IMG/VR virus record: IMGVR_UViG_3300032050_000120
Coordinates: 451-64,450 of that record
DNA: 64,000 bases
Strand: one strand, 5' to 3'
Source: a virus
Taxonomy: Duplodnaviria > Caudoviricetes
A program made the translations under genes and the position numbers. The notes beneath the pieces were generated by a model. It was not told where the DNA came from and did no database searches. It saw only the letters and a program-made list of their open reading frames with translations. This document shows positions 1 to 64,000 of the stretch, piece after piece (the stretch's first letter is position 1; every line of letters begins with the position of its first letter).

Positions 1-117
1 GGTCAAGGCAGTCGCCTACCCTATGAAGAATGTCTCGTTCTATGTTGATGGTGTACTCCACACCACGCTCAGTGGGCACAACTATGAGTGCCCCATCTAT
101 CTCTGGGAGAAACCGCT

Positions 118-375
118 ATGAATGACATACGGATAGCCGAAGAGTATTTCACTGGCTGGGATTGGGCTAGAATCGTTGCCATTCTTGAAGAGTATGATGA
201 TGGTACTGCTATGGTGGTCAGGATATCACCGAAGTATCTGTCCAAACCATACAAGGTCAGAATGTACCAGTTGACAATCAGAACCGATAAAGATTATGTT
301 GAGGGTTATAAGGCAAGACATAATAAAGAGATTAACCGAGCACTGGCTCTACTCACTACGGAGAACCAGCTATGA
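118..375 (+). CDS. hypothetical early protein
   Basis: ORF with GGGAG RBS before ATG at 118; coupled to the next ORF. Confidence 0.6.
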   Translation: MNDIRIAEEYFTGWDWARIVAILEEYDDGTAMVVRISPKYLSKPYKVRMYQLTIRTDKDYVEGYKARHNKEINRALALLTTENQL

Positions 376-587
376 GCAAGCGACAAACATACCGACAGCT
401 GTTAGAATCATTGCAGTCATTCACGCAAGACGAACTAGACGCAGAAGCTTGTGTGTTCCTTGAGGATGTGGGAATCTTTGCGCCAATATTGCATGGTGTT
501 TTTATTGCAGATGCTGATACTGATATGATTCCGCAGGGCAACCCCTATTTCTTTGTTTTCGGTACCTACTCAGGAGAAGAGCAATGA
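372..587 (+). CDS. hypothetical early protein
   Basis: ATGA overlap with upstream ORF; acidic 71 aa. Confidence 0.6.
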   Translation: MSKRQTYRQLLESLQSFTQDELDAEACVFLEDVGIFAPILHGVFIADADTDMIPQGNPYFFVFGTYSGEEQ

Positions 588-756
588 TATTCAAGCAAAT
601 CCAGGCAGTTCGTTGTGCCCATGTCGATCTGTGCCATGTGCTCAAAGCTCACGAGCTTGGTGAGCTTGCCGATGCTGATTGGGAAGCTGTCAAGCAAAGC
701 ATCATCGAGCTTGAGGATGCATTCGATTTCCTCACCGCAAAAGGATGGACTGAACA

Positions 757-1032
757 ATGAGCCTGACTGTCGGAAAACTCAAAGAACTGCTGGCAACCTA
801 TCCTGATGATATGGTCGTTGTCACCCACGAAGCCCAGGATATTGTTCACTTGGCTTCCCAGGGGGATAACTTGCTGGTGATCAGCCCCTTTAAGCCTATG
901 GGGTACTGCAAACGATCTGGTGAGTATGCCTACCCGACCTATGTCGAAGACTACTTTGCCGTGTGCCCTGCAACCAACGAGAACCTCTACAGGTTTGAAG
1001 TTGAGACCCGTGAGGAAGTGTCGTCTTATTAA
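757..1032 (+). CDS. hypothetical early protein
   Basis: ORF beginning MSLTVGKLKELLATYPDD, a common small phage-protein N-terminus. Confidence 0.6.
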   Translation: MSLTVGKLKELLATYPDDMVVVTHEAQDIVHLASQGDNLLVISPFKPMGYCKRSGEYAYPTYVEDYFAVCPATNENLYRFEVETREEVSSY

Positions 1033-1090
1033 CCGCAGCTGAACATCTTTTAATGGGGTCTTGACGGATCCCATTTCCTTTTGATAAGAT
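1030..1090 (+). promoter_or_regulatory. early sigma70-type promoter with -35 in hairpin loop
   Basis: TAAC-N7-GAAC box at 1030-1044; stem AATGGGGTC/GATCCCATT around TTGACG (1061-1066); TGnTAAGAT -10 at 1085-1090. Confidence 0.7.
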
Positions 1091-1130
1091 ATCCCTACAG
1101 TCACTTCCGACTGGACAACGGAGAAAACAA

Positions 1131-2054
1131 ATGGCACACATGGTAGAGACAATGGCATACGCTGGCGAAGTACCTTGGCATGGTCTGGGTCACAAAGTCC
1201 CCAGCGATCTGAGCACCGATCAAATGATGCAAGCAGCTGGTCTGGACTGGACTGTACAGAAGATCCCTGCATTCGTCAAGATCGAAGACGAGTCCCAGGC
1301 AATCGATGCAGCAGCCCTGGTTCGATCCAGTGACAACAAGATCCTGGATGTGGTGTCCAGCGACTGGAACCCCGTTCAGAACCAGGAAGCGTTTGACTTC
1401 TTCCAGGACTTCGTGAACGCTGGTGACATGGAAATGCACACCGCTGGATCGCTCAAAGGTGGTCAGATCGTCTGGGCGCTGGCAAAGATCAAGGACAGCT
1501 TCGAGCTGTTCGGTGGTGACCAGGTTGACAGCTACATGCTGTTCACCAACCCGCACGTCTACGGTCAGTCCCTGGATATCCGCTTCACCCCGATCCGAGT
1601 GGTCTGCAACAACACTCTCACCCTGAGCCTGAGCCAAAAAGGTGGTACCGCATTCAAGCTCAGCCACCGCCGTGAGTTCGTGGCGGATCAAGCCAAGCAA
1701 GCTCTGGGTATCGCACACGCCAAGCTGGACGAGTACAAGAGCATGGCAAGCTGGATGGGATCGAAGCGTTATGACAATGAATCGATCAAGGCTTACTTCC
1801 AGGAACTGTTCCCGTCCCAGGGTGACAAGGATTCTCGTAACGCGATCAAAGCCCTGGAAGTTCTCGAACTCCAGCCTGGTGCAAAGTTTGCGGAAGGTTC
1901 GTGGTGGCAAGCTTTCAATGCCGTCACCTACATGACGGATCATCTGATGGGTCGAAGCAACGATGCGCGGTTGCAATCTGCTTGGTTTGGTGTCAACAAG
2001 AGCCTGAAGAACAAAGCCCTGCAACTGGCTATTGACATGGCAAACGCTGCTTGA
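1131..2054 (+). CDS. DUF932/DUF945 phage-plasmid-like protein
   Basis: MAHMVETMAYAGEVPWHGLG, AGLDWTV, PVQN, TAGSLKGG and TPIRVVCNNTL motifs. Confidence 0.9.
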   Translation: MAHMVETMAYAGEVPWHGLGHKVPSDLSTDQMMQAAGLDWTVQKIPAFVKIEDESQAIDAAALVRSSDNKILDVVSSDWNPVQNQEAFDFFQDFVNAGDMEMHTAGSLKGGQIVWALAKIKDSFELFGGDQVDSYMLFTNPHVYGQSLDIRFTPIRVVCNNTLTLSLSQKGGTAFKLSHRREFVADQAKQALGIAHAKLDEYKSMASWMGSKRYDNESIKAYFQELFPSQGDKDSRNAIKALEVLELQPGAKFAEGSWWQAFNAVTYMTDHLMGRSNDARLQSAWFGVNKSLKNKALQLAIDMANAA

Positions 2055-2102
2055 TACAATCGGGGGTACCGCAAGGTGCCCCCACTCTCTTTAGGAATTC
2101 TT

Positions 2103-2561
2103 ATGAAAAGATTAATGCTTGCAGCATTGCTTGCATTCTCCGCCTCAGCCTCAGCTGAACTCTCCAACTGGTCCGTTGACGATAAGTGCACGGCATCAGC
2201 GGGTGTTGACTGGTCCACAAACAACACGGGACATGCATTGCTTGCATTTAATGGTATGGATAATACTTTGAATGTGGGAGTCACCAACCAGGATTGGAGC
2301 ACCAACAACGACATTGAAGAAAACGTAACCATTTTGCTTGGATCCAAATACAAGGTCCAGGCACGGGGCTATGGATTCGCCAAGACTAACTTGATCGTGC
2401 TTCAGATCCCCTACACTGAGGAGATGGAGCGTCAATTTATTTCTTCAAAATATTTTCGTGTATATGATTCACAAGGGTCGCTTTTAATTACGCTTGAATT
2501 AATTGATATCGATCAAGCGATGGATCTCATCTACTCATGCTATACTGGAAGTAAGGCGTGA
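2103..2561 (+). CDS. exported/periplasmic hypothetical protein
   Basis: Sec signal peptide MKRLMLAALLAFSASASA. Confidence 0.65.
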   Translation: MKRLMLAALLAFSASASAELSNWSVDDKCTASAGVDWSTNNTGHALLAFNGMDNTLNVGVTNQDWSTNNDIEENVTILLGSKYKVQARGYGFAKTNLIVLQIPYTEEMERQFISSKYFRVYDSQGSLLITLELIDIDQAMDLIYSCYTGSKA

Positions 2562-2711
2562 AAATCCGTCAAAAATTTGCTACAAAATAAAAGTTCATCC
2601 ACCACTCCAAAGGAGTTTTGTAATGCGTAGAGTAAAAGTGATCCGCCCGAAGAAGCCTTCTTATCCCGCTAAACCCAAGAAGTACAAACCTTCACCGAGT
2701 TACACATAAAG

Positions 2712-2742
2712 AAAAACCCCACCGTGATTGGTGGGGTTTTTT
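2712..2742. terminator. bidirectional intrinsic terminator
   Basis: AAAAACCCCACC-GTGATT-GGTGGGGTTTTTT between convergent ORFs. Confidence 0.8.
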
Positions 2743-2743
2743 G

Positions 2744-2935
2744 TTACGGCAGCGGATCGAGTGGTTCTAGGTGTGGATCGTAGTAGATCTCCGAGGAGAG
2801 CATCAGGTTTTGTTTCAGATTCCAAACCTGGACTTCAATCCGATCACTGGTCGGATCATCTTTGACCAGAACACTGATACCACCCATTGTGACGGCAACC
2901 AAACCTTTTACTTGAATCAGATCAACCTTTTTCAT
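2744..2935 (-). CDS. hypothetical protein
   Basis: 63 aa ORF ending at the terminator. Confidence 0.5.
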   Translation of the reverse strand: MKKVDLIQVKGLVAVTMGGISVLVKDDPTSDRIEVQVWNLKQNLMLSSEIYYDPHLEPLDPLP

Positions 2936-3089
2936 AATTCATCCTTCGGAAAGGCGCATAAGATCACGCCGTTTGGATACATATCCTGAGCCTGTTCACG
3001 AGCGTGTTCAGGATCATCAGCCCAACAGTCAAAGACTAGGGTGAAGTCATCATCCCGATCTTCTTTCAGAGTCACGCGATATTCTTTCA

Positions 3090-3377
3090 TCACCACTCCC
3101 TTACCAGTCGCCCAGTAACCATGTCGGGGTCAACCCACTTCTTGTTGGCATCGCGGTACGACACACAATTGTACTTCACACGCCACGGTTCGGGTTCGCA
3201 ATCTTCATCAGGATTGTTACGGCACATGGAGATTTGCAGAACCTCTGCGTGTTTGCTTTCGTTCCAGTGTTGATCGAGATACGCTTGGGTATCTTCGATG
3301 TTGGTGAACTGCTTGAGCAACACCTTGTTGTTCACACAGGGACGGTAATCTTCCATCACTCTTACTTGGTCTACCAT
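3090..3377 (-). CDS. hypothetical early protein
   Basis: GGGAG RBS before MVDQVR; divergent promoter at 3408-3440. Confidence 0.6.
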   Translation of the reverse strand: MVDQVRVMEDYRPCVNNKVLLKQFTNIEDTQAYLDQHWNESKHAEVLQISMCRNNPDEDCEPEPWRVKYNCVSYRDANKKWVDPDMVTGRLVREW

Positions 3378-3425
3378 ATCGCACTCCCATTTGATTGATG
3401 TAATGCTATGATAACATAGTGACCT

Positions 3426-3496
3426 GAACCAAGCCTGAATGGGCGGGTTGACAATGTTATGATAATGATTCATACTGGTTCCACATCAACGGGAGA
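3426..3496 (+). promoter_or_regulatory. early sigma70 promoter cassette
   Basis: GAAC-N7-GAAT-N7-TTGACA-N17-CATACT followed by a CAACGGGAG leader. Confidence 0.75.
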
Positions 3497-3501
3497 ACGT
3501 T

Positions 3502-3786
3502 ATGGAATACAAGAAAATCCAGTACCGCACATTCAACAAGCTGTTCACCATCACACCAAACCACTTCCAGTCCAAAGAAGGCTATGAGCCTGTCGAGATG
3601 TTTGAAACCTATGGCGAAGAAGTGGACTATGCTTGGGAAATGAGCAAGCAGAATCGCTGCTGGACTATTCTCGATTGTGATGGTAAGCTGTATCTGAATG
3701 CGGGTTATCACTATGTGAATCGTCTGGGATACATCATCACCGACCAACCCTTTGACAAAGACTACGAACTAAGGTGGGACACATGA
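3502..3786 (+). CDS. conserved phage hypothetical protein
   Basis: FETYGEE...WT...G(Y)HYVNRLGYIIT motif; strong RBS. Confidence 0.7.
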   Translation: MEYKKIQYRTFNKLFTITPNHFQSKEGYEPVEMFETYGEEVDYAWEMSKQNRCWTILDCDGKLYLNAGYHYVNRLGYIITDQPFDKDYELRWDT

Positions 3787-3971
3787 GCAAGTATTTCGTG
3801 ATTGAAGATGATACTGGTGCATTACACGTTGTACCGCTGGCTGAATTGGAAATGGATATGCTACCCTGTATTCGCTTCCAACAAGATGGTGATAATGCTC
3901 TTGAAGTGTGTGAACATTGGGCATCATTGAACAGGAAGCGTCATCCCTACGAAAGTCATCTTTTAGATTAG
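3783..3971 (+). CDS. hypothetical protein
   Basis: ATGA-coupled small ORF. Confidence 0.5.
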   Translation: MSKYFVIEDDTGALHVVPLAELEMDMLPCIRFQQDGDNALEVCEHWASLNRKRHPYESHLLD

Positions 3972-3982
3972 GAGAAAGAATA

Positions 3983-4141
3983 ATGTCGTACCCGAAACTG
4001 AAATCCAAAGACGAAGAAGGTGTGGTAGTATTCCCGAAAGAATTCGATCAAATGGACGGTCTGTGGAAAAAAGACCTGTTGCGTGATTGGATTTATGCGC
4101 TTCAAGAAAAGTACGATAACACAAGCATTTGGGAAGACTGA
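3983..4141 (+). CDS. hypothetical protein
   Basis: AGGAG RBS before MSYPK. Confidence 0.55.
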   Translation: MSYPKLKSKDEEGVVVFPKEFDQMDGLWKKDLLRDWIYALQEKYDNTSIWED

Positions 4142-4142
4142 T

Positions 4143-4523
4143 ATGGAACGGTACGAAGAAGAAGGTGGTTTCGATATCAAGTACGACAAACTGACCCGTG
4201 CGCCCCATGATGGTGGTGAGTATGTTCGTATCACGGCTGACAGTAAGGTTGAAGGAAGTGCTTCTGCGTACTTCTTCATCTACCATGACCACGACCAAGA
4301 AGACAGAATGTATGTGTGCATCAACCACACCATCTGTTATCTGGATGATATGGAAGAAGCGTACTTTCCTGTCTGCGAGTGCTGCGGTTCAAAGGCTGTC
4401 GAGATGCGTGAGTATAACAGCTGGAATACCGAAACGGGTGGATGGGGAATTCACGACTGTGATTACTACTGTCTGCATTGTGGTAGCGATGATGGTATCG
4501 ACTTTGGAGAAGACAATGGTTGA
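4143..4523 (+). CDS. hypothetical protein with Zn-ribbon-like CxxC pairs
   Basis: CECCGS...CLHCGS. Confidence 0.6.
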   Translation: MERYEEEGGFDIKYDKLTRAPHDGGEYVRITADSKVEGSASAYFFIYHDHDQEDRMYVCINHTICYLDDMEEAYFPVCECCGSKAVEMREYNSWNTETGGWGIHDCDYYCLHCGSDDGIDFGEDNG

Positions 4524-4704
4524 GATAAATGCGTACTGGTACGCCAGGGGATACTACGATGGTAGATCCGAGGGTGTTGAACATGGTAGCGACCTGGCAC
4601 CCCGTGCTAGGTCTGCCTACGAGCAGGGATATCAAGCAGGGGTGTCAGACCATTGTGTACTGGATATGAACGATGGTGTTGACAAACAGAAAGAAACGGT
4701 TTAA
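4516..4704 (+). CDS. hypothetical protein
   Basis: GGAG RBS; YARGYYDG/YEQGYQAG motifs. Confidence 0.55.
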   Translation: MVEINAYWYARGYYDGRSEGVEHGSDLAPRARSAYEQGYQAGVSDHCVLDMNDGVDKQKETV

Positions 4705-4729
4705 TATCGTATCACATTCACAACGGGAG
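4657..4729 (+). promoter_or_regulatory. early sigma70 promoter cassette
   Basis: GTAC-N7-GAAC-N7-TTGACA-N17-TAATAT followed by TCACATTCACAACGGGAG. Confidence 0.75.
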
Positions 4730-4737
4730 TAAGTGCT

Positions 4738-5199
4738 ATGGGTTATTATGTTCGCGGTGACAGCTACAACTTCAAGCTGGAAGCTGGTCAAGAAGATGCG
4801 ATTCGTGCAGCTATTCGTGAGTTGAACACGCACGATGAACTGAAGAACGGTGGTCAATCAAAAGCTGGTGTGACTGTGGAAAAATGGTTCAGCTGGATGA
4901 ACGACTTCCCTTATGACAAGGATTTCACCACGGTTGAACTGCTTGAGCGTATCGGGTTCGATGATGTTGATACCGATGAAGAAGGCAACATCATTCACCT
5001 GTTCTATGACGGCAAGACTGGTCAGGAAAACCTGTTCCTTGCAACGCTTGCACCGTTCATCGAAGATGGTAGCATCATCGAATGGAAAGGTGAAGAAGAT
5101 GAACGCTGGCGCTGGGTGTTCGAGGGTGGTGAGATGTTCCACGAGGAAGAGGACAGCGAACCGCATTATACTCGAACTGGTGTGGTAAAAGCATTCTGA
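4738..5199 (+). CDS. conserved phage hypothetical protein (acidic)
   Basis: LAPFIEDGSIIEWKGEEDERWRW motif. Confidence 0.7.
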   Translation: MGYYVRGDSYNFKLEAGQEDAIRAAIRELNTHDELKNGGQSKAGVTVEKWFSWMNDFPYDKDFTTVELLERIGFDDVDTDEEGNIIHLFYDGKTGQENLFLATLAPFIEDGSIIEWKGEEDERWRWVFEGGEMFHEEEDSEPHYTRTGVVKAF

Positions 5200-5270
5200 A
5201 CGATTCGTGAAAGCCCCACTTGACTGTGGGGCTTTTTCGTTTTAATATGGTTTCACATTCACAAAGGGAG
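5198..5270 (+). promoter_or_regulatory. terminator/promoter cassette, -35 TTGACT in hairpin loop
   Basis: AAAGCCCCAC-TTGACT-GTGGGGCTTTTT; TAATAT 17 nt after the -35. Confidence 0.85.
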
Positions 5271-5276
5271 TAGATT

Positions 5277-5810
5277 ATGCCTAACTGGTGCAACAACATT
5301 GTCACCCTGACACACGAAGACCCTGCTCAGATCAAACGAGTGGTGGATTCGCTTCAGGTCGGTCTGTTCAACGAGTTCATTCCGATGCCCGACCAGCTCC
5401 GCAATACGGAAATGTCCACCGCCACGCCTGAAGAAGTGTACGAAAAGAATGTCCAGGATTGTGGTTATCCGAGCTGGTATGAGTTTGCGATTGCCGAATG
5501 GGATACCAAGTGGGATGCCTGTACGCCTGAAATCTTGGCTCAGACCGACACTTCCATCAAGCTGGTTTTCGACACCGCATGGTCGCCACCGATTGCAGTA
5601 TTCGACAAGCTCCATGAACTTGGCTTCGATGTTGAAGCATACTACCACGAAGGTGGTATGGCATACTACGGTGAATACATTGATGGTACTGATAATGGTG
5701 GGCAGTATGATGGTACTTCACGCAAGGCATTGCGTGACACCTGTCCTGAGCATATCATCGAAATGTTCACGCTCGAAGACTGGTATGATGAGGAAGACGA
5801 AGCTGAATGA
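5277..5810 (+). CDS. YubB/DUF1281-like ferredoxin-fold protein
   Basis: MPNWCNN, WDTKWD, FDTAWSPP and YYHEGG motifs. Confidence 0.75.
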   Translation: MPNWCNNIVTLTHEDPAQIKRVVDSLQVGLFNEFIPMPDQLRNTEMSTATPEEVYEKNVQDCGYPSWYEFAIAEWDTKWDACTPEILAQTDTSIKLVFDTAWSPPIAVFDKLHELGFDVEAYYHEGGMAYYGEYIDGTDNGGQYDGTSRKALRDTCPEHIIEMFTLEDWYDEEDEAE

Positions 5811-5873
5811 TTCATTAAACCCCCACTTGACGGTGGGGGTTTTTTGTTTTAATATGGTTTCACCAACTGGGAG
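5805..5873 (+). promoter_or_regulatory. terminator/promoter cassette, -35 TTGACG in hairpin loop
   Basis: AAACCCCCAC-TTGACG-GTGGGGGTTTTTT; TAATAT at 17 nt spacing. Confidence 0.85.
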
Positions 5874-5879
5874 AACAGT

Positions 5880-6053
5880 ATGAAATTGCTTATTGAACGC
5901 ACCTTGTATTCGGTCATTGAGGTTGATATCAAAGACGAGTCGGAAATAAATGCTATCATAGCATCTGCTGAGCGTGGTGAATATGATGAAGCGTTTGATG
6001 AAATGGGTAGTAATGAAAATAGCGGTTATTCCCTTGTGGAGATTATCGAATGA
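5880..6053 (+). CDS. hypothetical protein
   Basis: 57 aa ORF (below the track cutoff) after GGGAG, coupled to 6050. Confidence 0.55.
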   Translation: MKLLIERTLYSVIEVDIKDESEINAIIASAERGEYDEAFDEMGSNENSGYSLVEIIE

Positions 6054-6391
6054 ACAAGGAAACTGAAAAGCTGCGGTCCACCATTGCTTTCATTGCCATT
6101 GGTTGCTTTCGGTATATGCAAGAGGCTATGAGAAACAACCCAAAAAATTACGAGTTTTTGATCGACACCTATAGTGGTCAAACTGGTGTTGTTGACATGG
6201 TTACTCAATACTGCTACCTTATCGAGAAGGCATGGGAACGTAAAGAGAACAAAGACATTGACTATGTTTGGGAGTATGATGTTTGTGAGGAGTTTGGATA
6301 TTTTGCGACAGGTAAACTTGCCGATGATATCCAACTGAATGTTGTTGCGATGATTGATAGTATTATTGATGAACTGGAGAATATCAAATGA
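6050..6391 (+). CDS. hypothetical protein
   Basis: 113 aa ORF in a coupled operon. Confidence 0.6.
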   Translation: MNKETEKLRSTIAFIAIGCFRYMQEAMRNNPKNYEFLIDTYSGQTGVVDMVTQYCYLIEKAWERKENKDIDYVWEYDVCEEFGYFATGKLADDIQLNVVAMIDSIIDELENIK

Positions 6392-6651
6392 ATACTGATG
6401 AAATGTTTAAGCGTTGGAACACCCAGGCTCGTGATGTTTTGGTCGGACGCACCATCACCAAGGTCATGTACATGAATGACAAGTGGGCGAAAGACCTGGG
6501 CTTCGATGAATACATGGGTCGCCCGTTGATGTTGCAACTGGACAACGGAACCATCATTATCCCCATGAGTGATGATGAAGGCAACGATGGTGGTGCTGTT
6601 CAGTATCTCACCAAAGAAGGTGGGTTCGATGTTCTACCACTGCTGCGGTGA
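6388..6651 (+). CDS. conserved phage hypothetical protein
   Basis: LVGRTI...PMSDDEGNDGGA motif. Confidence 0.65.
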   Translation: MNTDEMFKRWNTQARDVLVGRTITKVMYMNDKWAKDLGFDEYMGRPLMLQLDNGTIIIPMSDDEGNDGGAVQYLTKEGGFDVLPLLR

Positions 6652-6746
6652 ACCGAAGCTGAACGATCCTGGTATACCCCATTGACACACAGAAACTGTG
6701 GGGTATACTGTCAATAAGTGGGGCGCGGTGTCCCACCAAACGGGAG
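6650..6746 (+). promoter_or_regulatory. early promoter with inverted repeat and 5' hairpin leader
   Basis: GAAC-N7-GAAC; TTGACA-N16-TATACT enclosed by GTATACCCCA/TGGGGTATAC; GGGAG RBS. Confidence 0.7.
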
Positions 6747-6753
6747 CAAAACA

Positions 6754-7029
6754 ATGTCTACTTATGGTAAAGTTATCGAACTGCTTGATTCCGATGATTT
6801 GACTGCCCAACAACTTCATAGCATCGCTCGTTATGCTGTTGACGTAAGTCGCCGTACTGGTCGAGTCAATGTCAGTCAAATCGGTGTCGGTTCTGATGTT
6901 CAGTTCACCAATCCGAAAACGGGTTCGACCTACAAGGGTCGGTTGATTAAAATCAATCGCACCAAAGCCCAGGTCAAGGTTGATGGAACGGTTTGGAATG
7001 TTCCGTTCTCATTCTTGAAAGTTGCGTAA
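6754..7029 (+). CDS. small basic SH3/KOW-like protein
   Basis: VGSDVQF...KGRLIKINRTKAQVKVDGTVWNVPFSFL. Confidence 0.6.
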   Translation: MSTYGKVIELLDSDDLTAQQLHSIARYAVDVSRRTGRVNVSQIGVGSDVQFTNPKTGSTYKGRLIKINRTKAQVKVDGTVWNVPFSFLKVA

Positions 7030-7090
7030 TCATCTGATACAATGTTCATAGGTGGGGCATACCGCCCCACCACTTTTGGGAGAAAGTGTT

Positions 7091-7561
7091 ATGGGTCTTG
7101 ATATGTATCTTTATGCGAAGCGTTATGTTTCGCAGTATTCCAGTCCTGAACTCGCTGCTGAGATTCACAAGTTGCTGGAATTTCCAATCACAGCACAAGG
7201 CGGTACAACGGTTCAAGTCACTTGCGCCTACTGGCGTAAGTCCAATCAAATCCACAATTGGTTCGTGGATAATGTTCAAGCTGGTGAAGACGATTGCAAG
7301 CCGTATTATGTTGGTCGTAAACAGCTGGTCGAACTGCGCACCCTTTGCGCCACGGTGCTGGAAGATGTTGCTGGTCTGACTGACAAAGATGAAATCGCCA
7401 CCTACTGCGATGAAAATCTGCCAACACAAGCTGGTTTTTTCTTCGGTAGTTATGAGTATGATGAATACTATTTCGATGATTTGAAAAGTACCATCAGGCA
7501 GATTGATTCTGTTTTGACGCTTTCCGATGAATATGATTTCGAGTACCAAGCAAGCTGGTAA
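7091..7561 (+). CDS. conserved phage hypothetical protein
   Basis: MGLDMYL, YWRKSNQIHNWF, LPTQAGFFFGS and YQASW motifs. Confidence 0.75.
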   Translation: MGLDMYLYAKRYVSQYSSPELAAEIHKLLEFPITAQGGTTVQVTCAYWRKSNQIHNWFVDNVQAGEDDCKPYYVGRKQLVELRTLCATVLEDVAGLTDKDEIATYCDENLPTQAGFFFGSYEYDEYYFDDLKSTIRQIDSVLTLSDEYDFEYQASW

Positions 7562-7575
7562 AAGGTCTCTCCCAC

Positions 7576-7660
7576 CCCTGCTGGTCTGCATGACAGCAGG
7601 GGTTTTTTATTCAGGTTGAGTTAAGATCGGTTTGGTATAATGTATTCACAACAACGGGAG
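7576..7660 (+). promoter_or_regulatory. terminator followed by promoter with TTCAG-N6-TTAAG box in place of -35
   Basis: CCCTGCTG/CAGCAGGG+T-tract; ATTC-N7-GTTA; TGnTATAAT at 7636; CAACGGGAG. Confidence 0.7.
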
Positions 7661-7666
7661 CACACT

Positions 7667-7969
7667 ATGTACGATGATGATGATTATGTTGACTTCGATG
7701 AATATAAGAACATGCAAGCTGCGATCAACACTGGCTATTGCTGGAGCATGGAAGGTTCTGTAGGTCGTGCCATGATGGGTGCGATTGAAGCTGGATACTG
7801 TATGCTGGGCAAAGAACGCGCCCGTGACTACTACGGCAACACCATCCCCAGCCGTAAAGATGTGAAAGCTGGCACGAAGGGTAGCTATCAGTTTGTCAAA
7901 GACCGCATGGGCAAGTCCTGGGCAGACCGTCTGAACCGCATGAAGGAAACCACACCCAGGCTGTACTGA
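7667..7969 (+). CDS. conserved phage hypothetical protein
   Basis: WSMEGSVGR...DYYGNTIPSR...GTKGS. Confidence 0.65.
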   Translation: MYDDDDYVDFDEYKNMQAAINTGYCWSMEGSVGRAMMGAIEAGYCMLGKERARDYYGNTIPSRKDVKAGTKGSYQFVKDRMGKSWADRLNRMKETTPRLY

Positions 7970-8031
7970 TCCTGAACGGGGTGGTTGACACCCCGATTCA
8001 TTGTGATATGATGTAGGTTCAACAACGGGAG
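7963..8031 (+). promoter_or_regulatory. early promoter cassette with -35 in hairpin
   Basis: GTAC-N7-GAAC-N7-TTGACA; CGGGGTG/CACCCCG stem; TGnTATGAT; CAACGGGAG. Confidence 0.75.
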
Positions 8032-8037
8032 AACGTT

Positions 8038-8277
8038 ATGGACTACAAAGGTTATGATATTACTTTCTTGGCTAATATCCAAGAGCGTCAAGAGATTGAC
8101 GAGAAGGGCAACGCCATAGATTTTCGTGATTCGTGGTGTGTCGGTGATGGTGTCTATCAGGCTCATAGAAATGAGTTGGTTATCACCCGTAGTACCTTCG
8201 ATGAAATCAAAGCAGAAGTTGACCGTTGGGTTAACTTCCAAGGTGTCCAAATCACATTAGGAGAACGTAATGAGTAA
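8038..8277 (+). CDS. hypothetical protein
   Basis: ORF directly after the cassette RBS. Confidence 0.6.
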   Translation: MDYKGYDITFLANIQERQEIDEKGNAIDFRDSWCVGDGVYQAHRNELVITRSTFDEIKAEVDRWVNFQGVQITLGERNE

Positions 8278-8456
8278 AGATATCGTCAATACCCTGAAAG
8301 AGCGTGGATACCCTGTCATTCAGGCAATCATCATGGACAATATGTGGTATGTGTTTATGAGTGGTACTGGTTGGGTTTGCGTATCCGACCTGTTGCAACA
8401 CAAACGCACCGAGCCTGTCCCCCTGTAATCTCCCCGTGGTTTATACCACACCCTTG

Positions 8457-8536
8457 CCCTAGGATCAAACCTAGGGCTTTTTTATTCAGTGTGTGTTAAG
8501 ATAGGTTGCGATAGAATGTAATCACAACATCGGGAG
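8457..8536 (+). promoter_or_regulatory. terminator followed by promoter with TTCAG-N6-TTAAG box
   Basis: GCCCTAGG/CCTAGGGC+TTTTTT; ATTC-N7-GTTA; TAGAAT; GGGAG. Confidence 0.7.
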
Positions 8537-8542
8537 AACATC

Positions 8543-8887
8543 ATGCGTACTTGCGACCACTGCGGTAAAAAACCAATGACCGAAGGCTATTGCATTGACA
8601 ATGGCTGTGAATACTATTGCAGCGATGAATGTCTTCATGCCAACATCAGCAAAGAAGATTATGAAAAGCTGTACGACAACGGCAACGGCGATTCGTACTG
8701 GACTGAATGGGAAGACGATGGTATTGACGAAGCCGAGTGCAAGTGCTGTGGTCAAGACCTAGAGAAGGGAATCTATATCATGGTCGAAGCTGAACCGTTG
8801 TATTACTGCGACACCCTGTGCTTGCGCAAAGACAAGATGGGTGTGTATAATAACAAGAAAGTCTACTTCACCTTAGCGGGGTATTGA
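8543..8887 (+). CDS. Cys-rich (TRASH/Zn-finger-like) hypothetical protein
   Basis: two CxxCG...YYCxxxC modules. Confidence 0.6.
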   Translation: MRTCDHCGKKPMTEGYCIDNGCEYYCSDECLHANISKEDYEKLYDNGNGDSYWTEWEDDGIDEAECKCCGQDLEKGIYIMVEAEPLYYCDTLCLRKDKMGVYNNKKVYFTLAGY

Positions 8888-8888
8888 T

Positions 8889-9080
8889 ATGAAACAGCGA
8901 TATAAAGCACAGAAGATTGGTGGTTATCTGAACGAAGAAACGCTTGAGTATGATGCAGACCGTTGGTGCGTTATGGACGGTACTTATATCATATCCGAGT
9001 GTGATGTTCAAGCCGATGCCCGTAAGATTGTATCGGCATTGAATATGGTTGATAATATCGTCAGCAAATGGGAGAAATAA
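8889..9080 (+). CDS. hypothetical protein
   Basis: small ORF in operon. Confidence 0.5.
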   Translation: MKQRYKAQKIGGYLNEETLEYDADRWCVMDGTYIISECDVQADARKIVSALNMVDNIVSKWEK

Positions 9081-9081
9081 C

Positions 9082-9360
9082 ATGGCAGAGTATAATTTCA
9101 GCGTAGATGAAAAGCACACCGTGTGGCTTCGCACGACTACCGTGGTTGAAGCGAACAGCAAGGAAGAGGCGGATCAAAAGATGTTGGAGTATATCAAAAA
9201 ACTCCATGCCGAGGGCGACCTGTCCGAGTTGTATGACTGCGGATACGAAACCAATACTGAATCGCTCGAAACCATGACGGTTGACGAGAACGATGGTTGT
9301 GCTACCATTGAGGTGATGGATGAAGACTATCAAACCCTTTGGAGTAATCGAAATGGCTAA
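9082..9360 (+). CDS. hypothetical acidic protein
   Basis: GGGAG RBS; VEANSKEEA motif. Confidence 0.6.
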   Translation: MAEYNFSVDEKHTVWLRTTTVVEANSKEEADQKMLEYIKKLHAEGDLSELYDCGYETNTESLETMTVDENDGCATIEVMDEDYQTLWSNRNG

Positions 9361-9535
9361 GTGGATTGTTACCGTGGTTGAAACCGTTACAAAGTATGTG
9401 GAAGTTGAAGCCGACAACCGTGAAGATGCAATTGATTGTGCTGAACAAGCAAACGATGAAGATTTTTACGGTCATTATTGGGATGAAACAAAGGCGATTG
9501 ATGCCGAGACGATTGATTTCGAGGAAACAACATGA
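9353..9535 (+). CDS. hypothetical acidic protein
   Basis: VEVEADNREDA motif, paralog-like to the upstream ORF. Confidence 0.55.
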   Translation: MAKWIVTVVETVTKYVEVEADNREDAIDCAEQANDEDFYGHYWDETKAIDAETIDFEETT

Positions 9536-9756
9536 AACCATTAACCAAACAGCAACTGGAATCCTTCGAGTGTCTGTATCTGCGCTTGGAGCCTGAGAAC
9601 CTAACCTGTGATGGTGAAGCATCACGCACCGAGGTGATGCACCGTGAACGCCAGATCAAGCGTGAATGGAAAGCCCTGGAAGCCCAGGTTGGTTATAAGG
9701 TTCCTTATGATCAGATCGAGCAGTTGATCTGTGATCATTGGCGAAAACGGGCGTGA
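9532..9756 (+). CDS. conserved phage hypothetical protein
   Basis: LEPENLTCDGE motif. Confidence 0.6.
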   Translation: MKPLTKQQLESFECLYLRLEPENLTCDGEASRTEVMHRERQIKREWKALEAQVGYKVPYDQIEQLICDHWRKRA

Positions 9757-9757
9757 A

Positions 9758-9797
9758 AAAAAGCTAGAAAATTTCGCTCGAAAAAGCTAGAAAATTT
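9758..9797. repeat. 17-bp direct repeat AAAAAGCTAGAAAATTT x2
   Basis: copies at 9758-9774 and 9781-9797. Confidence 0.85.
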
Positions 9798-9803
9798 TGG
9801 TAC

Positions 9804-9832
9804 AAAAAAAGCCCCGTTGATCGGGGCTTTTT
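9804..9832. terminator. bidirectional intrinsic terminator
   Basis: AAAAAAAGCCCCG-TTGAT-CGGGGCTTTTT between convergent genes. Confidence 0.8.
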
Positions 9833-9851
9833 CGAGTGAAGCATAACGGGG

Positions 9852-10085
9852 TTAGTACCCCGTCATGTCCTTCAGTTCCTTCTTGATACGCCTAGCGACT
9901 GCCCCTCGCCATGTGCCAGCGTTGGCGAGGAAGTACATGACCACCGATTTGGCGGAATCATCGTAGTAGTTTTCACGGATACTGCCGAGGGTAGCCATCG
10001 CCTGAAGATACGGGACGGCAGCGTAGTTGGGCTTTTTCCAGTCGGAACGGATTTCGCTTGCAATGACAAAGATCGGACGGCTCAT
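9852..10085 (-). CDS. conserved phage hypothetical protein
   Basis: IASEIRSDWKK...AVPYLQAM...YFLANAGTWRG. Confidence 0.7.
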   Translation of the reverse strand: MSRPIFVIASEIRSDWKKPNYAAVPYLQAMATLGSIRENYYDDSAKSVVMYFLANAGTWRGAVARRIKKELKDMTGY

Positions 10086-10125
10086 GTGTGTTCTCCCAAA
10101 CAGTTAATGTGGATACAGCAAGGAC

Positions 10126-10177
10126 AGCTTACAACGAAAAGACCCACCCCGTCAACAGGGTGGGTCATGATTGGTTC
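10126..10177 (-). promoter_or_regulatory. terminator/promoter cassette, -35 TTGACG in hairpin loop
   Basis: minus strand GAAC-N7-GACC-N7-TTGACG; stem GACCCACCC/GGGTGGGTC+TTTT; TAAGCT. Confidence 0.7.
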
Positions 10178-10188
10178 AGGTTGGGCGG

Positions 10189-10497
10189 TCACCCGTATAC
10201 GCAATGGGCGTGACCGTCTTCGTGGGCTTCCGCGATACCATCGCGCCATGACGCTGGGGCGCGATTCGCATACTGGCGAGGGGTCAACCGATGGACATAG
10301 GTCGCGCCCTCTGCCGAGTCGTACAGATAGTTTTCGAAGGCATCGAAGGCGGTGGCGTTCATCATGCGAGTGTAGGTGCGCGTACAGTGGTCGCAGTCAG
10401 TCGTACTGACATAGATGAAGATTTTGCCGTTCAAGGGAGCTAAGGAGTCCATGACGGACTCCTCAGCACGAGCATTGATGATCTGGTGGATGTTCAT
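10189..10497 (-). CDS. hypothetical protein
   Basis: ORF coupled to 10494-10709. Confidence 0.6.
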   Translation of the reverse strand: MNIHQIINARAEESVMDSLAPLNGKIFIYVSTTDCDHCTRTYTRMMNATAFDAFENYLYDSAEGATYVHRLTPRQYANRAPASWRDGIAEAHEDGHAHCVYG

Positions 10498-10709
10498 GCT
10501 TCACCCCGATTCAGTTTGGCGATCGCGTAGTCGAGGTGGGCAAGCACCTCAATGTCCTTCAGGGTGCGCTTCAGACCCAGCTCATCCTTCACGATGGCGG
10601 TGGCACTACGACCCCTACGGGTCATGCCCAACACTTCCATTTTGACTGCGCCACGCAGAACGGCGAGGCGGTAAATTTCGATAGCGGTTTGGTCATTCAA
10701 TACGGTCAT
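10494..10709 (-). CDS. conserved phage hypothetical protein
   Basis: LRGAVKMEVLGMTRRGRSATAIVKDELGLK. Confidence 0.65.
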   Translation of the reverse strand: MTVLNDQTAIEIYRLAVLRGAVKMEVLGMTRRGRSATAIVKDELGLKRTLKDIEVLAHLDYAIAKLNRGEA

Positions 10710-10882
10710 GGTTTATCTCCCAATGTGGCTTGGCGGATGTGCCTCACCTATGACCAGTATAGCCACCAATCTTGAACATTGTCTGAACGACTTTTAGACC
10801 CTATTGCTTTTGTCCGAGATAGGACTATACTGTTCACAGGTCAAGGCAATTCCGCCTGACCACATTGGGAGATAAACCATGA
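10706..10882. repeat. 23-bp perfect inverted repeat forming the leaders of divergent genes
   Basis: CCACATTGGGAGATAAACCATGA at 10860-10882 (+) and 10706-10728 (-). Confidence 0.9.
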
Positions 10883-11400
10883 ACAATCAATCCGCTTTCA
10901 TCGCAGACGCAACCGCCTTCACAGGTATCGGCACTTACGCTTCTATGACTCTGACCACCAATCCGAAACTGTTGGTCAAGAATCGCACCACCAAAGAACC
11001 GCGCCCTTTCATGTCGTTGACCAAGGTTCAAAAATTCGTGAATGCTTTACTTGGCGCGGAGTACGAAGCGCGTGTCCTGAAACAGCGTGAGCGTGAGAAT
11101 GTCGAAGGCGAGTTCACCGCCGAAAAAGCATCAGGTCGCACTCGCATCAACAGCCTGTTGTCGCACAAAGACGACAACCCCGAACAGCTTTACCTGTCGG
11201 TTTACATCGACAAAGCCACCTTTAAGCACACCACCTACCACGATGAAAACGGCAACCAGTACACCTACGAACAGGTGCAGGATTTCCTGCCACCGCCGAA
11301 GCGCGGAAACGACAAGCAAGGACTGGAACACGAGATTAAAGTCATTGCCCCGAAGCTTGAGAGCATCACAGAGATTACCACCTTCGGGAACACCTACTAA
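10879..11400 (+). CDS. hypothetical early protein
   Basis: 173 aa ORF with RBS, followed by a terminator. Confidence 0.7.
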   Translation: MNNQSAFIADATAFTGIGTYASMTLTTNPKLLVKNRTTKEPRPFMSLTKVQKFVNALLGAEYEARVLKQRERENVEGEFTAEKASGRTRINSLLSHKDDNPEQLYLSVYIDKATFKHTTYHDENGNQYTYEQVQDFLPPPKRGNDKQGLEHEIKVIAPKLESITEITTFGNTY

Positions 11401-11419
11401 GCCACCAAACCGAGCCACC

Positions 11420-11447
11420 AAGCCCCGCGCCAAGCGGGGCTTTTTTT
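11420..11447 (+). terminator. intrinsic terminator
   Basis: AAGCCCCGC-GCCAA-GCGGGGCTTTTTTT. Confidence 0.85.
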
Positions 11448-11479
11448 ATGCGACTTTATGCAACAAATATGCCAGGCGA

Positions 11480-11825
11480 TTTCGGCAGCACTACCCAATC
11501 CACCAGACCGCACAGAACAGCCCACACGCCCACGAACCCCGACCCTGTACCCACCCACCACCCCAACCCTGATATGCCCACACGCGCCCACACAGTGCCA
11601 CTACGGGGCATATGACACCCCCCCATTGGGGCTGTGCCGAGAGGGGGGGTAGGGGGAAAATTCAGGTACTGTTCAGGTTGGGGGGTGGGGGCATAGCCAA
11701 ATCGGGTGGTGTGACACTTAGAAACTTTTTTGGATCCCCACCCCACCAAAATTTTTTTGGGCAAAAAAACACCCCCACAGAATGAAACCCAACGCCCTCA
11801 AAAATTTTTTTTGGGCAAAAATCTC
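11480..11825. other. non-coding C-tract/G-tract/A-tract block at a strand switch
   Basis: C-rich then G-rich runs; AAAATTTTTTT(T)GGGCAAAAA twice; no credible ORF. Confidence 0.6.
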
Positions 11826-11835
11826 GTCCCAGGAA

Positions 11836-12120
11836 TCACCTATTCTTCTTATGAATCGCACCGATCTTGAACAGGGTCGCCCGATCTGGGTTCAGCGCAA
11901 TATAATGACGAGACAACCAGGGCGTGTGGTTATTACTGATCTTCCAAGCACCGTTACGTTCATACAAAGGGGTTTCGTGTCTGATATACTCGACAATCGC
12001 CTTACTCGAATATTGTCTCAGACCACGGTCCCACGCCCTGTTCGCTTCGTCTTCGAAACGTTTCCATAAATGGGGGTTTTCTTCCAGAAACACCTGAAAG
12101 ACTTCGGGGTAATTATTCAT
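11836..12120 (-). CDS. conserved phage hypothetical protein
   Basis: NPHLWKRF...YSSKAIVEYIRH...KISNNHTPW; AGGAG RBS. Confidence 0.7.
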   Translation of the reverse strand: MNNYPEVFQVFLEENPHLWKRFEDEANRAWDRGLRQYSSKAIVEYIRHETPLYERNGAWKISNNHTPWLSRHYIALNPDRATLFKIGAIHKKNR

Positions 12121-12163
12121 ATCATTTCTCCTTGATCAGCAGCTTGTTTAGTTTTGATGTTCA

Positions 12164-12346
12164 TCACTTCTTTCCTCTGTATTCCCAATATTCACTCTCT
12201 GAACCCAACAGGTTCCCCTTTCGCCACACACTCTCAAGCCAGCGACAACTCCCGTCTTCTACGACCACGGGATACCAGGCGAACCAGGTATGCCAGACTT
12301 TCAAGATTTTTTGTTTTTGCTCGTTTGTTCCGCAATAGAATCTCAT
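12164..12346 (-). CDS. hypothetical protein
   Basis: WHTWFAWYPV...WLE motif common in small phage proteins. Confidence 0.6.
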   Translation of the reverse strand: MRFYCGTNEQKQKILKVWHTWFAWYPVVVEDGSCRWLESVWRKGNLLGSESEYWEYRGKK

Positions 12347-12349
12347 CGA

Positions 12350-12532
12350 TCACTCGTCCCGATACACTTCATCGTTCATCTGGGGTGTGCGTATATTCGG
12401 TTGGTTTATCTTACTCAACAAAACATCACGTTCTGCAAGAAGCTGTTTGATGATCTCAAAGGCTTCTTCTTCGCTTTCGGTATACCGTGTATTGTAGCCC
12501 CAAATTATTGCTCTTTCTTTAATGTTCATCAA
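12350..12532 (-). CDS. hypothetical protein
   Basis: small ORF in minus-strand operon. Confidence 0.5.
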   Translation of the reverse strand: MMNIKERAIIWGYNTRYTESEEEAFEIIKQLLAERDVLLSKINQPNIRTPQMNDEVYRDE

Positions 12533-12689
12533 GTCACCTCGAATTGTTGGTAGGAGTGGTAGTTACAAAGAAGCCCTTCATGCCATGACTGGACCCAGGC
12601 ATCTGCTTTTTCTTCAGTATCGACAACCGCGACCACATCCTTCCTGAAAGAGACATAATCATCATAAACCCTGAAGCAAATATAAACTG

Positions 12690-13097
12690 TCATTTTTTGG
12701 TCACCTTGTATCCATTTTTCTCAAGATATGAAATGGTTTGTTGGATATCTTCTGCAATTGCCATTTCTTTTTGTTCCGTATCAAAACGCTTCTGCTCTTT
12801 CTCACACTTGGTGACCCAGGGCTTCAATGCTTTTTGAAAGATTTCAACATCTGCTGCTTCGCTAATCGCTTCTTCCAGATCAATACGACCACTCTCCAGG
12901 TTGAATTTGATATCTTTAGTGAACTTCTTCATGAATGCCTGGTTGTTGAGCAGTTCAGTAATCAGAACATCCGCTGAGGGAACCCCAACCGCATCCAGAA
13001 CCTCACAATCGAAGTCCTCATAAAGACACCATTCAAGACCATGACGAATACCGTCTTTTAAAAGTTTATTTGCAATGTCAATTTCAATTTTCATCAT
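12690..13097 (-). CDS. hypothetical protein
   Basis: probable start MMKIEID after AGGTGG. Confidence 0.6.
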   Translation of the reverse strand: MMKIEIDIANKLLKDGIRHGLEWCLYEDFDCEVLDAVGVPSADVLITELLNNQAFMKKFTKDIKFNLESGRIDLEEAISEAADVEIFQKALKPWVTKCEKEQKRFDTEQKEMAIAEDIQQTISYLEKNGYKVTKK

Positions 13098-13320
13098 CGT
13101 TATCCACCTTTTCTCGTTTTTCTCGTGCTCTTTTGATCCAAAAATCTGCTGTCGATAGGCTTCCATCGATCACAGACTTCGAAACATCCAAATCAAACTC
13201 TGCCTGAAGTAAGGTTTCATGCAGCCCAATAAAAAAGTTACGCTGATCATCATCCAGGTTTTCGATATGTTTGTCAAATGCCCGACTTCTGACACAAACC
13301 CTACAGTCACACTGCTTCAT
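13084..13320 (-). CDS. hypothetical protein
   Basis: GGAG RBS; sigma70 promoter TTGACA-N17-TATATT upstream on minus strand. Confidence 0.6.
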   Translation of the reverse strand: MKQCDCRVCVRSRAFDKHIENLDDDQRNFFIGLHETLLQAEFDLDVSKSVIDGSLSTADFWIKRAREKREKVDNDDEN

Positions 13321-13387
13321 AAGCCATTCTCCGTGTACTAAATAGCAATATAACCCAAATAACGGCTTATGTCAAGCCCCAAAAACC

Positions 13388-13394
13388 CTAAATA
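13388..13394 (+). promoter_or_regulatory. T4-like late promoter (CTAAATA variant)
   Basis: CTAAATA upstream of the + strand operon 13418-16663; the same motif recurs before other late genes. Confidence 0.55.
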
Positions 13395-13417
13395 GTACAC
13401 ACCCCTGGAGAAACCCC

Positions 13418-14083
13418 ATGAATGACTTTATTAAAAACCTTGTTAACTATGTGATCGAAGCCAAAATTACGAACTACCGTGGCGATCAGAGCGCAGAAAC
13501 CTACCGTTTGTCCCGAATCAACCGTGAAATAAGCCCATCGGATGCCCCAGCCGACAAAGGCTCGAAATTCGCCAAAATCAATGCCGATTATAAAGAAGAA
13601 AAACGCCTAGAACGCGCCCCTCGCGGTCCACAGACCCGTAAAAAGCCAATGGAAGAAGGCACAAAGTATGCAATTAGAGTACCAGCACAAGTAAAAGAAC
13701 CTGTACGTGACACATCATCAGGTCAAGTAAAGTATGGTATTAAAGTACCAGCGAAACCTCAAGAAGAACCTGTACGTGACACATCATCAGGTCAAGTAAA
13801 GTATGGTATTAAAGTACCAGCGAAACCTCAAGAAGAACCTAAAAAACCAGAACCCAGAAGAGGTTATTTGGTTCGTAAGCCAGTGGAAGAAGGCGCACAG
13901 GTTCCAAAGGGTGCAGTCACTGGTCCAGTACGTCAACCAACCATTATTCAGAAGCAACAAACCGCAAACCCGTCTTCATCTGGTTCAACACTCCCACTTG
14001 GTAAGAAAAAGGTAGGAGATCCAGCAAGCAGAGCAGACTGGGCTGCTCGTAAAGCTGCAATGGACAAGGCGATTGACGGCTAA
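13418..14083 (+). CDS. putative internal head protein/polyprotein with 23-aa repeats
   Basis: N-terminus ...NYVIEA; internal PMEE/PVEE; Lys/Pro-rich; late promoter. Confidence 0.6.
   Translation: MNDFIKNLVNYVIEAKITNYRGDQSAETYRLSRINREISPSDAPADKGSKFAKINADYKEEKRLERAPRGPQTRKKPMEEGTKYAIRVPAQVKEPVRDTSSGQVKYGIKVPAKPQEEPVRDTSSGQVKYGIKVPAKPQEEPKKPEPRRGYLVRKPVEEGAQVPKGAVTGPVRQPTIIQKQQTANPSSSGSTLPLGKKKVGDPASRADWAARKAAMDKAIDG
13695..13840 (+). repeat. 69-bp in-frame tandem repeat (EPVRDTSSGQVKYGIKVPAKPQE)
   Basis: units start at 13697 and 13766, with a partial unit at 13835. Confidence 0.9.
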
Positions 14084-14092
14084 GGAATAGAC

Positions 14093-15301
14093 ATGGCAAA
14101 AATAACCACTATCAAGAAAGCTGCTAAGAAAAAGAAAATGTCCAAACAGGACGAAAAGCAGATCAAAGACCACGAAGAGCGTGAAAAAGCAGAGAAAGGC
14201 TATGACGATGATGCTATTCGCTATGGTATGAAAGAATCAGCATCGTTTGACCACGAAAAATATGACAAAAATATTTTAGATAAAGTAAAAAGCCCAAATG
14301 CTAGTCTAACAGATCTGATGAGTGGTGTAAAAAATTCAAGACCAGGAATAGCATTAGCTGCTCTAAAACATAAAAACGGAAAACAAGAACCGACTAACAT
14401 GCCGCATTACTCTGAATATGAAGGTTCTATTGCCGATGTAGCAGCAAAACATGAAGATCCTGAAGTAGCAATTGCAGCATTAAAACATCCAGTTGCTAAT
14501 GAATTTACAGCATTAATCGCTGCACACCATAAAAATCCAACAGTTGTAATGTCAGCTGTAAAAAGTAAACACGCTAGTGAAGATGTTTTACACACAGCTA
14601 TAGATAGACATAAATCAAATAACTCTTATTCTAGTAATTATATCGTAAAATCAGCAATTGCGAAATTAAAAAATATTAAAAATAAAGAAGATGTTTTTGA
14701 ACAGTCTGTCTATGACGCTAAACCAAAGCAAAAAACAGAAGTTAAAGTAACCAGAATCACAGATGGTAAAAATACAAACTACGTATATGCAATGCGCGGT
14801 AGACGATTAGGCGATAGCACTCCAGCACACCGTGAGTTTGCTCGTATTCGTATTGGTGATACAGAACTGAAGAAGAAAGAAAACCCTGGTCTGAAAGAAG
14901 AAAAAGAAATAACTTCTAAGGTAGTAAAGGGTGTTGTGCATATCAACGACAAACCACTTAATCATTCTTCCGTTGAAGTTGATGGTGTTGATAAGAGAGA
15001 CTATCCAGATTTTGCAGATGCCTACACATCCCGTGCAGAGTTCAAAGATGGATCTGAGCTTTCTCACGAAGAACTCGAACACCTGGACATGAACCACCCA
15101 GAAGTGGCTCATGAAGCAGCACACGAGTCTATTCGTGGTGGTTATACAAAATTAAGAGAGAATATCATCCAGGTCATGGAAGCCAAGAAAGCATCAGGCA
15201 CACCAAAAGAGAAAAGCAATCCTTGCTGGACTGGATACACTCAATACGGTATGAAGATGAAGAAAGGCAGAAGCGTACCAAACTGCGTTAAAGACAAGTA
15301 A
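14093..15301 (+). CDS. putative multi-module internal head polyprotein
   Basis: modules bounded by MKES, VFEQ, LKEE, LREN, VMEA; C-terminal CWTGY...GMKMKKGRSVPNCV motif. Confidence 0.6.
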   Translation: MAKITTIKKAAKKKKMSKQDEKQIKDHEEREKAEKGYDDDAIRYGMKESASFDHEKYDKNILDKVKSPNASLTDLMSGVKNSRPGIALAALKHKNGKQEPTNMPHYSEYEGSIADVAAKHEDPEVAIAALKHPVANEFTALIAAHHKNPTVVMSAVKSKHASEDVLHTAIDRHKSNNSYSSNYIVKSAIAKLKNIKNKEDVFEQSVYDAKPKQKTEVKVTRITDGKNTNYVYAMRGRRLGDSTPAHREFARIRIGDTELKKKENPGLKEEKEITSKVVKGVVHINDKPLNHSSVEVDGVDKRDYPDFADAYTSRAEFKDGSELSHEELEHLDMNHPEVAHEAAHESIRGGYTKLRENIIQVMEAKKASGTPKEKSNPCWTGYTQYGMKMKKGRSVPNCVKDK

Positions 15302-15315
15302 AACACACTTTTATT

Positions 15316-15945
15316 ATGTACACAATTTATCTGATAGAAAATAGAGTTGATAGAACAAAGACGCTTGTTATTTCTGACAAGCGTTTTTCTTCGTTTGTGG
15401 CTGATATCGAGGATCGAAAGACAAAGAACATTGAAGAGCTTCAGTCCTCACCAGATCTGGCGTATTTGCAGAGTAGACTGCCATATTATCTGAAAACCTA
15501 CAAGATAGATCAAACTGCAATCAAAAACCCGCACCACATAAGAATAACCTCAGAGGATCGCAGAAGGCTTCGAATTAAGATAAAAAGAAAGCCTTTATCC
15601 GAAGAATCAAGGAAAAGATATTCGGAAGTCAAGCTTGGTGAAAAGAACCCGTTTTACGGTAAAAAACACTCTGCCAGAGCAAGAGCCATAAACAGCATGA
15701 AGCGTAGGCAGAGAATTGCGCAGCCACACGCCATGCCACACAGACAAGAGTCGAAAGATAAATACAGAGAAAGCAGAAAAAACTGGAAGCCAAACACGGG
15801 CAAGAAGTGGGCATATGACCCCTACACCCTGGAAGAGAAGTTTACAGATGCAAAAAATCCATTGCCACCTGGATGGGTTTACGGAAGATCTCCAGCTTTT
15901 GGCGATTTAATGGTTGAAGCAAACGCAAAAAGGAAAAAAAGATGA
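15316..15945 (+). CDS. NUMOD3-containing, degenerate GIY-YIG homing-endonuclease-like protein
   Basis: YTIYLIEN N-terminus; GEKNPFYGKKHS NUMOD3 motif; GWVYGR C-terminus. Confidence 0.65.
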   Translation: MYTIYLIENRVDRTKTLVISDKRFSSFVADIEDRKTKNIEELQSSPDLAYLQSRLPYYLKTYKIDQTAIKNPHHIRITSEDRRRLRIKIKRKPLSEESRKRYSEVKLGEKNPFYGKKHSARARAINSMKRRQRIAQPHAMPHRQESKDKYRESRKNWKPNTGKKWAYDPYTLEEKFTDAKNPLPPGWVYGRSPAFGDLMVEANAKRKKR

Positions 15946-16340
15946 AAACATTTAAAGAATTTTTTGTTGAATCAGTTGGTGGTAAATTAATCGGCAAAGT
16001 CGGTGATTATAATATCCATCATGATAAAGATAAAGAAACATACCATGTGCAAAATACAAAAAATCCAGAAACATCATTTCGTGTGACACATGACGATTTT
16101 GATACAGATCGTGTTGAAATGCCAAGACGTGGTTCTGGTGATACGTTGACCGATGAAGTTAAACATTCTATGTACAAGCATGTTCACAATCAAGTTAAAG
16201 ATTATATTTCAAATAAAATTGATTCTAGTTCGGTTGCTGAAAAGATCAATAGACACCTAGAGCCAGTTATCGCTGATCATGCTGATGCTATAGCCGATCA
16301 ATATGATTATGAAGATACTCTGAGAAGACTACCACGATGA
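15942..16340 (+). CDS. putative capsid-targeted internal protein
   Basis: MKTFKEFFVE N-terminus resembling the T4 IP capsid-targeting sequence. Confidence 0.65.
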   Translation: MKTFKEFFVESVGGKLIGKVGDYNIHHDKDKETYHVQNTKNPETSFRVTHDDFDTDRVEMPRRGSGDTLTDEVKHSMYKHVHNQVKDYISNKIDSSSVAEKINRHLEPVIADHADAIADQYDYEDTLRRLPR

Positions 16341-16663
16341 TAACATTCAAACAATATCTAGAAGAATCCGATAGACAAGAAACTATCGACAAGCTAAAAG
16401 CACACCTGGATAGTGGTGCAACAGCACACATCACATTCCAGAAGGCAGATGGTTCAGAAACAACCCGTCATGCCACATTGAATCCAGAGCACATCAACCA
16501 GGGTGGTGGTGACGGTAGAAAGACCGAAACAACACGACCTTCGTCAAAGACCTCAATGTCGTTCTACAGTATCGATGATAACGGCTGGAGAGCGTTTAAC
16601 CATGATCGACTGGTCAACTGGAGACCACATCTTGGTGCAGTAAGACATAAACCAAAAGATTAA
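16337..16663 (+). CDS. WYL_2/Sm-like SH3 protein with capsid-targeting-like N-terminus
   Basis: MITFKQYLEE; ITFQKADGS.TTRHATL...DDNGWRAF. Confidence 0.7.
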   Translation: MITFKQYLEESDRQETIDKLKAHLDSGATAHITFQKADGSETTRHATLNPEHINQGGGDGRKTETTRPSSKTSMSFYSIDDNGWRAFNHDRLVNWRPHLGAVRHKPKD

Positions 16664-17355
16664 GCGAACCTAAACCCTTCGTAGCCCAGGATGATCTTCT
16701 TGATCTGATTGGGCTTTATTTTTGTGTAAATGGTGTCTTCTGGAAACCCCTTATATGGTTCGCCATTTACGTAATAACCTGATAGCGGTTTGATCTCACC
16801 ATCAACTTCTTTCATGGTGCAGCCGTACATGAAGGTTCCGTCTTCTTTGTAGACGTTTGCTAGGAACTCTCCATCACTGTATGGCTTACAACCAGTTTCA
16901 TAAAGGTACTTGACATAAAGACCACGCTCTCTGCCGTGGGCTTCTATCTCCCAGGGAAGCTCGTGATAGTTTCCGTCAATGTTATCCATGACTGACACAT
17001 CGAACTTATTGGTTCGTTTCCAGACCATCGTGTTGTTTCGCATGTTCTGACGCAGCTCACCTTTGGCATACTGCTTGACATGAACCATTTCGTGGGTCAG
17101 ACATTCGATGAATGGTAGGAGATTTAGATTCGAGTCGATGGTTATGGTGAACTCACGAGGTGGCGTGTTTCCATCAGGAAACTCCCAGTCGGTAAAACCA
17201 TCGGTTAGCTGCTCGTGTAGGGTAGGGTCAAATACAAATTTAACCTCAACCAGGTCAGTTAGTTTTGGTCCGAGAAGGTAATTGCCGAGCCACTTACCAT
17301 ACTGACGGATAACCTTCTTTTGGAGCTTAGACCCGCCCTTGATCTTGATAAACAT
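16660..17355 (-). CDS. zincin-type metallopeptidase-like protein
   Basis: LTHEMVHVKQ and PWEIEA motifs. Confidence 0.75.
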   Translation of the reverse strand: MFIKIKGGSKLQKKVIRQYGKWLGNYLLGPKLTDLVEVKFVFDPTLHEQLTDGFTDWEFPDGNTPPREFTITIDSNLNLLPFIECLTHEMVHVKQYAKGELRQNMRNNTMVWKRTNKFDVSVMDNIDGNYHELPWEIEAHGRERGLYVKYLYETGCKPYSDGEFLANVYKEDGTFMYGCTMKEVDGEIKPLSGYYVNGEPYKGFPEDTIYTKIKPNQIKKIILGYEGFRFA

Positions 17356-17356
17356 A

Positions 17357-18028
17357 TCATGCCCCGTGATAGTTAGAGAAAACCTCTTTGACTCTATTTA
17401 GGTAATTCGCGGTTTTCCTGACAAATATCTGGGGCTGATTCTCAGTTTCCACAGCAATAATGACAACGATTTGTGGGAAAACAAGTCCTTTCATCTCGTA
17501 TACGCATTGGGCATAGGTGGCACACTGGATGAAGTAGTTTTCGATCCAGTCCTCTTTCTTTGGCTTGTCTGAGCTTTTGTAGTCCAGGATGCTGTTGACC
17601 CCATCGAACTGGCAAAGCAAGTCTGCTCGACCCGCAGTTTTCAGCCTGTGGGAAGCCAGACAAGATTCCATATTATAGACAAGGTTAAGACGCTCGTCCA
17701 GGACAGGTTTGATCTGCTTGAACAGCGGGATGATATTTGGCATATTTGCAGCCACAACTTGTTCCATGTTCGGTGTGTTACCAACATAGTCCTCACAGAG
17801 CTTGTGCATGGCTGTACCACGCGATGCAGCACGTCTGGCGATGATCGCAGCTTCTTCTTCCCCAACCCTGGCTTTCCACTCGTCAAGCTGTTTTTTGCCC
17901 AATGTGGAAAGAACCGTTGTCACCGAAGGATAGTGTTTACCATCTACACTATAAAAGCGTTTGCCTTCAATGTATATTTGTGGGAAGTCTGGGAAATCGT
18001 ATGGTTTATGCTCAAAAGTTTTATACAT
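17357..18028 (-). CDS. PD-(D/E)XK exonuclease
   Basis: YPSVTTVL, RGTAMH, AGRADL, ILDYKSS and YFIQ motifs. Confidence 0.85.
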   Translation of the reverse strand: MYKTFEHKPYDFPDFPQIYIEGKRFYSVDGKHYPSVTTVLSTLGKKQLDEWKARVGEEEAAIIARRAASRGTAMHKLCEDYVGNTPNMEQVVAANMPNIIPLFKQIKPVLDERLNLVYNMESCLASHRLKTAGRADLLCQFDGVNSILDYKSSDKPKKEDWIENYFIQCATYAQCVYEMKGLVFPQIVVIIAVETENQPQIFVRKTANYLNRVKEVFSNYHGA

Positions 18029-18258
18029 TAAAAAGTATTCACTGTGTTGTTTTTTCCAGAACGTCCTTTGATAACCTTCAGTATATCACGAAAACCCTGA
18101 GCTGGCTTTTGGCTCGTACCAGAAACAACCGCAGGGGTAGCTTCGTGGTGTCTTATGATATTTGGGTTTTCCTCTAGATAAGTATCCAGAGCAGACATAC
18201 TCATAAAACTATCGAAGATCTCTTCGGTTTCGGTGTTCTTGAATGTGTAGGTTGGCAT
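18028..18258 (-). CDS. FmdB-like small protein (T4-like conserved)
   Basis: MPTYTFKN...GFRDIL. Confidence 0.65.
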   Translation of the reverse strand: MPTYTFKNTETEEIFDSFMSMSALDTYLEENPNIIRHHEATPAVVSGTSQKPAQGFRDILKVIKGRSGKNNTVNTF

Positions 18259-18455
18259 TAGTAATTCCAGTCAATGGTTTCATCATATTGATATTCTGAG
18301 TGAGTTAAAAGTGAGTATGTATTCTTAGATCGCAGTGCGTTCTTCACATACTTCTCTTCCTTTGCCTCTGGTCTAACGTTTACAAATTTTGGATCATCGA
18401 TCCTATTTTTGTTCTGGTCGTTATACGATCTCTTTTTTATCGTCATTTGTATCAT
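18258..18455 (-). CDS. hypothetical protein
   Basis: small ORF in operon. Confidence 0.45.
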   Translation of the reverse strand: MIQMTIKKRSYNDQNKNRIDDPKFVNVRPEAKEEKYVKNALRSKNTYSLLTHSEYQYDETIDWNY

Positions 18456-18870
18456 CCATTTTTATTCTACCTTGCCAAGCTTTAGCGAACAAAGACTTTG
18501 GAAGTCCTTTGTACGGAAGCTTGTTTGCCTTGACAGCTAGAATTAACTTAGCATCTTCAGGGTCAATACTTTCCAGAAATTCGATGAACAGAACTTCTCT
18601 TCGGAGTTTAGTAAGATTTGGATTACCGTCTTTCATAAACAGATACATTCTACGGAACTCAGATTGCAGTCTGTTTTGTTGATCTGGATATGGGTTTGGC
18701 TTGTATGGTGGATCACCTTCTGGGAGATCCCAGGGCGCATTCTTGTCAAATGCCAGGTTGATAAGAGTGCATAGATTTTCAGAGCCATGCTTGCGAAGCA
18801 TTCCAATCTTTGCTTCTTCAGTCTTTTGTTCGGATACTAATTTTAGTATCTCAGCGTAACCAAGTTTCAT
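18421..18870 (-). CDS. conserved T4-like hypothetical protein
   Basis: WDLPEGDPPYKPN...RREVLFIEFLESIDPEDA. Confidence 0.75.
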   Translation of the reverse strand: MKLGYAEILKLVSEQKTEEAKIGMLRKHGSENLCTLINLAFDKNAPWDLPEGDPPYKPNPYPDQQNRLQSEFRRMYLFMKDGNPNLTKLRREVLFIEFLESIDPEDAKLILAVKANKLPYKGLPKSLFAKAWQGRIKMDDTNDDKKEIV

Positions 18871-19739
18871 TAAAAGTCACCTATTGAATCCATAAGATTC
18901 TTGATATTGTGGTTGATAAAGTAATCAAACAGCATTCCTCGTCCTTTCGATTTCATGCTATCAAATGTATTTAGTATTTCATTTTTCACAGAATCGGGAA
19001 TACGCTTTAAATCCACCAGATCACGGTTCTGATACCAGCGGATAATCTGCTTAGAATCACAGAACTGCTCTGGGGTTTCACACTTTAACCACAATTCTAG
19101 CTTTGTTTCAAAGATCGACTTGCAGCGTTTTTTGATCACATAGGAGTTTGCATCAGACAGGATATTCGGAACCCCATCACCTTTGTCACCACGGATAATG
19201 TGCTCTTTCAGGTATCGCTCAGGATCATTCTCACGAAGGAACTTCTTCTTGACTGGATCATACTGATAGACATTCGGATAGACCTGGAGTTGCTTAAAGT
19301 CCTTGTCGCCAGAAAGAATCAACACTTTCTCACCGCCGAAGGTTTTACCGAAACGCTCGTGGACCAGTGTGCCAATGATATCATCAGCTTCTGCACGATC
19401 AATCTGAATAACTTTGTAGGGGAAAAAGTCTTTGAGTTCCTGGCGGATCTTGTTCAGAGAATTAAACACCACAGTCCAGTTGATTTCAGACTTGTCACGA
19501 TCTTCCGATCTGCTGGCTTTGTAGAAAGGAAAAATATCCTTACGCCAGTAGTTCTTATCATCACAAGCAATAACAAGCTCACCATATTCACTCTTGAACT
19601 TCATATTCAAGGCACGGATGGTGTTGAGAATCATATGTCTCAACAGATTCTCGTCAATATCAATGTTCGTGTGGTTTCCAATCTGTGCCATGAGATTAGA
19701 AATCATTACTTGGTTAAGATCCAGGATTATCATCTTCAT
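18870..19739 (-). CDS. rnh: T4-type RNase H / 5'-3' exonuclease
   Basis: YWRKDIFPFYK, EADDIIG, SGDKDFKQL and GDKGDGVPNILS motifs. Confidence 0.92.
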   Translation of the reverse strand: MKMIILDLNQVMISNLMAQIGNHTNIDIDENLLRHMILNTIRALNMKFKSEYGELVIACDDKNYWRKDIFPFYKASRSEDRDKSEINWTVVFNSLNKIRQELKDFFPYKVIQIDRAEADDIIGTLVHERFGKTFGGEKVLILSGDKDFKQLQVYPNVYQYDPVKKKFLRENDPERYLKEHIIRGDKGDGVPNILSDANSYVIKKRCKSIFETKLELWLKCETPEQFCDSKQIIRWYQNRDLVDLKRIPDSVKNEILNTFDSMKSKGRGMLFDYFINHNIKNLMDSIGDF

Positions 19740-20079
19740 CTTCCTCACCCAACATTCGTATGGATACCATACCCTTGTCGGAACTCTCAAGCATAAAAAC
19801 GCTATCGGCTAATTCGTGTAAAGCATGTTTTTTATTATACATTCTAAAAACAACACTTCGCATCGCTTCAAGAACCAACGCAACATCTTTGAAGTAATTA
19901 TCGTTAGCATCTTCCAGGGAGAAACCATTCTCTATAAATTCAGCAATTAACATACTACAGATATTAGCAGAAACTTCAGACGCATAATCATCCATTTGCT
20001 CTTCTGTCATTGGTGGCATACCGAGGTTTTCTGGCTTGGATGGTATCTTTTCCGATGGAAAGCGAACTACGTTTGTCAT
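19714..20079 (-). CDS. conserved hypothetical protein
   Basis: MTNVVRFP start coupled to the upstream stop codon. Confidence 0.6.
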   Translation of the reverse strand: MTNVVRFPSEKIPSKPENLGMPPMTEEQMDDYASEVSANICSMLIAEFIENGFSLEDANDNYFKDVALVLEAMRSVVFRMYNKKHALHELADSVFMLESSDKGMVSIRMLGEEDEDDNPGS

Positions 20080-21191
20080 TTGATTGCCTTTAATAAAATT
20101 GTGTCTTCGTTGATTCGACCAGTTAACTTGGTTTCTGTAGTAGTTAGCGTACCAAGAAACTTCTTCAACTGCGGTTTGGTGCAAGCCAGCATAGCCTTGA
20201 GTGCTTCTTCGGGCTTTCTGAGTTTCTTTGCAGCAGACAGATCTGAATCGAAGTTCTGGATAGTCGTACCAGCAACACTCAACGACTTTCCAATCTCAGC
20301 CTGGTACTTACCAAGCATTCGAGTTTCGGTATTGTAAACCCATAGCGTGTCACATCCGATAATGTCATGTGGCGCAACGCTGACAAGTCGCAGTGTTTCA
20401 TCTGCTTTCTTGTACTTCAACTTAGACACCAACTGGACAGAAGACTTCTGCTTGACTTTCTTCGGCTTAACAGCACGGAGAACCTTCTTGTTGTTGACGT
20501 ACCTATCGCAATCGTCAATGATAGCCTTGATAGTGTCCCTAAGAACTTTCAGTTCTTTGCTGGTAAATGACGAGTAGCCCTCAAATAGTTTTTTATCACC
20601 ACCCAACGCACCATTAAGTTCGTCAAGAGTAGGAGCGTAGCAACTGGCAACAATACGGACAACAGCACCAGAAAGATCATTAGACCTAAAATAGTCATAA
20701 GAAGAAAAGTCAGTTGCTTTGCGGGTTTTGAGAACCAGGTCAACAACCTGATCGATATCATTAATGACTTGATTCGCTTTGTTTTCGACTCGATCACGGA
20801 CGCTGACGGTATTGCCTGGTTGTTCATTAATTACTTCTACAGTGTCTAACTTTGAAATGATTGCGCTATTGATCATGTGGTGGACCATGTGAGTGTGTGC
20901 TTCACACAACTCAGTTCCATTTGTCAACATTCTGGCAAGGCTTGGGACAGTGATACCAAAATAGTTATCGCTGCAATTGCGAACACGCTGAAGATCGTTC
21001 TTTGTGTAGAACGAGTTACTCTTCATATAATCGATGATGTATTCTTTAGCACTTTTGGCATCATACATGTAGTTGTACCAAGACAAAGCTTTAGCCAGTT
21101 CCACCTTATTCGGCTGTCCAATAATGACTGGTTCAGAACCAATATACTTATCAGTAATGGTCACTCGTTTTTTTGGAGACTTCGCTTTCAT
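20076..21191 (-). CDS. conserved T4-like hypothetical protein
   Basis: 371 aa; LSWYNY, LWVYNT, KKLRKPEE and GRINEDTILL motifs. Confidence 0.75.
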   Translation of the reverse strand: MKAKSPKKRVTITDKYIGSEPVIIGQPNKVELAKALSWYNYMYDAKSAKEYIIDYMKSNSFYTKNDLQRVRNCSDNYFGITVPSLARMLTNGTELCEAHTHMVHHMINSAIISKLDTVEVINEQPGNTVSVRDRVENKANQVINDIDQVVDLVLKTRKATDFSSYDYFRSNDLSGAVVRIVASCYAPTLDELNGALGGDKKLFEGYSSFTSKELKVLRDTIKAIIDDCDRYVNNKKVLRAVKPKKVKQKSSVQLVSKLKYKKADETLRLVSVAPHDIIGCDTLWVYNTETRMLGKYQAEIGKSLSVAGTTIQNFDSDLSAAKKLRKPEEALKAMLACTKPQLKKFLGTLTTTETKLTGRINEDTILLKAIK

Positions 21192-21200
21192 AGTTATACC

Positions 21201-22172
21201 TTAGATAGAATAAGTAAAGTATTCAACATCGTCTTTCGGTAGATCGGTTGGTGAATCTTTCAGACTCAACAACAGGGCTTCCCATTGGCTTTTTCGATAT
21301 TCCCAACTGTGTGCCATGTTAGCATAGGCTTGCTGAACGACAGCATTACGTTTGAAACCTTCGTTACTTTGTATAGTACCACGCATGATTTGATAAAACA
21401 ATCCCGCATGGCGGTTTTGATCTTCATCGAAGTGGTACATAGTAGTTAGGTTGGCAGCAGTTTCATACAGTGCCCCCAGATCGGAGTGTACGCAGTTCAG
21501 ACCAGCAGACATGGCTTCCATCAGCACCAAGCACGAAGTCTCAACCCAGGTGCTTGGGTAAGCCAGAATGTGCATCTTCTTGATGTGCTCACGAAGCTCT
21601 GCGTTTGGTAGCGACCCGTAGTATTCGATCTTCGGGTGCTGACGGCAACGCTCGAATAGTTCTTCGTAGGGCTTGTCGCGTTCACCCCAGCCATACAGAT
21701 TGAAGCTGGAGAACACATGCAGTTTAATATTATCGTGATCTTCGGCAAGCTTCTCGAACACTGGTATAAGGATATTCAACCCGCGATGCGGAGTGGACCA
21801 GTAAGCGATATTGATAACATCGTCTGGCTTCTCCAGGGCATCAGCACCGAAAGGCTCGATAGCATTGCGCATGACCACACAGTGGCTCCACGGAATGTCG
21901 TAAGCTTGAATATAACGCTGCATCTGCCAGTTCGATACGAATACCAGCTTGTGAAACTTCTTCCAGCCACCGTTAGCCAGGTGAGCCGATTCAGGATCTT
22001 CGGGAAGGTCGTGGAGCCACAGGATTCTTACCTTGTCTTCCTTCAACTCCCTGACACGAGATCCGATGATCTGAAAACGATCCAGGAGATCTTGGTCAAT
22101 GCTGTCGTGTAAACGCTTCATCATAAGTTCGGTTCCGCCCATAGCGTTCTTATTTAATTCGTTTAGTTCCAT
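21201..22172 (-). CDS. GT-B (GT4-like) glycosyltransferase
   Basis: GGTE, WLHD, STPHRGL and YPSTWVETSCLVLMEAMSAG motifs. Confidence 0.85.
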   Translation of the reverse strand: MELNELNKNAMGGTELMMKRLHDSIDQDLLDRFQIIGSRVRELKEDKVRILWLHDLPEDPESAHLANGGWKKFHKLVFVSNWQMQRYIQAYDIPWSHCVVMRNAIEPFGADALEKPDDVINIAYWSTPHRGLNILIPVFEKLAEDHDNIKLHVFSSFNLYGWGERDKPYEELFERCRQHPKIEYYGSLPNAELREHIKKMHILAYPSTWVETSCLVLMEAMSAGLNCVHSDLGALYETAANLTTMYHFDEDQNRHAGLFYQIMRGTIQSNEGFKRNAVVQQAYANMAHSWEYRKSQWEALLLSLKDSPTDLPKDDVEYFTYSI

Positions 22173-22200
22173 AAAAAGTCCATATTAATGCCTATGAGCC

Positions 22201-22229
22201 ATTATAACATATAAATACTTTTGAGTCAA
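22201..22229. promoter_or_regulatory. overlapping divergent early (minus) and late (plus) promoters
   Basis: minus TTGACT-N17-TATAAT; plus TATAAATA at 22210-22217. Confidence 0.7.
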
Positions 22230-22243
22230 TAAGGAGAGATCAC

Positions 22244-22672
22244 ATGGTAACAAGTAAACAAGCATTAGCCAAGTATGGCGCACCTGAATTGGAAAAAGGC
22301 ATGGTGGTCTGGGATGTCCCAGCAGATATTGAAGCTGCTATTCCAACTGCCCCAAAGAGAGTCTATTGCAATAGAGATCTAGTAAAACCATTAGAACAAG
22401 CATTCAGAAATTTGATTGCTCGTGGTCTAACTAAAGAACTTAAAACCTGGGATGGTTGCTTTAACATTCGTAAAAAGAAAGGCAATGCATCACACAGCCT
22501 ACACAGCTGGGGACTAGCAATTGATTTGAACGCAGCATGGAACGGTTGGAAGAAAAAGCCAACTCTGTCGGCTGGCTTCGTTAAGTGCTTCAAAGACGCT
22601 GGCTTCGATTGGGGTGGCGATTGGGTTTCAACACCAGATGGTATGCATTTCCAATTGGCTAAACTGCCATGA
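22244..22672 (+). CDS. M15-family peptidase endolysin
   Basis: GCFNIR, SLHSWGLAIDLN, GFDWGGDW and DGMHFQL motifs; late promoter. Confidence 0.85.
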   Translation: MVTSKQALAKYGAPELEKGMVVWDVPADIEAAIPTAPKRVYCNRDLVKPLEQAFRNLIARGLTKELKTWDGCFNIRKKKGNASHSLHSWGLAIDLNAAWNGWKKKPTLSAGFVKCFKDAGFDWGGDWVSTPDGMHFQLAKLP

Positions 22673-23025
22673 GATTTCCCTGGGCTATAAGTGCAATAAT
22701 TGCAGTTCTGTTACTTGCTTCTTGTGAGCAACAAAAATCATACACACCGATGCAAAAAGAGCACAATAGAACTGGTGTGCCAATAACCGTAACAGTATAC
22801 GAGCACGAATCGTATGGCGATGTTACAAGAGCACTACAGCGTTTTCAGAGAGAAAACAAACAACCAAGAACAACGGATCCATCTTTAGGGTGGGCTGCTT
22901 GGGATCTACACGCACCATATCAGTGTGATATTCATATCAAACCACCAGATAAAATAAACGATGATGATGTTATGACCCTGGGACATGAAATGGCACACTG
23001 TCTGTACGGATCATATCACAAGTAA
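22669..23025 (+). CDS. lipoprotein with HEXXH metallopeptidase-like motif
   Basis: lipobox LLASC; LGHEMAHCLYGSYH. Confidence 0.65.
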   Translation: MRFPWAISAIIAVLLLASCEQQKSYTPMQKEHNRTGVPITVTVYEHESYGDVTRALQRFQRENKQPRTTDPSLGWAAWDLHAPYQCDIHIKPPDKINDDDVMTLGHEMAHCLYGSYHK

Positions 23026-23026
23026 A

Positions 23027-23057
23027 AAGAAAGCCAGCTCAATGCTGGCTTCTTTTA
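23027..23057. terminator. bidirectional terminator
   Basis: AAGCCAGC-TCAAT-GCTGGCTT flanked by A and T tracts. Confidence 0.7.
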
Positions 23058-23282
23058 TTTGGCTTTCGGCTTTTTCTTGGTTGCTGTAATCTTAGCAGCA
23101 ACTTTTGGTTTTTTGGCAGCTGGTTTTTTTGTTTTTGCTTTTGACGTAAGAAGGTAGTGCTCTTCAGCCACGCCCTCTTTTTTCTTTTCTACGACAACAA
23201 CAGGTGATGGTCTTTCATCACGGATATCGTACTTTCTCAGACCCAGCGATTTGTATACCCACTTGATAATTGACTTAAACAT
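23055..23282 (-). CDS. small Lys/Ala-rich protein
   Basis: histone-H1-like C-terminus; GAGG RBS. Confidence 0.55.
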   Translation of the reverse strand: MFKSIIKWVYKSLGLRKYDIRDERPSPVVVVEKKKEGVAEEHYLLTSKAKTKKPAAKKPKVAAKITATKKKPKAK

Positions 23283-23351
23283 AGTTTCCTCAATATTAGA
23301 AATGCCCACCAGACCATTCTAGTGGGCATTTCTATTTAGCCTACACGAAGA

Positions 23352-23573
23352 TTAGCGGTTGCTTTTCTTGGCGGTGGTTGCACCTTTCAGCGAGTACGAA
23401 ACAGTACCATCATTCTTTTTGGTGCGGGTAGCAACGATTCTGTTGTTGATGGTTTCATTCAGGTCAGAAACGGTTGCGCGAGGATTCGCAATGTTGAACT
23501 TGGTGCGGATCTGCTCGACAGTCATGGAACGACCACTTTGCAGGGCTTTCAGTAATTTTGCGGATTTTGTCAT
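23352..23573 (-). CDS. winged-HTH-like DNA-binding protein
   Basis: LLKALQSGRSMT...FNIANPRATVSDL. Confidence 0.65.
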   Translation of the reverse strand: MTKSAKLLKALQSGRSMTVEQIRTKFNIANPRATVSDLNETINNRIVATRTKKNDGTVSYSLKGATTAKKSNR

Positions 23574-23615
23574 GATAAACTCCATAGTTTAATTTGCCGT
23601 AATTGGCGAAGGGGA

Positions 23616-24053
23616 TTATAACACAATGCTATCGGCTTTGTCAATCTTACCGATATTTTTCCTGGTAAACTTCACCAGGATGTTCCCATTATACCATGCT
23701 GGCGATCCGTCTGCAAGTGTTTCTTCAAGAACGTTCAGATGAAACTGCAATTTGGCTTCCCAATAATTGGTTTCACCGCGAGTCTTGCATAAGCGTATGA
23801 TCTTTCTGGTAAATTTATCTTTACCAAAAACATCAATATCTTTTAATAGGATTTCACTCGACCCGTAGTAGCCTTTCCAATCAGACTCAACACGGGACTT
23901 CTTTTTCTTACCTTTAACCTGGCGAGTCTTCGCAGCAGTGAAATATTTTCTGCCGATGTATTTCTTACCCGACTCGTTGTTTTCGATCAGGTAAATAAAA
24001 CCATAGTAACCATCAGGGATCTCTTCTATTGGCGATCCGTTATACAACCACAT
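23616..24053 (-). CDS. GIY-YIG endonuclease II-like
   Basis: GFIYLIEN...YIGRK, ESDWKGYYGSS and WYNGNI; denA-like. Confidence 0.8.
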   Translation of the reverse strand: MWLYNGSPIEEIPDGYYGFIYLIENNESGKKYIGRKYFTAAKTRQVKGKKKKSRVESDWKGYYGSSEILLKDIDVFGKDKFTRKIIRLCKTRGETNYWEAKLQFHLNVLEETLADGSPAWYNGNILVKFTRKNIGKIDKADSIVL

Positions 24054-24078
24054 GTGAAGCTCCAGACTAAATCAGTAT

Positions 24079-24210
24079 TTAGTCTTCGTCTTCACCATCA
24101 GATACTTCTTCGCCACAGAAAGGGCAGTAGGAAACTACCCCATCCGATAGACCATCTACGAATTCAACTGTGAATAATGACTCACATTCTTCGCATCTGT
24201 GTTCGTCCAT
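24079..24210 (-). CDS. small Zn-ribbon protein
   Basis: 43 aa; CEEC...YCPFCG. Confidence 0.55.
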   Translation of the reverse strand: MDEHRCEECESLFTVEFVDGLSDGVVSYCPFCGEEVSDGEDED

Positions 24211-24221
24211 TAGTTTTCCCT

Positions 24222-25193
24222 TTAAGCCCATACATCATCCCATTTTCCCGACAATGCACCACGAGCGTAGTCCGTTGCACGGTTTTCAAAGAAGTTTGTA
24301 TGTGTTGGTGCGTTAATCATATGCTCGACCCAAGGTAGTGGATTCTTCTTGATACCAAAGATTCCTTTCAACCCCAAGGAAATGAGCCTACGGTCCGTAA
24401 TATAACGAATGTAGTTCTTAACCTCATCTGATGTTAAATCTTCCATAGAACCCATATTGAACGACAGATCGATGAACTTGTCTTCCAGATCAACCATCTT
24501 ACTGGCGATTGTGTAGAGTTGTCCCTTCAATTCATCGTTCCATACTTCTCGGTTCTCTTCTATGTATGTTCTGAAGAGTTTCACCATGTTCTCGGTGTGC
24601 TGAGTTTCATCAACAATAGACCAGGTAATGATCTGCCCCATACCCTTCATCTTACCGTGACGTGGGAAGTTCAGAAGCATGATGAAAGATGAGAACAACT
24701 GCATACCCTCAGTGAACGCAGAGAATACCGCGATGTTCTGAGCCATTTGGGATACATCACCAGTGTTCATACTCTCGACATACTCGTGCTTCTCTTTCAT
24801 CGCAGTGTATTCCAGGAACTCGTTGTAGGTCGTTTCTGGAAGACCAAGCGTTTCGATCAGGTGCGAGTATGCAGCGATATGCAAGGCTTCACGGGCAGCG
24901 AAGCCAAGAAGCATCATTCTGACTTCTGGTTGCGGGAAGTGTGGCAGATAGCTGGTTACATAAGCGCCAGCAACGTCAATATCACCCTGGGTGAAGAAGC
25001 GGAAAATGTTGGTTAGAAAATATTTTTCTCCGCCAGTCAACTTGTGCTTCCAATCCTTCACATCTTCATTCATTGGTACTTCGGTATGAAGCCAGTGGCT
25101 CTGTTCGTGCTTGAGCCACGCATCGTATGCCCACGCATACTGGAACGGCTTAAAGTACGAACGATTGTCTTGTAGCGTCAGCTGCTTTGTCAT
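24222..25193 (-). CDS. nrdB: ribonucleotide reductase class Ia beta subunit
   Basis: FFTQGD, REALHIAAY, TEGMQLFSSF, DETQH and NFFE motifs. Confidence 0.95.
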   Translation of the reverse strand: MTKQLTLQDNRSYFKPFQYAWAYDAWLKHEQSHWLHTEVPMNEDVKDWKHKLTGGEKYFLTNIFRFFTQGDIDVAGAYVTSYLPHFPQPEVRMMLLGFAAREALHIAAYSHLIETLGLPETTYNEFLEYTAMKEKHEYVESMNTGDVSQMAQNIAVFSAFTEGMQLFSSFIMLLNFPRHGKMKGMGQIITWSIVDETQHTENMVKLFRTYIEENREVWNDELKGQLYTIASKMVDLEDKFIDLSFNMGSMEDLTSDEVKNYIRYITDRRLISLGLKGIFGIKKNPLPWVEHMINAPTHTNFFENRATDYARGALSGKWDDVWA

Positions 25194-25563
25194 TCTCTTT
25201 TTCTTCCTTTTCTTCTTTCTTGGGTGCTTCTTCTCGGATTACGGTTTTGCTTAGTGTTTTGATTCCAAGCTTCTTTAGGTTTTGTTGCATGGTGTAGCTG
25301 TTGGCATTATCGTCTAGATATAGATATGCCAGTTCATACTTACCTTTCGGTATAAACGCTGGGAAGTTCTGTACACCCGTTCCTGGCGGGAACTGAGTGT
25401 ACTTCATGATCGCAGGGATTCTATAGAACGAATAGATATCAATATCATAGAAATTGCTCAAAAGATTTATCTGCCTGATGAAATCTTCTGCTTTCACATT
25501 ATGAGTCCTGACAATAAAAGCCAAAGACTTACGTTGGTGTTTTACTTTATTATCAGGGTTCAT
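25150..25563 (-). CDS. hypothetical protein inserted between nrdA and nrdB
   Basis: about 137 aa ORF overlapping the nrdB start. Confidence 0.5.
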   Translation of the reverse strand: MNPDNKVKHQRKSLAFIVRTHNVKAEDFIRQINLLSNFYDIDIYSFYRIPAIMKYTQFPPGTGVQNFPAFIPKGKYELAYLYLDDNANSYTMQQNLKKLGIKTLSKTVIREEAPKKEEKEEKENDKAADATRQSFVL

Positions 25564-25564
25564 A

Positions 25565-27361
25565 TCAACCTTCACATGCTAAACAATCATTACCATCGAC
25601 AATTGATTTCAAATCAATCTCTTTAATGATCTGACGCTCGATACGCTTCGATACTTTATCAGCCTTACCGATCTTTTCGGAACGGCAGTAGTACAGAGTC
25701 TTCAATCCCAACTTCCACGCCATAAAGTGTACAGCATGAAGATACTTAATGTTAGCATCTGGACGGAAAAATAAGTTAAGGGATTGACCCTGGTCAATAA
25801 AAGATTGACGATCTGCTGCATGTTCGACCAGCCAGCGTTGATCAATTTCCATTGATGTTTTAAATACATCTTTTGTATATTCATTCATCCACTCCAAGTG
25901 TTGTACAGAACCATCGTTTGCAGTAATAGAAGACCAAATATCTTCATAGTTTAATTTAGCATCCGACTCACACGCATCACGAATCACTTTGTCGAGGAAC
26001 TTGTTCTTAGTGAAGTGTGCACCAGACAGGGTATCCTGGCGGTACGCATTGGCACGATAAGGCTCGATAGAAGGCGATGTGTTGCCCATGATGATCGAAC
26101 TCGAAGCATTTGGTGCGATTGCTTGCATATGCGAGAAACGTTGTCCAGTGCCTTCTGCGTCTGGTGCTTCACCACGTTCTGCACCAAGCTCAAGATTAGC
26201 CACTTTTAAGAGTGATTGCATTCGACCAAAGATTCTCATGTTTGCTGACTTAGCCAAAGCAGACTCGAATGGGACACCATTCTTCTGCAAGTAAGCATGG
26301 AAACCCAAAGCACCGATACCAATAGAACGCTCACGAGCAGCCGAATACTTGGCTCTCTTGATTTCATTCGGTGCGTTATCAATGAAGTATTGTAACACAT
26401 TATCAAGCATTTCTGCAATGTCTTTCAGGAACAACGGGTTATCAATCCACTCATCAAAGTATTCCAGGTTGACAGAAGACAAGCAACACACGGCTGTACG
26501 CTTCTTGTCTGTCGGTAAAATGATCTCAGAGCAAAGGTTCGACTGATGAATCTTCAGACCACGGTCTTTCAGGAACTGTGGCATTGCACGATTGGATGCA
26601 TCAATAAAATGAATGTATGGCTCACCAGTCATCATTCTCAGCTCAATGATTTTCATCCAAAGATCTTTGGCAGACACAACCTCACGCACTTCCTTGGAAG
26701 CTGGGTCGATCAATTTCCATGAATCGTCTTCATCTTTGTCCAGCATACAACGCTCGATGATCTGCATGAAATCATCGGTGATATTGATACCATGATGAAG
26801 GTTCAGACAGCGAACATTCTGGTCACCAGTAGGCTTACGCATTTCCAGGAACTGAATAACGTCTGGGTGCGAGATATCCAGATAGGCAGCATAGGAACCA
26901 CGGCGTGTCGTGCCCTGGCGATAAGCCAAACAAGATGCGTCATAGATCTTCAGGTGGGGCATGATGCCCGTTGATTTTTCATCAGACGCACGAATACCAA
27001 GACCAATACCAACACCACCACCAAGCATCGACAGCCAATTGGTTTCAGATAAAGTATCGACAAGACCCTCTGAGGAGTCGTGCATGTAATTCAAAAAGCA
27101 ACTAATCGGAAGACCTTTCTTGGTACGACCAAAAGAAAGAATTGGGGTTGCATATGACAACCAATGTTTTGATGAATAATCGTACAGGCGCTGCGCATGT
27201 TCTGGGTTGGACGAGAACTTCGATGAAACGAATGCAAAACGTTCCTGTGGTGAAACTTCATCTGGTGTCATATATGATTCTTTCAGGCGCTTGATGCCAA
27301 GAGAATCGAACAACTGATCACGAGAATAGTCAATCTTTATCCCGTTAATTTTATCTTCCAT
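25565..27361 (-). CDS. nrdA: ribonucleotide reductase class Ia alpha subunit
   Basis: PISCFL, SNLCSEI, IAPNASSS, TLYY and C-terminal CLACEG. Confidence 0.95.
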   Translation of the reverse strand: MEDKINGIKIDYSRDQLFDSLGIKRLKESYMTPDEVSPQERFAFVSSKFSSNPEHAQRLYDYSSKHWLSYATPILSFGRTKKGLPISCFLNYMHDSSEGLVDTLSETNWLSMLGGGVGIGLGIRASDEKSTGIMPHLKIYDASCLAYRQGTTRRGSYAAYLDISHPDVIQFLEMRKPTGDQNVRCLNLHHGINITDDFMQIIERCMLDKDEDDSWKLIDPASKEVREVVSAKDLWMKIIELRMMTGEPYIHFIDASNRAMPQFLKDRGLKIHQSNLCSEIILPTDKKRTAVCCLSSVNLEYFDEWIDNPLFLKDIAEMLDNVLQYFIDNAPNEIKRAKYSAARERSIGIGALGFHAYLQKNGVPFESALAKSANMRIFGRMQSLLKVANLELGAERGEAPDAEGTGQRFSHMQAIAPNASSSIIMGNTSPSIEPYRANAYRQDTLSGAHFTKNKFLDKVIRDACESDAKLNYEDIWSSITANDGSVQHLEWMNEYTKDVFKTSMEIDQRWLVEHAADRQSFIDQGQSLNLFFRPDANIKYLHAVHFMAWKLGLKTLYYCRSEKIGKADKVSKRIERQIIKEIDLKSIVDGNDCLACEG

Positions 27362-27388
27362 TTACTACTCCATTATTTGATTGTATTA

Positions 27389-27943
27389 TTAAAGCCCTTC
27401 GGAATTATGCTCTATTTTGTTTTTTTCCAAGTTTCTTTTGTAATCTTTTAGATCTGGGACAAACTGTACGTTATGTCCATTTTGTTGCATAAACTTCACA
27501 GGATTTTTAATTGTACTTTGTTTTTCTGGTTTCCCAGGGTTTTCAGAAAAAGATTCACCAGATGTTTCTATGTGTTTGAATCGTTCCTTTGGAAAAGATG
27601 ATACAATAGGTCTATGAGCTTTAATTTTTTCTTTATCTTTCTCATCAAAAGCTAATTGCGAGTTTCCGTCTTGATCATAGTGTTGAACAAAATTAGTACC
27701 TCTTGGCGATGCATACGGAGCAACGCTATGAGCGTCTGTGGCAAATACACCAGTTGATTTTTTCCAACCTTTCTTTGGTGTATCTTCTTTATTTAACAAA
27801 GCAGATTCAGTCCAATCTTTTTTATGATGATATGTATTCATATTAGAACTAAAATCCGATATCTTGGTATTATCAATTCTATGAACATGTTTATCATCTG
27901 AAAATTCTTCTTCGTTTAAGATAAAAGATTTAAATGATTTCAT
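27389..27943 (-). CDS. putative capsid-targeted protein (possible ADP-ribosyltransferase-like fold)
   Basis: MKSFKSFILNEE; YH...GVFAT...YA...GESFSE pattern; AT-rich. Confidence 0.55.
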   Translation of the reverse strand: MKSFKSFILNEEEFSDDKHVHRIDNTKISDFSSNMNTYHHKKDWTESALLNKEDTPKKGWKKSTGVFATDAHSVAPYASPRGTNFVQHYDQDGNSQLAFDEKDKEKIKAHRPIVSSFPKERFKHIETSGESFSENPGKPEKQSTIKNPVKFMQQNGHNVQFVPDLKDYKRNLEKNKIEHNSEGL

Positions 27944-27957
27944 TTGTTTTCCTTGTT

Positions 27958-28842
27958 TTATTTTTTGTAAGACCAACAGCTATGATCATCAATCAACTGA
28001 CGGTGCTGTATCCACTGTCGGAAGTTGCCAGACCACGCATTACCTTTATTGTCAAATCCAGTCGTTCCTTTCACCTGAATGTCACCAGCCATACCATAGG
28101 TCAGCGGTGTAGCTTGATGCTCGAATGGCGAAGCGTGAACTGGTTTTGATTCTACCAGACGCTTGAAGATATCACGAGCCTTTTCAAGCGAATCATCTAG
28201 TCTGCGGTACGATACCTGAGCGCAGCACGATGATGAAATAGCCAATGCGTCTTCTAGGCTTTCTTCCGTATTAGGCGACCAAAATCCACTTCTAAAATAT
28301 GGAACATGCCATGCTCCTGGATTTAGCTTGATGGGAACGGATTTTGTGTACTCTTCCCACATCACTCGCGCCAGTTCGTGAATCTCTGGTTGCGCGTCAG
28401 GATGATTGCGCAGCCAGAAGAAGTTGTCAAACTCCGTAGCAGTACAAACAACTTTGATCATAGTGAATGGTTCAAGGATGCGATTGACTAGCTGTTTGTG
28501 ATAGCCAGCAAACGCATAACGATTAGCGTATTCAACCGCAGACTTCATAGCCTGCAACCAAATCATCGTTCCTTCTTCTGCGCTTAGTTCTTCCTTCGCA
28601 CTCATTCCTGGCTGGTTCTTGCCCCAGTGAATAGGTTTGGCTGTATTGCTTTCTACCAAGTCAATCATCTTGCTGACTGGAATGGCACGGGAACTGGCTG
28701 CGTTGCGCGAGAACAGGCGATGCGTCATGAATTCAGCATGGATGAATCGCGGGTACTCAAGTTCAAATGTAGTTATACGAACATCATCTGGCGAGATCGA
28801 ATCCGCAATAATTGTTGCTGATATGTTTCCTTTGCCTACCAT
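27958..28842 (-). CDS. thyX: flavin-dependent thymidylate synthase
   Basis: EFMTHRLFSRNAASSRAIP, HKQLVNRILEPF, LRNHPDAQPEI and HASPFEHQA. Confidence 0.88.
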   Translation of the reverse strand: MVGKGNISATIIADSISPDDVRITTFELEYPRFIHAEFMTHRLFSRNAASSRAIPVSKMIDLVESNTAKPIHWGKNQPGMSAKEELSAEEGTMIWLQAMKSAVEYANRYAFAGYHKQLVNRILEPFTMIKVVCTATEFDNFFWLRNHPDAQPEIHELARVMWEEYTKSVPIKLNPGAWHVPYFRSGFWSPNTEESLEDALAISSSCCAQVSYRRLDDSLEKARDIFKRLVESKPVHASPFEHQATPLTYGMAGDIQVKGTTGFDNKGNAWSGNFRQWIQHRQLIDDHSCWSYKK

Positions 28843-29144
28843 TATGAAATAACCTTTGATGAAGGCATGATGATACCAGCACCAAAGATACGATCATATT
28901 GAGCCTTAAACTCTTCGGCTGGATCAATCACAAAGATGATGTGTTGATCATTGAAGCGGATTTCTTTTACTTCGGTATAGGATGGGTAAGGAACAAACCC
29001 AAATGTATTTTTGGTTGGGTCTGCTTTGCTAGGCAGCATTGCCAGCTGTACAGGGTTCTTCAAGTCCCACCAATCTCCTTTGTTTCCAACGACTTCAGCG
29101 ATGATATCTTCGCCAGTGATCAATCTAAATGCCTTGATTTCCAT
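28842..29144 (-). CDS. Sm-like conserved T4-like hypothetical protein
   Basis: FRLITGEDIIA...LKNPV. Confidence 0.65.
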   Translation of the reverse strand: MEIKAFRLITGEDIIAEVVGNKGDWWDLKNPVQLAMLPSKADPTKNTFGFVPYPSYTEVKEIRFNDQHIIFVIDPAEEFKAQYDRIFGAGIIMPSSKVIS

Positions 29145-30166
29145 TAACACCTCTTCCAATTATTTAACATTAATTTTGCTTGTAAACCTGAATAAGTACA
29201 GTCCTTAATCATTTGCTTGATTTGGTAAGGTTCTATACCGCCAAGGACCATATCATTAATATCTTTGTATTCCAAAGATGAATCCCAGATTACCACATTA
29301 TAACCCATATCGATGGATTTTTCAACCTTCTTCATGATCTCTTTGTTGCGTGGCTCGTTGTCATAAACCATAACAACATTGCCAGGTTTGATATTTAGCA
29401 GATCGATGTTTCCATCAGAACCAGCCATAGCCAACGAGTTGGAAATGAACATCGCATCAATCGGACCTTCAAAGATATACACAGGATTATCCACATCCAC
29501 CGTGTCGTAGTTAAACACTTTCGGGTGAGATGGATCGAGAATAATTGTAATGTAACGCACACCGTCTTTTGCGAAGGAACGACCTTGGAAACCAAACACC
29601 TTGTTGTTCTTATCAATAAATGGTATAATCAAACGTGGCTCATCATTCTCAATAACTGGGTACTTCCCTGGAACGAGATAATTGACAAACGCTTTGAATT
29701 TGGATGTATAAAAGAGCTTGGCGTGATAGGGGTTTGGTATCTTCCTGTTCACCACATACTGTTTCGCAGGGTGATCCCATTCAAGCTGAGAGATCTTTTT
29801 CAGCTTGCTCATCGGACCTTCCGTGACGAACTTAGGCTTCTCGAACACTGCGGTTTCAAGATTCTTCTTTAGTGGTTCTAGTTGCTGCTTTTCCATGAAG
29901 CGTTCAGTCATGTACTGCCCATGCAGACCAGGCTCAACCGTTTGAATGAACCGACTGAATCGCATGGATTGATTGCAGTTATGGCAATAGAAGAACAGGC
30001 TATCTTCTTTCTGGAGTAGATAACCTCTAGTCTTCGTTTTCTTCTTTTGGGAGTCACCGCACAAAGGACAACGGAATATTGCGGTGTATGGTTTCTGTTT
30101 GGTTACCTTGAATCGCGGTAACGCGAATGAAAGCATGTTAGCGTATTTAACGTCAAGCCAAAGCAT
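29144..30166 (-). CDS. 61: DNA primase (gp61)
   Basis: FRCPLCGDS, YCHNC, GFQGR, EGPIDAMF, DNEPRN and KDINDM. Confidence 0.95.
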   Translation of the reverse strand: MLWLDVKYANMLSFALPRFKVTKQKPYTAIFRCPLCGDSQKKKTKTRGYLLQKEDSLFFYCHNCNQSMRFSRFIQTVEPGLHGQYMTERFMEKQQLEPLKKNLETAVFEKPKFVTEGPMSKLKKISQLEWDHPAKQYVVNRKIPNPYHAKLFYTSKFKAFVNYLVPGKYPVIENDEPRLIIPFIDKNNKVFGFQGRSFAKDGVRYITIILDPSHPKVFNYDTVDVDNPVYIFEGPIDAMFISNSLAMAGSDGNIDLLNIKPGNVVMVYDNEPRNKEIMKKVEKSIDMGYNVVIWDSSLEYKDINDMVLGGIEPYQIKQMIKDCTYSGLQAKLMLNNWKRC

Positions 30167-30219
30167 AATATATTAATCAGAATGAGAACACCCCAATTAT
30201 ACCAGGATTTTGGGCTTTG

Positions 30220-30600
30220 TCAAGCCCCAAAACCCAATATTTTAAATATATCAGCAACCCCAAGCAGATACCCAATAACGGTTGCAGCACCCATAATCAT
30301 CCAGACTTTCTTGGACATACCATCAAGTTTCTGATCTATCTTATCAAAACGATCATCAAACTCTTGTTTTAGTTCAGACTTAACCGCATCCAATTTATTT
30401 GTTCTGTTATCCATAACTGAATACAAGTCCTCTATCCCATCTTCCAGGAATGAAATGCGTTGTTCTTGAAGAACAGTAACTTCACGCATCGCTGTTAGTA
30501 CGTCCGATAATTTGTCTATTGCTTTGTCTAATCTTTGAAATATCTCGTTTCCGTTTTCTAGGTCTTTTTTGATCAGGGCGATTTCTGTATCAACATTCAT
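30220..30600 (-). CDS. coiled-coil protein with C-terminal TM (holin-associated?)
   Basis: heptad-rich; hydrophobic C-terminus. Confidence 0.55.
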   Translation of the reverse strand: MNVDTEIALIKKDLENGNEIFQRLDKAIDKLSDVLTAMREVTVLQEQRISFLEDGIEDLYSVMDNRTNKLDAVKSELKQEFDDRFDKIDQKLDGMSKKVWMIMGAATVIGYLLGVADIFKILGFGA

Positions 30601-30863
30601 TTTTTATCACCCTCTTCAACTTGCTTGGGTTTAGGCTCAGAATTGGCTTTCATGCCAAGAGCAGCACCACCAGCAGCCAGAACGATACCAAGACCAGTAG
30701 CCCAATCCATAGGTACGAATTTACCACCCATGCTAATATCATACACGGATAAACCAAAATAGAAAAAGGTACCTATAGTCCACAGAATACGACCAATGTC
30801 AAGGGACTTGTTATCAGCACCAGTAAATGCGTTGAATAGTAATTCTCGTATGCGTTTAAACAT
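30597..30863 (-). CDS. two-TM membrane protein, holin candidate
   Basis: two hydrophobic segments; late promoter CTAAATA at ~30921-30927 (-); next to spanins. Confidence 0.5.
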   Translation of the reverse strand: MFKRIRELLFNAFTGADNKSLDIGRILWTIGTFFYFGLSVYDISMGGKFVPMDWATGLGIVLAAGGAALGMKANSEPKPKQVEEGDKK

Positions 30864-30931
30864 ATGACCCCCGTTTGTGGATCATAATGTAGTCAAAATC
30901 TTTATGTAAATCAATCGATATATTTAGCGTT

Positions 30932-31198
30932 TTATTTCTTTTGAGCTTGTTGTTCTTTGATGAAGCGAACAAGCTCGTTGTGAATCGTTGCACAGTCAGC
31001 GTACTGTTTATTCAATTCACTTTTAGCCAAATAATAATCCTTTAGAGGGACACCATTAGCCTGGGCATCGACCACAAGCTTTTGGATTTCAGGACACTCA
31101 ATGAGAGTGTTGGCTGGATAATCAGGCATGTCTACCTTTGTCTGGCAAGACGCACCACTGAGCATTAAAAGGACTGGAATAGCGTAAAAAATTTTCAT
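30932..31198 (-). CDS. o-spanin-like lipoprotein
   Basis: lipobox SGASC; Pro-containing; YADCA..HN.L C-terminus. Confidence 0.7.
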   Translation of the reverse strand: MKIFYAIPVLLMLSGASCQTKVDMPDYPANTLIECPEIQKLVVDAQANGVPLKDYYLAKSELNKQYADCATIHNELVRFIKEQQAQKK

Positions 31199-31199
31199 A

Positions 31200-31613
31200 T
31201 TAAAAATCTCTAGATTTCTTTAATTCGTCTGGGTCTTTTATTTTAGCATTTTCAAGATCATCATGACTAATAGTATGTGTTTTGATTGTTTCAGCACCAG
31301 CCCAATGTTGTTTTGCTACTCTATGAGAACCATCTATTATCCAACCATCTGGGTGTAACAGTACAGGATGTTGTGTATCAGCTCTCATTGTTCTTTCTTT
31401 AAAAGAATCACTAGGATTTTTTAAATTATCAGAAAAATTGCCTTCTTTTGTACCTAAATCCGAATTATTACTTATAACTTGGTGAATTGGTGTATCATTT
31501 GGTTTTCTTTTTGAAACAGCTTGAACTAATTTATTAATACTATAATGATTATCACCATCGCTATATGTACCTGGTACAAATGCTTCTTTAATAAACATCT
31601 TAAATGATTTCAT
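31200..31613 (-). CDS. ParB/Srx-like protein with capsid-targeting-like N-terminus
   Basis: MKSFKMFIKEA; PVLL...IIDGSHRVAK. Confidence 0.7.
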   Translation of the reverse strand: MKSFKMFIKEAFVPGTYSDGDNHYSINKLVQAVSKRKPNDTPIHQVISNNSDLGTKEGNFSDNLKNPSDSFKERTMRADTQHPVLLHPDGWIIDGSHRVAKQHWAGAETIKTHTISHDDLENAKIKDPDELKKSRDF

Positions 31614-31614
31614 A

Positions 31615-31977
31615 TTAGTCATTTCTAATTTGTTTGTTGAAACCATCAATTTGATCGTTTTGAATAATAATACCAGACTCTGGGATAATGCAAAGTTCGT
31701 AGACTGGCTTCTCAACTTCTCTGTATTGCTTTTCTATTGTCTTGGTGTGAATAACATCATTCTTACCAACAGACGCAAGAACCTTTTCAGATAATTCGTT
31801 ATATTTTTTCTCGGCTTCTTTACGAGCCTCTACCTGAGCTTTAAGCTCTCTGGATCCAGCAGCCTCAACAAATGTTGATTTCAGTTTGTATCCCGAAAAA
31901 AAACTTATCCCCATCAGGATGAAGAAAGTGATTATTTTGATCTGTAGTGCATATAGCTTATAATATTCAAGAATCAT
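31615..31977 (-). CDS. i-spanin-like protein
   Basis: N-terminal TM, coiled coil, EKPVYELCIIPESG C-terminus. Confidence 0.65.
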   Translation of the reverse strand: MILEYYKLYALQIKIITFFILMGISFFSGYKLKSTFVEAAGSRELKAQVEARKEAEKKYNELSEKVLASVGKNDVIHTKTIEKQYREVEKPVYELCIIPESGIIIQNDQIDGFNKQIRND

Positions 31978-32159
31978 CTCATGTACCCAAAGCCTATCAG
32001 CTTTCGTCCTTTTTTGTTTTTTCTTTTGTGCTTTTTGTGTGCTCTTGGTGGAACTCCTGGTTCACCATCAGGACCGACACCAACACCAGCGATATTACCA
32101 GACCCAACAGCATTGGCAGCTACACCCTCTTCATTAATTATTTGTCTTAACGTCTTCAT
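31974..32159 (-). CDS. small putative internal head protein
   Basis: MKTLRQIINEE; ANAVGSGNIAG...EPGV conserved T4-like motif. Confidence 0.65.
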   Translation of the reverse strand: MKTLRQIINEEGVAANAVGSGNIAGVGVGPDGEPGVPPRAHKKHKRKNKKGRKLIGFGYMR

Positions 32160-32545
32160 ATTTGGCTTAGGTTTGCCTCTATTACTGGATCTGAAATGAT
32201 CTCGTTTGTTTTAATATTCTTTCCTCGAACCTGGTATACAACTTCTGGTAGCATTCCAAGATATTCAAGAAAAGGTTTCAACATAGTATCATATTCACCA
32301 AACTTCAAAAACAACATCCTGGCAGTAGCTTCTGGTCCAAACACATTACTGATTAAAATAATATGATTTAGGATCAGCTTTTCTTTCAGTATGTCATAAT
32401 CCTTATATCTTTTAAACAATCTTTTTATGTACTTGAATGTCAGCAAATCTTGATGAAATTCATCCATACTAAAACACTGCGGATTATCATAATGTTTTGC
32501 AGCATAAAGTAAAAAATTACTATCAGTCAAGTTATCAAATTTCAT
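32156..32545 (-). CDS. conserved T4-like hypothetical protein
   Basis: NFLLYAAKHYDNPQC...LILNHII...NVFG. Confidence 0.75.
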   Translation of the reverse strand: MKFDNLTDSNFLLYAAKHYDNPQCFSMDEFHQDLLTFKYIKRLFKRYKDYDILKEKLILNHIILISNVFGPEATARMLFLKFGEYDTMLKPFLEYLGMLPEVVYQVRGKNIKTNEIISDPVIEANLSQI

Positions 32546-32548
32546 AGT

Positions 32549-32875
32549 TTAGAATGCGGAAAGTGACACTCTCTTTAGAACATTATTAGAAGTTGCGATA
32601 TAAAGATAGTCTGAATCATAGAAAAACGTACCCTGCGTAACAGTAATTGTACTGTTAGCAGGGGTTTGTTTTCTACGAACAACTACTGTATTAGCCGATA
32701 GAACCGCAGCGTTTGACAATGTTAAATTAGAACTGCAATTGGTAAACAGGTTTGAAACTGTTACCTTTCTTGAGGCTGGTGTACCAGAAGGATCATCTAC
32801 AATGTATAGAAGATCCTCTCCAGCTGGAGCCGTAAGCGCAGTTAGCTCAGAAACCTTTTTGGCTCTATCGCTCAT
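32549..32875 (-). CDS. virion structural protein (fibre-associated)
   Basis: KKVSELTAL...DLLYIVD; YDSDYLYIA...KRVSLS. Confidence 0.6.
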   Translation of the reverse strand: MSDRAKKVSELTALTAPAGEDLLYIVDDPSGTPASRKVTVSNLFTNCSSNLTLSNAAVLSANTVVVRRKQTPANSTITVTQGTFFYDSDYLYIATSNNVLKRVSLSAF

Positions 32876-32878
32876 TTA

Positions 32879-33718
32879 TTAAGCGTCCTTGATGTAGGTA
32901 TCGTCAGATGCGTCAGTTGTTGGACCGTTCAGTGTAGCAAGAACTTCGTATTGAACACGACCAGCGCGACCACCAGTACCTTCAGTACGGATAACCCAAC
33001 CAGTATGTGCAACTTTGTCTTTTAGACCGCTGACAACAGCAACAGCGGTTGCGGTTTCACCACGTAGGCTGTGACCAGCTTCATCAGCGACAACGATTTC
33101 CAAGTTAGCAGCAGTGCCACCTTTGGTCGAAGATATCTTAACAGCAGTTGTGTTTGCTGCAACGATATAATACTGACTACCTGAAGCCAATGGCGACAGA
33201 GCAGTATTACCAGCAGCAACACTGTAAGTGACATAATCGCCAACACGGAAAATGCTGTTTGCAGTTGAGATCAGAATAGCATCTGCTGCTGCGTCAACAC
33301 CCTGGGTGTTTGCATTAAACGACTTAACAGCTGGCGCAGCGATAGAGACCGATGGGCTTGTGGTCAAGCCTGTGGTGGCTACGTTGATGGTCAGAGCCGA
33401 AACCTTACCAGAGTTGTTGACAGTCGAGTTGGCAACAGTGACGTTAGCAGCACCAGCAATGGTGACAGTAACGACTGCGTTGGCAGAGTAACCTGAACCT
33501 GGGCTAGTAACGGTATAGCTAACAACAGCACCGTTGGAAACCCCAATTTCGGTTGAGTCTACGCCAAATTGACCGACCTTCATGCCAGTGACAAAAGAGT
33601 TGAGAGTTGTGTTACCAAACAGATCAGTCTGATTACCTGTGTTTGGTGTCTTGTTGAATTGGGCTGCTGCGAAAATGCAAGAGTTCGAAGCGGTGTCTGT
33701 GTTACCCCATAGAGCCAT
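32879..33718 (-). CDS. virion structural protein
   Basis: MALWGNTD...HTGWV...GRAGRVQYEVL; Ala/Thr/Ser-rich. Confidence 0.7.
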   Translation of the reverse strand: MALWGNTDTASNSCIFAAAQFNKTPNTGNQTDLFGNTTLNSFVTGMKVGQFGVDSTEIGVSNGAVVSYTVTSPGSGYSANAVVTVTIAGAANVTVANSTVNNSGKVSALTINVATTGLTTSPSVSIAAPAVKSFNANTQGVDAAADAILISTANSIFRVGDYVTYSVAAGNTALSPLASGSQYYIVAANTTAVKISSTKGGTAANLEIVVADEAGHSLRGETATAVAVVSGLKDKVAHTGWVIRTEGTGGRAGRVQYEVLATLNGPTTDASDDTYIKDA

Positions 33719-33730
33719 GTTGTATTACTC

Positions 33731-33973
33731 CTATTTTAAAAAATGTTCTGTGTATTTAGACGGTTTTGAAACGTCAAGTTTATCCGAATACACAGTATTT
33801 ATAATTTTCTGCTTCACTAAAGGTTTCACGACCTGTTTTGGTGGTTCTACGACAGGATCTTCCTTTTTTCTCAAGTCAGAAAGCGATTTTACTTGTTCAC
33901 GAACTGGTTCAACTCGTGGGTTTAGCACGGGTGCGTTTTTACCAATAATAGTCACTTTAGCGTTTATTGCCAT
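33731..33973 (-). CDS. hypothetical protein
   Basis: ORF in late operon. Confidence 0.5.
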   Translation of the reverse strand: MAINAKVTIIGKNAPVLNPRVEPVREQVKSLSDLRKKEDPVVEPPKQVVKPLVKQKIINTVYSDKLDVSKPSKYTEHFLK

Positions 33974-33976
33974 TTC

Positions 33977-35536
33977 TTATCTCTTCAGTTTACCCTTCTT
34001 CAGAACCTTGCGGATCAATTTACGAAGACGCTTGGTGTTATCGGATGTTGCTGTTCTTTCACCTGGCATAACGTCCTGGTGTCTGCGGATAAGGCGAACC
34101 TTCATCTTACCAACAACCTCGCCACGCTTTGGTGGGGCGCGATAGACTACGGGCTTACGGGTGGCATCTGGCATATAGGCTTCGTCCAGTTTCTTGAACT
34201 TGGAATTAGCCGATCTTTCTGGGCTGCTGTGATACCACTTTTTCACATCTGGATCCCAACGCATACCCTCTTCTTTTGCAGCGTCTTTTTGCTGAAAAGA
34301 AACAGCGTGATAAATCTTCTCTGTGGATCTTGGTAGAGCTTTTCTTCTACCGTTATCCTTGTAGCCATAACCATACTGTTTGTTTGGATAGACTCTTTCG
34401 TTTTCGCCAGTCTTAGGGTTTACTCTGTAACCATCACCACGCTCATCAACACCCTCATCGGATGCACCGCCGATCCAACCAACGCCTGGAGACCAAGTTG
34501 CGCCTTCTTCGATATCAACAGATTCATACTGCATGAAACGGATGCTTCCAGCACCACGCTCACGAAGCTGTCTCATGACTCGTGCTTTGGCGAAGGTATC
34601 TTTACCCTTATAACGATAGACGTTTGTCTTCTCGGAACCATTGATAATATACATTACTTTGAACTTTTTAAATCTTTCTTCTTCTTCCGAAATATATTCC
34701 TCACGAACACCAGTACCTGTAATGTTTGTTCTTAAATCTCTACCACGAGCACGACCACCAAAACCAAATGGTATTTTTGGTGGTACTACTGGTGGTGGTT
34801 TTGTTCCTGTTGGTGTTTTTGGTGGTGCTGGTGGTTTTATATCTGTTTTAGTTTGTGTTACGACCTTTGTTGAAGTTTGTGGTACAACTACTATTTTAGT
34901 TTGTGGAACAGGCAGTGTTTTAGTTTGTGGTACGACTTCTGGTTTAACCAGTGGATTAGTTTTTGGCACAACCAGTGGTTTAGTTTCTGGTTTAACTTCT
35001 GGTTTAACCAGTGGTTTAGTTTCTGGTTTAACTTCTGGTTTAACCAGTGGTTTAGTTTCTGGTTTAACTTCTGGTTTAACCAGTGGATCAGTTTTTGGCA
35101 CAACCAGTGGGTAAGTTTTTGGTTCAACAAATGGTTTAACTTCTGGTTTAACTGGCTCTTTAAATGGTCTTTGATCTGGAGCTGGTTTTGCTGGCGATGG
35201 CTTTACTTGTGGTGCAAACAATTTTCTCATGTCATCTGAAATTGATTGTCTACCCAGATTAAATTTATAGTGTGCAAGTTGTTCTGGATTCAATGCTTTT
35301 TCATTTTGTTTTAACCACTGTGCAGCAGCATCAAGTTCAGCTTGACTTGCTTTTGGTGGGTTAATACCAATAGAACGAAAAAGATCATCTATAGGATTTT
35401 TAATAGCTTTTTCTAAAGCATCATCAACACCCTTAGAAATGCCTTTTGGTATAGGCGCAGCTTTTAAAACATCTCCTTTGCCTTCTTTAATATTTCTTTT
35501 TTTAAGAAGCGCTTTTATGATATCTAGTTTAGACAT
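33977..35536 (-). CDS. multi-module polyprotein with Pro/Lys/Val repeats and DUF5710-like domain
   Basis: IKEG/VREE/ISEE/IEEG/LDEA junctions; VSFQQKDAAKEEGMRWDPDVKKWY. Confidence 0.6.
   Translation of the reverse strand: MSKLDIIKALLKKRNIKEGKGDVLKAAPIPKGISKGVDDALEKAIKNPIDDLFRSIGINPPKASQAELDAAAQWLKQNEKALNPEQLAHYKFNLGRQSISDDMRKLFAPQVKPSPAKPAPDQRPFKEPVKPEVKPFVEPKTYPLVVPKTDPLVKPEVKPETKPLVKPEVKPETKPLVKPEVKPETKPLVVPKTNPLVKPEVVPQTKTLPVPQTKIVVVPQTSTKVVTQTKTDIKPPAPPKTPTGTKPPPVVPPKIPFGFGGRARGRDLRTNITGTGVREEYISEEEERFKKFKVMYIINGSEKTNVYRYKGKDTFAKARVMRQLRERGAGSIRFMQYESVDIEEGATWSPGVGWIGGASDEGVDERGDGYRVNPKTGENERVYPNKQYGYGYKDNGRRKALPRSTEKIYHAVSFQQKDAAKEEGMRWDPDVKKWYHSSPERSANSKFKKLDEAYMPDATRKPVVYRAPPKRGEVVGKMKVRLIRRHQDVMPGERTATSDNTKRLRKLIRKVLKKGKLKR
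34890..35150 (-). repeat. 36-bp coding tandem repeat (VKPEVKPETKPL) and variants
   Basis: CCAGTGGTTTAGTTTCTGGTTTAACTTCTGGTTTAA x3 from 34972. Confidence 0.9.
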
Positions 35537-35537
35537 A

Positions 35538-36119
35538 TCAATCCCCGTCAATTATTTTTAGTTTACGTTGAGCTTTAAGACTTCTGGACATTAAGTACCC
35601 TTTGACATTATCAATATCACGATCAGTGTCAGGATTAGTCAGAGACTTTGGTGGTGTCTTAAAGCGATTATCATTGACACCATCAAATGTGGTGTCAAAT
35701 GTTGGTTCTGCTACTTTTGATTTGATGAAATCAAGATGTTTTGCCAGGTAAGAGTGTTCTTTTCCAAGACCAATCTTATCAGCATATTTCATAGCACGGT
35801 CATACATCAGCTGAGCTTGCTTAGCATCAGAAGCGTCTGCTTTCTGGGTCAGAACAACTTGCTTCTCAAGAGCAAACAATTGATCTTGAAATCTCGCTGC
35901 ATTCTCAGCAGCATTAACATCCAGACTTTTATCTAGAGCAGAATAAAGCTTCTGTGCTGGTGGTGACATATCAAAGTTTCTTGTCACGAAAGACCCAACA
36001 ACGATCTGATCGTCTGGATCGTTCTCAACATTCTGATCGCCAATCTTATAATTGACAATCTTTTCACCAATCATCATTTTTTTGATTCTGGTTTCTAAAG
36101 ACTCGTACTTATTGTTCAT
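35538..36119 (-). CDS. hypothetical late protein
   Basis: YESLETRIKKMMIGE N-terminus; in late operon. Confidence 0.6.
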   Translation of the reverse strand: MNNKYESLETRIKKMMIGEKIVNYKIGDQNVENDPDDQIVVGSFVTRNFDMSPPAQKLYSALDKSLDVNAAENAARFQDQLFALEKQVVLTQKADASDAKQAQLMYDRAMKYADKIGLGKEHSYLAKHLDFIKSKVAEPTFDTTFDGVNDNRFKTPPKSLTNPDTDRDIDNVKGYLMSRSLKAQRKLKIIDGD

Positions 36120-36553
36120 TGTCTACCTTTTAAAAACGAAGAGATCATCCAGGCGTGTTTTGCATGTGCTGTCAGACGATCTTGAATTACATTTGAAATT
36201 GCAAAGTTTTTGTCTTGCTCTGCATAGTTGTATGCTATTGTTAAAGATCCAATCACTTTGGCATTGTCAAGAAGCAGTGTTTTCAGCATTTCAGCAACAG
36301 GGATAATTCTGTCTTCATCTTCAATTATGGTAAGCTCTCTCAAACGTGAAAGAGAACCTGGAGAATATGCACCAGTAGTTCTGATCAATTCTGCTATCAA
36401 ATCAACAGCCCCTTGGGTCTCTTCGTAAAGTTCGCCAAAGAACGCATGAAACTCATGAAAGTCTGCACCTTCTACATTCCAATGAAAACCCTGCGCCTTC
36501 ACATAGAATGCAAAGGTGTCGGCTAGGGCTGATTTTAGACTTTCAATTAACAT
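36116..36553 (-). CDS. dps: Dps/ferritin-like DNA protection protein
   Basis: HWNVEG.DF.EFH.FF.ELYE...DLIAE; HAKHAWMI. Confidence 0.88.
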   Translation of the reverse strand: MLIESLKSALADTFAFYVKAQGFHWNVEGADFHEFHAFFGELYEETQGAVDLIAELIRTTGAYSPGSLSRLRELTIIEDEDRIIPVAEMLKTLLLDNAKVIGSLTIAYNYAEQDKNFAISNVIQDRLTAHAKHAWMISSFLKGRQ

Positions 36554-36703
36554 AATTATCCTCTTATGTAGCTATTTATGCTTACGCCACTTGCCAATAT
36601 TTGTTATCTCTATAGTCCTCTGGGATCGGATTCATAGCCTCAAGCACATTAGCACCCCCACCACCACTAGATGTAATTTTTAAATTGGTATATGTTACTG
36701 TCA

Positions 36704-37030
36704 TTATTCCACTCGATATCCAGCGTTGCTTTCCACCAAAGCTTCTTCAAACGCTTTTTTGAAAGCAAGCATAATTAAACCACCAGGAACATCAATAAAC
36801 ACACCTGGCTCCACTTCCACATTATACACCTTGCTCACCATGCTGTCGAGGGCTACGGTGAAGTTACCGAAGGGTACTGATTTGACGAATTCTTCATTAA
36901 CAAACAACAACTCTTCTACTTTATATGTAAGAGTACCAGAGTTTGAAATTGGATCCCAATCAATTATAGTGGTGGGAGAAACAAGTTCTCTTTTTACTGA
37001 CGCATTTTCTGTGTTGATTATTCTTGCCAT
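36704..37030 (-). CDS. hypothetical protein
   Basis: 108 aa ORF with GAGG RBS. Confidence 0.55.
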   Translation of the reverse strand: MARIINTENASVKRELVSPTTIIDWDPISNSGTLTYKVEELLFVNEEFVKSVPFGNFTVALDSMVSKVYNVEVEPGVFIDVPGGLIMLAFKKAFEEALVESNAGYRVE

Positions 37031-37656
37031 TTTATTCCTCTCTCTTTGAGATACATATAATCTTCTGTATAGTAATTTTTTATTTCTTGAATATCATCTT
37101 TAGTAAGATTATCAAGATGCTCTATTTTCAAACTAGGATTTCCAATATCAATTTCACTTATATTTATATCTAATATCTCAGCTAATTTTTGAACTTCTTC
37201 ATCATAATTTCTGAAGTCTAGTAGCTGCATATCTGGGAAGTTTAGCCAATGCACTTGCTTGCGATACACGTTATTTCTATGATGAGTCATCGTGCGAAAT
37301 ACTTCTATAAGAGAGACGCTATCGTTTAATGCTTTTAGTTCTGGAGATAAATCTTCATATGGATTATCTCCAAACGAAGACATTTTGATTTCGTTTCCAT
37401 AGAACGCATGAAAGAAGTCATGGGTTCTCCATCGCTTAATATATCTTAACATTGATACTGCTCGTTCTACTGGATCTCGGTAGAACGCAAACATAGTATA
37501 TTGACTAAAATCTCGTCTTTTACAAATTGCTGAATAGTTCTCATGAGAATGAGCACATTCATCTAATCCCTTATCGTAAAATGTTTTACATAAAGTATAT
37601 GTTCCAGTTTTTGGCACTAAAAATATTACTACTTTATTTTTCTTTGATACTATCAT
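37018..37656 (-). CDS. sulfotransferase-family protein
   Basis: VPKTGT (5'-PSB), FYRDPVERAVS (3'-PB) and YYTEDY. Confidence 0.75.
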   Translation of the reverse strand: MIVSKKNKVVIFLVPKTGTYTLCKTFYDKGLDECAHSHENYSAICKRRDFSQYTMFAFYRDPVERAVSMLRYIKRWRTHDFFHAFYGNEIKMSSFGDNPYEDLSPELKALNDSVSLIEVFRTMTHHRNNVYRKQVHWLNFPDMQLLDFRNYDEEVQKLAEILDINISEIDIGNPSLKIEHLDNLTKDDIQEIKNYYTEDYMYLKERGIKWQE

Positions 37657-37936
37657 TTAATTTCTCAATGTTTGCATCTTGATAATGTATCGCATTTCCA
37701 TACATTGATGCCCACTTTCTAAACACATGATGATCAATTAATTTATATGGTATAAACTTTTCATTCGGTGGTGGTATATCTATGTAATGTGTAGTTTTAA
37801 CTTTTTCGAGTGTTTTAAGATTGGTTGTGGTGAACAGAACTATTATTTTAGTTATCACTTTATCATTTTTAGATTCATCAAAATATTCAGATTTTACGTC
37901 AGAATAAAAAGCTGCCTGGTGATGATAAGAAGCCAT
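37634..37936 (-). CDS. hypothetical protein (tail-fibre-chaperone-like)
   Basis: FIPY...W motif; lies in the fibre cluster. Confidence 0.4.
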   Translation of the reverse strand: MASYHHQAAFYSDVKSEYFDESKNDKVITKIIVLFTTTNLKTLEKVKTTHYIDIPPPNEKFIPYKLIDHHVFRKWASMYGNAIHYQDANIEKLNDSIKEK

Positions 37937-38559
37937 TATCTATATCTTGGACCACTGACAAAAACAACAAGAGTCTGCCTTACTCCTTTTGTAACAGGAG
38001 TCACACAGTGCTGAACAAAAGACGGGAATACCACAACCTCACCTTTTTTTAATTTACCGACATTAAGTTCGCCATTTATAAACAATTTTAATTCCCCACC
38101 CTCATATTCAGATGGATCGGATAGACCGACAATCATGCTTAGTTTTCGCATATTAGTATAACCAGAACCTATGTCACTATGCCAAGAAAACTTACCGTGG
38201 CGTTCACCGCCACTTTCATCTGCTTCATAGCGCATAAAAGATATATCGTCTAAAATTCCTATGATGTTAACACCAAAATGTGTTTCATTTAACTCTGCGG
38301 CTTTTACTCGAACAGCTGTGTACAGCCACTCATAACCTTCTCTATGAACCCAACCAGCTTTAACTATTCTCCAATTATCATTGACTACATGTGTCACCCC
38401 ATCATAAGTCACAACTCCTGGCGGAAACTTAGAACTATCAATCTTTAATATTTCATCACATTGTTCTGGTGTCAATAATGTAGATTGACTAAGAAGTCTT
38501 ATGCGAGGTTCTTCTTTAAATATCAGAGAATCGTGATGTGGAATTCTGTCTATACTCAT
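37936..38559 (-). CDS. 2OG-Fe(II) oxygenase (prolyl-4-hydroxylase-like)
   Basis: WHSD, RKLS, YEGGEL and FPSFVQHCVTPVTKGVRQTLV. Confidence 0.9.
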   Translation of the reverse strand: MSIDRIPHHDSLIFKEEPRIRLLSQSTLLTPEQCDEILKIDSSKFPPGVVTYDGVTHVVNDNWRIVKAGWVHREGYEWLYTAVRVKAAELNETHFGVNIIGILDDISFMRYEADESGGERHGKFSWHSDIGSGYTNMRKLSMIVGLSDPSEYEGGELKLFINGELNVGKLKKGEVVVFPSFVQHCVTPVTKGVRQTLVVFVSGPRYR

Positions 38560-38570
38560 TATGTATGTCC

Positions 38571-39728
38571 TTATGGGATAATGCCTAGTACTGTACCTAC
38601 TGTTGGTTCTGATTCAGTGCCACTGAATAAATCTAATTCGTTTGTTGCTACGATAGTACTTCCACCAGAATCCGTAGAAAATTCCATTTTTAGTGTCCAA
38701 CTATTTACACCCCCGCCAGCATCCGTAAATACGCTCCATGTTCTTGCTGTATTCAACTGCAACCAACTACCGACTGTTCCAGTACCACTTCCAGTAATAG
38801 TTGTGGCTTTTACCCAATAGTTATTACCAACCGAAGTTGCAGGATTATTTACCCATTTAAGACCTTCCGTTAAAGTCGCTTCTCCTACTACAGTTATTGA
38901 TCCATTTGATTCAAGTGTTAAAGAAGAAGTTGCTGATCCTTCACCCCATAATTTACTATTAGCTACACCAGAAAAACACCCTAAAACTCTTAGTGTAGTG
39001 TCGAAACCAGCACTAGGTTTCACACCTAAAGTTACGAATGCACCTTTTGAAGATGCAGCAACAGTAACAGAAGTTGTTCCAGTAGAGCCAGATGTTGTTT
39101 TAGTACCAGTAACAAGACCTATACCACCACCATTAGCCGTTGATACTGTTCTTGATACCACAACCAGTAAGTTTGTTAAGTTTGCATTTGTTGGAGAGCT
39201 GTAGTTAAAAGACGAATTCGCGTCTCTACCAATACCAGAAATATGCGCAATCATTGCGTTGTTTGTTGACGTGGTGACCGCTGGTAGTGTATGAGTTGTG
39301 CCAGCGGTAGCCAATACACTACCAGAAGTAACTTCAACTGGTGTCGTTTGATCTACTCGCCTAAAAGAAAACATCTGTCCAGTTGTTAGTACACCTGTAT
39401 CGGTAACACCAACGTTTGCCTGTGATCCAGATGCTATTTTCGTGTACACCGCTACACGAATAGATTGGGAAGCGCCAGCAGTACCCGTGCTTTGAGGACT
39501 GTTACTAACTTCTGTCCAGGTACCGCCATCTGTTGGTGTTGTTATTGTTTGATTTGTGCTTGTGATAACTAAAACCAAAAGATCATTATTGATATAACTT
39601 TGTGGTGGTGTGATTGTTATACCAGCTATATTTTCAAAAAAAGCACCAGCATCAACAAAAGTTACAGTATCTAAAGTTGCTGCTGCTGCTTTTGCAGTTG
39701 CTATTAGTGATTGTTGCATTGCACCCAT
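38571..39728 (-). CDS. tail-fibre-associated structural protein
   Basis: Thr/Ser/Gly-rich beta protein coupled to the collagen fibre gene. Confidence 0.6.
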   Translation of the reverse strand: MGAMQQSLIATAKAAAATLDTVTFVDAGAFFENIAGITITPPQSYINNDLLVLVITSTNQTITTPTDGGTWTEVSNSPQSTGTAGASQSIRVAVYTKIASGSQANVGVTDTGVLTTGQMFSFRRVDQTTPVEVTSGSVLATAGTTHTLPAVTTSTNNAMIAHISGIGRDANSSFNYSSPTNANLTNLLVVVSRTVSTANGGGIGLVTGTKTTSGSTGTTSVTVAASSKGAFVTLGVKPSAGFDTTLRVLGCFSGVANSKLWGEGSATSSLTLESNGSITVVGEATLTEGLKWVNNPATSVGNNYWVKATTITGSGTGTVGSWLQLNTARTWSVFTDAGGGVNSWTLKMEFSTDSGGSTIVATNELDLFSGTESEPTVGTVLGIIP

Positions 39729-42700
39729 TATGTTAACCCTGCTCCAGATGCGATCCAAATAGTTGATGCTGCTTTATACAAGGTGCAGATGCCCCAAGGT
39801 GCCAGAGTTCTAGAACCAGTCGTGGTTGTACCAGCAAGATACATGGTATCTGTCGTTATTGATATAGTTATATTACCCGTTGTGTTGGCATTGAACACAG
39901 TAATAGCCGTACCAACTGGGAACGCTGTTGTTCCGTTTGCTGGTATGGTATAGGTGTAGGCTGTTGTGTTTGATTTTCCTATTGACTTACCAGCATCAGT
40001 TAATACAAAAGTGTATGCAGTATTTTGAATGCTTTGCGGAATATCACGATAGCCAACGGCAATACCGCCATAGACTAGATCAGTACCGTTATATCCAAGC
40101 AAAGATGCTGACGAACCAAATTTAATATATCCATAACTAGCATTTTGTTGACCCTTTAGACCAACCGTATCCGCAGTGTTAACGTCACCTAACCAAGCAT
40201 CATCACCAATTCTATAGTTAGTTCCGTTTCCGTTATTTGATGATAAAAACTGGTCAGCTGATATACTGATAGTATTTACTATAGATGTGCCAATAGTAAG
40301 AGCATTTGGAGATAGGTTGGCTGTTGCTGTTGAGTTTGATACTTTAACAAGGTTGCTTATGATCGATGTATTGATAGTAGAGTTACCAACAAAAATAGTC
40401 GATGTTGATAACGAAACGTTTGCACCGATTGTTACAGTATTCGATATAGCAAGAACGTTTGTTGTTTTTGTAAACGTTAAACCAGCTGAACCGTTAGCAG
40501 TAGCAGAGTCGTTAAAAGTAACTTGTGTATTTGTTGATGCACCAATACCACTAACGCCTGTCGTACCTTGTGTACCTGTAGTGCCCTGTGTACCCGTGGT
40601 TCCTTGAGTACCTGTCGTACCTTGAGCACCTGTAGCACCCTGTGTACCAGTGCCCGTTGTACCCTGTGCACCTGTTGCTCCCTGTGCACCCTGTGTACCT
40701 GTTCCTGTAGTGCCCTGGCGACCCTGTACACCCTGAGCACCTGTAGCACCCTGAGTACCAGTGGTTCCTTGAGTCCCGTTAGTACCCTGTGATCCTATTG
40801 CACCTTGTGCGCCTGTTGTACCTTGTGTACCAAGTACCCCCTGGACACCATTAGCACCTTGAACACCCTGAACACCTTGTGCGCCTGTAGCACCCTGAGT
40901 ACCCGTAGCACCCTGCGATCCAGTAGTACCTTGAGCACCTGTCGTTCCTTGAGTGCCGTTAGTGCCCTGTGTTCCCGTTGTGCCCTGTGCGCCTGTAGTG
41001 CCTTGAGCACCCGTAGTACCTTGAGTGCCGTTAGTACCTTGAGTACCTGTTGTACCCTGAGTACCAGTTGCGCCCTGTGCGCCTGTTGTGCCCTGAGAAC
41101 CTGTTGTACCCTGTGTACCAGTTGCACCTTGTGAACCAGTGTCGCCAGTTATTCCCTGTGCACCTGTAGCACCCTGAGCACCAGTGGTACCCTGAGAACC
41201 TGTTGTACCTTGTGTACCTGTCGCACCTTGTGATCCTGTTGCGCCTTGTGTACCGTTAGTGCCCGAAGTACCTTGAGTACCATCTGTACCTTGTGTACCT
41301 ATCGCACCCTGTGTTCCTGTGGTTCCCTGTGCGCCTGTTGTGCCTTGTGTGCCATTGGCACCTTGAGCACCTGTTGTGCCCTGTGTTCCCGTTGCGCCTT
41401 GAGTGCCGTTAGTACCAGATGTACCTTGAGAACCAGTTGTACCCTGCGTACCATTGGTACCCTGCGTACCAGTAGCGCCTTGTGCGCCTGTAGTGCCTTG
41501 TGATCCTGTAGAACCAGTAGCACCCTGAGCACCTTGAGCACCACTAAAACCAGTAGTAATAGCAGTTCTAATATTCGATGGTGTAGCACCAGAATGCAGA
41601 AAGTGTATAGTCTTGTTTGTCGCGCTTGTTGTAGCTGCAACAACTTTTATCACAATTCTATCTGTAGCAAGAATTGTTATAGGGCTTGACGATACAACAA
41701 GAATAGATGAAAAAGTAGAAGTCAGAGCATTTATTTCTTGTGTACCAGAACTGAACAAGAATGTTTCTGTTCCGCCAGTGCTTCTCTTATAAACGTCAAA
41801 TTTAAGAGTAGATGTGTCTGTCGCATCAGATACAAATGCCCAGAATCTAAATTCATATTCACCAACAGGGATTTCAGTTATGTTTGGATCGCCACTAGCA
41901 GTAGCAAATTCTTCAATGATAGTATCACCACTAGAACTTGTGATGGTGACATTCATATCATCTTGCGGTGCACCATCAGGAACATCAGGCTCTAAAGATT
42001 CATAACCTGATATATCACTATTATCTTGAGTAAAATACCAAATACGACCACTGGCTGAAACGCCAGGTGCACCAATAACACCTTGCGTTCCTTGAGTTCC
42101 TTGTGTACCCGTACCAGTGATACCCTGAACACCTTGAGTACCAGTTGTGCCCTGTGATCCTATTGTACCTTGTGCGCCTGTAGCACCTTGAGTGCCCGTA
42201 GTTCCTTGAGCACCAGTTGTGCCCTGAGAGCCTAGTACACCTTGAACACCTTGTGCACCAGTTGTGCCCTGTGAACCTGTCGAACCCTGAACACCAGTTG
42301 TTCCTTGAGTTCCCGTGCTGCCCTGTGATCCAGTTGCACCTTGTGATCCAGTTGTGCCTTGGTTTCCTGTGGTTCCCTGGGAGCCTGTTGTACCTTGAGT
42401 GCCATTAGTACCTTGAGTACCTGTTGCGCCTTGCGCACCTGTTGTACCCTGAGTTCCTGTACCTGTTATACCTTGTACACCTTGAGTGCCTGTACCAGTA
42501 ATACCCTGAGTACCTTGTGTACCAGTGCCAGTAATACCTTGCGTACCAGTTGTACCCTGAGCACCAGTTGTGCCCTGAGTGCCTGTTGCGCCTTGAGAGC
42601 CAGTATTACCAGTAGTGCCCTGCGCACCATCAGTGCCTTGAACGCCTTGTGAACCAGTATCGCCAGTTATACCCTGTGCACCAGTGGTTCCCTGAGCACC

Positions 42701-43312
42701 TGTTGTGCCATTTACACCTTGAGTGCCTTGTGTGCCTGTACCACCTTGAACGCCTTGTGATCCTATAGCACCTTGCGCACCTTGAGTTCCTGTACCAGTA
42801 ACACCTTGCGTACCTTGCGTACCAGTACCCGTAGTGCCTTGTGAACCCGTTGTGCCTTGTAAACCAGTATCACCAGTTATACCCTGAATACCAATGGTGC
42901 CTTGTGAACCTATTGTGCCTTGTGAACCCGTTGTGCCTTGCGATCCCGTTGTGCCTTGCGATCCTATTGTACCTTGAGTGCCAATGCTGCCTTGTGATCC
43001 TGTAGTTCCCTGAGAACCTATTGTACCCTGAGTTCCTATGTCACCAGTTGTACCCTGTGTGCCTATTGTTCCTTGTGTACCAGTCGTACCTTGTGTACCA
43101 GTCGTGCCTTGTGTACCAGCACCAGTGGAGCCTTGTACACCAGTTCCACCTTGAATACCAGTTACACCCTGGATACCTCTCGGACCAGGGTTTACCGTAG
43201 TTGTTACTTCATCTCTAGATAAAGCATCACCAACTTCAATCTCTTGTCGGCTAGATACAGATCCAACAGTGACGCGCTCACCAGAGACGATAGTAGTTAC
43301 GGTATTTGCCAT
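39728..43312 (-). CDS. collagen-like long tail/head fibre protein
   Basis: two long Gly-X-Y tracts (GTQ/GAQ/GSQ alternating with GTT/GAT); C-terminal [10 protein letters not shown]...FPVGTAIT...WIASGAGLT fibre domain. Confidence 0.88.
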
Positions 43313-43653
43313 TAGGTGACACCCGCACTTACCTTCAAGAAGCCTTCAACAATTCGTGTTTTGAAATCATTATCATCTGTGATGGTAACGTCATAAACAT
43401 ATCGTGCATTTTTCAGATTTGCTGTCTGCGTTGGGGTTAGGCTGATCATAACCTCACCATTTACAGCATTTGCAATAGAAGCAGTAAAAGGTAATGCTTG
43501 ACTATCTGGGGTCTGGAAGTCCGTCTTATACTTCGCAGCAGCAGTATAGTTTGTTAGATTCAAGACAGTACCATTCGCAGTTTTTACGTTGAATGTTACT
43601 TCGAGACTTGCTTTTTGATTTACGATGATATCTACTGATGTATCGGCTGCCAT
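43312..43653 (-). CDS. small structural protein (fibre/baseplate-associated)
   Basis: NLTNYTA...ISLTPTQT...RYVYDV...RIVEG..VS.GVT, typical upstream of T4-like fibres. Confidence 0.65.
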
Positions 43654-43654
43654 T

Positions 43655-44701
43655 TTAATCCTCTACTTTTGCGCCAGCTCTCCACTGGTGACACGACCAG
43701 TAACGAGCCTTCCATTTTGGACCTCTGTCGGTGTCACATTTGTGACGCGCCCTGAAGTTTTTTCTACGTTCTGGGTTATCTCGTTTAATAGACAAGTTTG
43801 GATCTCCGAATCGAACCATGACAACATTGCCATTTGGTCCCATTGTGTAGACACCAAACTTCTTACGAGCACCAGAAGTTCTGAATGGTTTATTTAGGGT
43901 CACTGTTTTGCCGTGATATTCGGCTTCCATAATGATAAGTTCTTCGTCTAGATTTTTACCTTCAGCAGCAGCTGCGCAAGCAGAGCAACAAGCTCTATGC
44001 TTTTTTTTCTGCGCTTCGTTTAGGATATCGCCTAAAGTTTTCAATTGTCTACCCTCTACAGCTGTTTTTGGTTTTGTTTTTCTATGCGCCACAACATTCA
44101 TATTCATAACGGCAGATACACCTTGATACTCTTTATTCTTCACACCACCGCCTTCTTCTTTGGCAGCTTTTTTGTCTTTGTGAGAAGCATAAATCTCGTG
44201 TTCATAATCATCAGATTTCATATCAATATTTACTGGTTTATTTTGCTCTGTATCCCACCCGTGAACATTGATGTTCTTCATACCACTCAGCTTCTTCCAA
44301 ACTTTTCTTCCACCAGGAGACTGGGCAAAAGAAGTAAGCATTTTGTCATGATGTGTGATCAGATGATGGTAAAGCTCATGTGCACCTGGTCTATCTGGAT
44401 TTGAACTGTCAGATGCAACTTTATCGATCTCTTCGCCTTTGTCAAATTTGCCTCTATCAACATCAAATTTTTGACTGGTTTCCATCTTTACAGATACTTT
44501 ACCAGTAGAGTCTGGAACATAATAATGATTTGTTATATCACGACCTACAACTTGTTGTTTGTGGTAGATAGAATGACCGCTTGGCATCTTAGATAAAAGA
44601 GTAGCTGATTTCGGAACTGGAACACCAAGATCTTTCTCAGCACCCATCTTGTCAGACTTAGTAATGCCCTCTACATCAAGGACTTCGTACAGCTTCTTCA
44701 T
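43655..44701 (-). CDS. polyprotein: GNAT-like module plus conserved C-terminal RFGDP...RARH.C...YWSC..W domain
   Basis: MKKLYEVLDVE; LY...QSPGGRKVWKKL; second targeting-like LKTLGDILNEA; IMEA junction. Confidence 0.6.
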   Translation of the reverse strand: MKKLYEVLDVEGITKSDKMGAEKDLGVPVPKSATLLSKMPSGHSIYHKQQVVGRDITNHYYVPDSTGKVSVKMETSQKFDVDRGKFDKGEEIDKVASDSSNPDRPGAHELYHHLITHHDKMLTSFAQSPGGRKVWKKLSGMKNINVHGWDTEQNKPVNIDMKSDDYEHEIYASHKDKKAAKEEGGGVKNKEYQGVSAVMNMNVVAHRKTKPKTAVEGRQLKTLGDILNEAQKKKHRACCSACAAAAEGKNLDEELIIMEAEYHGKTVTLNKPFRTSGARKKFGVYTMGPNGNVVMVRFGDPNLSIKRDNPERRKNFRARHKCDTDRGPKWKARYWSCHQWRAGAKVED

Positions 44702-45303
44702 TTCGACTTACCGACCTTCTTCAAAATCTTAACAAGGTTGGCAACATCTTCAAAACTCAGATCACCATTTTCTTTTTCTTCTTCTTCTTTTTCTTTGCGT
44801 TCTTTCATTTCTTCGACAACGCTTGGGTGGTGCGCAAACCCCGCTTCAAAAGCAATGCCAAGTTGCTGTGCAGTTGGAGCATAGGATTCAGAAAGCATAG
44901 CCGATTCTTGCAGATCTGCATCATCCTGGTGGAATGCCTTTCCACCACCAATGAATGAATTTACGCGATCAAATGCAAACTGTTGTGGAGTCTTCGAATC
45001 ATTTTGATCCCAAGCATCAACACCACGGTAGAATACTTCTTCCAGGGTTTGATAAGGGATTCCAGACTGTTTTGCTTTTCTGTGTAATGAAACACTTTCC
45101 ATCGCGGTCATTGCACCGCAATATTTCTTCTTGGCTAAACGCTTCTCAAAAAGAGCGTTTACTTTGTTCTCTACAATACCCACAGTTGGGCTGAGAATGC
45201 CATTATTTAATATAGATGTATTCGCCTTTGGCTTCACATCGACATAAACATCGGTCTTGGCTTGACGCTTATTTTTAAGCTCTTTTCTATCTAATTTTTT
45301 CAC
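44698..45303 (-). CDS. conserved T4-like late protein (DUF5824-like)
   Basis: KAKQSGIPY.TL.EVF.RG..AW...QQFAFDRVNSF; TATAAATA late promoter at ~45361-45368 (-). Confidence 0.65.
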   Translation of the reverse strand: MKKLDRKELKNKRQAKTDVYVDVKPKANTSILNNGILSPTVGIVENKVNALFEKRLAKKKYCGAMTAMESVSLHRKAKQSGIPYQTLEEVFYRGVDAWDQNDSKTPQQFAFDRVNSFIGGGKAFHQDDADLQESAMLSESYAPTAQQLGIAFEAGFAHHPSVVEEMKERKEKEEEEKENGDLSFEDVANLVKILKKVGKSK

Positions 45304-45395
45304 GGAGTTTTCCTTAGACTTATCCTATGCGCTAAAACAGTTTATTTTAGCGGTATACTGTATTTATAATAAATCATTCTTCCCTATAACCTCAA

Positions 45396-46703
45396 TTATG
45401 TTATTTCTTCCCATCTCATAGCACCAACAGCATCGTTTCCATTTGTAGAACCTGTTGCTGCAAGTGTGATAATAATACCGTTGTTACTTGCTGCAAAAGG
45501 ATCTCTTTCCAACTGATATGCAAACAGTGTTTCTCTTCCAAGATTTACCGCTTGCCCACCAGCACCCGCTGACACGTTCACATATCCAACTTGAGCATCA
45601 CGACCACCTGTAACTGTAGTTGCGGTTGTATCATATTCTATAGGTGAATCTGCACTAGCAGGGGTCCAAGATGCACCATCTAATGTTCCACCAATAATAA
45701 TTTTGTAGCGATAACTTGTATTGTTTGTGATACCAAAAAACTCAACATCTTTCAGTATAGCGATGGCATCTTTGAATGAATCCTTCAATCTAATTGACAA
45801 GATAGGTGTAAATGTTCCAGCTGTAGGCAAGTCTTTTGGTTCGTTAGTAGGAATGATAATGCTTCTAGATTTACCTTCTAATGTGTAACCACCTTCAGAT
45901 ATAACAGTAGAGCAAATTTGCTTCATCTTAGAAGCAGAAGCAGTTGTTCCTGTGTTTTCGATCTCATAACGAACAGGAAGAATGGCGGTTGTCATATATG
46001 TTGTTGTATTAAGATTATCGTTATGGAATATGTGCGCTGGAACCATAAGACCATCAACTACAAATCCACAACGGACATCGCCAACACCAAGCCATTCAAC
46101 ATCAATCCAAAGAATATTAGATTTAGTTATATTTAAACTTCCGCGATCAGGATGACTAGATTGAGATGATTGCCCAGTTCCATCAAACTTATCTATGTTC
46201 CAATTTGCTTGCGCAACTCTTGTTTCGCTTACTACCCCTGATGTATAACTTCTCAATACAATGTAATTGTCTGTACCATCATTCTCAAAAAATATACCAT
46301 TTTCTGAATTGAAATATCCTACACGCTGTCTTAGATTTGTTTTCTGAGCGTTCATCACAAAGGTATTCATGATGAGCAATGACTTTCCTGGCTGGTATGC
46401 GAACACTCTTTTAGATTCACGGTAGCACTTATCACCCGAAGTTGTGCCTACATTCAAATCAACAATAGATTCATTTGTTTTGAACTCGGTATTTGATGTT
46501 CCGCTATTGCTTGTTGCAAACTTACCGTTGTCCTGATAACGATGAAACGAATCAAACAGAGTAAGTGGCTCTGATACTCTCAGACGACCAAACGCATCAG
46601 TGGCTGTGCCAGAAGCAGTAAATCTGCCATTAAGCATATTCACTTCATAAAGTGTTTTACCGTCTTCTCGAAACACCGATGTGTCGGTTCTAAATTGTGC
46701 CAT
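45396..46703 (-). CDS. conserved phage virion-associated protein
   Basis: DAFGRLRVS, YQPGKS, WLGVGDVRCGF, QICSTVISEGG and C-terminal WEEI; late promoter upstream. Confidence 0.7.
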   Translation of the reverse strand: MAQFRTDTSVFREDGKTLYEVNMLNGRFTASGTATDAFGRLRVSEPLTLFDSFHRYQDNGKFATSNSGTSNTEFKTNESIVDLNVGTTSGDKCYRESKRVFAYQPGKSLLIMNTFVMNAQKTNLRQRVGYFNSENGIFFENDGTDNYIVLRSYTSGVVSETRVAQANWNIDKFDGTGQSSQSSHPDRGSLNITKSNILWIDVEWLGVGDVRCGFVVDGLMVPAHIFHNDNLNTTTYMTTAILPVRYEIENTGTTASASKMKQICSTVISEGGYTLEGKSRSIIIPTNEPKDLPTAGTFTPILSIRLKDSFKDAIAILKDVEFFGITNNTSYRYKIIIGGTLDGASWTPASADSPIEYDTTATTVTGGRDAQVGYVNVSAGAGGQAVNLGRETLFAYQLERDPFAASNNGIIITLAATGSTNGNDAVGAMRWEEIT

Positions 46704-46783
46704 AAATTATCCTTTAATCATCGATTATTTAGTATACTGCGCCATAAAAAAATACTCCAGGGGTAATCTGGAGTATTTAGTCG

Positions 46784-48166
46784 TTATTTAAAGTTGTCGA
46801 AATCAAACTTCTTCTCGGCTTTCATTCTTTGCCCGAAGTCGCTTTGATCCATAACTGGTCCAGAGTCTGTGATATCCTTCTGGGCAGTCTGCTCGACATT
46901 ATAGAATCGCATCTTAGGCTTATCTAAACCAAGCACGAATCGTTTGTACCTTGATGGGTCTTTGTATCGATTCTTCAGCTGCTTGATCATAACCTGTCCA
47001 AGCTGTTCCAACTCTTCACTCGACATGATTGCAAACATCAGATCCGCTGTGGCTGGAAGACCGAAAGACTCTGAAGTATCGGTCAAGTTCACATCACTAC
47101 TATCATAACCACTACGAGTCGTTTGGGTTGCAGTGACAATAGGAAGATTGAATTCCATTGCCAGACCACGAAGTTCTTCTGCGATTGCCTTGATGTAGGT
47201 GTAGGAATTGACCGAACCACTCATCTTCATACGAGAAGATGCACAGATGTTGATGTAATCAATATAGACAATATCGGGCACAAAACTCTTCTTTTGCTTC
47301 AACTCGTTCAACAAGTGACGGAAGTGTCCAGAGCCAGCCTGGGAAGTCGGGTACTCCTTGATAACAAGTCTGCCTGAAGTCTTGCCACGAACACGCTCGA
47401 TCTTTTTCATGTAGCTTTCTTTCGGGAGAATAGCAAGATCGTCCATCGTGATGTTCAGTGTGTTCGCATCGATACGCTCGGCAATTCGTTCCTCTGCCAT
47501 TTCCATAGTGACATACAAAACATTCTTACCGACAAGCAGATTGTGTGCAGCCATATGGCACATCATCATAGACTTACCGACACCAGTACCAGCCAAAATA
47601 ACAGTCAGAGTTTTCTTGGCAATGCCATTACCCGTAATCAGGTTCATGTAGTCAAGATCAAATGGGATCTTTTCCTCTACACGATGATAAAAGTCGAAAC
47701 GTTCTTCTGCGTCTTCCAGGAAGTCGTGACCGATGTTTGTGTCAAAGGAGACACCAAGAGCATCAGTCAGAAGTTGTGGGATAGCACCCTTGTCAAGATC
47801 CTTGCTCTTGTTGTCAAGAATCGAGATTGCATTATAGATCGCAAGGTGAAGTGCTCGGCTTTGACAGAACTGTTCCGTGTTATCGACCAACCACTCAAAG
47901 TCTTGAGGTGGGCTTGATAATTCGTTAATGAGGTCTTTGGTCTTTTTGAACAGTTCTTCTGTAAGACCATCTTGCTTGTCGAGATCGATAAAGAGAGCAG
48001 CCTTTTCAGGCACTCGGTTGTATTTGTTCGCATAGTTGCTTACAAGGTCAAAGGCGATCTTGTATTCTCGTGCAGTAAAGTATTCGCCCTTAATGTGGGG
48101 GAGCACTTTCCACAGGTAATTTTCGTTGCCTATCATACCAGACAGGATGGTTTTTTCTAAGGACAT
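46784..48166 (-). CDS. 41: replicative DNA helicase (gp41)
   Basis: AGTGVGKS Walker A; IKEYPT; DYINIC; SESFGLPATAD. Confidence 0.95.
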   Translation of the reverse strand: MSLEKTILSGMIGNENYLWKVLPHIKGEYFTAREYKIAFDLVSNYANKYNRVPEKAALFIDLDKQDGLTEELFKKTKDLINELSSPPQDFEWLVDNTEQFCQSRALHLAIYNAISILDNKSKDLDKGAIPQLLTDALGVSFDTNIGHDFLEDAEERFDFYHRVEEKIPFDLDYMNLITGNGIAKKTLTVILAGTGVGKSMMMCHMAAHNLLVGKNVLYVTMEMAEERIAERIDANTLNITMDDLAILPKESYMKKIERVRGKTSGRLVIKEYPTSQAGSGHFRHLLNELKQKKSFVPDIVYIDYINICASSRMKMSGSVNSYTYIKAIAEELRGLAMEFNLPIVTATQTTRSGYDSSDVNLTDTSESFGLPATADLMFAIMSSEELEQLGQVMIKQLKNRYKDPSRYKRFVLGLDKPKMRFYNVEQTAQKDITDSGPVMDQSDFGQRMKAEKKFDFDNFK

Positions 48167-48187
48167 GCGTGACTCCAATGATGCTTC

Positions 48188-48224
48188 ATTATAACCGAAA
48201 CCTAACTGCCTGTCAATATAAATA
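48188..48224. promoter_or_regulatory. back-to-back early (minus) and late (plus) promoters
   Basis: minus TTGACA-N17-TATAAT; plus TATAAATA at 48217-48224. Confidence 0.75.
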
Positions 48225-48244
48225 CCCCGTAACCTGGAGATCTT

Positions 48245-48958
48245 ATGATTAACGAAGAGCTTGATTTAACGCTACAATACCATGACGAATTAAACCCAAA
48301 GCTTTGGGTCGATGAAGATAAGTTAAAACCTATCGTCCGTGAACATCTTTTGAAAATAGCCAAAGTATGGGCTAAGACCGCCAAGATCGAAGATGATGCC
48401 ATTGAGGACATTATCATTACTGGCGGTAATGTCAATTACAACTACACAAAGCAGTCGGATATTGACGTTCACCTGGTTGTGGATATGAAGAAAACAATAT
48501 TCACAGATGAAGAGCAGATGCGTCTATTCATGCTTGCCAAGAAAGACCTATGGGCATTGCAACATGATGTTAAAATATACGGACTTCCTGTTGAAGTGTA
48601 CGCCCATAGTCACCAAACCAAAACACCAAAATCCCAGGGTGTCTATTCAATCTATTCTGATAAGTGGACTGTCAAACCAAAGAACCTGAAGTTGAATTTC
48701 AACAATGACGTTGGTCTGAAGCACAAGATCGAAGAACAGATGCACCGTATTGATTCGGTTATCAACGGGCGTGGTACAGTCAAAGAAGCCAGCGATCTAA
48801 AAGACAAGCTGGCTTCGTTGAGAGCAACATCGATTCAAAGGGCTGGTGAATTTGCCATTGAGAATCTGGTATTCAAAGACCTACGAAACCGTGGGTACAT
48901 CGACAAGCTAAAGAATTATATCCGAAGCAAGGTCGATAGAATGCTCACTCTTCGCTAA
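48245..48958 (+). CDS. Pol-beta-superfamily nucleotidyltransferase
   Basis: IIITGGNVNYNYTKQSDIDVHLVVD; PVEVY; ENLVFK.LR. Confidence 0.8.
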   Translation: MINEELDLTLQYHDELNPKLWVDEDKLKPIVREHLLKIAKVWAKTAKIEDDAIEDIIITGGNVNYNYTKQSDIDVHLVVDMKKTIFTDEEQMRLFMLAKKDLWALQHDVKIYGLPVEVYAHSHQTKTPKSQGVYSIYSDKWTVKPKNLKLNFNNDVGLKHKIEEQMHRIDSVINGRGTVKEASDLKDKLASLRATSIQRAGEFAIENLVFKDLRNRGYIDKLKNYIRSKVDRMLTLR

Positions 48959-50009
48959 CATCATAAGCCGAAGCTACTTCTTCATCAGAAAGAATAGATC
49001 CGTTTGACACCTGGTACATATCACGCACCGCTTGCTTGAATGATTCATCATTCAGAATGGGTGTCCAGAATGCAGCAGTATCGGTATCTTTTGCACGGAA
49101 CTTTTGAGCCTCGATCTCACCAGTTGTCTTATTGACACGCGAATACCAACCATTGGATGGTTTCATAACATGACCAGTTTCCTGGGCGATTTCAAGTAAA
49201 CCAGACCAGCGACTTAAACCACCTTCGAAACTTACGGTAATAGGGATCTTCATCTGTTCTTTTACATGGCGAGATTTCTCAACCTTGATGATGAAGTTGT
49301 AGCCAAGTAATTCAGTACCGTCTTTCTCTTGCTGTCTTCCGATGATGTAGATGTTATCCGAAGAATAGTATGATCCTGTACCACCACCAACAACATCTTT
49401 AGCATACAGTTCCATTGTTTTGTAGGTATGGTTGACCACATGCATTGGAATATCTTTCATGGTGAGCAGCGGTGTCACCATTCGAAACAAAGACTTCAGC
49501 TGCTTAGCGCGAGACATATCTGCGGTTGATTTACCTTCTAGCGCATCATCAACTTCTTTCTTGGACGCAAGGTTACCAACAGAATCGATCATGATGAATA
49601 CTTTATCACCACGGTTGATACCTTCAAGTTGCTTCATAATATCAAACTTCAGAAGCTCAATGTTGACTAGTGGTGTGTGAAGAACACGCTTCATGTCAAT
49701 ACCAACAGACTCAAAGTAAGACAGCGGTGTACCGAATTCTGAATCATAGAACAGCAACACAGAGTCTGCGTACTTGTCCATGTAGGCTTTAGCCATAAGC
49801 AAAGTAAACAGAGTCTTGAAGTGTTTGGATGGACCACACCATTGTGTAAGACCTGGAGTGAAACCGCCATCAACATCACCAGCAAGGGCAATATTCAGGG
49901 CTGGTACGGATGTGCTTACCATATCCTTCGTATTGAAGAAGGACGAATCAGACAGAACATCTGACTCTTTAATCGTAGAATTTTTTGATAACTTTGCTAA
50001 TAGGGACAT
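48945..50009 (-). CDS. uvsX: UvsX RecA-like recombinase
   Basis: GPSKHFKT; FYDSEFG; IDSVGNLASKKE; ADMSRAK. Confidence 0.95.
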   Translation of the reverse strand: MSLLAKLSKNSTIKESDVLSDSSFFNTKDMVSTSVPALNIALAGDVDGGFTPGLTQWCGPSKHFKTLFTLLMAKAYMDKYADSVLLFYDSEFGTPLSYFESVGIDMKRVLHTPLVNIELLKFDIMKQLEGINRGDKVFIMIDSVGNLASKKEVDDALEGKSTADMSRAKQLKSLFRMVTPLLTMKDIPMHVVNHTYKTMELYAKDVVGGGTGSYYSSDNIYIIGRQQEKDGTELLGYNFIIKVEKSRHVKEQMKIPITVSFEGGLSRWSGLLEIAQETGHVMKPSNGWYSRVNKTTGEIEAQKFRAKDTDTAAFWTPILNDESFKQAVRDMYQVSNGSILSDEEVASAYDVSEE

Positions 50010-50049
50010 ATGCATCTCACGGTAAAGGAATATTATACCACATTTCTAA

Positions 50050-50304
50050 TCAATCGGCAACCAGCTTATCGATCCTAACTTTAAACTCTTTGATTTTAGC
50101 TTCTCGGTCTGCCCAAAGAATATAAGGTTTATCTGCATTTTTCATCAGATTATTAAGCAGCGGTACGATCATCTTGTAGAGAGCGTCACGCTGATCTTTG
50201 TAATATTGTGCTGTTTTTGTAGCATCAGTAACGGCTTTTAGTTCGTCTTCGGTGACTGCGGAAAATCCGAAGTCAAAATCCATATCCAGGTCTATGTCTG
50301 ACAT
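50050..50304 (-). CDS. conserved T4-like hypothetical protein
   Basis: FDFGFSAV...PLLNNL.KN..K.YI.W. Confidence 0.7.
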   Translation of the reverse strand: MSDIDLDMDFDFGFSAVTEDELKAVTDATKTAQYYKDQRDALYKMIVPLLNNLMKNADKPYILWADREAKIKEFKVRIDKLVAD

Positions 50305-50312
50305 ACTTATCC

Positions 50313-52832
50313 TCATGTGAAAAATCTATCTAGGGTTAATTTCTTTTCATAATTCCAACCGATAACCTTTAACACGCTATTCAGTGGCTCAATGAAAGTC
50401 TTGTGGAACTGTGTATCATAATCAATGTAGGGTGCGACATTAAATTCTACTGGCAACTCGCCTGGGCATGAAATGACATTACCGCCTGACGGGTTTGGTA
50501 CACGCAGATAGCAAAACTTGATCTTGTCTGAACTCGATACCAACGGATACTTATTGCCAACATCATACTTGTTCACTAGGTAGTTATACACCAAAGCACC
50601 ACGAGCATGAATCGGTGTACTCTTTTTGTATACCGTATTTTTATCACTATATTTCTCAAGGTTGTTCACACCACGGGGGAAAGCCACTTCTTCGAAACTA
50701 GACGAAAAGAACTTGGTTCTGAAATCAGATACGAATTTGATTAGATCATCCTCGGTCTTCTGCATGATAATCTTAAAGCCTTCCTTAATCGCAACACGAC
50801 AGATACCTGGAGTCGAAGACTTGATAGCTTCCATGCCCATAATCTTCAGCTTAGGCTCCTTGAAACGTTCACCCTCAAGGTCATACATGTTGAGAATGTA
50901 GTGCTTCTTGGCTGTCCAGATACCACGGTCTGCAATGGCTTCACGCTTCATGAACATCTTCTGAGCATAAGCATTCATGTGGTCTGCAAGGTTCTCGTAT
51001 GACTTGTTAATAACCTTTTGGACGTATTCGTTGCAGAACTTGTCCAGAGCAGTGACGATATCATCGACTGGCTGATTACCCATCTTATCAACAACCTTTT
51101 CCATCGTGATGTAAAGGGAGTCGGTATCAGAAGCAACAACATAATCCTCGCCTTCTGTTTTCAAGAAGTCGTTCAGATAGATGTTCATGTCGCGTTCCAT
51201 CCAACGGATAGACAGCTGACCAGACATGGTGATAGACTCGGCATTTCTCAAATCATACCAACGGAAATACTTGTTACCAAGAGCACCGTAGGCTGAGTTG
51301 AGCTGAATCTTCTTTGCCATTTGCATGTTGTGGCACTGATCCACTCGGTTCGCAAGACGCTTGCGTTCCGCAGGGTCTGCATCATTACCAAGAGCCTTCA
51401 GCTGCTTGTTGGCAGACTTCTTCTCGTTGTTCCACCACACACGATCATCGTATTTGGTCTGCATCAATTCACCCAGGAAACCTTGTACGCCACGATCAAA
51501 GGTCCAACCACAGGCACTGACAGTAAGATTTTTTGCTATCAGATCTGATCGAACTTCATCGCTCAAACCATTCTCAAGAATGGAATCAACGTTGATACCA
51601 TCGATATGATTCATGATTGTTTCAGGGCTGATGTTGTACTGCATGATAAGATGTGGGTACAGTGAGTTCAAGTCAAAAGACACGACCCACTTACTCATAC
51701 CGATCTTAACATCCTTGACGAACCCCCCACCAAAAGTCTCGTCACTTTCACTGACCTTGACAAAAGGAACGACAATGTTTCGATCCATAAGGTGGTTATG
51801 AATGATAACATCCCACATACGAACTGTAGTCAATGTGTCAGAGTAGGTGATCTTCGCATCGTATGCCATAGCAAACACTTGCGAGATAAACTTCTTCTGG
51901 GCTTCAAGCTTATCTACCAGTTCAACGTCTCGAATGTTGTAGTCGATGAACTTCTGATAATCGTTTTTATACAACGCAAGCAACGAACCATGCTCGGAGT
52001 AATCGAGCTTCTTTTCACCCAATTCATACTCAGCAATATGATCCAGCTTGTAGGATTCCTGGGGTGTGTACGAGAACTTCTTGTACAGTTGTAGGTAGTC
52101 GAGAACCGTGATTCCGACAGGAACAAACGTTTCGTTCTCTTTCCCCATGATTTCGATCTTCTTCTGGTCGAGCAAACGCCAGGGCGACAGAGTACGAGCT
52201 TCTTCAGCACTCAACACTTTCGTGATTCGGTTCACCAGATACGGCACGTCAAAGAACTCAACGTTCCAACCAGTCAGAACATCGGGTGTGAGGAACGGTG
52301 CGTTCCATGCCATAAGGAATTTGCGAAGCAGATCGCGCTCGTTTAAGCACTTGACATAATTTACACGAGAGTCGGTTACCGTGTAATCCTTGCAACCAAA
52401 CACATAGAACTTGTTGTTCTTCGACAAACAGATAGCCGTGACTTCTTTGTCGGCTTTCTGAATATCAGGAAACCCATCATCGGCTGCGACCTCGATATCC
52501 ATATTGACAACAGAGATCTTAGACTCGTCATACTCGATGGTCTTTGGGAAGTAGTCGTTGATGAATGGGTATGCGTAGTTCGTCATACCATAGATTTGGA
52601 AGCCATGAACATCGTCATAACGACTGACAAAATCCCTGGCTTCAGACGGCGTATCGAAGTCAACTCGATCTACAGGCTTTCCATCCAGGGTTTTGTACTT
52701 ACTATCATCCGATTTAGAAGGCACGAACAGATATGGTTTGCACACATGCTCTTCTCGGATACGAGCACCATTGTCGTATCCACGGACGAGAAGTTTACCC
52801 CTGTGTAGGTGTACATTAGTATAAAAAAGCAT
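50313..52832 (-). CDS. 43: family B DNA polymerase (gp43)
   Basis: DIEV exonuclease motif; SFDLNSLYPH; KIQLNSAYGALG; SDTDS. Confidence 0.97.
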   Translation of the reverse strand: MLFYTNVHLHRGKLLVRGYDNGARIREEHVCKPYLFVPSKSDDSKYKTLDGKPVDRVDFDTPSEARDFVSRYDDVHGFQIYGMTNYAYPFINDYFPKTIEYDESKISVVNMDIEVAADDGFPDIQKADKEVTAICLSKNNKFYVFGCKDYTVTDSRVNYVKCLNERDLLRKFLMAWNAPFLTPDVLTGWNVEFFDVPYLVNRITKVLSAEEARTLSPWRLLDQKKIEIMGKENETFVPVGITVLDYLQLYKKFSYTPQESYKLDHIAEYELGEKKLDYSEHGSLLALYKNDYQKFIDYNIRDVELVDKLEAQKKFISQVFAMAYDAKITYSDTLTTVRMWDVIIHNHLMDRNIVVPFVKVSESDETFGGGFVKDVKIGMSKWVVSFDLNSLYPHLIMQYNISPETIMNHIDGINVDSILENGLSDEVRSDLIAKNLTVSACGWTFDRGVQGFLGELMQTKYDDRVWWNNEKKSANKQLKALGNDADPAERKRLANRVDQCHNMQMAKKIQLNSAYGALGNKYFRWYDLRNAESITMSGQLSIRWMERDMNIYLNDFLKTEGEDYVVASDTDSLYITMEKVVDKMGNQPVDDIVTALDKFCNEYVQKVINKSYENLADHMNAYAQKMFMKREAIADRGIWTAKKHYILNMYDLEGERFKEPKLKIMGMEAIKSSTPGICRVAIKEGFKIIMQKTEDDLIKFVSDFRTKFFSSSFEEVAFPRGVNNLEKYSDKNTVYKKSTPIHARGALVYNYLVNKYDVGNKYPLVSSSDKIKFCYLRVPNPSGGNVISCPGELPVEFNVAPYIDYDTQFHKTFIEPLNSVLKVIGWNYEKKLTLDRFFT

Positions 52833-52890
52833 TACAACTCCATAATAATCCCTGCATTATACAGGAAAACAACTCACAATTCAAGACACC

Positions 52891-53295
52891 TTATCGGGTA
52901 TCTTTCTTAACACCAATGTTATATTTTGCAACCAGTTCCCACTCATTCTTCTCTTTGTGAGTCAGAATCTTTATCTGATTCAAAGGAGACTTCGGGGTTT
53001 CTGCTTTTGCTTTGTTTACGATCTTCACCAGACCCCACTCTTCAAGAAGAAGCGCGATGGTGTTTCTGCGGGATAGATCGTCTTCAGAGAAGTCTGTACC
53101 TTTACCATCTAGGGCAAACAACTCTTTAAAGTGCACTATGTAATAGCGACCTTGTTTGTGTAGGATATGACAGGATTGATAAAGCTTGTTGTCCTTCCTA
53201 GACGCTACACCGATTCTTGTTAATGTTTCACGGACTTTCAGAAAATCATCTTCATGTCCTAGTTCTACCTCAATTAATGATTGTAATAAACTCAT
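52891..53295 (-). CDS. regA: translational repressor RegA
   Basis: DFLKVRETLTRIGVAS; LYQSCHILHKQGRYYIVHFKE. Confidence 0.95.
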   Translation of the reverse strand: MSLLQSLIEVELGHEDDFLKVRETLTRIGVASRKDNKLYQSCHILHKQGRYYIVHFKELFALDGKGTDFSEDDLSRRNTIALLLEEWGLVKIVNKAKAETPKSPLNQIKILTHKEKNEWELVAKYNIGVKKDTR

Positions 53296-53681
53296 GGTTC
53301 ACCTGTTTTTAATTTTTCTTTTATCAGGTGAAGCTGCTTCTCAGTCAATACTCTCAGTGCATCACTAGCCTTTTGCGTATTCAACCCATAATACTGCTTC
53401 ACCGCTTCCAGGTCGAAATCCTCACTTGCCTTAGCCCACTTAGCATAGCGTTTCTTCTTCCTAACGATATTTATAAGATAGTCGAATTGAAGCTTCTTAT
53501 CTAGGTTTGGATACTGGTTCATCACGTTTGCATACATGATGGTATCCACATGCTGAGACAGACCACGGTTGATCAGAAATGGCTGATAATCGGACTCGGC
53601 TAACTGGTCGTTATCCGTACCAGTCATTAAGTCCGTTTTATCATAATTGATAGCATTCAGATAATCAAAAGGATTACTCAT
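53292..53681 (-). CDS. 62: clamp loader small subunit (gp62)
   Basis: YQPFLINRGLS...ANVMN...QFDYL...RKKKRYAKW; synteny. Confidence 0.88.
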   Translation of the reverse strand: MSNPFDYLNAINYDKTDLMTGTDNDQLAESDYQPFLINRGLSQHVDTIMYANVMNQYPNLDKKLQFDYLINIVRKKKRYAKWAKASEDFDLEAVKQYYGLNTQKASDALRVLTEKQLHLIKEKLKTGEP

Positions 53682-53916
53682 CTTCCTCACCATTCATGTG
53701 ACCACATTTCTCACATTCATGGGGATTCATCTGTTGGACCATATCTTGCAGACTGCTCGTGCACCAGCAACAAAAGGCAACAGGAATGATACCGAAGTAT
53801 CCTCGGATATCACCATCATCTTCATCCAGTTCTGACGAGCAGATGCTGCACTCTTTCAGGTTCATAGCGTCCATTGCGCCAGTATCTTCCACTTTCACTT
53901 TCTTCTTACGAGCCAT
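53674..53916 (-). CDS. small Cys-rich hypothetical protein
   Basis: CSIC...GYFGIIPVAFCCWC...CEKC. Confidence 0.55.
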   Translation of the reverse strand: MARKKKVKVEDTGAMDAMNLKECSICSSELDEDDGDIRGYFGIIPVAFCCWCTSSLQDMVQQMNPHECEKCGHMNGEEDE

Positions 53917-53918
53917 AA

Positions 53919-54860
53919 TTAATCCTTAAATTCAACTTGAACCATAATCTCTGCCATACAAGCAGCCAGATTGATTTCATGATCTGTGACAAACGCATTC
54001 TTGTATTGGTACTCAGCAAGGATAAGAACAAGCTGTGGGATAGAAGAAGGTTTGATGTACTTAACTGCGTTATCATACAACGCCCTGAACAGCCTACTGG
54101 TGTCCTGGTCGGTGTTCTCTGATACCCACTGGCGAACCTCGGTGAAGTTACGCTCTTTCATCAGCATGATTAGCTGATTCAAAGATACCTCGCTGAAGTT
54201 AGAAAGGATACCGCTGTCAATTGAACCAGTAGCGGAATATCGTTGCAGTTCATTAAGACACTTACGCCAGTCAGGATAGTATTTCTTAATGACTCCAGCA
54301 ACAGCTGCCTGATCGTATTTGATAGCATTCTCGCCCAGGATATTTTGTACACGCTTGTAGAACAAAGCAGCAAGCTTAGGTGCATCTTCCTTTTGAAACG
54401 AGAAATTAATAACGCTGAATCGACTCTGGAGTGGCTCCATAATCTTATTCAGGAAGTTACAGGTCAGAATGAAACCGCAGTTCTTACTGTACTCTTCAAT
54501 GAAATTACGAAGTGCTGGCTGTGTTGCATGGGTAAGATAATCGCCTTCATCGATGATCACATACTTGCGACCACCAACGAAAGAAACCGTAGATGCAAAC
54601 TGTTGGATTTTTGTTCGTAGCACATCGATGCTACCATCGAGAGAACCATTGATTACAATGTAATCGCTACCGATCTCTTCAAGCAAAGCACGGGCAACGG
54701 TTGTTTTACCGATACCAGCACGTCCAGTCAGAATGAGATTGGGAACATTCTTATCCTTGATAAACTGTTTGAAAGTTTGCTTCAGATCATCGGATAGGAT
54801 ACATTCGTCAATAGTTTTAGGGCGATACTTCTGCGCCCAAAGATAGTCTTCCATCATCAT
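53919..54860 (-). CDS. 44: clamp loader AAA+ subunit (gp44)
   Basis: WAQKYRP; GIGKTT; IIDEGD; PLQSR. Confidence 0.95.
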   Translation of the reverse strand: MMMEDYLWAQKYRPKTIDECILSDDLKQTFKQFIKDKNVPNLILTGRAGIGKTTVARALLEEIGSDYIVINGSLDGSIDVLRTKIQQFASTVSFVGGRKYVIIDEGDYLTHATQPALRNFIEEYSKNCGFILTCNFLNKIMEPLQSRFSVINFSFQKEDAPKLAALFYKRVQNILGENAIKYDQAAVAGVIKKYYPDWRKCLNELQRYSATGSIDSGILSNFSEVSLNQLIMLMKERNFTEVRQWVSENTDQDTSRLFRALYDNAVKYIKPSSIPQLVLILAEYQYKNAFVTDHEINLAACMAEIMVQVEFKD

Positions 54861-54871
54861 ATAAAATAACC

Positions 54872-55534
54872 TTATTCAAATTTGCTTGTGATATCACCAG
54901 AGATCCAGTATTCCACATCATCAGAATACAAGTATGCAAACCCCTGTTCAGAAAGCTTAACATTATAATTATCAGAAAGCAACTTCATGTTTTCAGCTTT
55001 GAAAATAAACTGGAAACACTTGTCGGTTTTACCAACAACATAAGAATAGGTATCGCCAGTAGGGTTTTTAACATCAATGGCTTTTATGTAAATGTTGTTA
55101 CCATCACCCGTGAAAGCGATTTCAGGCAGTTGTAGAATGCTCAAGCCCTTATTAATCGATGCGAAAACATCCTGGTTGAGCGTGAATTCAACATTGCAGT
55201 TGCTAGTATCAATTTCCTTCTCAGGTGCTGCGTAGATCATTGATTTATCAGCAGAAGTAAAGTTGACGTGGCGAGTACCATCATCACTGGCAATGACAAG
55301 TTGTTTATCATTGACAGTGATTGCAGGGGTTTCGAATAACGACAGAATACCGATAAAGCGGTTTAGGTCATAAACCGCAAACTCTTTATCAACAGCAGCT
55401 GAAAGTTTGGCTCTCGCCATCACATTGCGTGACAGCGAGATTGTGCTCAAACGATTACCTTCACGGAACAAGATTGACGGATTGATTGTTGCAAAATTCT
55501 TCAGGATCTGAAGAGTACGTAGGTCAAACTTCAT
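54872..55534 (-). CDS. 45: sliding clamp (gp45)
   Basis: LKNFATINPSI; FAVYDLNRF; synteny. Confidence 0.92.
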   Translation of the reverse strand: MKFDLRTLQILKNFATINPSILFREGNRLSTISLSRNVMARAKLSAAVDKEFAVYDLNRFIGILSLFETPAITVNDKQLVIASDDGTRHVNFTSADKSMIYAAPEKEIDTSNCNVEFTLNQDVFASINKGLSILQLPEIAFTGDGNNIYIKAIDVKNPTGDTYSYVVGKTDKCFQFIFKAENMKLLSDNYNVKLSEQGFAYLYSDDVEYWISGDITSKFE

Positions 55535-55558
55535 AATATAAACTCCAATGATTAAAAA

Positions 55559-56419
55559 TTACTTCTTATGCTTCTTGTGTTTGATTTGGCTTGTGTCTGC
55601 GGTAGCCGAAGCACCGATACGAGCCAGGTCAGCAAGAGAGCCACCAAAGATGTAGGAACCAACGTGTTGCAGTTGCATCCAAGGGCACAACCAAACTTGC
55701 CCACCCATCTTCTGCACATTATAGCAGAACATATAGTCTTCTGACAAGTAGCGTTTAGAATCAGGGTCGATGATGCAGTCAAAGTAAGCATGGATCTCAC
55801 GGCTACCGTCAAATGCTGCGGTACGGACGTGATCTGGCTTGTAGGACAAATGCGGGAACGCTGCTTTGTACTTCTCGAAAGTAGCACGGCGAATCATCAT
55901 GAAACCAGTACCAGCTTCGGAAACTTCTGCTGGTGAGTTGATCGGGATTTCATTCTGACCGTTGCGTGGGTTGAACACATAGTCACCGACAAACTTCTCA
56001 AGCTCTTGTGGGTTCTCGTCTGCAAAACCTTTGTCAACGGCTTGCTTAATCTTTTCCCAGGAGATACACTTCTTAGGATACGGACCAGCCAGAACGTCAT
56101 ATGGGCTTTCATCGTCTTGAATAGCCATTAGAGCCAGAACGTCATTTGGATTGAATCCAATGTCGCTGTCGATGAACATCAGGTGAGATGCTTCACTACG
56201 CAAGAATTCATCTACGCAATAGTTACGAGCACGGGTAATCAACGATTCGTTGAATAGGAAATAGAACTGGATCTGAATTCCGTGGGCAGCACACATTGCA
56301 GAAAGATCGGCAATAGAACGGGTATACATACCAGCACATTGACCGCCATACATTGGGGTTGCTACAAACAGCTTACGCTTTCTCAGTTCTTCAATTGGGA
56401 CTTGGACTTTAAATGACAT
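55559..56419 (-). CDS. GT-A-fold glycosyltransferase-like protein
   Basis: ATPMYGG; ESLITRARN; FIDSDI; GTGFMMI; YLSEDYMFC. Confidence 0.75.
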   Translation of the reverse strand: MSFKVQVPIEELRKRKLFVATPMYGGQCAGMYTRSIADLSAMCAAHGIQIQFYFLFNESLITRARNYCVDEFLRSEASHLMFIDSDIGFNPNDVLALMAIQDDESPYDVLAGPYPKKCISWEKIKQAVDKGFADENPQELEKFVGDYVFNPRNGQNEIPINSPAEVSEAGTGFMMIRRATFEKYKAAFPHLSYKPDHVRTAAFDGSREIHAYFDCIIDPDSKRYLSEDYMFCYNVQKMGGQVWLCPWMQLQHVGSYIFGGSLADLARIGASATADTSQIKHKKHKK

Positions 56420-56468
56420 TATCACTCCTTATAATAAAACAATAGTATACCACTAAACTGGCAAAAAA

Positions 56469-56651
56469 TCAATACTTACCTGAAGTCTTGAACCAGTCAC
56501 CTTTCAATTGAAAACCACCACCAGAGGCAGCAAATATGCGTTCACATTGCGTGTTGCATTTCGGACAGGATTGCTCACTGTCCGATTCTTGCATTCTGAT
56601 TAGCTTTTCAAAATCACCATGCTTTTGGCATGAATATGTATAAATGGGCAT
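56469..56651 (-). CDS. FmdB-family Zn-ribbon protein
   Basis: MPIYTYSC...CPKC...FQLKGDWF. Confidence 0.75.
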   Translation of the reverse strand: MPIYTYSCQKHGDFEKLIRMQESDSEQSCPKCNTQCERIFAASGGGFQLKGDWFKTSGKY

Positions 56652-56654
56652 TAA

Positions 56655-57722
56655 TTAATTTTCACCCTTTCTCACTGTAGCTGTATTTGATTCTTTATCA
56701 ACATCAACAGCAAACTTACCAGCACGTACAACATTCTTTGCACCACCTTTCATACGAAGACCAGCAATGATGCCCTCACCTTTTGGAACGCTGTTGTACT
56801 TGTGATCCAAGTGACGGTGATCGTGCTCGTCACCATCTACAACACGATACTTCTTACCAGTTTCTTCGTCATGGACATGAGTTGGTAGACCACCAGCTGG
56901 GCGATTACGGGCAGAAGTCTGAACTTTGAATACCATCGATGCCACACCACCTTTATCCAGGTGCTTGCGTACATCCTTCCAGTTGCTGTCTTCGTGATTG
57001 ATACCAGTAGAAGACATGGTTAGGTGATAGTTGCTTGGGGTCTTGGTGCTCTTTGTGCGACCAGCAATTTTAGTGTAGTCGTAAAACTTAACATCTTTGT
57101 GTTTCTCGAACAGCTGTGGTGCTAGTTGTTCGTGTGGAATATCACTGGTTCCGTTCAAACGGACAGCCAGTTGCTTACCTTTCTTTTGGGCAGCAGTCTT
57201 GGCAGATGTGATTTCCTGGTCAAGCTTTGCGTAGAAGTGGGTTGGATGATCAAACATCAATTTGGTACGCCAGATCTTAGCGTCTTTAGTTGGGCGCATA
57301 TGGGCGCGACCAGCTTCTTTACCCAGGCAAGCAGCTTTACATTCTTTCGATGCTGCTGGGCAAACGTCAACACCAGACATGGTAGAAGGCGCAAGGAACA
57401 GAGCCTTTGTATCATGATCTGGCATCTTTTCTCCGTTCTTGGCAAGCTTTGGGTTTGCCGATTCAGGAGTCATCATTTTTTTGGATTCAATACCCTTTGC
57501 TTCGGCGTGGATTTCCTTCTGTCTTTCTGGCGTTGCGCCGAAGTATTCAGAAGCACCTCTTTTCAGTTTGTGCCAAGGGTTGTTTGGATTATAGTTTCCA
57601 CCATCTGCTTCACTGATAATATCATCAAAGAACGAATCATCAATAGCGTAGGTTTGGATCTCAGACTCAACGGTCTGTTCAAGCTGCAAGCGGTCTTGAA
57701 AAAATTGTTTGAAATTTAGCAT
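56655..57722 (-). CDS. Gp88-like (radical-SAM-related) protein with capsid-targeting-like N-terminus
   Basis: MLNFKQFF...; NPKLAK; CPAASKECKAACL; RLNGTSD; FYDYTK; DGDEHD.R. Confidence 0.72.
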   Translation of the reverse strand: MLNFKQFFQDRLQLEQTVESEIQTYAIDDSFFDDIISEADGGNYNPNNPWHKLKRGASEYFGATPERQKEIHAEAKGIESKKMMTPESANPKLAKNGEKMPDHDTKALFLAPSTMSGVDVCPAASKECKAACLGKEAGRAHMRPTKDAKIWRTKLMFDHPTHFYAKLDQEITSAKTAAQKKGKQLAVRLNGTSDIPHEQLAPQLFEKHKDVKFYDYTKIAGRTKSTKTPSNYHLTMSSTGINHEDSNWKDVRKHLDKGGVASMVFKVQTSARNRPAGGLPTHVHDEETGKKYRVVDGDEHDHRHLDHKYNSVPKGEGIIAGLRMKGGAKNVVRAGKFAVDVDKESNTATVRKGEN

Positions 57723-57750
57723 CATGTCCTCAAATAGATGGGTTTACCCT

Positions 57751-57945
57751 CTATTTAGCATCCGTTGGACTTGCATCCAGATCGACAATTTCTGCGTCAA
57801 TTTCTTCAAAATCTGTCTGCTGTGCGTACCCGCAACGGATACAGGCTTTGTATGTTATCTCAAAGTTCTCTGCCCTGAATACCAGGGTCTTGGTTTCATG
57901 ACCAAATATCAGGCAGACTAATTCGCGGTATATTTTTTTTATCAT
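57751..57945 (-). CDS. small hypothetical protein
   Basis: LVCLIFGH...CIRCG. Confidence 0.5.
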   Translation of the reverse strand: MIKKIYRELVCLIFGHETKTLVFRAENFEITYKACIRCGYAQQTDFEEIDAEIVDLDASPTDAK

Positions 57946-57990
57946 AAGAAAAACACCAGCTGGGCGAACCATGCTGGTGTTCCTTTTCAG

Positions 57991-58512
57991 TTAGAACGAG
58001 TAGGACGCGAATACTGTGGTAGCAAAGTATTCGGACTGATCGAAGCTCGAAGCAACACCGACTGCTAGGTCACCAAAGACTTTGCGTTCTGCGGAAGCTT
58101 CTGCGAAAACGTCTACGCCGTCAGCCTTTACAGCTGCACCAGCGAAACGCCATGCGATGCCCTGATAAACAACACCAGCACGATACTGGGTGAAATCCTG
58201 TCCACCATTGACGAAGCTACGCGAAGCACCAACTTCAAGGTTCAGCAATTCTGACAGAGGAACTTCAACGCCAAGTCCAGCGGTCCACAGGGTATCTGCA
58301 AATGCGCCGTTGAGAACATTGGTAAAACCAAGGTCACCAACAACAGTTGCTGCACCTAGTTCACCGAAGTCTTTCTCAACACCAACACCCCAGGTGTCGC
58401 TCAGAGTGGCAACAGCCTTCTGAGTGTATCCAGCGGTTAGGCGATCTTCAGCGTGAGCAGTGCCCACGGCAAAGGCGAGGAAAAGAACAGCTAAAGCGAT
58501 TTTCAGTTTCAT
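57991..58512 (-). CDS. outer-membrane beta-barrel protein
   Basis: signal peptide ending AHA; amphipathic strands; C-terminal YSF. Confidence 0.75.
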   Translation of the reverse strand: MKLKIALAVLFLAFAVGTAHAEDRLTAGYTQKAVATLSDTWGVGVEKDFGELGAATVVGDLGFTNVLNGAFADTLWTAGLGVEVPLSELLNLEVGASRSFVNGGQDFTQYRAGVVYQGIAWRFAGAAVKADGVDVFAEASAERKVFGDLAVGVASSFDQSEYFATTVFASYSF

Positions 58513-58600
58513 TTTGACTCCTTTAATTAAACAACAAAATAACGGTATCTTTTCATACCGTGTCATGCAGTATATCACATTTCTGTGATATATGCAATAG

Positions 58601-59086
58601 CTAAGCGCGAAGTTCTTTTAGACGGTCTGCACAGTGGGTAGCAGCCCATGCCTGTGGTTTGACCATCGGTATGACATTACACATACCACGAATGTATCCA
58701 ATAGCTTCCTGGACAACGCAAGAAGATCCATAAATCTCATTCGGGTTAATGTCAAGGTGAACATCGCACTCAAAATCTTCACCCAGGGTTTTCCCAAGGT
58801 TAATGTATAGTTCAGCCACTTTAATAACTTCGTTCATCAGACGCATACGTGGGCGACCTTTGTTTTGATCATAATCGCGCTCACGATCTACTTGACCAAA
58901 TACACGACAACCGTGGCGACCACCAATGTGGACAACAATAACAGATGCGTAATCAGCATACCAAACATCTTTGATTATAACTCGTTCAGAGTCACAGCCG
59001 ATATAAAGTTTTGAGTTTGGATTGGCTTCTATGTAAGCTTTTACTTCTTCAAAATTAATTTTTGTTTTATAATCAAACATAGCCAT
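58601..59086 (-). CDS. RNase H-like YkuK/DUF458 family protein
   Basis: YIGCDS; RLMNEV; VHLDIN; KPQAWAATHCAD. Confidence 0.8.
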   Translation of the reverse strand: MAMFDYKTKINFEEVKAYIEANPNSKLYIGCDSERVIIKDVWYADYASVIVVHIGGRHGCRVFGQVDRERDYDQNKGRPRMRLMNEVIKVAELYINLGKTLGEDFECDVHLDINPNEIYGSSCVVQEAIGYIRGMCNVIPMVKPQAWAATHCADRLKELRA

Positions 59087-59099
59087 TCTTTATTTATTG

Positions 59100-59175
59100 T
59101 GGTACGGGTGGTGGGACTCGAACCCACAAAACTCAGATTTTAAGTCTGATACGTATACCATTCCATCACACCCGT
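59100..59175 (-). tRNA. tRNA-Leu(UAA), short variable loop
   Basis: cloverleaf; TCAGA-CTTAAAA-TCTGA; CCA encoded. Confidence 0.85.
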
Positions 59176-59178
59176 ATT

Positions 59179-59253
59179 TGGTACGCAATGAGGGGTTCGA
59201 ACCCCCGACCTTCGCCGTGTAAAGGCACTGCTCTACCGCTGAGCTAATCGCGC
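59179..59253 (-). tRNA. tRNA-Val(UAC)
   Basis: cloverleaf; TTTACAC loop; CCA. Confidence 0.88.
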
Positions 59254-59260
59254 ATGTTTC

Positions 59261-59350
59261 TGGTGGTTCTCACAGGACTTGAACCTGTATAACCCTCTAA
59301 TCTGGAGTGCGAGGTATAAGCTCGGTGCATTACCATTATGCTAGAGAACC
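59261..59350 (-). tRNA. tRNA-Ile(UAU) with long variable arm
   Basis: GGTTCTC/GAGAACC acceptor; CGAG-CTTATAC-CTCG; ~19 nt variable region; CCA. Confidence 0.75.
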
Positions 59351-59399
59351 AAATTGCTTATCCTGTTATCAAAAACATACTAAGTCAATATGCTTTTGA

Positions 59400-59680
59400 T
59401 AGCCCTCTACTGGAGAGGACGACCACTTCCGTTGAGAAACCCACTCGGAAGAACAGTTGGATCAAGCAGCAAGTGCCTGAATGTAGTTATCGTCATTTGC
59501 GATTACTTTGGTTTGCGCTGATTGAGTCAGTCGCCTCACTGGTTGTCCAGTCGGATATCTTTCCCTGTCGAATCTGAAACTGCCCCATCAAAAATATTTT
59601 ACTCAGAAAACATTTTTGGTGGAGCAGACGGGATTTGCACCCGTGTCCAAGAAACCTTCTCGTTCCTTCATACAACCATA
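59400..59680 (-). ncRNA. ssrA: circularly permuted two-piece tmRNA; tag ANDDNYIQALAA
   Basis: acceptor piece ending ...TCCCGTCTGCTCCACCA (3' end 59617) precedes coding piece starting GGGGCAG...GATTCGAC (59586); G3-U70 pair; tag ORF 59462-59500. Confidence 0.9.
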
Positions 59681-59701
59681 TAAACTATTTAGTTTAAGTA
59701 T

Positions 59702-59777
59702 TGGTGCGCCCACTAGGATTCGAACCTAGAACCAAAGGATTATGAGTCCTCTGCTCTAACCGTTGAGCTATAGGCAC
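59702..59777 (-). tRNA. tRNA-CAU (Ile2-like or elongator Met)
   Basis: GAGGA-CTCATAA-TCCTT; CCA. Confidence 0.85.
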
Positions 59778-59903
59778 TTATTTCGCGTAGTCGAGATCGT
59801 GAAGGTCACTTGTGGCTTCAACGATCTCTTGAATAAGTTCCTTGTCGGTCTTTTCAGTTTCTTCACCTGGTGGTGTTACTTCAGTTAATACTTGCTTTTC
59901 CAT
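59778..59903 (-). CDS. small acidic protein within tRNA array
   Basis: 41 aa (MEKQVLTE...); AAGAGG RBS. Confidence 0.45.
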   Translation of the reverse strand: MEKQVLTEVTPPGEETEKTDKELIQEIVEATSDLHDLDYAK

Positions 59904-59917
59904 TGTATACCTCTTAT

Positions 59918-60009
59918 TGGCGGAAGTGGTAGGATTTGAACCCACGGATCCTTCTCAGGATCGTCTGATTTCAAGTCAGGTGCATTAAACCAAGCTCTGC
60001 CACACTTCC
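59918..60009 (-). tRNA. tRNA-Ser(UGA)
   Basis: CTTGAAA loop; long variable arm; G73; CCA. Confidence 0.9.
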
Positions 60010-60015
60010 TTAAAT

Positions 60016-60100
60016 TGCGCGCCCTCGGTTAATTCCAAGTCCTCGTTCACCTGTTCAATTAGGGCTACTTGGGTACATGTGCTTTAGGCACATCCACGCA
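60016..60100 (-). ncRNA. unassigned structured RNA between tRNA-Ala and tRNA-Ser
   Basis: terminal stem TGCGTG/CGCGCA; hairpin ATGTGC/GCACAT; stem CCAAGT/ACTTGG. Confidence 0.5.
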
Positions 60101-60103
60101 TTT

Positions 60104-60179
60104 TGGTGGATCCAGTCGGACTCGAACCGACCACATCCAGCTTGCAAAGCTGGCGCTCTCCCAGATGAGCTATGGACCC
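60104..60179 (-). tRNA. tRNA-Ala(UGC)
   Basis: CCAGC-TTTGCAA-GCTGG; G3-U70; CCA. Confidence 0.92.
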
Positions 60180-60185
60180 GTAAAT

Positions 60186-60262
60186 TGGTCGGAGTACAAG
60201 GATTCGAACCTTGGACCTCTTGCTCCCAAAGCAAGCGCACTACCAAGCTGTGCTATACTCCG
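60186..60262 (-). tRNA. tRNA-Pro(UGG)
   Basis: CTTGC-TTTGGGA-GCAAG; CCA. Confidence 0.92.
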
Positions 60263-60270
60263 ATATAATT

Positions 60271-60347
60271 TGGCGCACTCGGTAGGAGTCGAACCCACAA
60301 CCAACGGAGTAGAAGTCCGTTGCTCTATCCAGTTGAGCTACGAGCGC
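60271..60347 (-). tRNA. tRNA-Arg(UCU)
   Basis: ACGGA-CTTCTAC-TCCGT; CCA. Confidence 0.92.
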
Positions 60348-60384
60348 ATAACTTATTATATCATAAAACTTATTGTTAATCAAA

Positions 60385-60472
60385 TGGTACGCCTGGTCGG
60401 AGTCGAACCGACAGTGCCCTTTCGGACGCTGGAACCTAAATCCAGAGAGTCTCCCAATTCCTCTACAGGCGC
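60385..60472 (-). tRNA. tRNA-Leu(UAG)
   Basis: CTGGA-TTTAGGT-TCCAG; long variable arm; CCA. Confidence 0.9.
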
Positions 60473-60475
60473 GTA

Positions 60476-61111
60476 CTATTTTTTTAATAACTTAACATGA
60501 ACACCAGAAGCTGCGATACCAGTTAACTTTTTAACCTCAACCTGGTGTCCGTTTCTTTTCGCATAGTCATGAACATAGTCTTTCAGTTCATCACCATCAA
60601 ACCCTTTTTGGTAGGATCTTTCAGAACCTTTCTTAACCCACATCGCTTTCTTTTCTTCAGCGGGTTCAGAATTCTTGTTCTTCTCGATATCACCTTTCCA
60701 CTTTCGTGTGCCGATAATAGCGTGTCCACCTTCCTTAATGGAGTTGAATATGGAGTGCATTACATGCTCTCTAACATTTGGTTCTACAACATTCAACACA
60801 TTATGGCAAACTGCTGCATCATAACCATTCTTTGGTATCTTAGATGCGTTTGTATACTCTGGTGCTTCTTTACGTCCTTCTGGGTTTGGTTCGTGGTCAT
60901 GAACAACATAACCTTTACCCAGACCTTTCATCAATGCTTTCTTTGTGTGATCTAAACCAGCACCGATGCTAATAATCTTAGACTTCGGTTCAAGCTTATC
61001 ACTCAAATATACACCAGTCTTCTCGTAGGTTCCACCAGTGGTGGCTACCTGGGTTTTCCTGGTGTTGTTAAGTTTTGTTTCTTCATTAATAAATTGACTA
61101 AAGGATAACAT
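60476..61111 (-). CDS. class I SAM-dependent methyltransferase with capsid-targeting-like N-terminus
   Basis: MLSFSQFINEE; IISIGAG; YDAAVCHNVLNVV; SYQKGF; ATAAATA late promoter upstream. Confidence 0.75.
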   Translation of the reverse strand: MLSFSQFINEETKLNNTRKTQVATTGGTYEKTGVYLSDKLEPKSKIISIGAGLDHTKKALMKGLGKGYVVHDHEPNPEGRKEAPEYTNASKIPKNGYDAAVCHNVLNVVEPNVREHVMHSIFNSIKEGGHAIIGTRKWKGDIEKNKNSEPAEEKKAMWVKKGSERSYQKGFDGDELKDYVHDYAKRNGHQVEVKKLTGIAASGVHVKLLKK

Positions 61112-61147
61112 AATAATTCCTAATATTGTCAAGTATTTATGTTCGTT

Positions 61148-61221
61148 TGGAGCGTCCAGTGGGAGTCGAACCCACGACCTGAACTTGGAAGGATCACATT
61201 TTACCGTTAAACTATGGACGC
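61148..61221 (-). tRNA. tRNA-Gly(UCC)
   Basis: CTTCCAA loop; U73; CCA. Confidence 0.88.
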
Positions 61222-61224
61222 ATT

Positions 61225-61300
61225 TGGTGCTGTCTGTGGGAATCGAACTCACGACATCCTGCTTACAAGGCAGGTGCTCTACCGACTGAGCTAAGACAGC
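61225..61300 (-). tRNA. tRNA-Thr(UGU)
   Basis: CCTGC-CTTGTAA-GCAGG; CCA. Confidence 0.92.
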
Positions 61301-61312
61301 GTATTGTGTGCA

Positions 61313-61858
61313 TTAACCCTCTACACTATAAACTTTACTTGGGCTGACCCAATCAAAACTTGGTTTGCCTTCTATCCAACTATCATCAAGCCATAATAAT
61401 TTATTGTTAGGATAAGCCACCCACTGCCCAGACTCTAAACTAATTATATGATGATTCTTGTGTTGATCTGGTATTTCACTGAAGCCACCAGTAGCCCAAT
61501 CTATTGTGAATAGATACGAGCCTCGTCTTAGTTGTTTATCTCGTCCATAGCAATTTACCGCATGGTTTCTTAGAAAAGCAAATTCATGAACCGTGCAATA
61601 TCTACTATAGCAGTCCCACCAAACGCTAACATCCAGGGGGAGTGGATCACAGGGTTTACTGCATATCATATGTATCGGAACTCTAGCCCACTGTGCTCCA
61701 TTAGCAAGCATAACCTGGAACATAGGCACTCGCTGCGGTTCACTTCGGAAACCAAATACATAGGCTTCAGTAAAATCCCCATAACCACGTTTTTCGTCAT
61801 AGAAAAATTCTTGACGAATAAAACATCTTGTGTATGGAGTATCAACTAAAAAAGTCAT
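61313..61858 (-). CDS. conserved phage hypothetical protein
   Basis: NGAQWARVPIH; WDCYS; YLFTIDW; QHK..H; YPNN. Confidence 0.7.
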   Translation of the reverse strand: MTFLVDTPYTRCFIRQEFFYDEKRGYGDFTEAYVFGFRSEPQRVPMFQVMLANGAQWARVPIHMICSKPCDPLPLDVSVWWDCYSRYCTVHEFAFLRNHAVNCYGRDKQLRRGSYLFTIDWATGGFSEIPDQHKNHHIISLESGQWVAYPNNKLLWLDDSWIEGKPSFDWVSPSKVYSVEG

Positions 61859-61884
61859 TGTGTATTATTTATACAAGAATTATA

Positions 61885-62172
61885 TCACACCTTATCCAGA
61901 ATTGCAACAACGTCTTCTTCATTGATGAATGAATAGTCTAGCCCACTGATTCTGACGGGTAAGGCTTTCGTCCACATGATATAGATGGTGTATCCTGGCT
62001 TGACGTGCTCTACATCAGGTCCACACTCGATCACAGTTGCGGTTCGAGATTCATCACCCGTACCACTTTCAACTATGATACCAGAAAGCGTTTTGGTTTG
62101 TACGTCATTTGCTTTGATTAAAATACGCTTGTGTAGCGGGAATACATGATTCATTCTGGCTAGTTCATTCAT
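61885..62172 (-). CDS. GroES-like co-chaperonin (gp31-like)
   Basis: PLHKRILI...TLSGII...VIECGPDV...EEDVVAI. Confidence 0.8.
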   Translation of the reverse strand: MNELARMNHVFPLHKRILIKANDVQTKTLSGIIVESGTGDESRTATVIECGPDVEHVKPGYTIYIMWTKALPVRISGLDYSFINEEDVVAILDKV

Positions 62173-62678
62173 TTTAGCATCCTTTTCTTGTTTCGGGTTA
62201 TTTTAGTACGGAGTTTACGGGCAGCTTCTATTTGCATATTAGTTGCGTTTTTGTAGAACGGGGTTCCGTTCAGGTGGTCTAGTTCGTGTAGGAAACATCG
62301 ACAGTGCCACTCATCAAAGGTCTTGGTTGTGGTAGTACCAGATGGGGTAGTAAAACGAACCTTAACCGTGTGTGGGCGTTTAATGTCAATCCAAAAGTCT
62401 GGGTAGGATAAACAACCCTCTTGCATCTTGGCAAGTCCAGAGCTGACCGCCACGACTTTTGGATTGAAGCATACGAATGCTGGGCTACCTTCCATGACAA
62501 AAACACGGTAGGGTAAACCAACTTGATTTGCAGATAAGCCTATTCCCTGGTTGGCTCTCATAGTTTCGATCAGATCGAGTGCCAGCTGCTCTGGGTCGCA
62601 GGGTGGATTTTCAAAATCAAATTTTTGCATCTCTTGAAACAGCATTTCGTGATTTTCGGGTAAAAGCTTGTATATCAT
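62169..62678 (-). CDS. def: peptide deformylase
   Basis: GIGLSANQVG; EGCLS; HELDHLNG. Confidence 0.93.
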   Translation of the reverse strand: MIYKLLPENHEMLFQEMQKFDFENPPCDPEQLALDLIETMRANQGIGLSANQVGLPYRVFVMEGSPAFVCFNPKVVAVSSGLAKMQEGCLSYPDFWIDIKRPHTVKVRFTTPSGTTTTKTFDEWHCRCFLHELDHLNGTPFYKNATNMQIEAARKLRTKITRNKKRMLK

Positions 62679-64000
62679 GCTGCAATCCTTGAAAATGATT
62701 TGTACTTCTCAAACTTAATAATGCTGTGGAACTTATCGTACATCTGGTCTGTCTTGTGGCTGATAACGAAAGTATTGTTGTCACCATCGATGGTATTGAT
62801 GATCTTTAGGAACTCGTCCGTACCACTACTATCCAGAGCACCATCGAAGATCTCGTCCAGAATCAACAGATTTGTTGTGGTTGAGTTACGCATTCTGGCA
62901 ATGGCTCTCCAGGTGAAAAGTAGTGCCAGATCGATTCTGGTCTTCTCACCTTCAGAGAATGATGCATAACTGAACTCGTCACGGAACCTGGACTTGATGG
63001 TCTCGCTGAAGTTCTCGTCCAATTCAAACTGGACAAAGAAGTCCATCGATGCAAGATACTTGTTGATCAGCTTGTTCATGATAGGAACATACTGCTTGAT
63101 AATCTTAGCTTTGATGCCACCGTCTTTGAGAAGAAGTGATGCGGTCTCAAGAGTGTCTTTATCTTTCAATATCTGTTTCTTGTTTTCAATAAGATCTGCC
63201 AACTCTTTTTCTTTTGCTTTAGCCTGTGACTCAGCGACTGGATCCACAGAAGTTCTATTCTTGATGTTATCCATCTCGGTCATGTAAGTCTGGGCAAGCT
63301 TGGCATGGGTCTTTGCTTCAAAAGTCGTATTATGAATCGAAGCTTCCATAGCAGCGATATCATTATCATCCTCAATAAATCGATTCAGATCGTCTTCGAT
63401 TTTGTCGAACACATGGTCACATTTTTCCATCTCTAAAATAGACTCCATAATAATAGATTCTTTTTCTTTGATAGTGTTTGCCCTAAACTCTTCTGTGATA
63501 TTTTGCTTACAGGTCGGACAATCAACATGCTTTTCCAGGAACTCAACTTCATTTTGCAGTTTTGATGCTATCCGTGCATGTTTGTTCTGATACTCTCTGG
63601 CACTCCTAGCAGCACCCTCAATTCTTGAGCGTTCACTGTGGCTTTCTTTGATCTGAGCAATCCTACCCCTCATCTCGTCAACATATCGAATCTTATCTTT
63701 GGCTTTCTCGGTTTCCTGGTCAATCTTCTGTTGAAGCTTGGTGATGCTCTCACCATCAAAACGTTTCATGGCTTCTAGGTTGTCGTTGACTAACTTGATA
63801 TATTGTTGAGCCAGCATGATGCTGTGATCTGTAGATTGAATGTCCTGTTTGTTCTGAGAGATTCGCTCTTTCAGAAGTGTGTTCATGGTGCTGAATACCT
63901 GAAGGTCAAGGAGATCCTCGATCACTTCTCTTCGATGTGCAGCGGTAAGTTGCATGAACGGAACATAGGAAGCGGATCCAATGACAACGATCTGGGCAAA
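62675..64000 (-). CDS. 46: gp46 recombination endonuclease ATPase (Rad50-like), 5' end outside the window
   Basis: CPTC Zn-hook; FSEGEK signature; LILDEIFD; VISH. Confidence 0.93.
   Translation of the reverse strand, partial: FAQIVVIGSASYVPFMQLTAAHRREVIEDLLDLQVFSTMNTLLKERISQNKQDIQSTDHSIMLAQQYIKLVNDNLEAMKRFDGESITKLQQKIDQETEKAKDKIRYVDEMRGRIAQIKESHSERSRIEGAARSAREYQNKHARIASKLQNEVEFLEKHVDCPTCKQNITEEFRANTIKEKESIIMESILEMEKCDHVFDKIEDDLNRFIEDDNDIAAMEASIHNTTFEAKTHAKLAQTYMTEMDNIKNRTSVDPVAESQAKAKEKELADLIENKKQILKDKDTLETASLLLKDGGIKAKIIKQYVPIMNKLINKYLASMDFFVQFELDENFSETIKSRFRDEFSYASFSEGEKTRIDLALLFTWRAIARMRNSTTTNLLILDEIFDGALDSSGTDEFLKIINTIDGDNNTFVISHKTDQMYDKFHSIIKFEKYKSFSRIAA

Follow-up and report, generated by a model that had tools for sequence, protein, structure and literature searches.

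A circularly permuted, betaproteobacterial-like tmRNA gene among the tRNA genes of an uncultured T4-like phage

tmRNA is the RNA that frees stalled ribosomes. Its two-piece form in Caulobacter was reportedly described by Keiler et al. in 2000; there, as in other Alphaproteobacteria (RF01849), a permuted gene gives a precursor that is cut by tRNA-processing enzymes into two paired RNAs. A two-piece tmRNA of the Rhodocyclales lineage of the Betaproteobacteria is said to have been reported by Sharkady and Williams in 2004; these genes sit on bacterial chromosomes, have a sigma70 promoter and encode tags of the form ANDERFA[LVI]AA. Two-piece tmRNAs have also been published from phages: in the accessible text of one paper, 53 of 133 unique phage tmRNAs were two-piece, 50 of those from marine or aquatic phages (PMC9004378). 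The aquatic-myophage examples (Melnitz, pelagimyophages, cyanophages) are permuted ssrA genes that ARAGORN detects, and no smpB is reported for these phages in that text; the gene of OM43 phage Melnitz is alphaproteobacterial-like and has an early promoter as well as a glutamine riboswitch (PMC9004378). A 2025 tmRNA database is described as holding 97,179 sequences, and 79 phage sequences are listed with it (PMC11915505).

We examined a tmRNA gene in a 64,000-nucleotide stretch of viral DNA (the window; positions 451 to 64,450 of IMG/VR record IMGVR_UViG_3300032050_000120). The gene is a real, circularly permuted tmRNA (ssrA) gene. ARAGORN called it as a permuted tmRNA (tmRNA*) with the tag ANDDNYIQALAA, and it matched RF04321 (tmRNA_permuted) at 125.9 bits (cut-off 47, E 3e-24; model positions 1-213 of 213) and RF01850 (beta_tmRNA) at 98.4 bits (cut-off 84; model positions 1-331 of 331, including that model's two 3' hairpins). 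Rival models of the clan gave 50.5 bits (alpha, RF01849; positions 40-268 of 355), 34.1 bits (cyano) and 21.9 bits (one-piece). A preliminary description had claimed a permuted tmRNA and proposed ARAGORN and a permuted covariance model as checks; both detectors are positive, and the two Rfam matches are full-length. The gene is like the alphaproteobacterial two-piece genes in principle, but these are a different lineage. Very probably it encodes a functional, phage-borne permuted tmRNA of betaproteobacterial-like type, one member of a tRNA array carried by an uncultured T4-like freshwater myophage, and it probably works with host SmpB. Because phage genes of the same kind have already been described and annotated, it is an ordinary addition to a known group of phage two-piece tmRNAs, that is, a correct annotation and not a discovery. 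In the Rfam search, the clan slot of the neighboring tRNA-Met(CAU) was occupied by the overlapping beta_tmRNA match. Standard tools (ARAGORN, Rfam 15) suffice to detect the gene.

Table 1. Coordinates of the tmRNA gene, its parts and neighboring features in the window.
Feature	Position	Strand	Basis or remarks
Permuted tmRNA (tmRNA*)	59371-59709	-	ARAGORN
Acceptor piece, 61 nt	59617..59677	-	sequence, Rfam alignment, 40-sequence covariation
P2a strand GGUUGU	59677-59672	-	in acceptor piece
P2c strand UUUCUUG	59654-59648	-	in acceptor piece
T-arm	59644-59628	-	in acceptor piece; loop UGCAAAU 59639-59633
Acceptor 3' strand CUGCUCC	59627-59621	-	discriminator A 59620; encoded CCA 59619-59617
Intervening segment, 30 nt	59587..59616	-	12-bp AU-rich hairpin
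Coding piece	59397..59586	-	Rfam alignment, covariation
Acceptor 5' strand GGGGCAG	59586-59580	-	in coding piece
D-loop analogue UUUCAGAUUCGA	59579-59568	-	in coding piece
P2c strand CAGGGAA	59567-59561	-	in coding piece
P2a strand ACAACC	59546-59541	-	in coding piece
Pseudoknot PK1	59540-59518	-	upstream of resume codon; tag frame and two hairpins downstream
Tag frame	59462..59500	-	resume codon GCA 59500-59498, ANDDNYIQALAA, stop UGA 59464-59462
Three hairpins 3' of stop codon	59451-59426, 59425-59397, 59396-59372	-
tRNA-Met(CAU)	59702..59777	-	ARAGORN; directly upstream, 24 nt before acceptor piece
tRNA-like gene, 90 nt, called tRNA-Ile(UAU)	59261..59350	-	Rfam tRNA 58.8 bits; ARAGORN
CTAAATA	59686..59692	-	8 nt upstream of GGUUGU / acceptor piece
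Sigma70-like promoter TTGATT-17-TATAAT, upstream TG	60355..60383	-	head of tRNA-Arg; 10/12 matches

The acceptor/T-arm 3' half of the gene lies upstream of the 5' half, with the intervening segment between them. GGGGCAG and CUGCUCC pair into a 7-bp acceptor stem with G3.U70, followed by A73 and the encoded CCA, and this half ends ...CUGCUCCACCA at 59617 on the minus strand. The preliminary description had given this end point, the start of GGGGCAG at 59586, the 30-nt spacer and the strand, all of them correctly, and its account of the acceptor identity elements, the tag and the spacer hairpin was likewise accurate. In folding, the intervening hairpin reached -14.3 kcal/mol (z -3.56; equalled by 2 of 200 shuffles) and stacked on the acceptor stem; the same hairpin forms in the viral relative L067 (-13.1 kcal/mol, z -3.15). 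The segment is predicted to be removed by tRNA-processing enzymes. At the other end of the gene, the first two hairpins after the stop codon align with the 3' hairpins of RF01850, and the third, with its A-run and U-run, is a possible weak terminator or 3'-end protector. The 45 nt downstream of the stop codon are identical among the window's gene, L067 and a further relative, L127.

Covariation was scored in 40 relatives over 34 pairs and 1303 helix cells, with six slid controls and 500 shuffles. The helix cells were paired in 92.4% of cases, as compared to 45-53% in the slid controls; 25 of the 34 pairs had changes on both sides, and no shuffle (0/500) reached any of the five measures. Pairing was high in P2a (GGUUGU/ACAACC; 96.4%, double changes in 3 of 6 pairs), P2c (UUUCUUG/CAGGGAA; 99.3%, 5 of 7), the T stem (99.5%, 5 of 5) and the acceptor stem (97.9%), whose third-pair G.U was present in all 40 sequences. 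PK1 was paired at 96.3% in stem 1 and 87-89% in stem 2, with double changes in all six of its pairs. The helix pairings on which the permuted reading had been said to depend are therefore backed by covariation, including both joining helices, P2a and P2c, that had been named beforehand. A third joining helix proposed by eye, P2b (GGA/UCC), was paired in 49% of cases and was dropped. Where the gene departs from its four nearest viral relatives (86% identity over 319 nt) in the acceptor and T stems, the changes are compensatory.

A conserved UAA-NN motif stands just before the tag frame. Between the window's gene and L067, the tag codons show three synonymous and three non-synonymous changes, and the last five residues, QALAA, are preserved across all three synonymous changes. 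Compared with ANDDNYALAA, the commonest tag among the sampled one-piece genes, the tag has a two-residue insertion (IQ).

The claim that the tmRNA is phage-encoded is borne out by its surroundings. It lies inside a tRNA array flanked by T4-like genes (gp44 clamp loader, gp45, gp46) and by a peptide deformylase gene and a GroES-like gene, in a genome stretch with 11 tRNAs; the gene called tRNA-Ile(UAU), directly downstream, has a long variable arm. Phage genes stand on both sides of the tmRNA on a single contig, and the arrangement is conserved in related phages. The locus might instead be host DNA, either a bacterial ssrA beside an integrated prophage or an assembly chimera. In its favor, tmRNA genes are described as common integration sites (in the accessible parts of PMC4383910 and PMC4131195), and proviruses with host flanks occur in viral-contig collections. 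We consider this extremely improbable, given the T4-like replication genes on either side of the array and the recurrence of the arrangement in four independent viral contigs, where the tmRNA heads a tRNA array of 7-10 genes. In a second group (representative L296) the tmRNA is found among PhoH, gp59-like and HNH genes with no integrase nearby. No close match to the tmRNA was found among the bacterial genomes scanned; BLAST against 400 sampled Gammaproteobacteria genomes returned only 22-46-nt fragments, in 4 of the 400 (one further genome was unscored).

Sequencing runs likewise speak against host DNA, as 14 DNA runs from nine studies (11 freshwater metagenome and three crustacean metagenome runs) hold 55-65% of the stretch's sampled words. 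Contigs from one of the DNA runs (X1) showed 0-3 differences over 148-368 nt, and this run possibly comes from the source sample. Contigs from two RNA libraries (X16 and X20) matched 59393-59517 and 59645-59681 at 1-2 differences, with 218 other letters replacing the intervening 127; these contigs are a relative with a different spacer, and RNA-library contigs are no proof of transcription. Positions 59576-59643 were covered by no run examined, DNA included.

SmpB (PF01668) was absent from the whole 64,450-base record, estimated to be 38% complete, which extends the earlier remark that the window lacks smpB. It was also absent from four related fragments and from the complete 159,384-base genome of Stenotrophomonas phage Marzo (0 of 6 in all). 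SmpB presumably comes from the host and, because no phage SmpB was found, host SmpB must be shared.

Two promoter candidates lie upstream. The preliminary description had placed the gene under a late promoter; the CTAAATA motif is present and is a possible late promoter, but this is a motif match only, with 14 copies in the window against 8.0±3.0 expected (14 was reached by 5 of 100 shuffles). The sequence ACTAAATA agrees at six of eight positions with TATAAATA, which we take to be the T4 late promoter consensus, a box expected some 6-8 nt upstream of the start of transcription and in front of late (structural) genes. Nine of the 14 CTAAATA copies lie 18-40 nt upstream of a same-strand ORF start, and a virion structural protein gene is preceded by two copies. 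The sigma70-like promoter at the head of the array could equally transcribe the whole tRNA array, including the tmRNA; evidence for it is weak because promoter-like sites were fewer (2 in 2.4 kb) than in shuffles (4.3±1.8). The window's gene differs from that of Melnitz in its beta type, its place within a tRNA array, the late-type motif that precedes it and the lack of any Rfam riboswitch match. Among cultured phages, Melnitz also gives the best match to the gp46 of this phage (42.5% identity).

By analogy with known two-piece tmRNAs, of which the Caulobacter system reportedly provides the processing steps, a single precursor would be transcribed, with either the CTAAATA motif or the sigma70-like promoter of the array as its promoter. 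RNase P would cut before G59586, and tRNA 3' processing would trim the other piece to the CCA at 59617, leaving the two pieces held together by the acceptor stem and the P2 helices. Assuming that the RNA suits the host's AlaRS and SmpB, host AlaRS would then charge it, and host SmpB and EF-Tu would deliver it to stalled ribosomes. Translation would resume at GCA and add (A)ANDDNYIQALAA, such that tagged peptides would end in AANDDNYIQALAA and be marked for host proteases. The likely benefit would be ribosome rescue sustained during infection, while host transcription and mRNA are destroyed. Such a gene is in keeping with the view that large phages bring along a translation-maintenance kit of their own, and the window contributes a freshwater T4-like lineage whose tmRNA forms part of a tRNA array, next to peptide deformylase and GroES-like genes.

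The coding-piece signature UUCGACAGGG-N17-CAAC-N5-AGGCGAC is common to 97 viral contigs, in which ARAGORN made 87 calls, every one of them permuted. Of 18 viral relatives tested, 13 scored best as beta type (94-158 bits). Since the signature is shared by these 97 contigs and a gene of 86% identity is present in four viral contigs, the permutation in this particular phage is certainly inherited and not new. Cultured T4-like Stenotrophomonas phages carry the same gene type, annotated as tmRNA in some GenBank records; the Menderavirus carriers are Marzo, Mendera, Moby, IME-SM1, YB07 and Yut2/3. Beta-like two-piece tmRNAs are thus widespread in T4-like phages, including cultured ones open to experiment. 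In Marzo, ARAGORN called a tmRNA* that scored 119 bits with RF04321 and 94.6 bits with RF01850 and lies between tRNA-Leu and tRNA-Thr. The window's gene is like the Menderavirus genes in being beta-type, permuted and flanked by tRNA genes in a T4-like myophage, and, as in Marzo, without SmpB; it differs from them in that the Stenotrophomonas phage tag is (VA)ANDDSYTVRIAA and that their hosts are clinical or soil bacteria, not freshwater ones. A blastn search of the gene against cultured phages gave no match at E<=1e-5 and only patchy matches at E<=10, the best being a weak one to Stenotrophomonas phages (~80% over two pieces amounting to 32% of the gene, E 0.09). In the accessible part of the Mendera genome note the tmRNA goes undiscussed, and published lists (PMC9004378, PMC11915505) may already include the Stenotrophomonas phage genes or close relatives.

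Among bacterial genes, the window's gene resembles the Rhodocyclales two-piece type (RF01850) in its full-length match, its P2 and PK1 architecture, the two hairpins after the tag and its grouping in a careful maximum-likelihood tree. It also shares the coding-piece signature with betaproteobacterial RF01850 genes; the signature occurred in 88 of 88 bacterial two-piece genes as compared to 0 of 28 sampled one-piece genes. In the careful tree, a set of 43 rows joined the window's gene with the bacterial two-piece rows, all 19 of them (99/95), while the 28 one-piece rows all lay apart (100/99). Forcing the window's gene and L067 to join the one-piece genes gave a tree 11.5 lnL worse, with an AU test p of 0.333. 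A quick tree, for which the same test gave p 0.586, was replaced by the careful one because the constrained search gave a better tree (by 6.3 lnL) than the quick search.

The preliminary description had suggested an independent phage permutation on account of the gamma-type tag. It is unlikely, in our assessment, that the beta-like two-piece genes of phages were permuted independently within phages from a one-piece proteobacterial tmRNA, with shared beta/gamma ancestry explaining the Rhodocyclales likeness. The gamma-type look of the tag does not support it: tags of the ANDD...ALAA type are frequent in the permuted tmRNAs of viruses. Several observations fit independent permutation: the phage tags (ANDD...ALAA) differ from the bacterial ones (ANDERFA[LVI]AA), the AU tests leave it unrejected, the best bacterial match is just ~70% identical over 172 nt, and the hosts of the cultured carriers are Stenotrophomonas, presumably with a one-piece tmRNA of their own. 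An encoded 3' CCA is present in the window's gene and in 81 of 85 viral genes, which were retrieved with a search pattern that did not require it; of 88 bacterial two-piece genes, 8 end in CCA and 66 in CCC. Against it stand the betaproteobacterial two-piece model as the best of its clan, matched above cut-off through both 3' hairpins, the beta-type scores of most viral relatives tested, the careful-tree grouping, the distribution of the signature, and the presence of the gene in many viral contigs and cultured Stenotrophomonas phages, in addition to its certain inheritance in this phage. An equally doubtful proposal is that T4-like phages propagate a separate lineage of beta-like two-piece tmRNAs that does not stem from the Rhodocyclales permutation, through either a separate in-phage permutation or phages having seeded the bacterial form. 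Traits shared by such a lineage would be the encoded CCA, the ANDD...ALAA tags and a recurrent A/G swap at the D-loop/T-loop contact. If this were true, phages would impose a two-piece rescue RNA on hosts with a one-piece tmRNA.

The tRNA-like part of the gene is atypical at that contact: the T-loop is UGCAAAU as compared to the usual UUCRANY, and AG replaces GG in the D-loop analogue, with an intact T stem. Such a pair of changes could mean a weakened tRNA-like elbow, although the one change goes together with the other throughout the data set, and it bears on whether the tmRNA is a competitor or decoy, one that titrates host SmpB or replaces the host tag and so shifts the fate of stalled-ribosome products in the phage's favor. 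There is a precedent in mycobacteriophage DS6A, whose molecule consisting of a tRNA-like domain only is reported to inhibit tmRNA (accessible text of PMC4131195 and PMC11915505), and both the sharing of host SmpB and the IQ insertion in the tag would suit a decoy. We nonetheless hold a decoy to be very unlikely, because the coding piece, PK1, the resume context and the ALAA-ending frame are conserved with synonymous changes, and a pure decoy has no need of them; moreover, 38 other genes whose tags are intact have the T-loop/D-loop variant too. A sign test on the swap had four independent pairs (p 0.125), a number at which significance is out of reach. The same paired D-loop variant was present in 38 of 39 genes with a UGC loop, and G was found there in all 224 genes with a UUC loop, a paired change of possible interest to RNA structural biologists.

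The window's tmRNA is a real, phage-encoded gene and very probably a functional one. Re-reading of the minus strand agreed with the preliminary description of permuted halves, in which the acceptor/T-arm half precedes the coding piece; the segment between them is predicted to fold into a hairpin of 12 bp that runs on directly from the acceptor stem (-14.3 kcal/mol; z = -3.56). ARAGORN called a permuted tmRNA (tmRNA*) with the tag ANDDNYIQALAA, one of 12 genes it found across the window, the others being 11 tRNAs. Among Rfam 15 models, the permuted tmRNA model RF04321 covered the gene in full (125.9 bits; cut-off 47), as did the Rhodocyclales-type beta_tmRNA model RF01850 (98.4 bits; cut-off 84). 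Scored singly on this gene, the alpha model reached 50.5 bits over part of its length only, and the cyanobacterial (34.1 bits) and one-piece (21.9 bits) models each fell below their cut-offs.

Features of the tmRNA gene and its neighbourhood in the window
Feature	Position	Strand	Remarks
Acceptor/T-arm half	ends 59617	-	ends ...CUGCUCCACCA
Intervening segment	59616-59587	-	AU-rich, 30 nt
Second half	starts 59586	-	begins GGGGCAGUUUCAGAUUCGAC
T-loop	59633-59639	-	UGCAAAU
D-loop analogue	59568-59579	-	...CAGA-UUCGA
ARAGORN tmRNA*	59371-59709		
RF04321 match	59462-59677		
RF01850 match	59397-59711		
tmRNA neighbours		-	tRNA-Met and 90-nt tRNA-like gene
90-nt tRNA-like gene	59261-59350	-	ARAGORN tRNA-Ile(UAU); Rfam tRNA 58.8 bits; variable arm ~20 nt
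55-codon acidic ORF	59778-59945	-	inside array between tRNA-Ser and tRNA-Met; overlaps 3' part of tRNA-Ser
Sigma70-like promoter	60383-60355		TTGATT-17-TATAAT with TG; head of tRNA-Arg
Peptide deformylase (phrog_2890), GroES-like co-chaperonin (phrog_3188), ferredoxin-like protein (phrog_3704)	61313-62678	-	directly upstream of tRNA/tmRNA array

The proposed structure was assessed in an alignment of 40 genes (the window's, 27 viral and 12 bacterial) spanning GGUUGU to the stop codon. Standard pairs occupied 92.4% of 1303 cells, compared with 45-53% when partners were slid by 1-3 columns, a comparison that somewhat favours the structure because it was taken from the window's own helices. Both-sided changes occurred in 25 of 34 pairs, and none of 500 shuffles reached the observed values. 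Pairing was high in the helices joining the two pieces, P2a (96.4% of cells; both-sided changes in 3/6 pairs) and P2c (99.3%; 5/7), in the T stem (99.5%; 5/5) and acceptor (97.9%; 3/7), and in stems 1 (96.3%; 2/2) and 2 (87-89%; 4/4) of PK1, the pseudoknot upstream of the tag frame. The third acceptor pair is G.U in all 40 sequences. Compared with the close viral relative L067, the tag codons carry three synonymous and three non-synonymous changes, and all three synonymous ones sit in the C-terminal QALAA, whose residues are unchanged. A further helix, GGA/UCC, was dropped for its low pairing (49%), with both-sided changes in 3/3 pairs.

The window's T-loop and D-loop analogue both differ from those of its closest relatives (UUCAACU and ...UGGC-UUCGA). 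Among the viral and bacterial loci listed, 263 of 279 genes had a T-loop that could be parsed. Where it begins UUC, the third place before UUCGA is G (224/224 genes); where it begins UGC, that place is A (38/39 genes, including the window's). We take these positions to correspond to the G18-U55 elbow contact of tRNA numbering. On a 107-row tree subset the T-loop and D-loop traits need 7 and 8 changes, respectively, and four independent pairs on well-supported branches agree in direction, a number too small for significance (p = 0.125). All 39 UGC genes come from viral contigs, the bacterial sample being one without Alphaproteobacteria. A full-text literature search returned no published account of this paired change. 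We interpret the two changes in the window's gene as compensating one another rather than as signs of decay.

Nearly all of the virus record (64,450 bases; estimated 38% complete) lies in the window. T4-like genes flank the RNA cluster on both sides, among them a clamp loader, a sliding clamp and a gp46/SbcC-like nuclease that, of cultured phages, matches OM43 phage Melnitz (42.5%) and Stenotrophomonas phage DLP_6 (41.5%) best. When sequencing runs were screened with sampled words of 59100-60100, 55-65% of the words were present in 14 DNA runs from 9 studies, labelled freshwater metagenome (11) or crustacean metagenome (3); one examined run has near-identical contigs and may be the source sample. 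From the flanking genes and the run labels, we take the window to belong to a freshwater T4-like myophage. Together with the 11 tRNAs and the tmRNA, the deformylase, GroES-like and ferredoxin-like genes form a translation and protein-maturation cluster. The 90-nt tRNA-like gene has a variable arm unusual in an isoleucine tRNA, no clear homology to the Tyr or Ser tRNAs that related contigs carry, and a free-energy fold from which the expected anticodon stem is absent. The 55-codon ORF had no PHROG match and may be spurious.

The gene had been described as lying under a late promoter. The CTAAATA motif is present 8 nt before GGUUGU, the same place as the -10 box in the bacterial beta model; in close relatives it lies 20 nt upstream, with TATAAT in between. 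The window holds 14 copies (8.0 ± 3.0 expected; 14 reached in 5 of 100 shuffles), nine of them 18-40 nt before a same-strand ORF start. A virion structural protein gene (phrog_1645) follows two of the copies, and a gene with weak connector/baseplate matches follows one; the genes downstream of the rest are annotated as unknown or non-structural. The sigma70-like candidate at the head of tRNA-Arg could drive the array, so a late promoter is plausible at most.

No smpB had been noted in the window, and a search for the SmpB family PF01668 found no match in any of six records: that of the window itself, those of four related fragments with 13-51% completeness, and the complete genome of Stenotrophomonas phage Marzo (159,384 bases). 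The window's tmRNA would presumably be paired with host SmpB.

Related genes are widespread. The pattern 'CCA, short loop, GGGG...UUCGAC' matched at least 119 viral contigs, and 83 of the 119 loci listed received an ARAGORN tmRNA call (82 permuted, one one-piece). A second pattern, built from coding-piece features common to the window and the beta consensus and not requiring permutation, matched 97 viral contigs and at least 120 bacterial stretches. All 87 ARAGORN calls in this viral set were permuted; among the bacterial matches listed there were 91 permuted and 4 one-piece calls, and 28 loci without a call, mostly chance matches in unrelated phyla. In 18 further viral loci the best Rfam model was beta in 13 (94-158 bits) and alpha in 4, the remaining one scoring 130 bits with the permuted and 52 bits with the one-piece model. 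In four viral contigs (L127, L311, L067 and L335) the gene shares 86% identity with that of the window over 319 nt, has the tag ANDSYYNQALAA and heads a 7-10-gene tRNA array; the 90-nt tRNA-like gene is absent from all four. Of the 174 viral permuted calls among the matches listed, just 11 have a tRNA within 1.5 kb, so the array context is a trait of the window's sub-lineage. In L296, representative of the large ANDDSFTPMALAA group, the tmRNA sits amid PhoH, gp59-like, HNH and cell-wall hydrolase genes, with no integrase found among the neighbours, which indicates that it too is phage-borne. In 85 viral beta-like genes (L252-L346), CCA and G1 are separated by anything from 4 to 90 nt, 44 nt being the length in a large group; the window's own intervening segment is a plain 30-nt hairpin. 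Between 59517 and 59645, where the window has 127 nt, a relative in an RNA-library contig has 218 nt.

The suggestion of novelty fails, as the gene type is already described and already detected by standard tools. The related viral gene L261 had matches in 25 cultured phage records, 17 being those of Stenotrophomonas phages of ~160 kb. The T4-like Menderavirus Marzo has the gene between tRNA-Leu and tRNA-Thr, under the annotation 'tmRNA'; ARAGORN calls this gene permuted, and it scores 119 bits with the permuted and 94.6 bits with the beta model. Buchholz et al. (2022; PMC9004378) report a two-piece tmRNA in Melnitz and permuted tmRNA in 17 of 47 Melnitz-like contigs. In their count, 53 of 133 unique phage tmRNAs are two-piece forms, and 50 of these 53 come from marine or aquatic phages. 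A 2025 tmRNA database paper, in which RF04321 was introduced, counts 79 bacteriophage sequences (PMC11915505).

An independent phage permutation had also been proposed. This does not apply to the window's phage, which inherited its permuted form and has it in common with many others; for the whole phage clade, the balance of evidence is against such an event without being decisive. Bacterial two-piece genes among the matches listed belong almost entirely to Rhodocyclales and neighbours (Thauera, Azoarcus, Azonexus, Dechloromonas, Accumulibacter, Sterolibacteriaceae), and all of these bacterial genes have an ANDERFA[LVI]AA-like tag. The one-piece rows were drawn from 61 sampled genomes of GTDB class Gammaproteobacteria. 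Of these genomes, 53 had a one-piece gene above cut-off, a tally that is the only use made of genome G044, which is flagged unpublished; the 30 loci with the best scores yielded 28 usable genes. The coding-piece signature common to the window's gene and the beta consensus occurs in 88/88 bacterial two-piece genes among the matches listed, versus 0/28 sampled one-piece genes, 19 of which have its GGCGAC core. In a quick tree (120 rows, 183 columns) the window's gene and all 19 bacterial two-piece rows fell into one group of 37 rows (SH-aLRT 85), apart from all 28 one-piece rows; forcing the window's gene and L067 to the one-piece side gave a likelihood 6.3 lnL better than the tree of the quick search (p-AU = 0.586). 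In a careful tree of 86 rows, with seven long-branch rows removed and the alpha-like clade reduced to 8 rows, the window's gene, 23 viral and all 19 bacterial two-piece rows formed a 43-row set (support 99/95), and one-piece rows stood apart (100/99), both with the bootstrap not fully settled. Here, placing the window's gene and L067 with one-piece genes was 11.5 lnL worse and not rejected (p = 0.333), nor was holding all beta-like permuted rows together (p = 0.338). Rhodocyclales genes differ from the phage genes in their tags, have ~70% identity to the window's, and encode CCA in 8 of 88 cases among the matches listed, versus the window's gene and 81 of 85 viral ones.

Rhodocyclales-like permuted tmRNAs with the tag ANDERFAVAA were also seen in two genomes labelled Pseudomonadales, a MAG contig (L160) and Pseudomonas indica (L177); they may stem from contamination during binning, from horizontal transfer or from a second allele of ssrA. 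RF04321 scores 116.5 bits in L160, a 4.7-kb contig on which ARAGORN calls a one-piece ANDDNYALAA gene as well.
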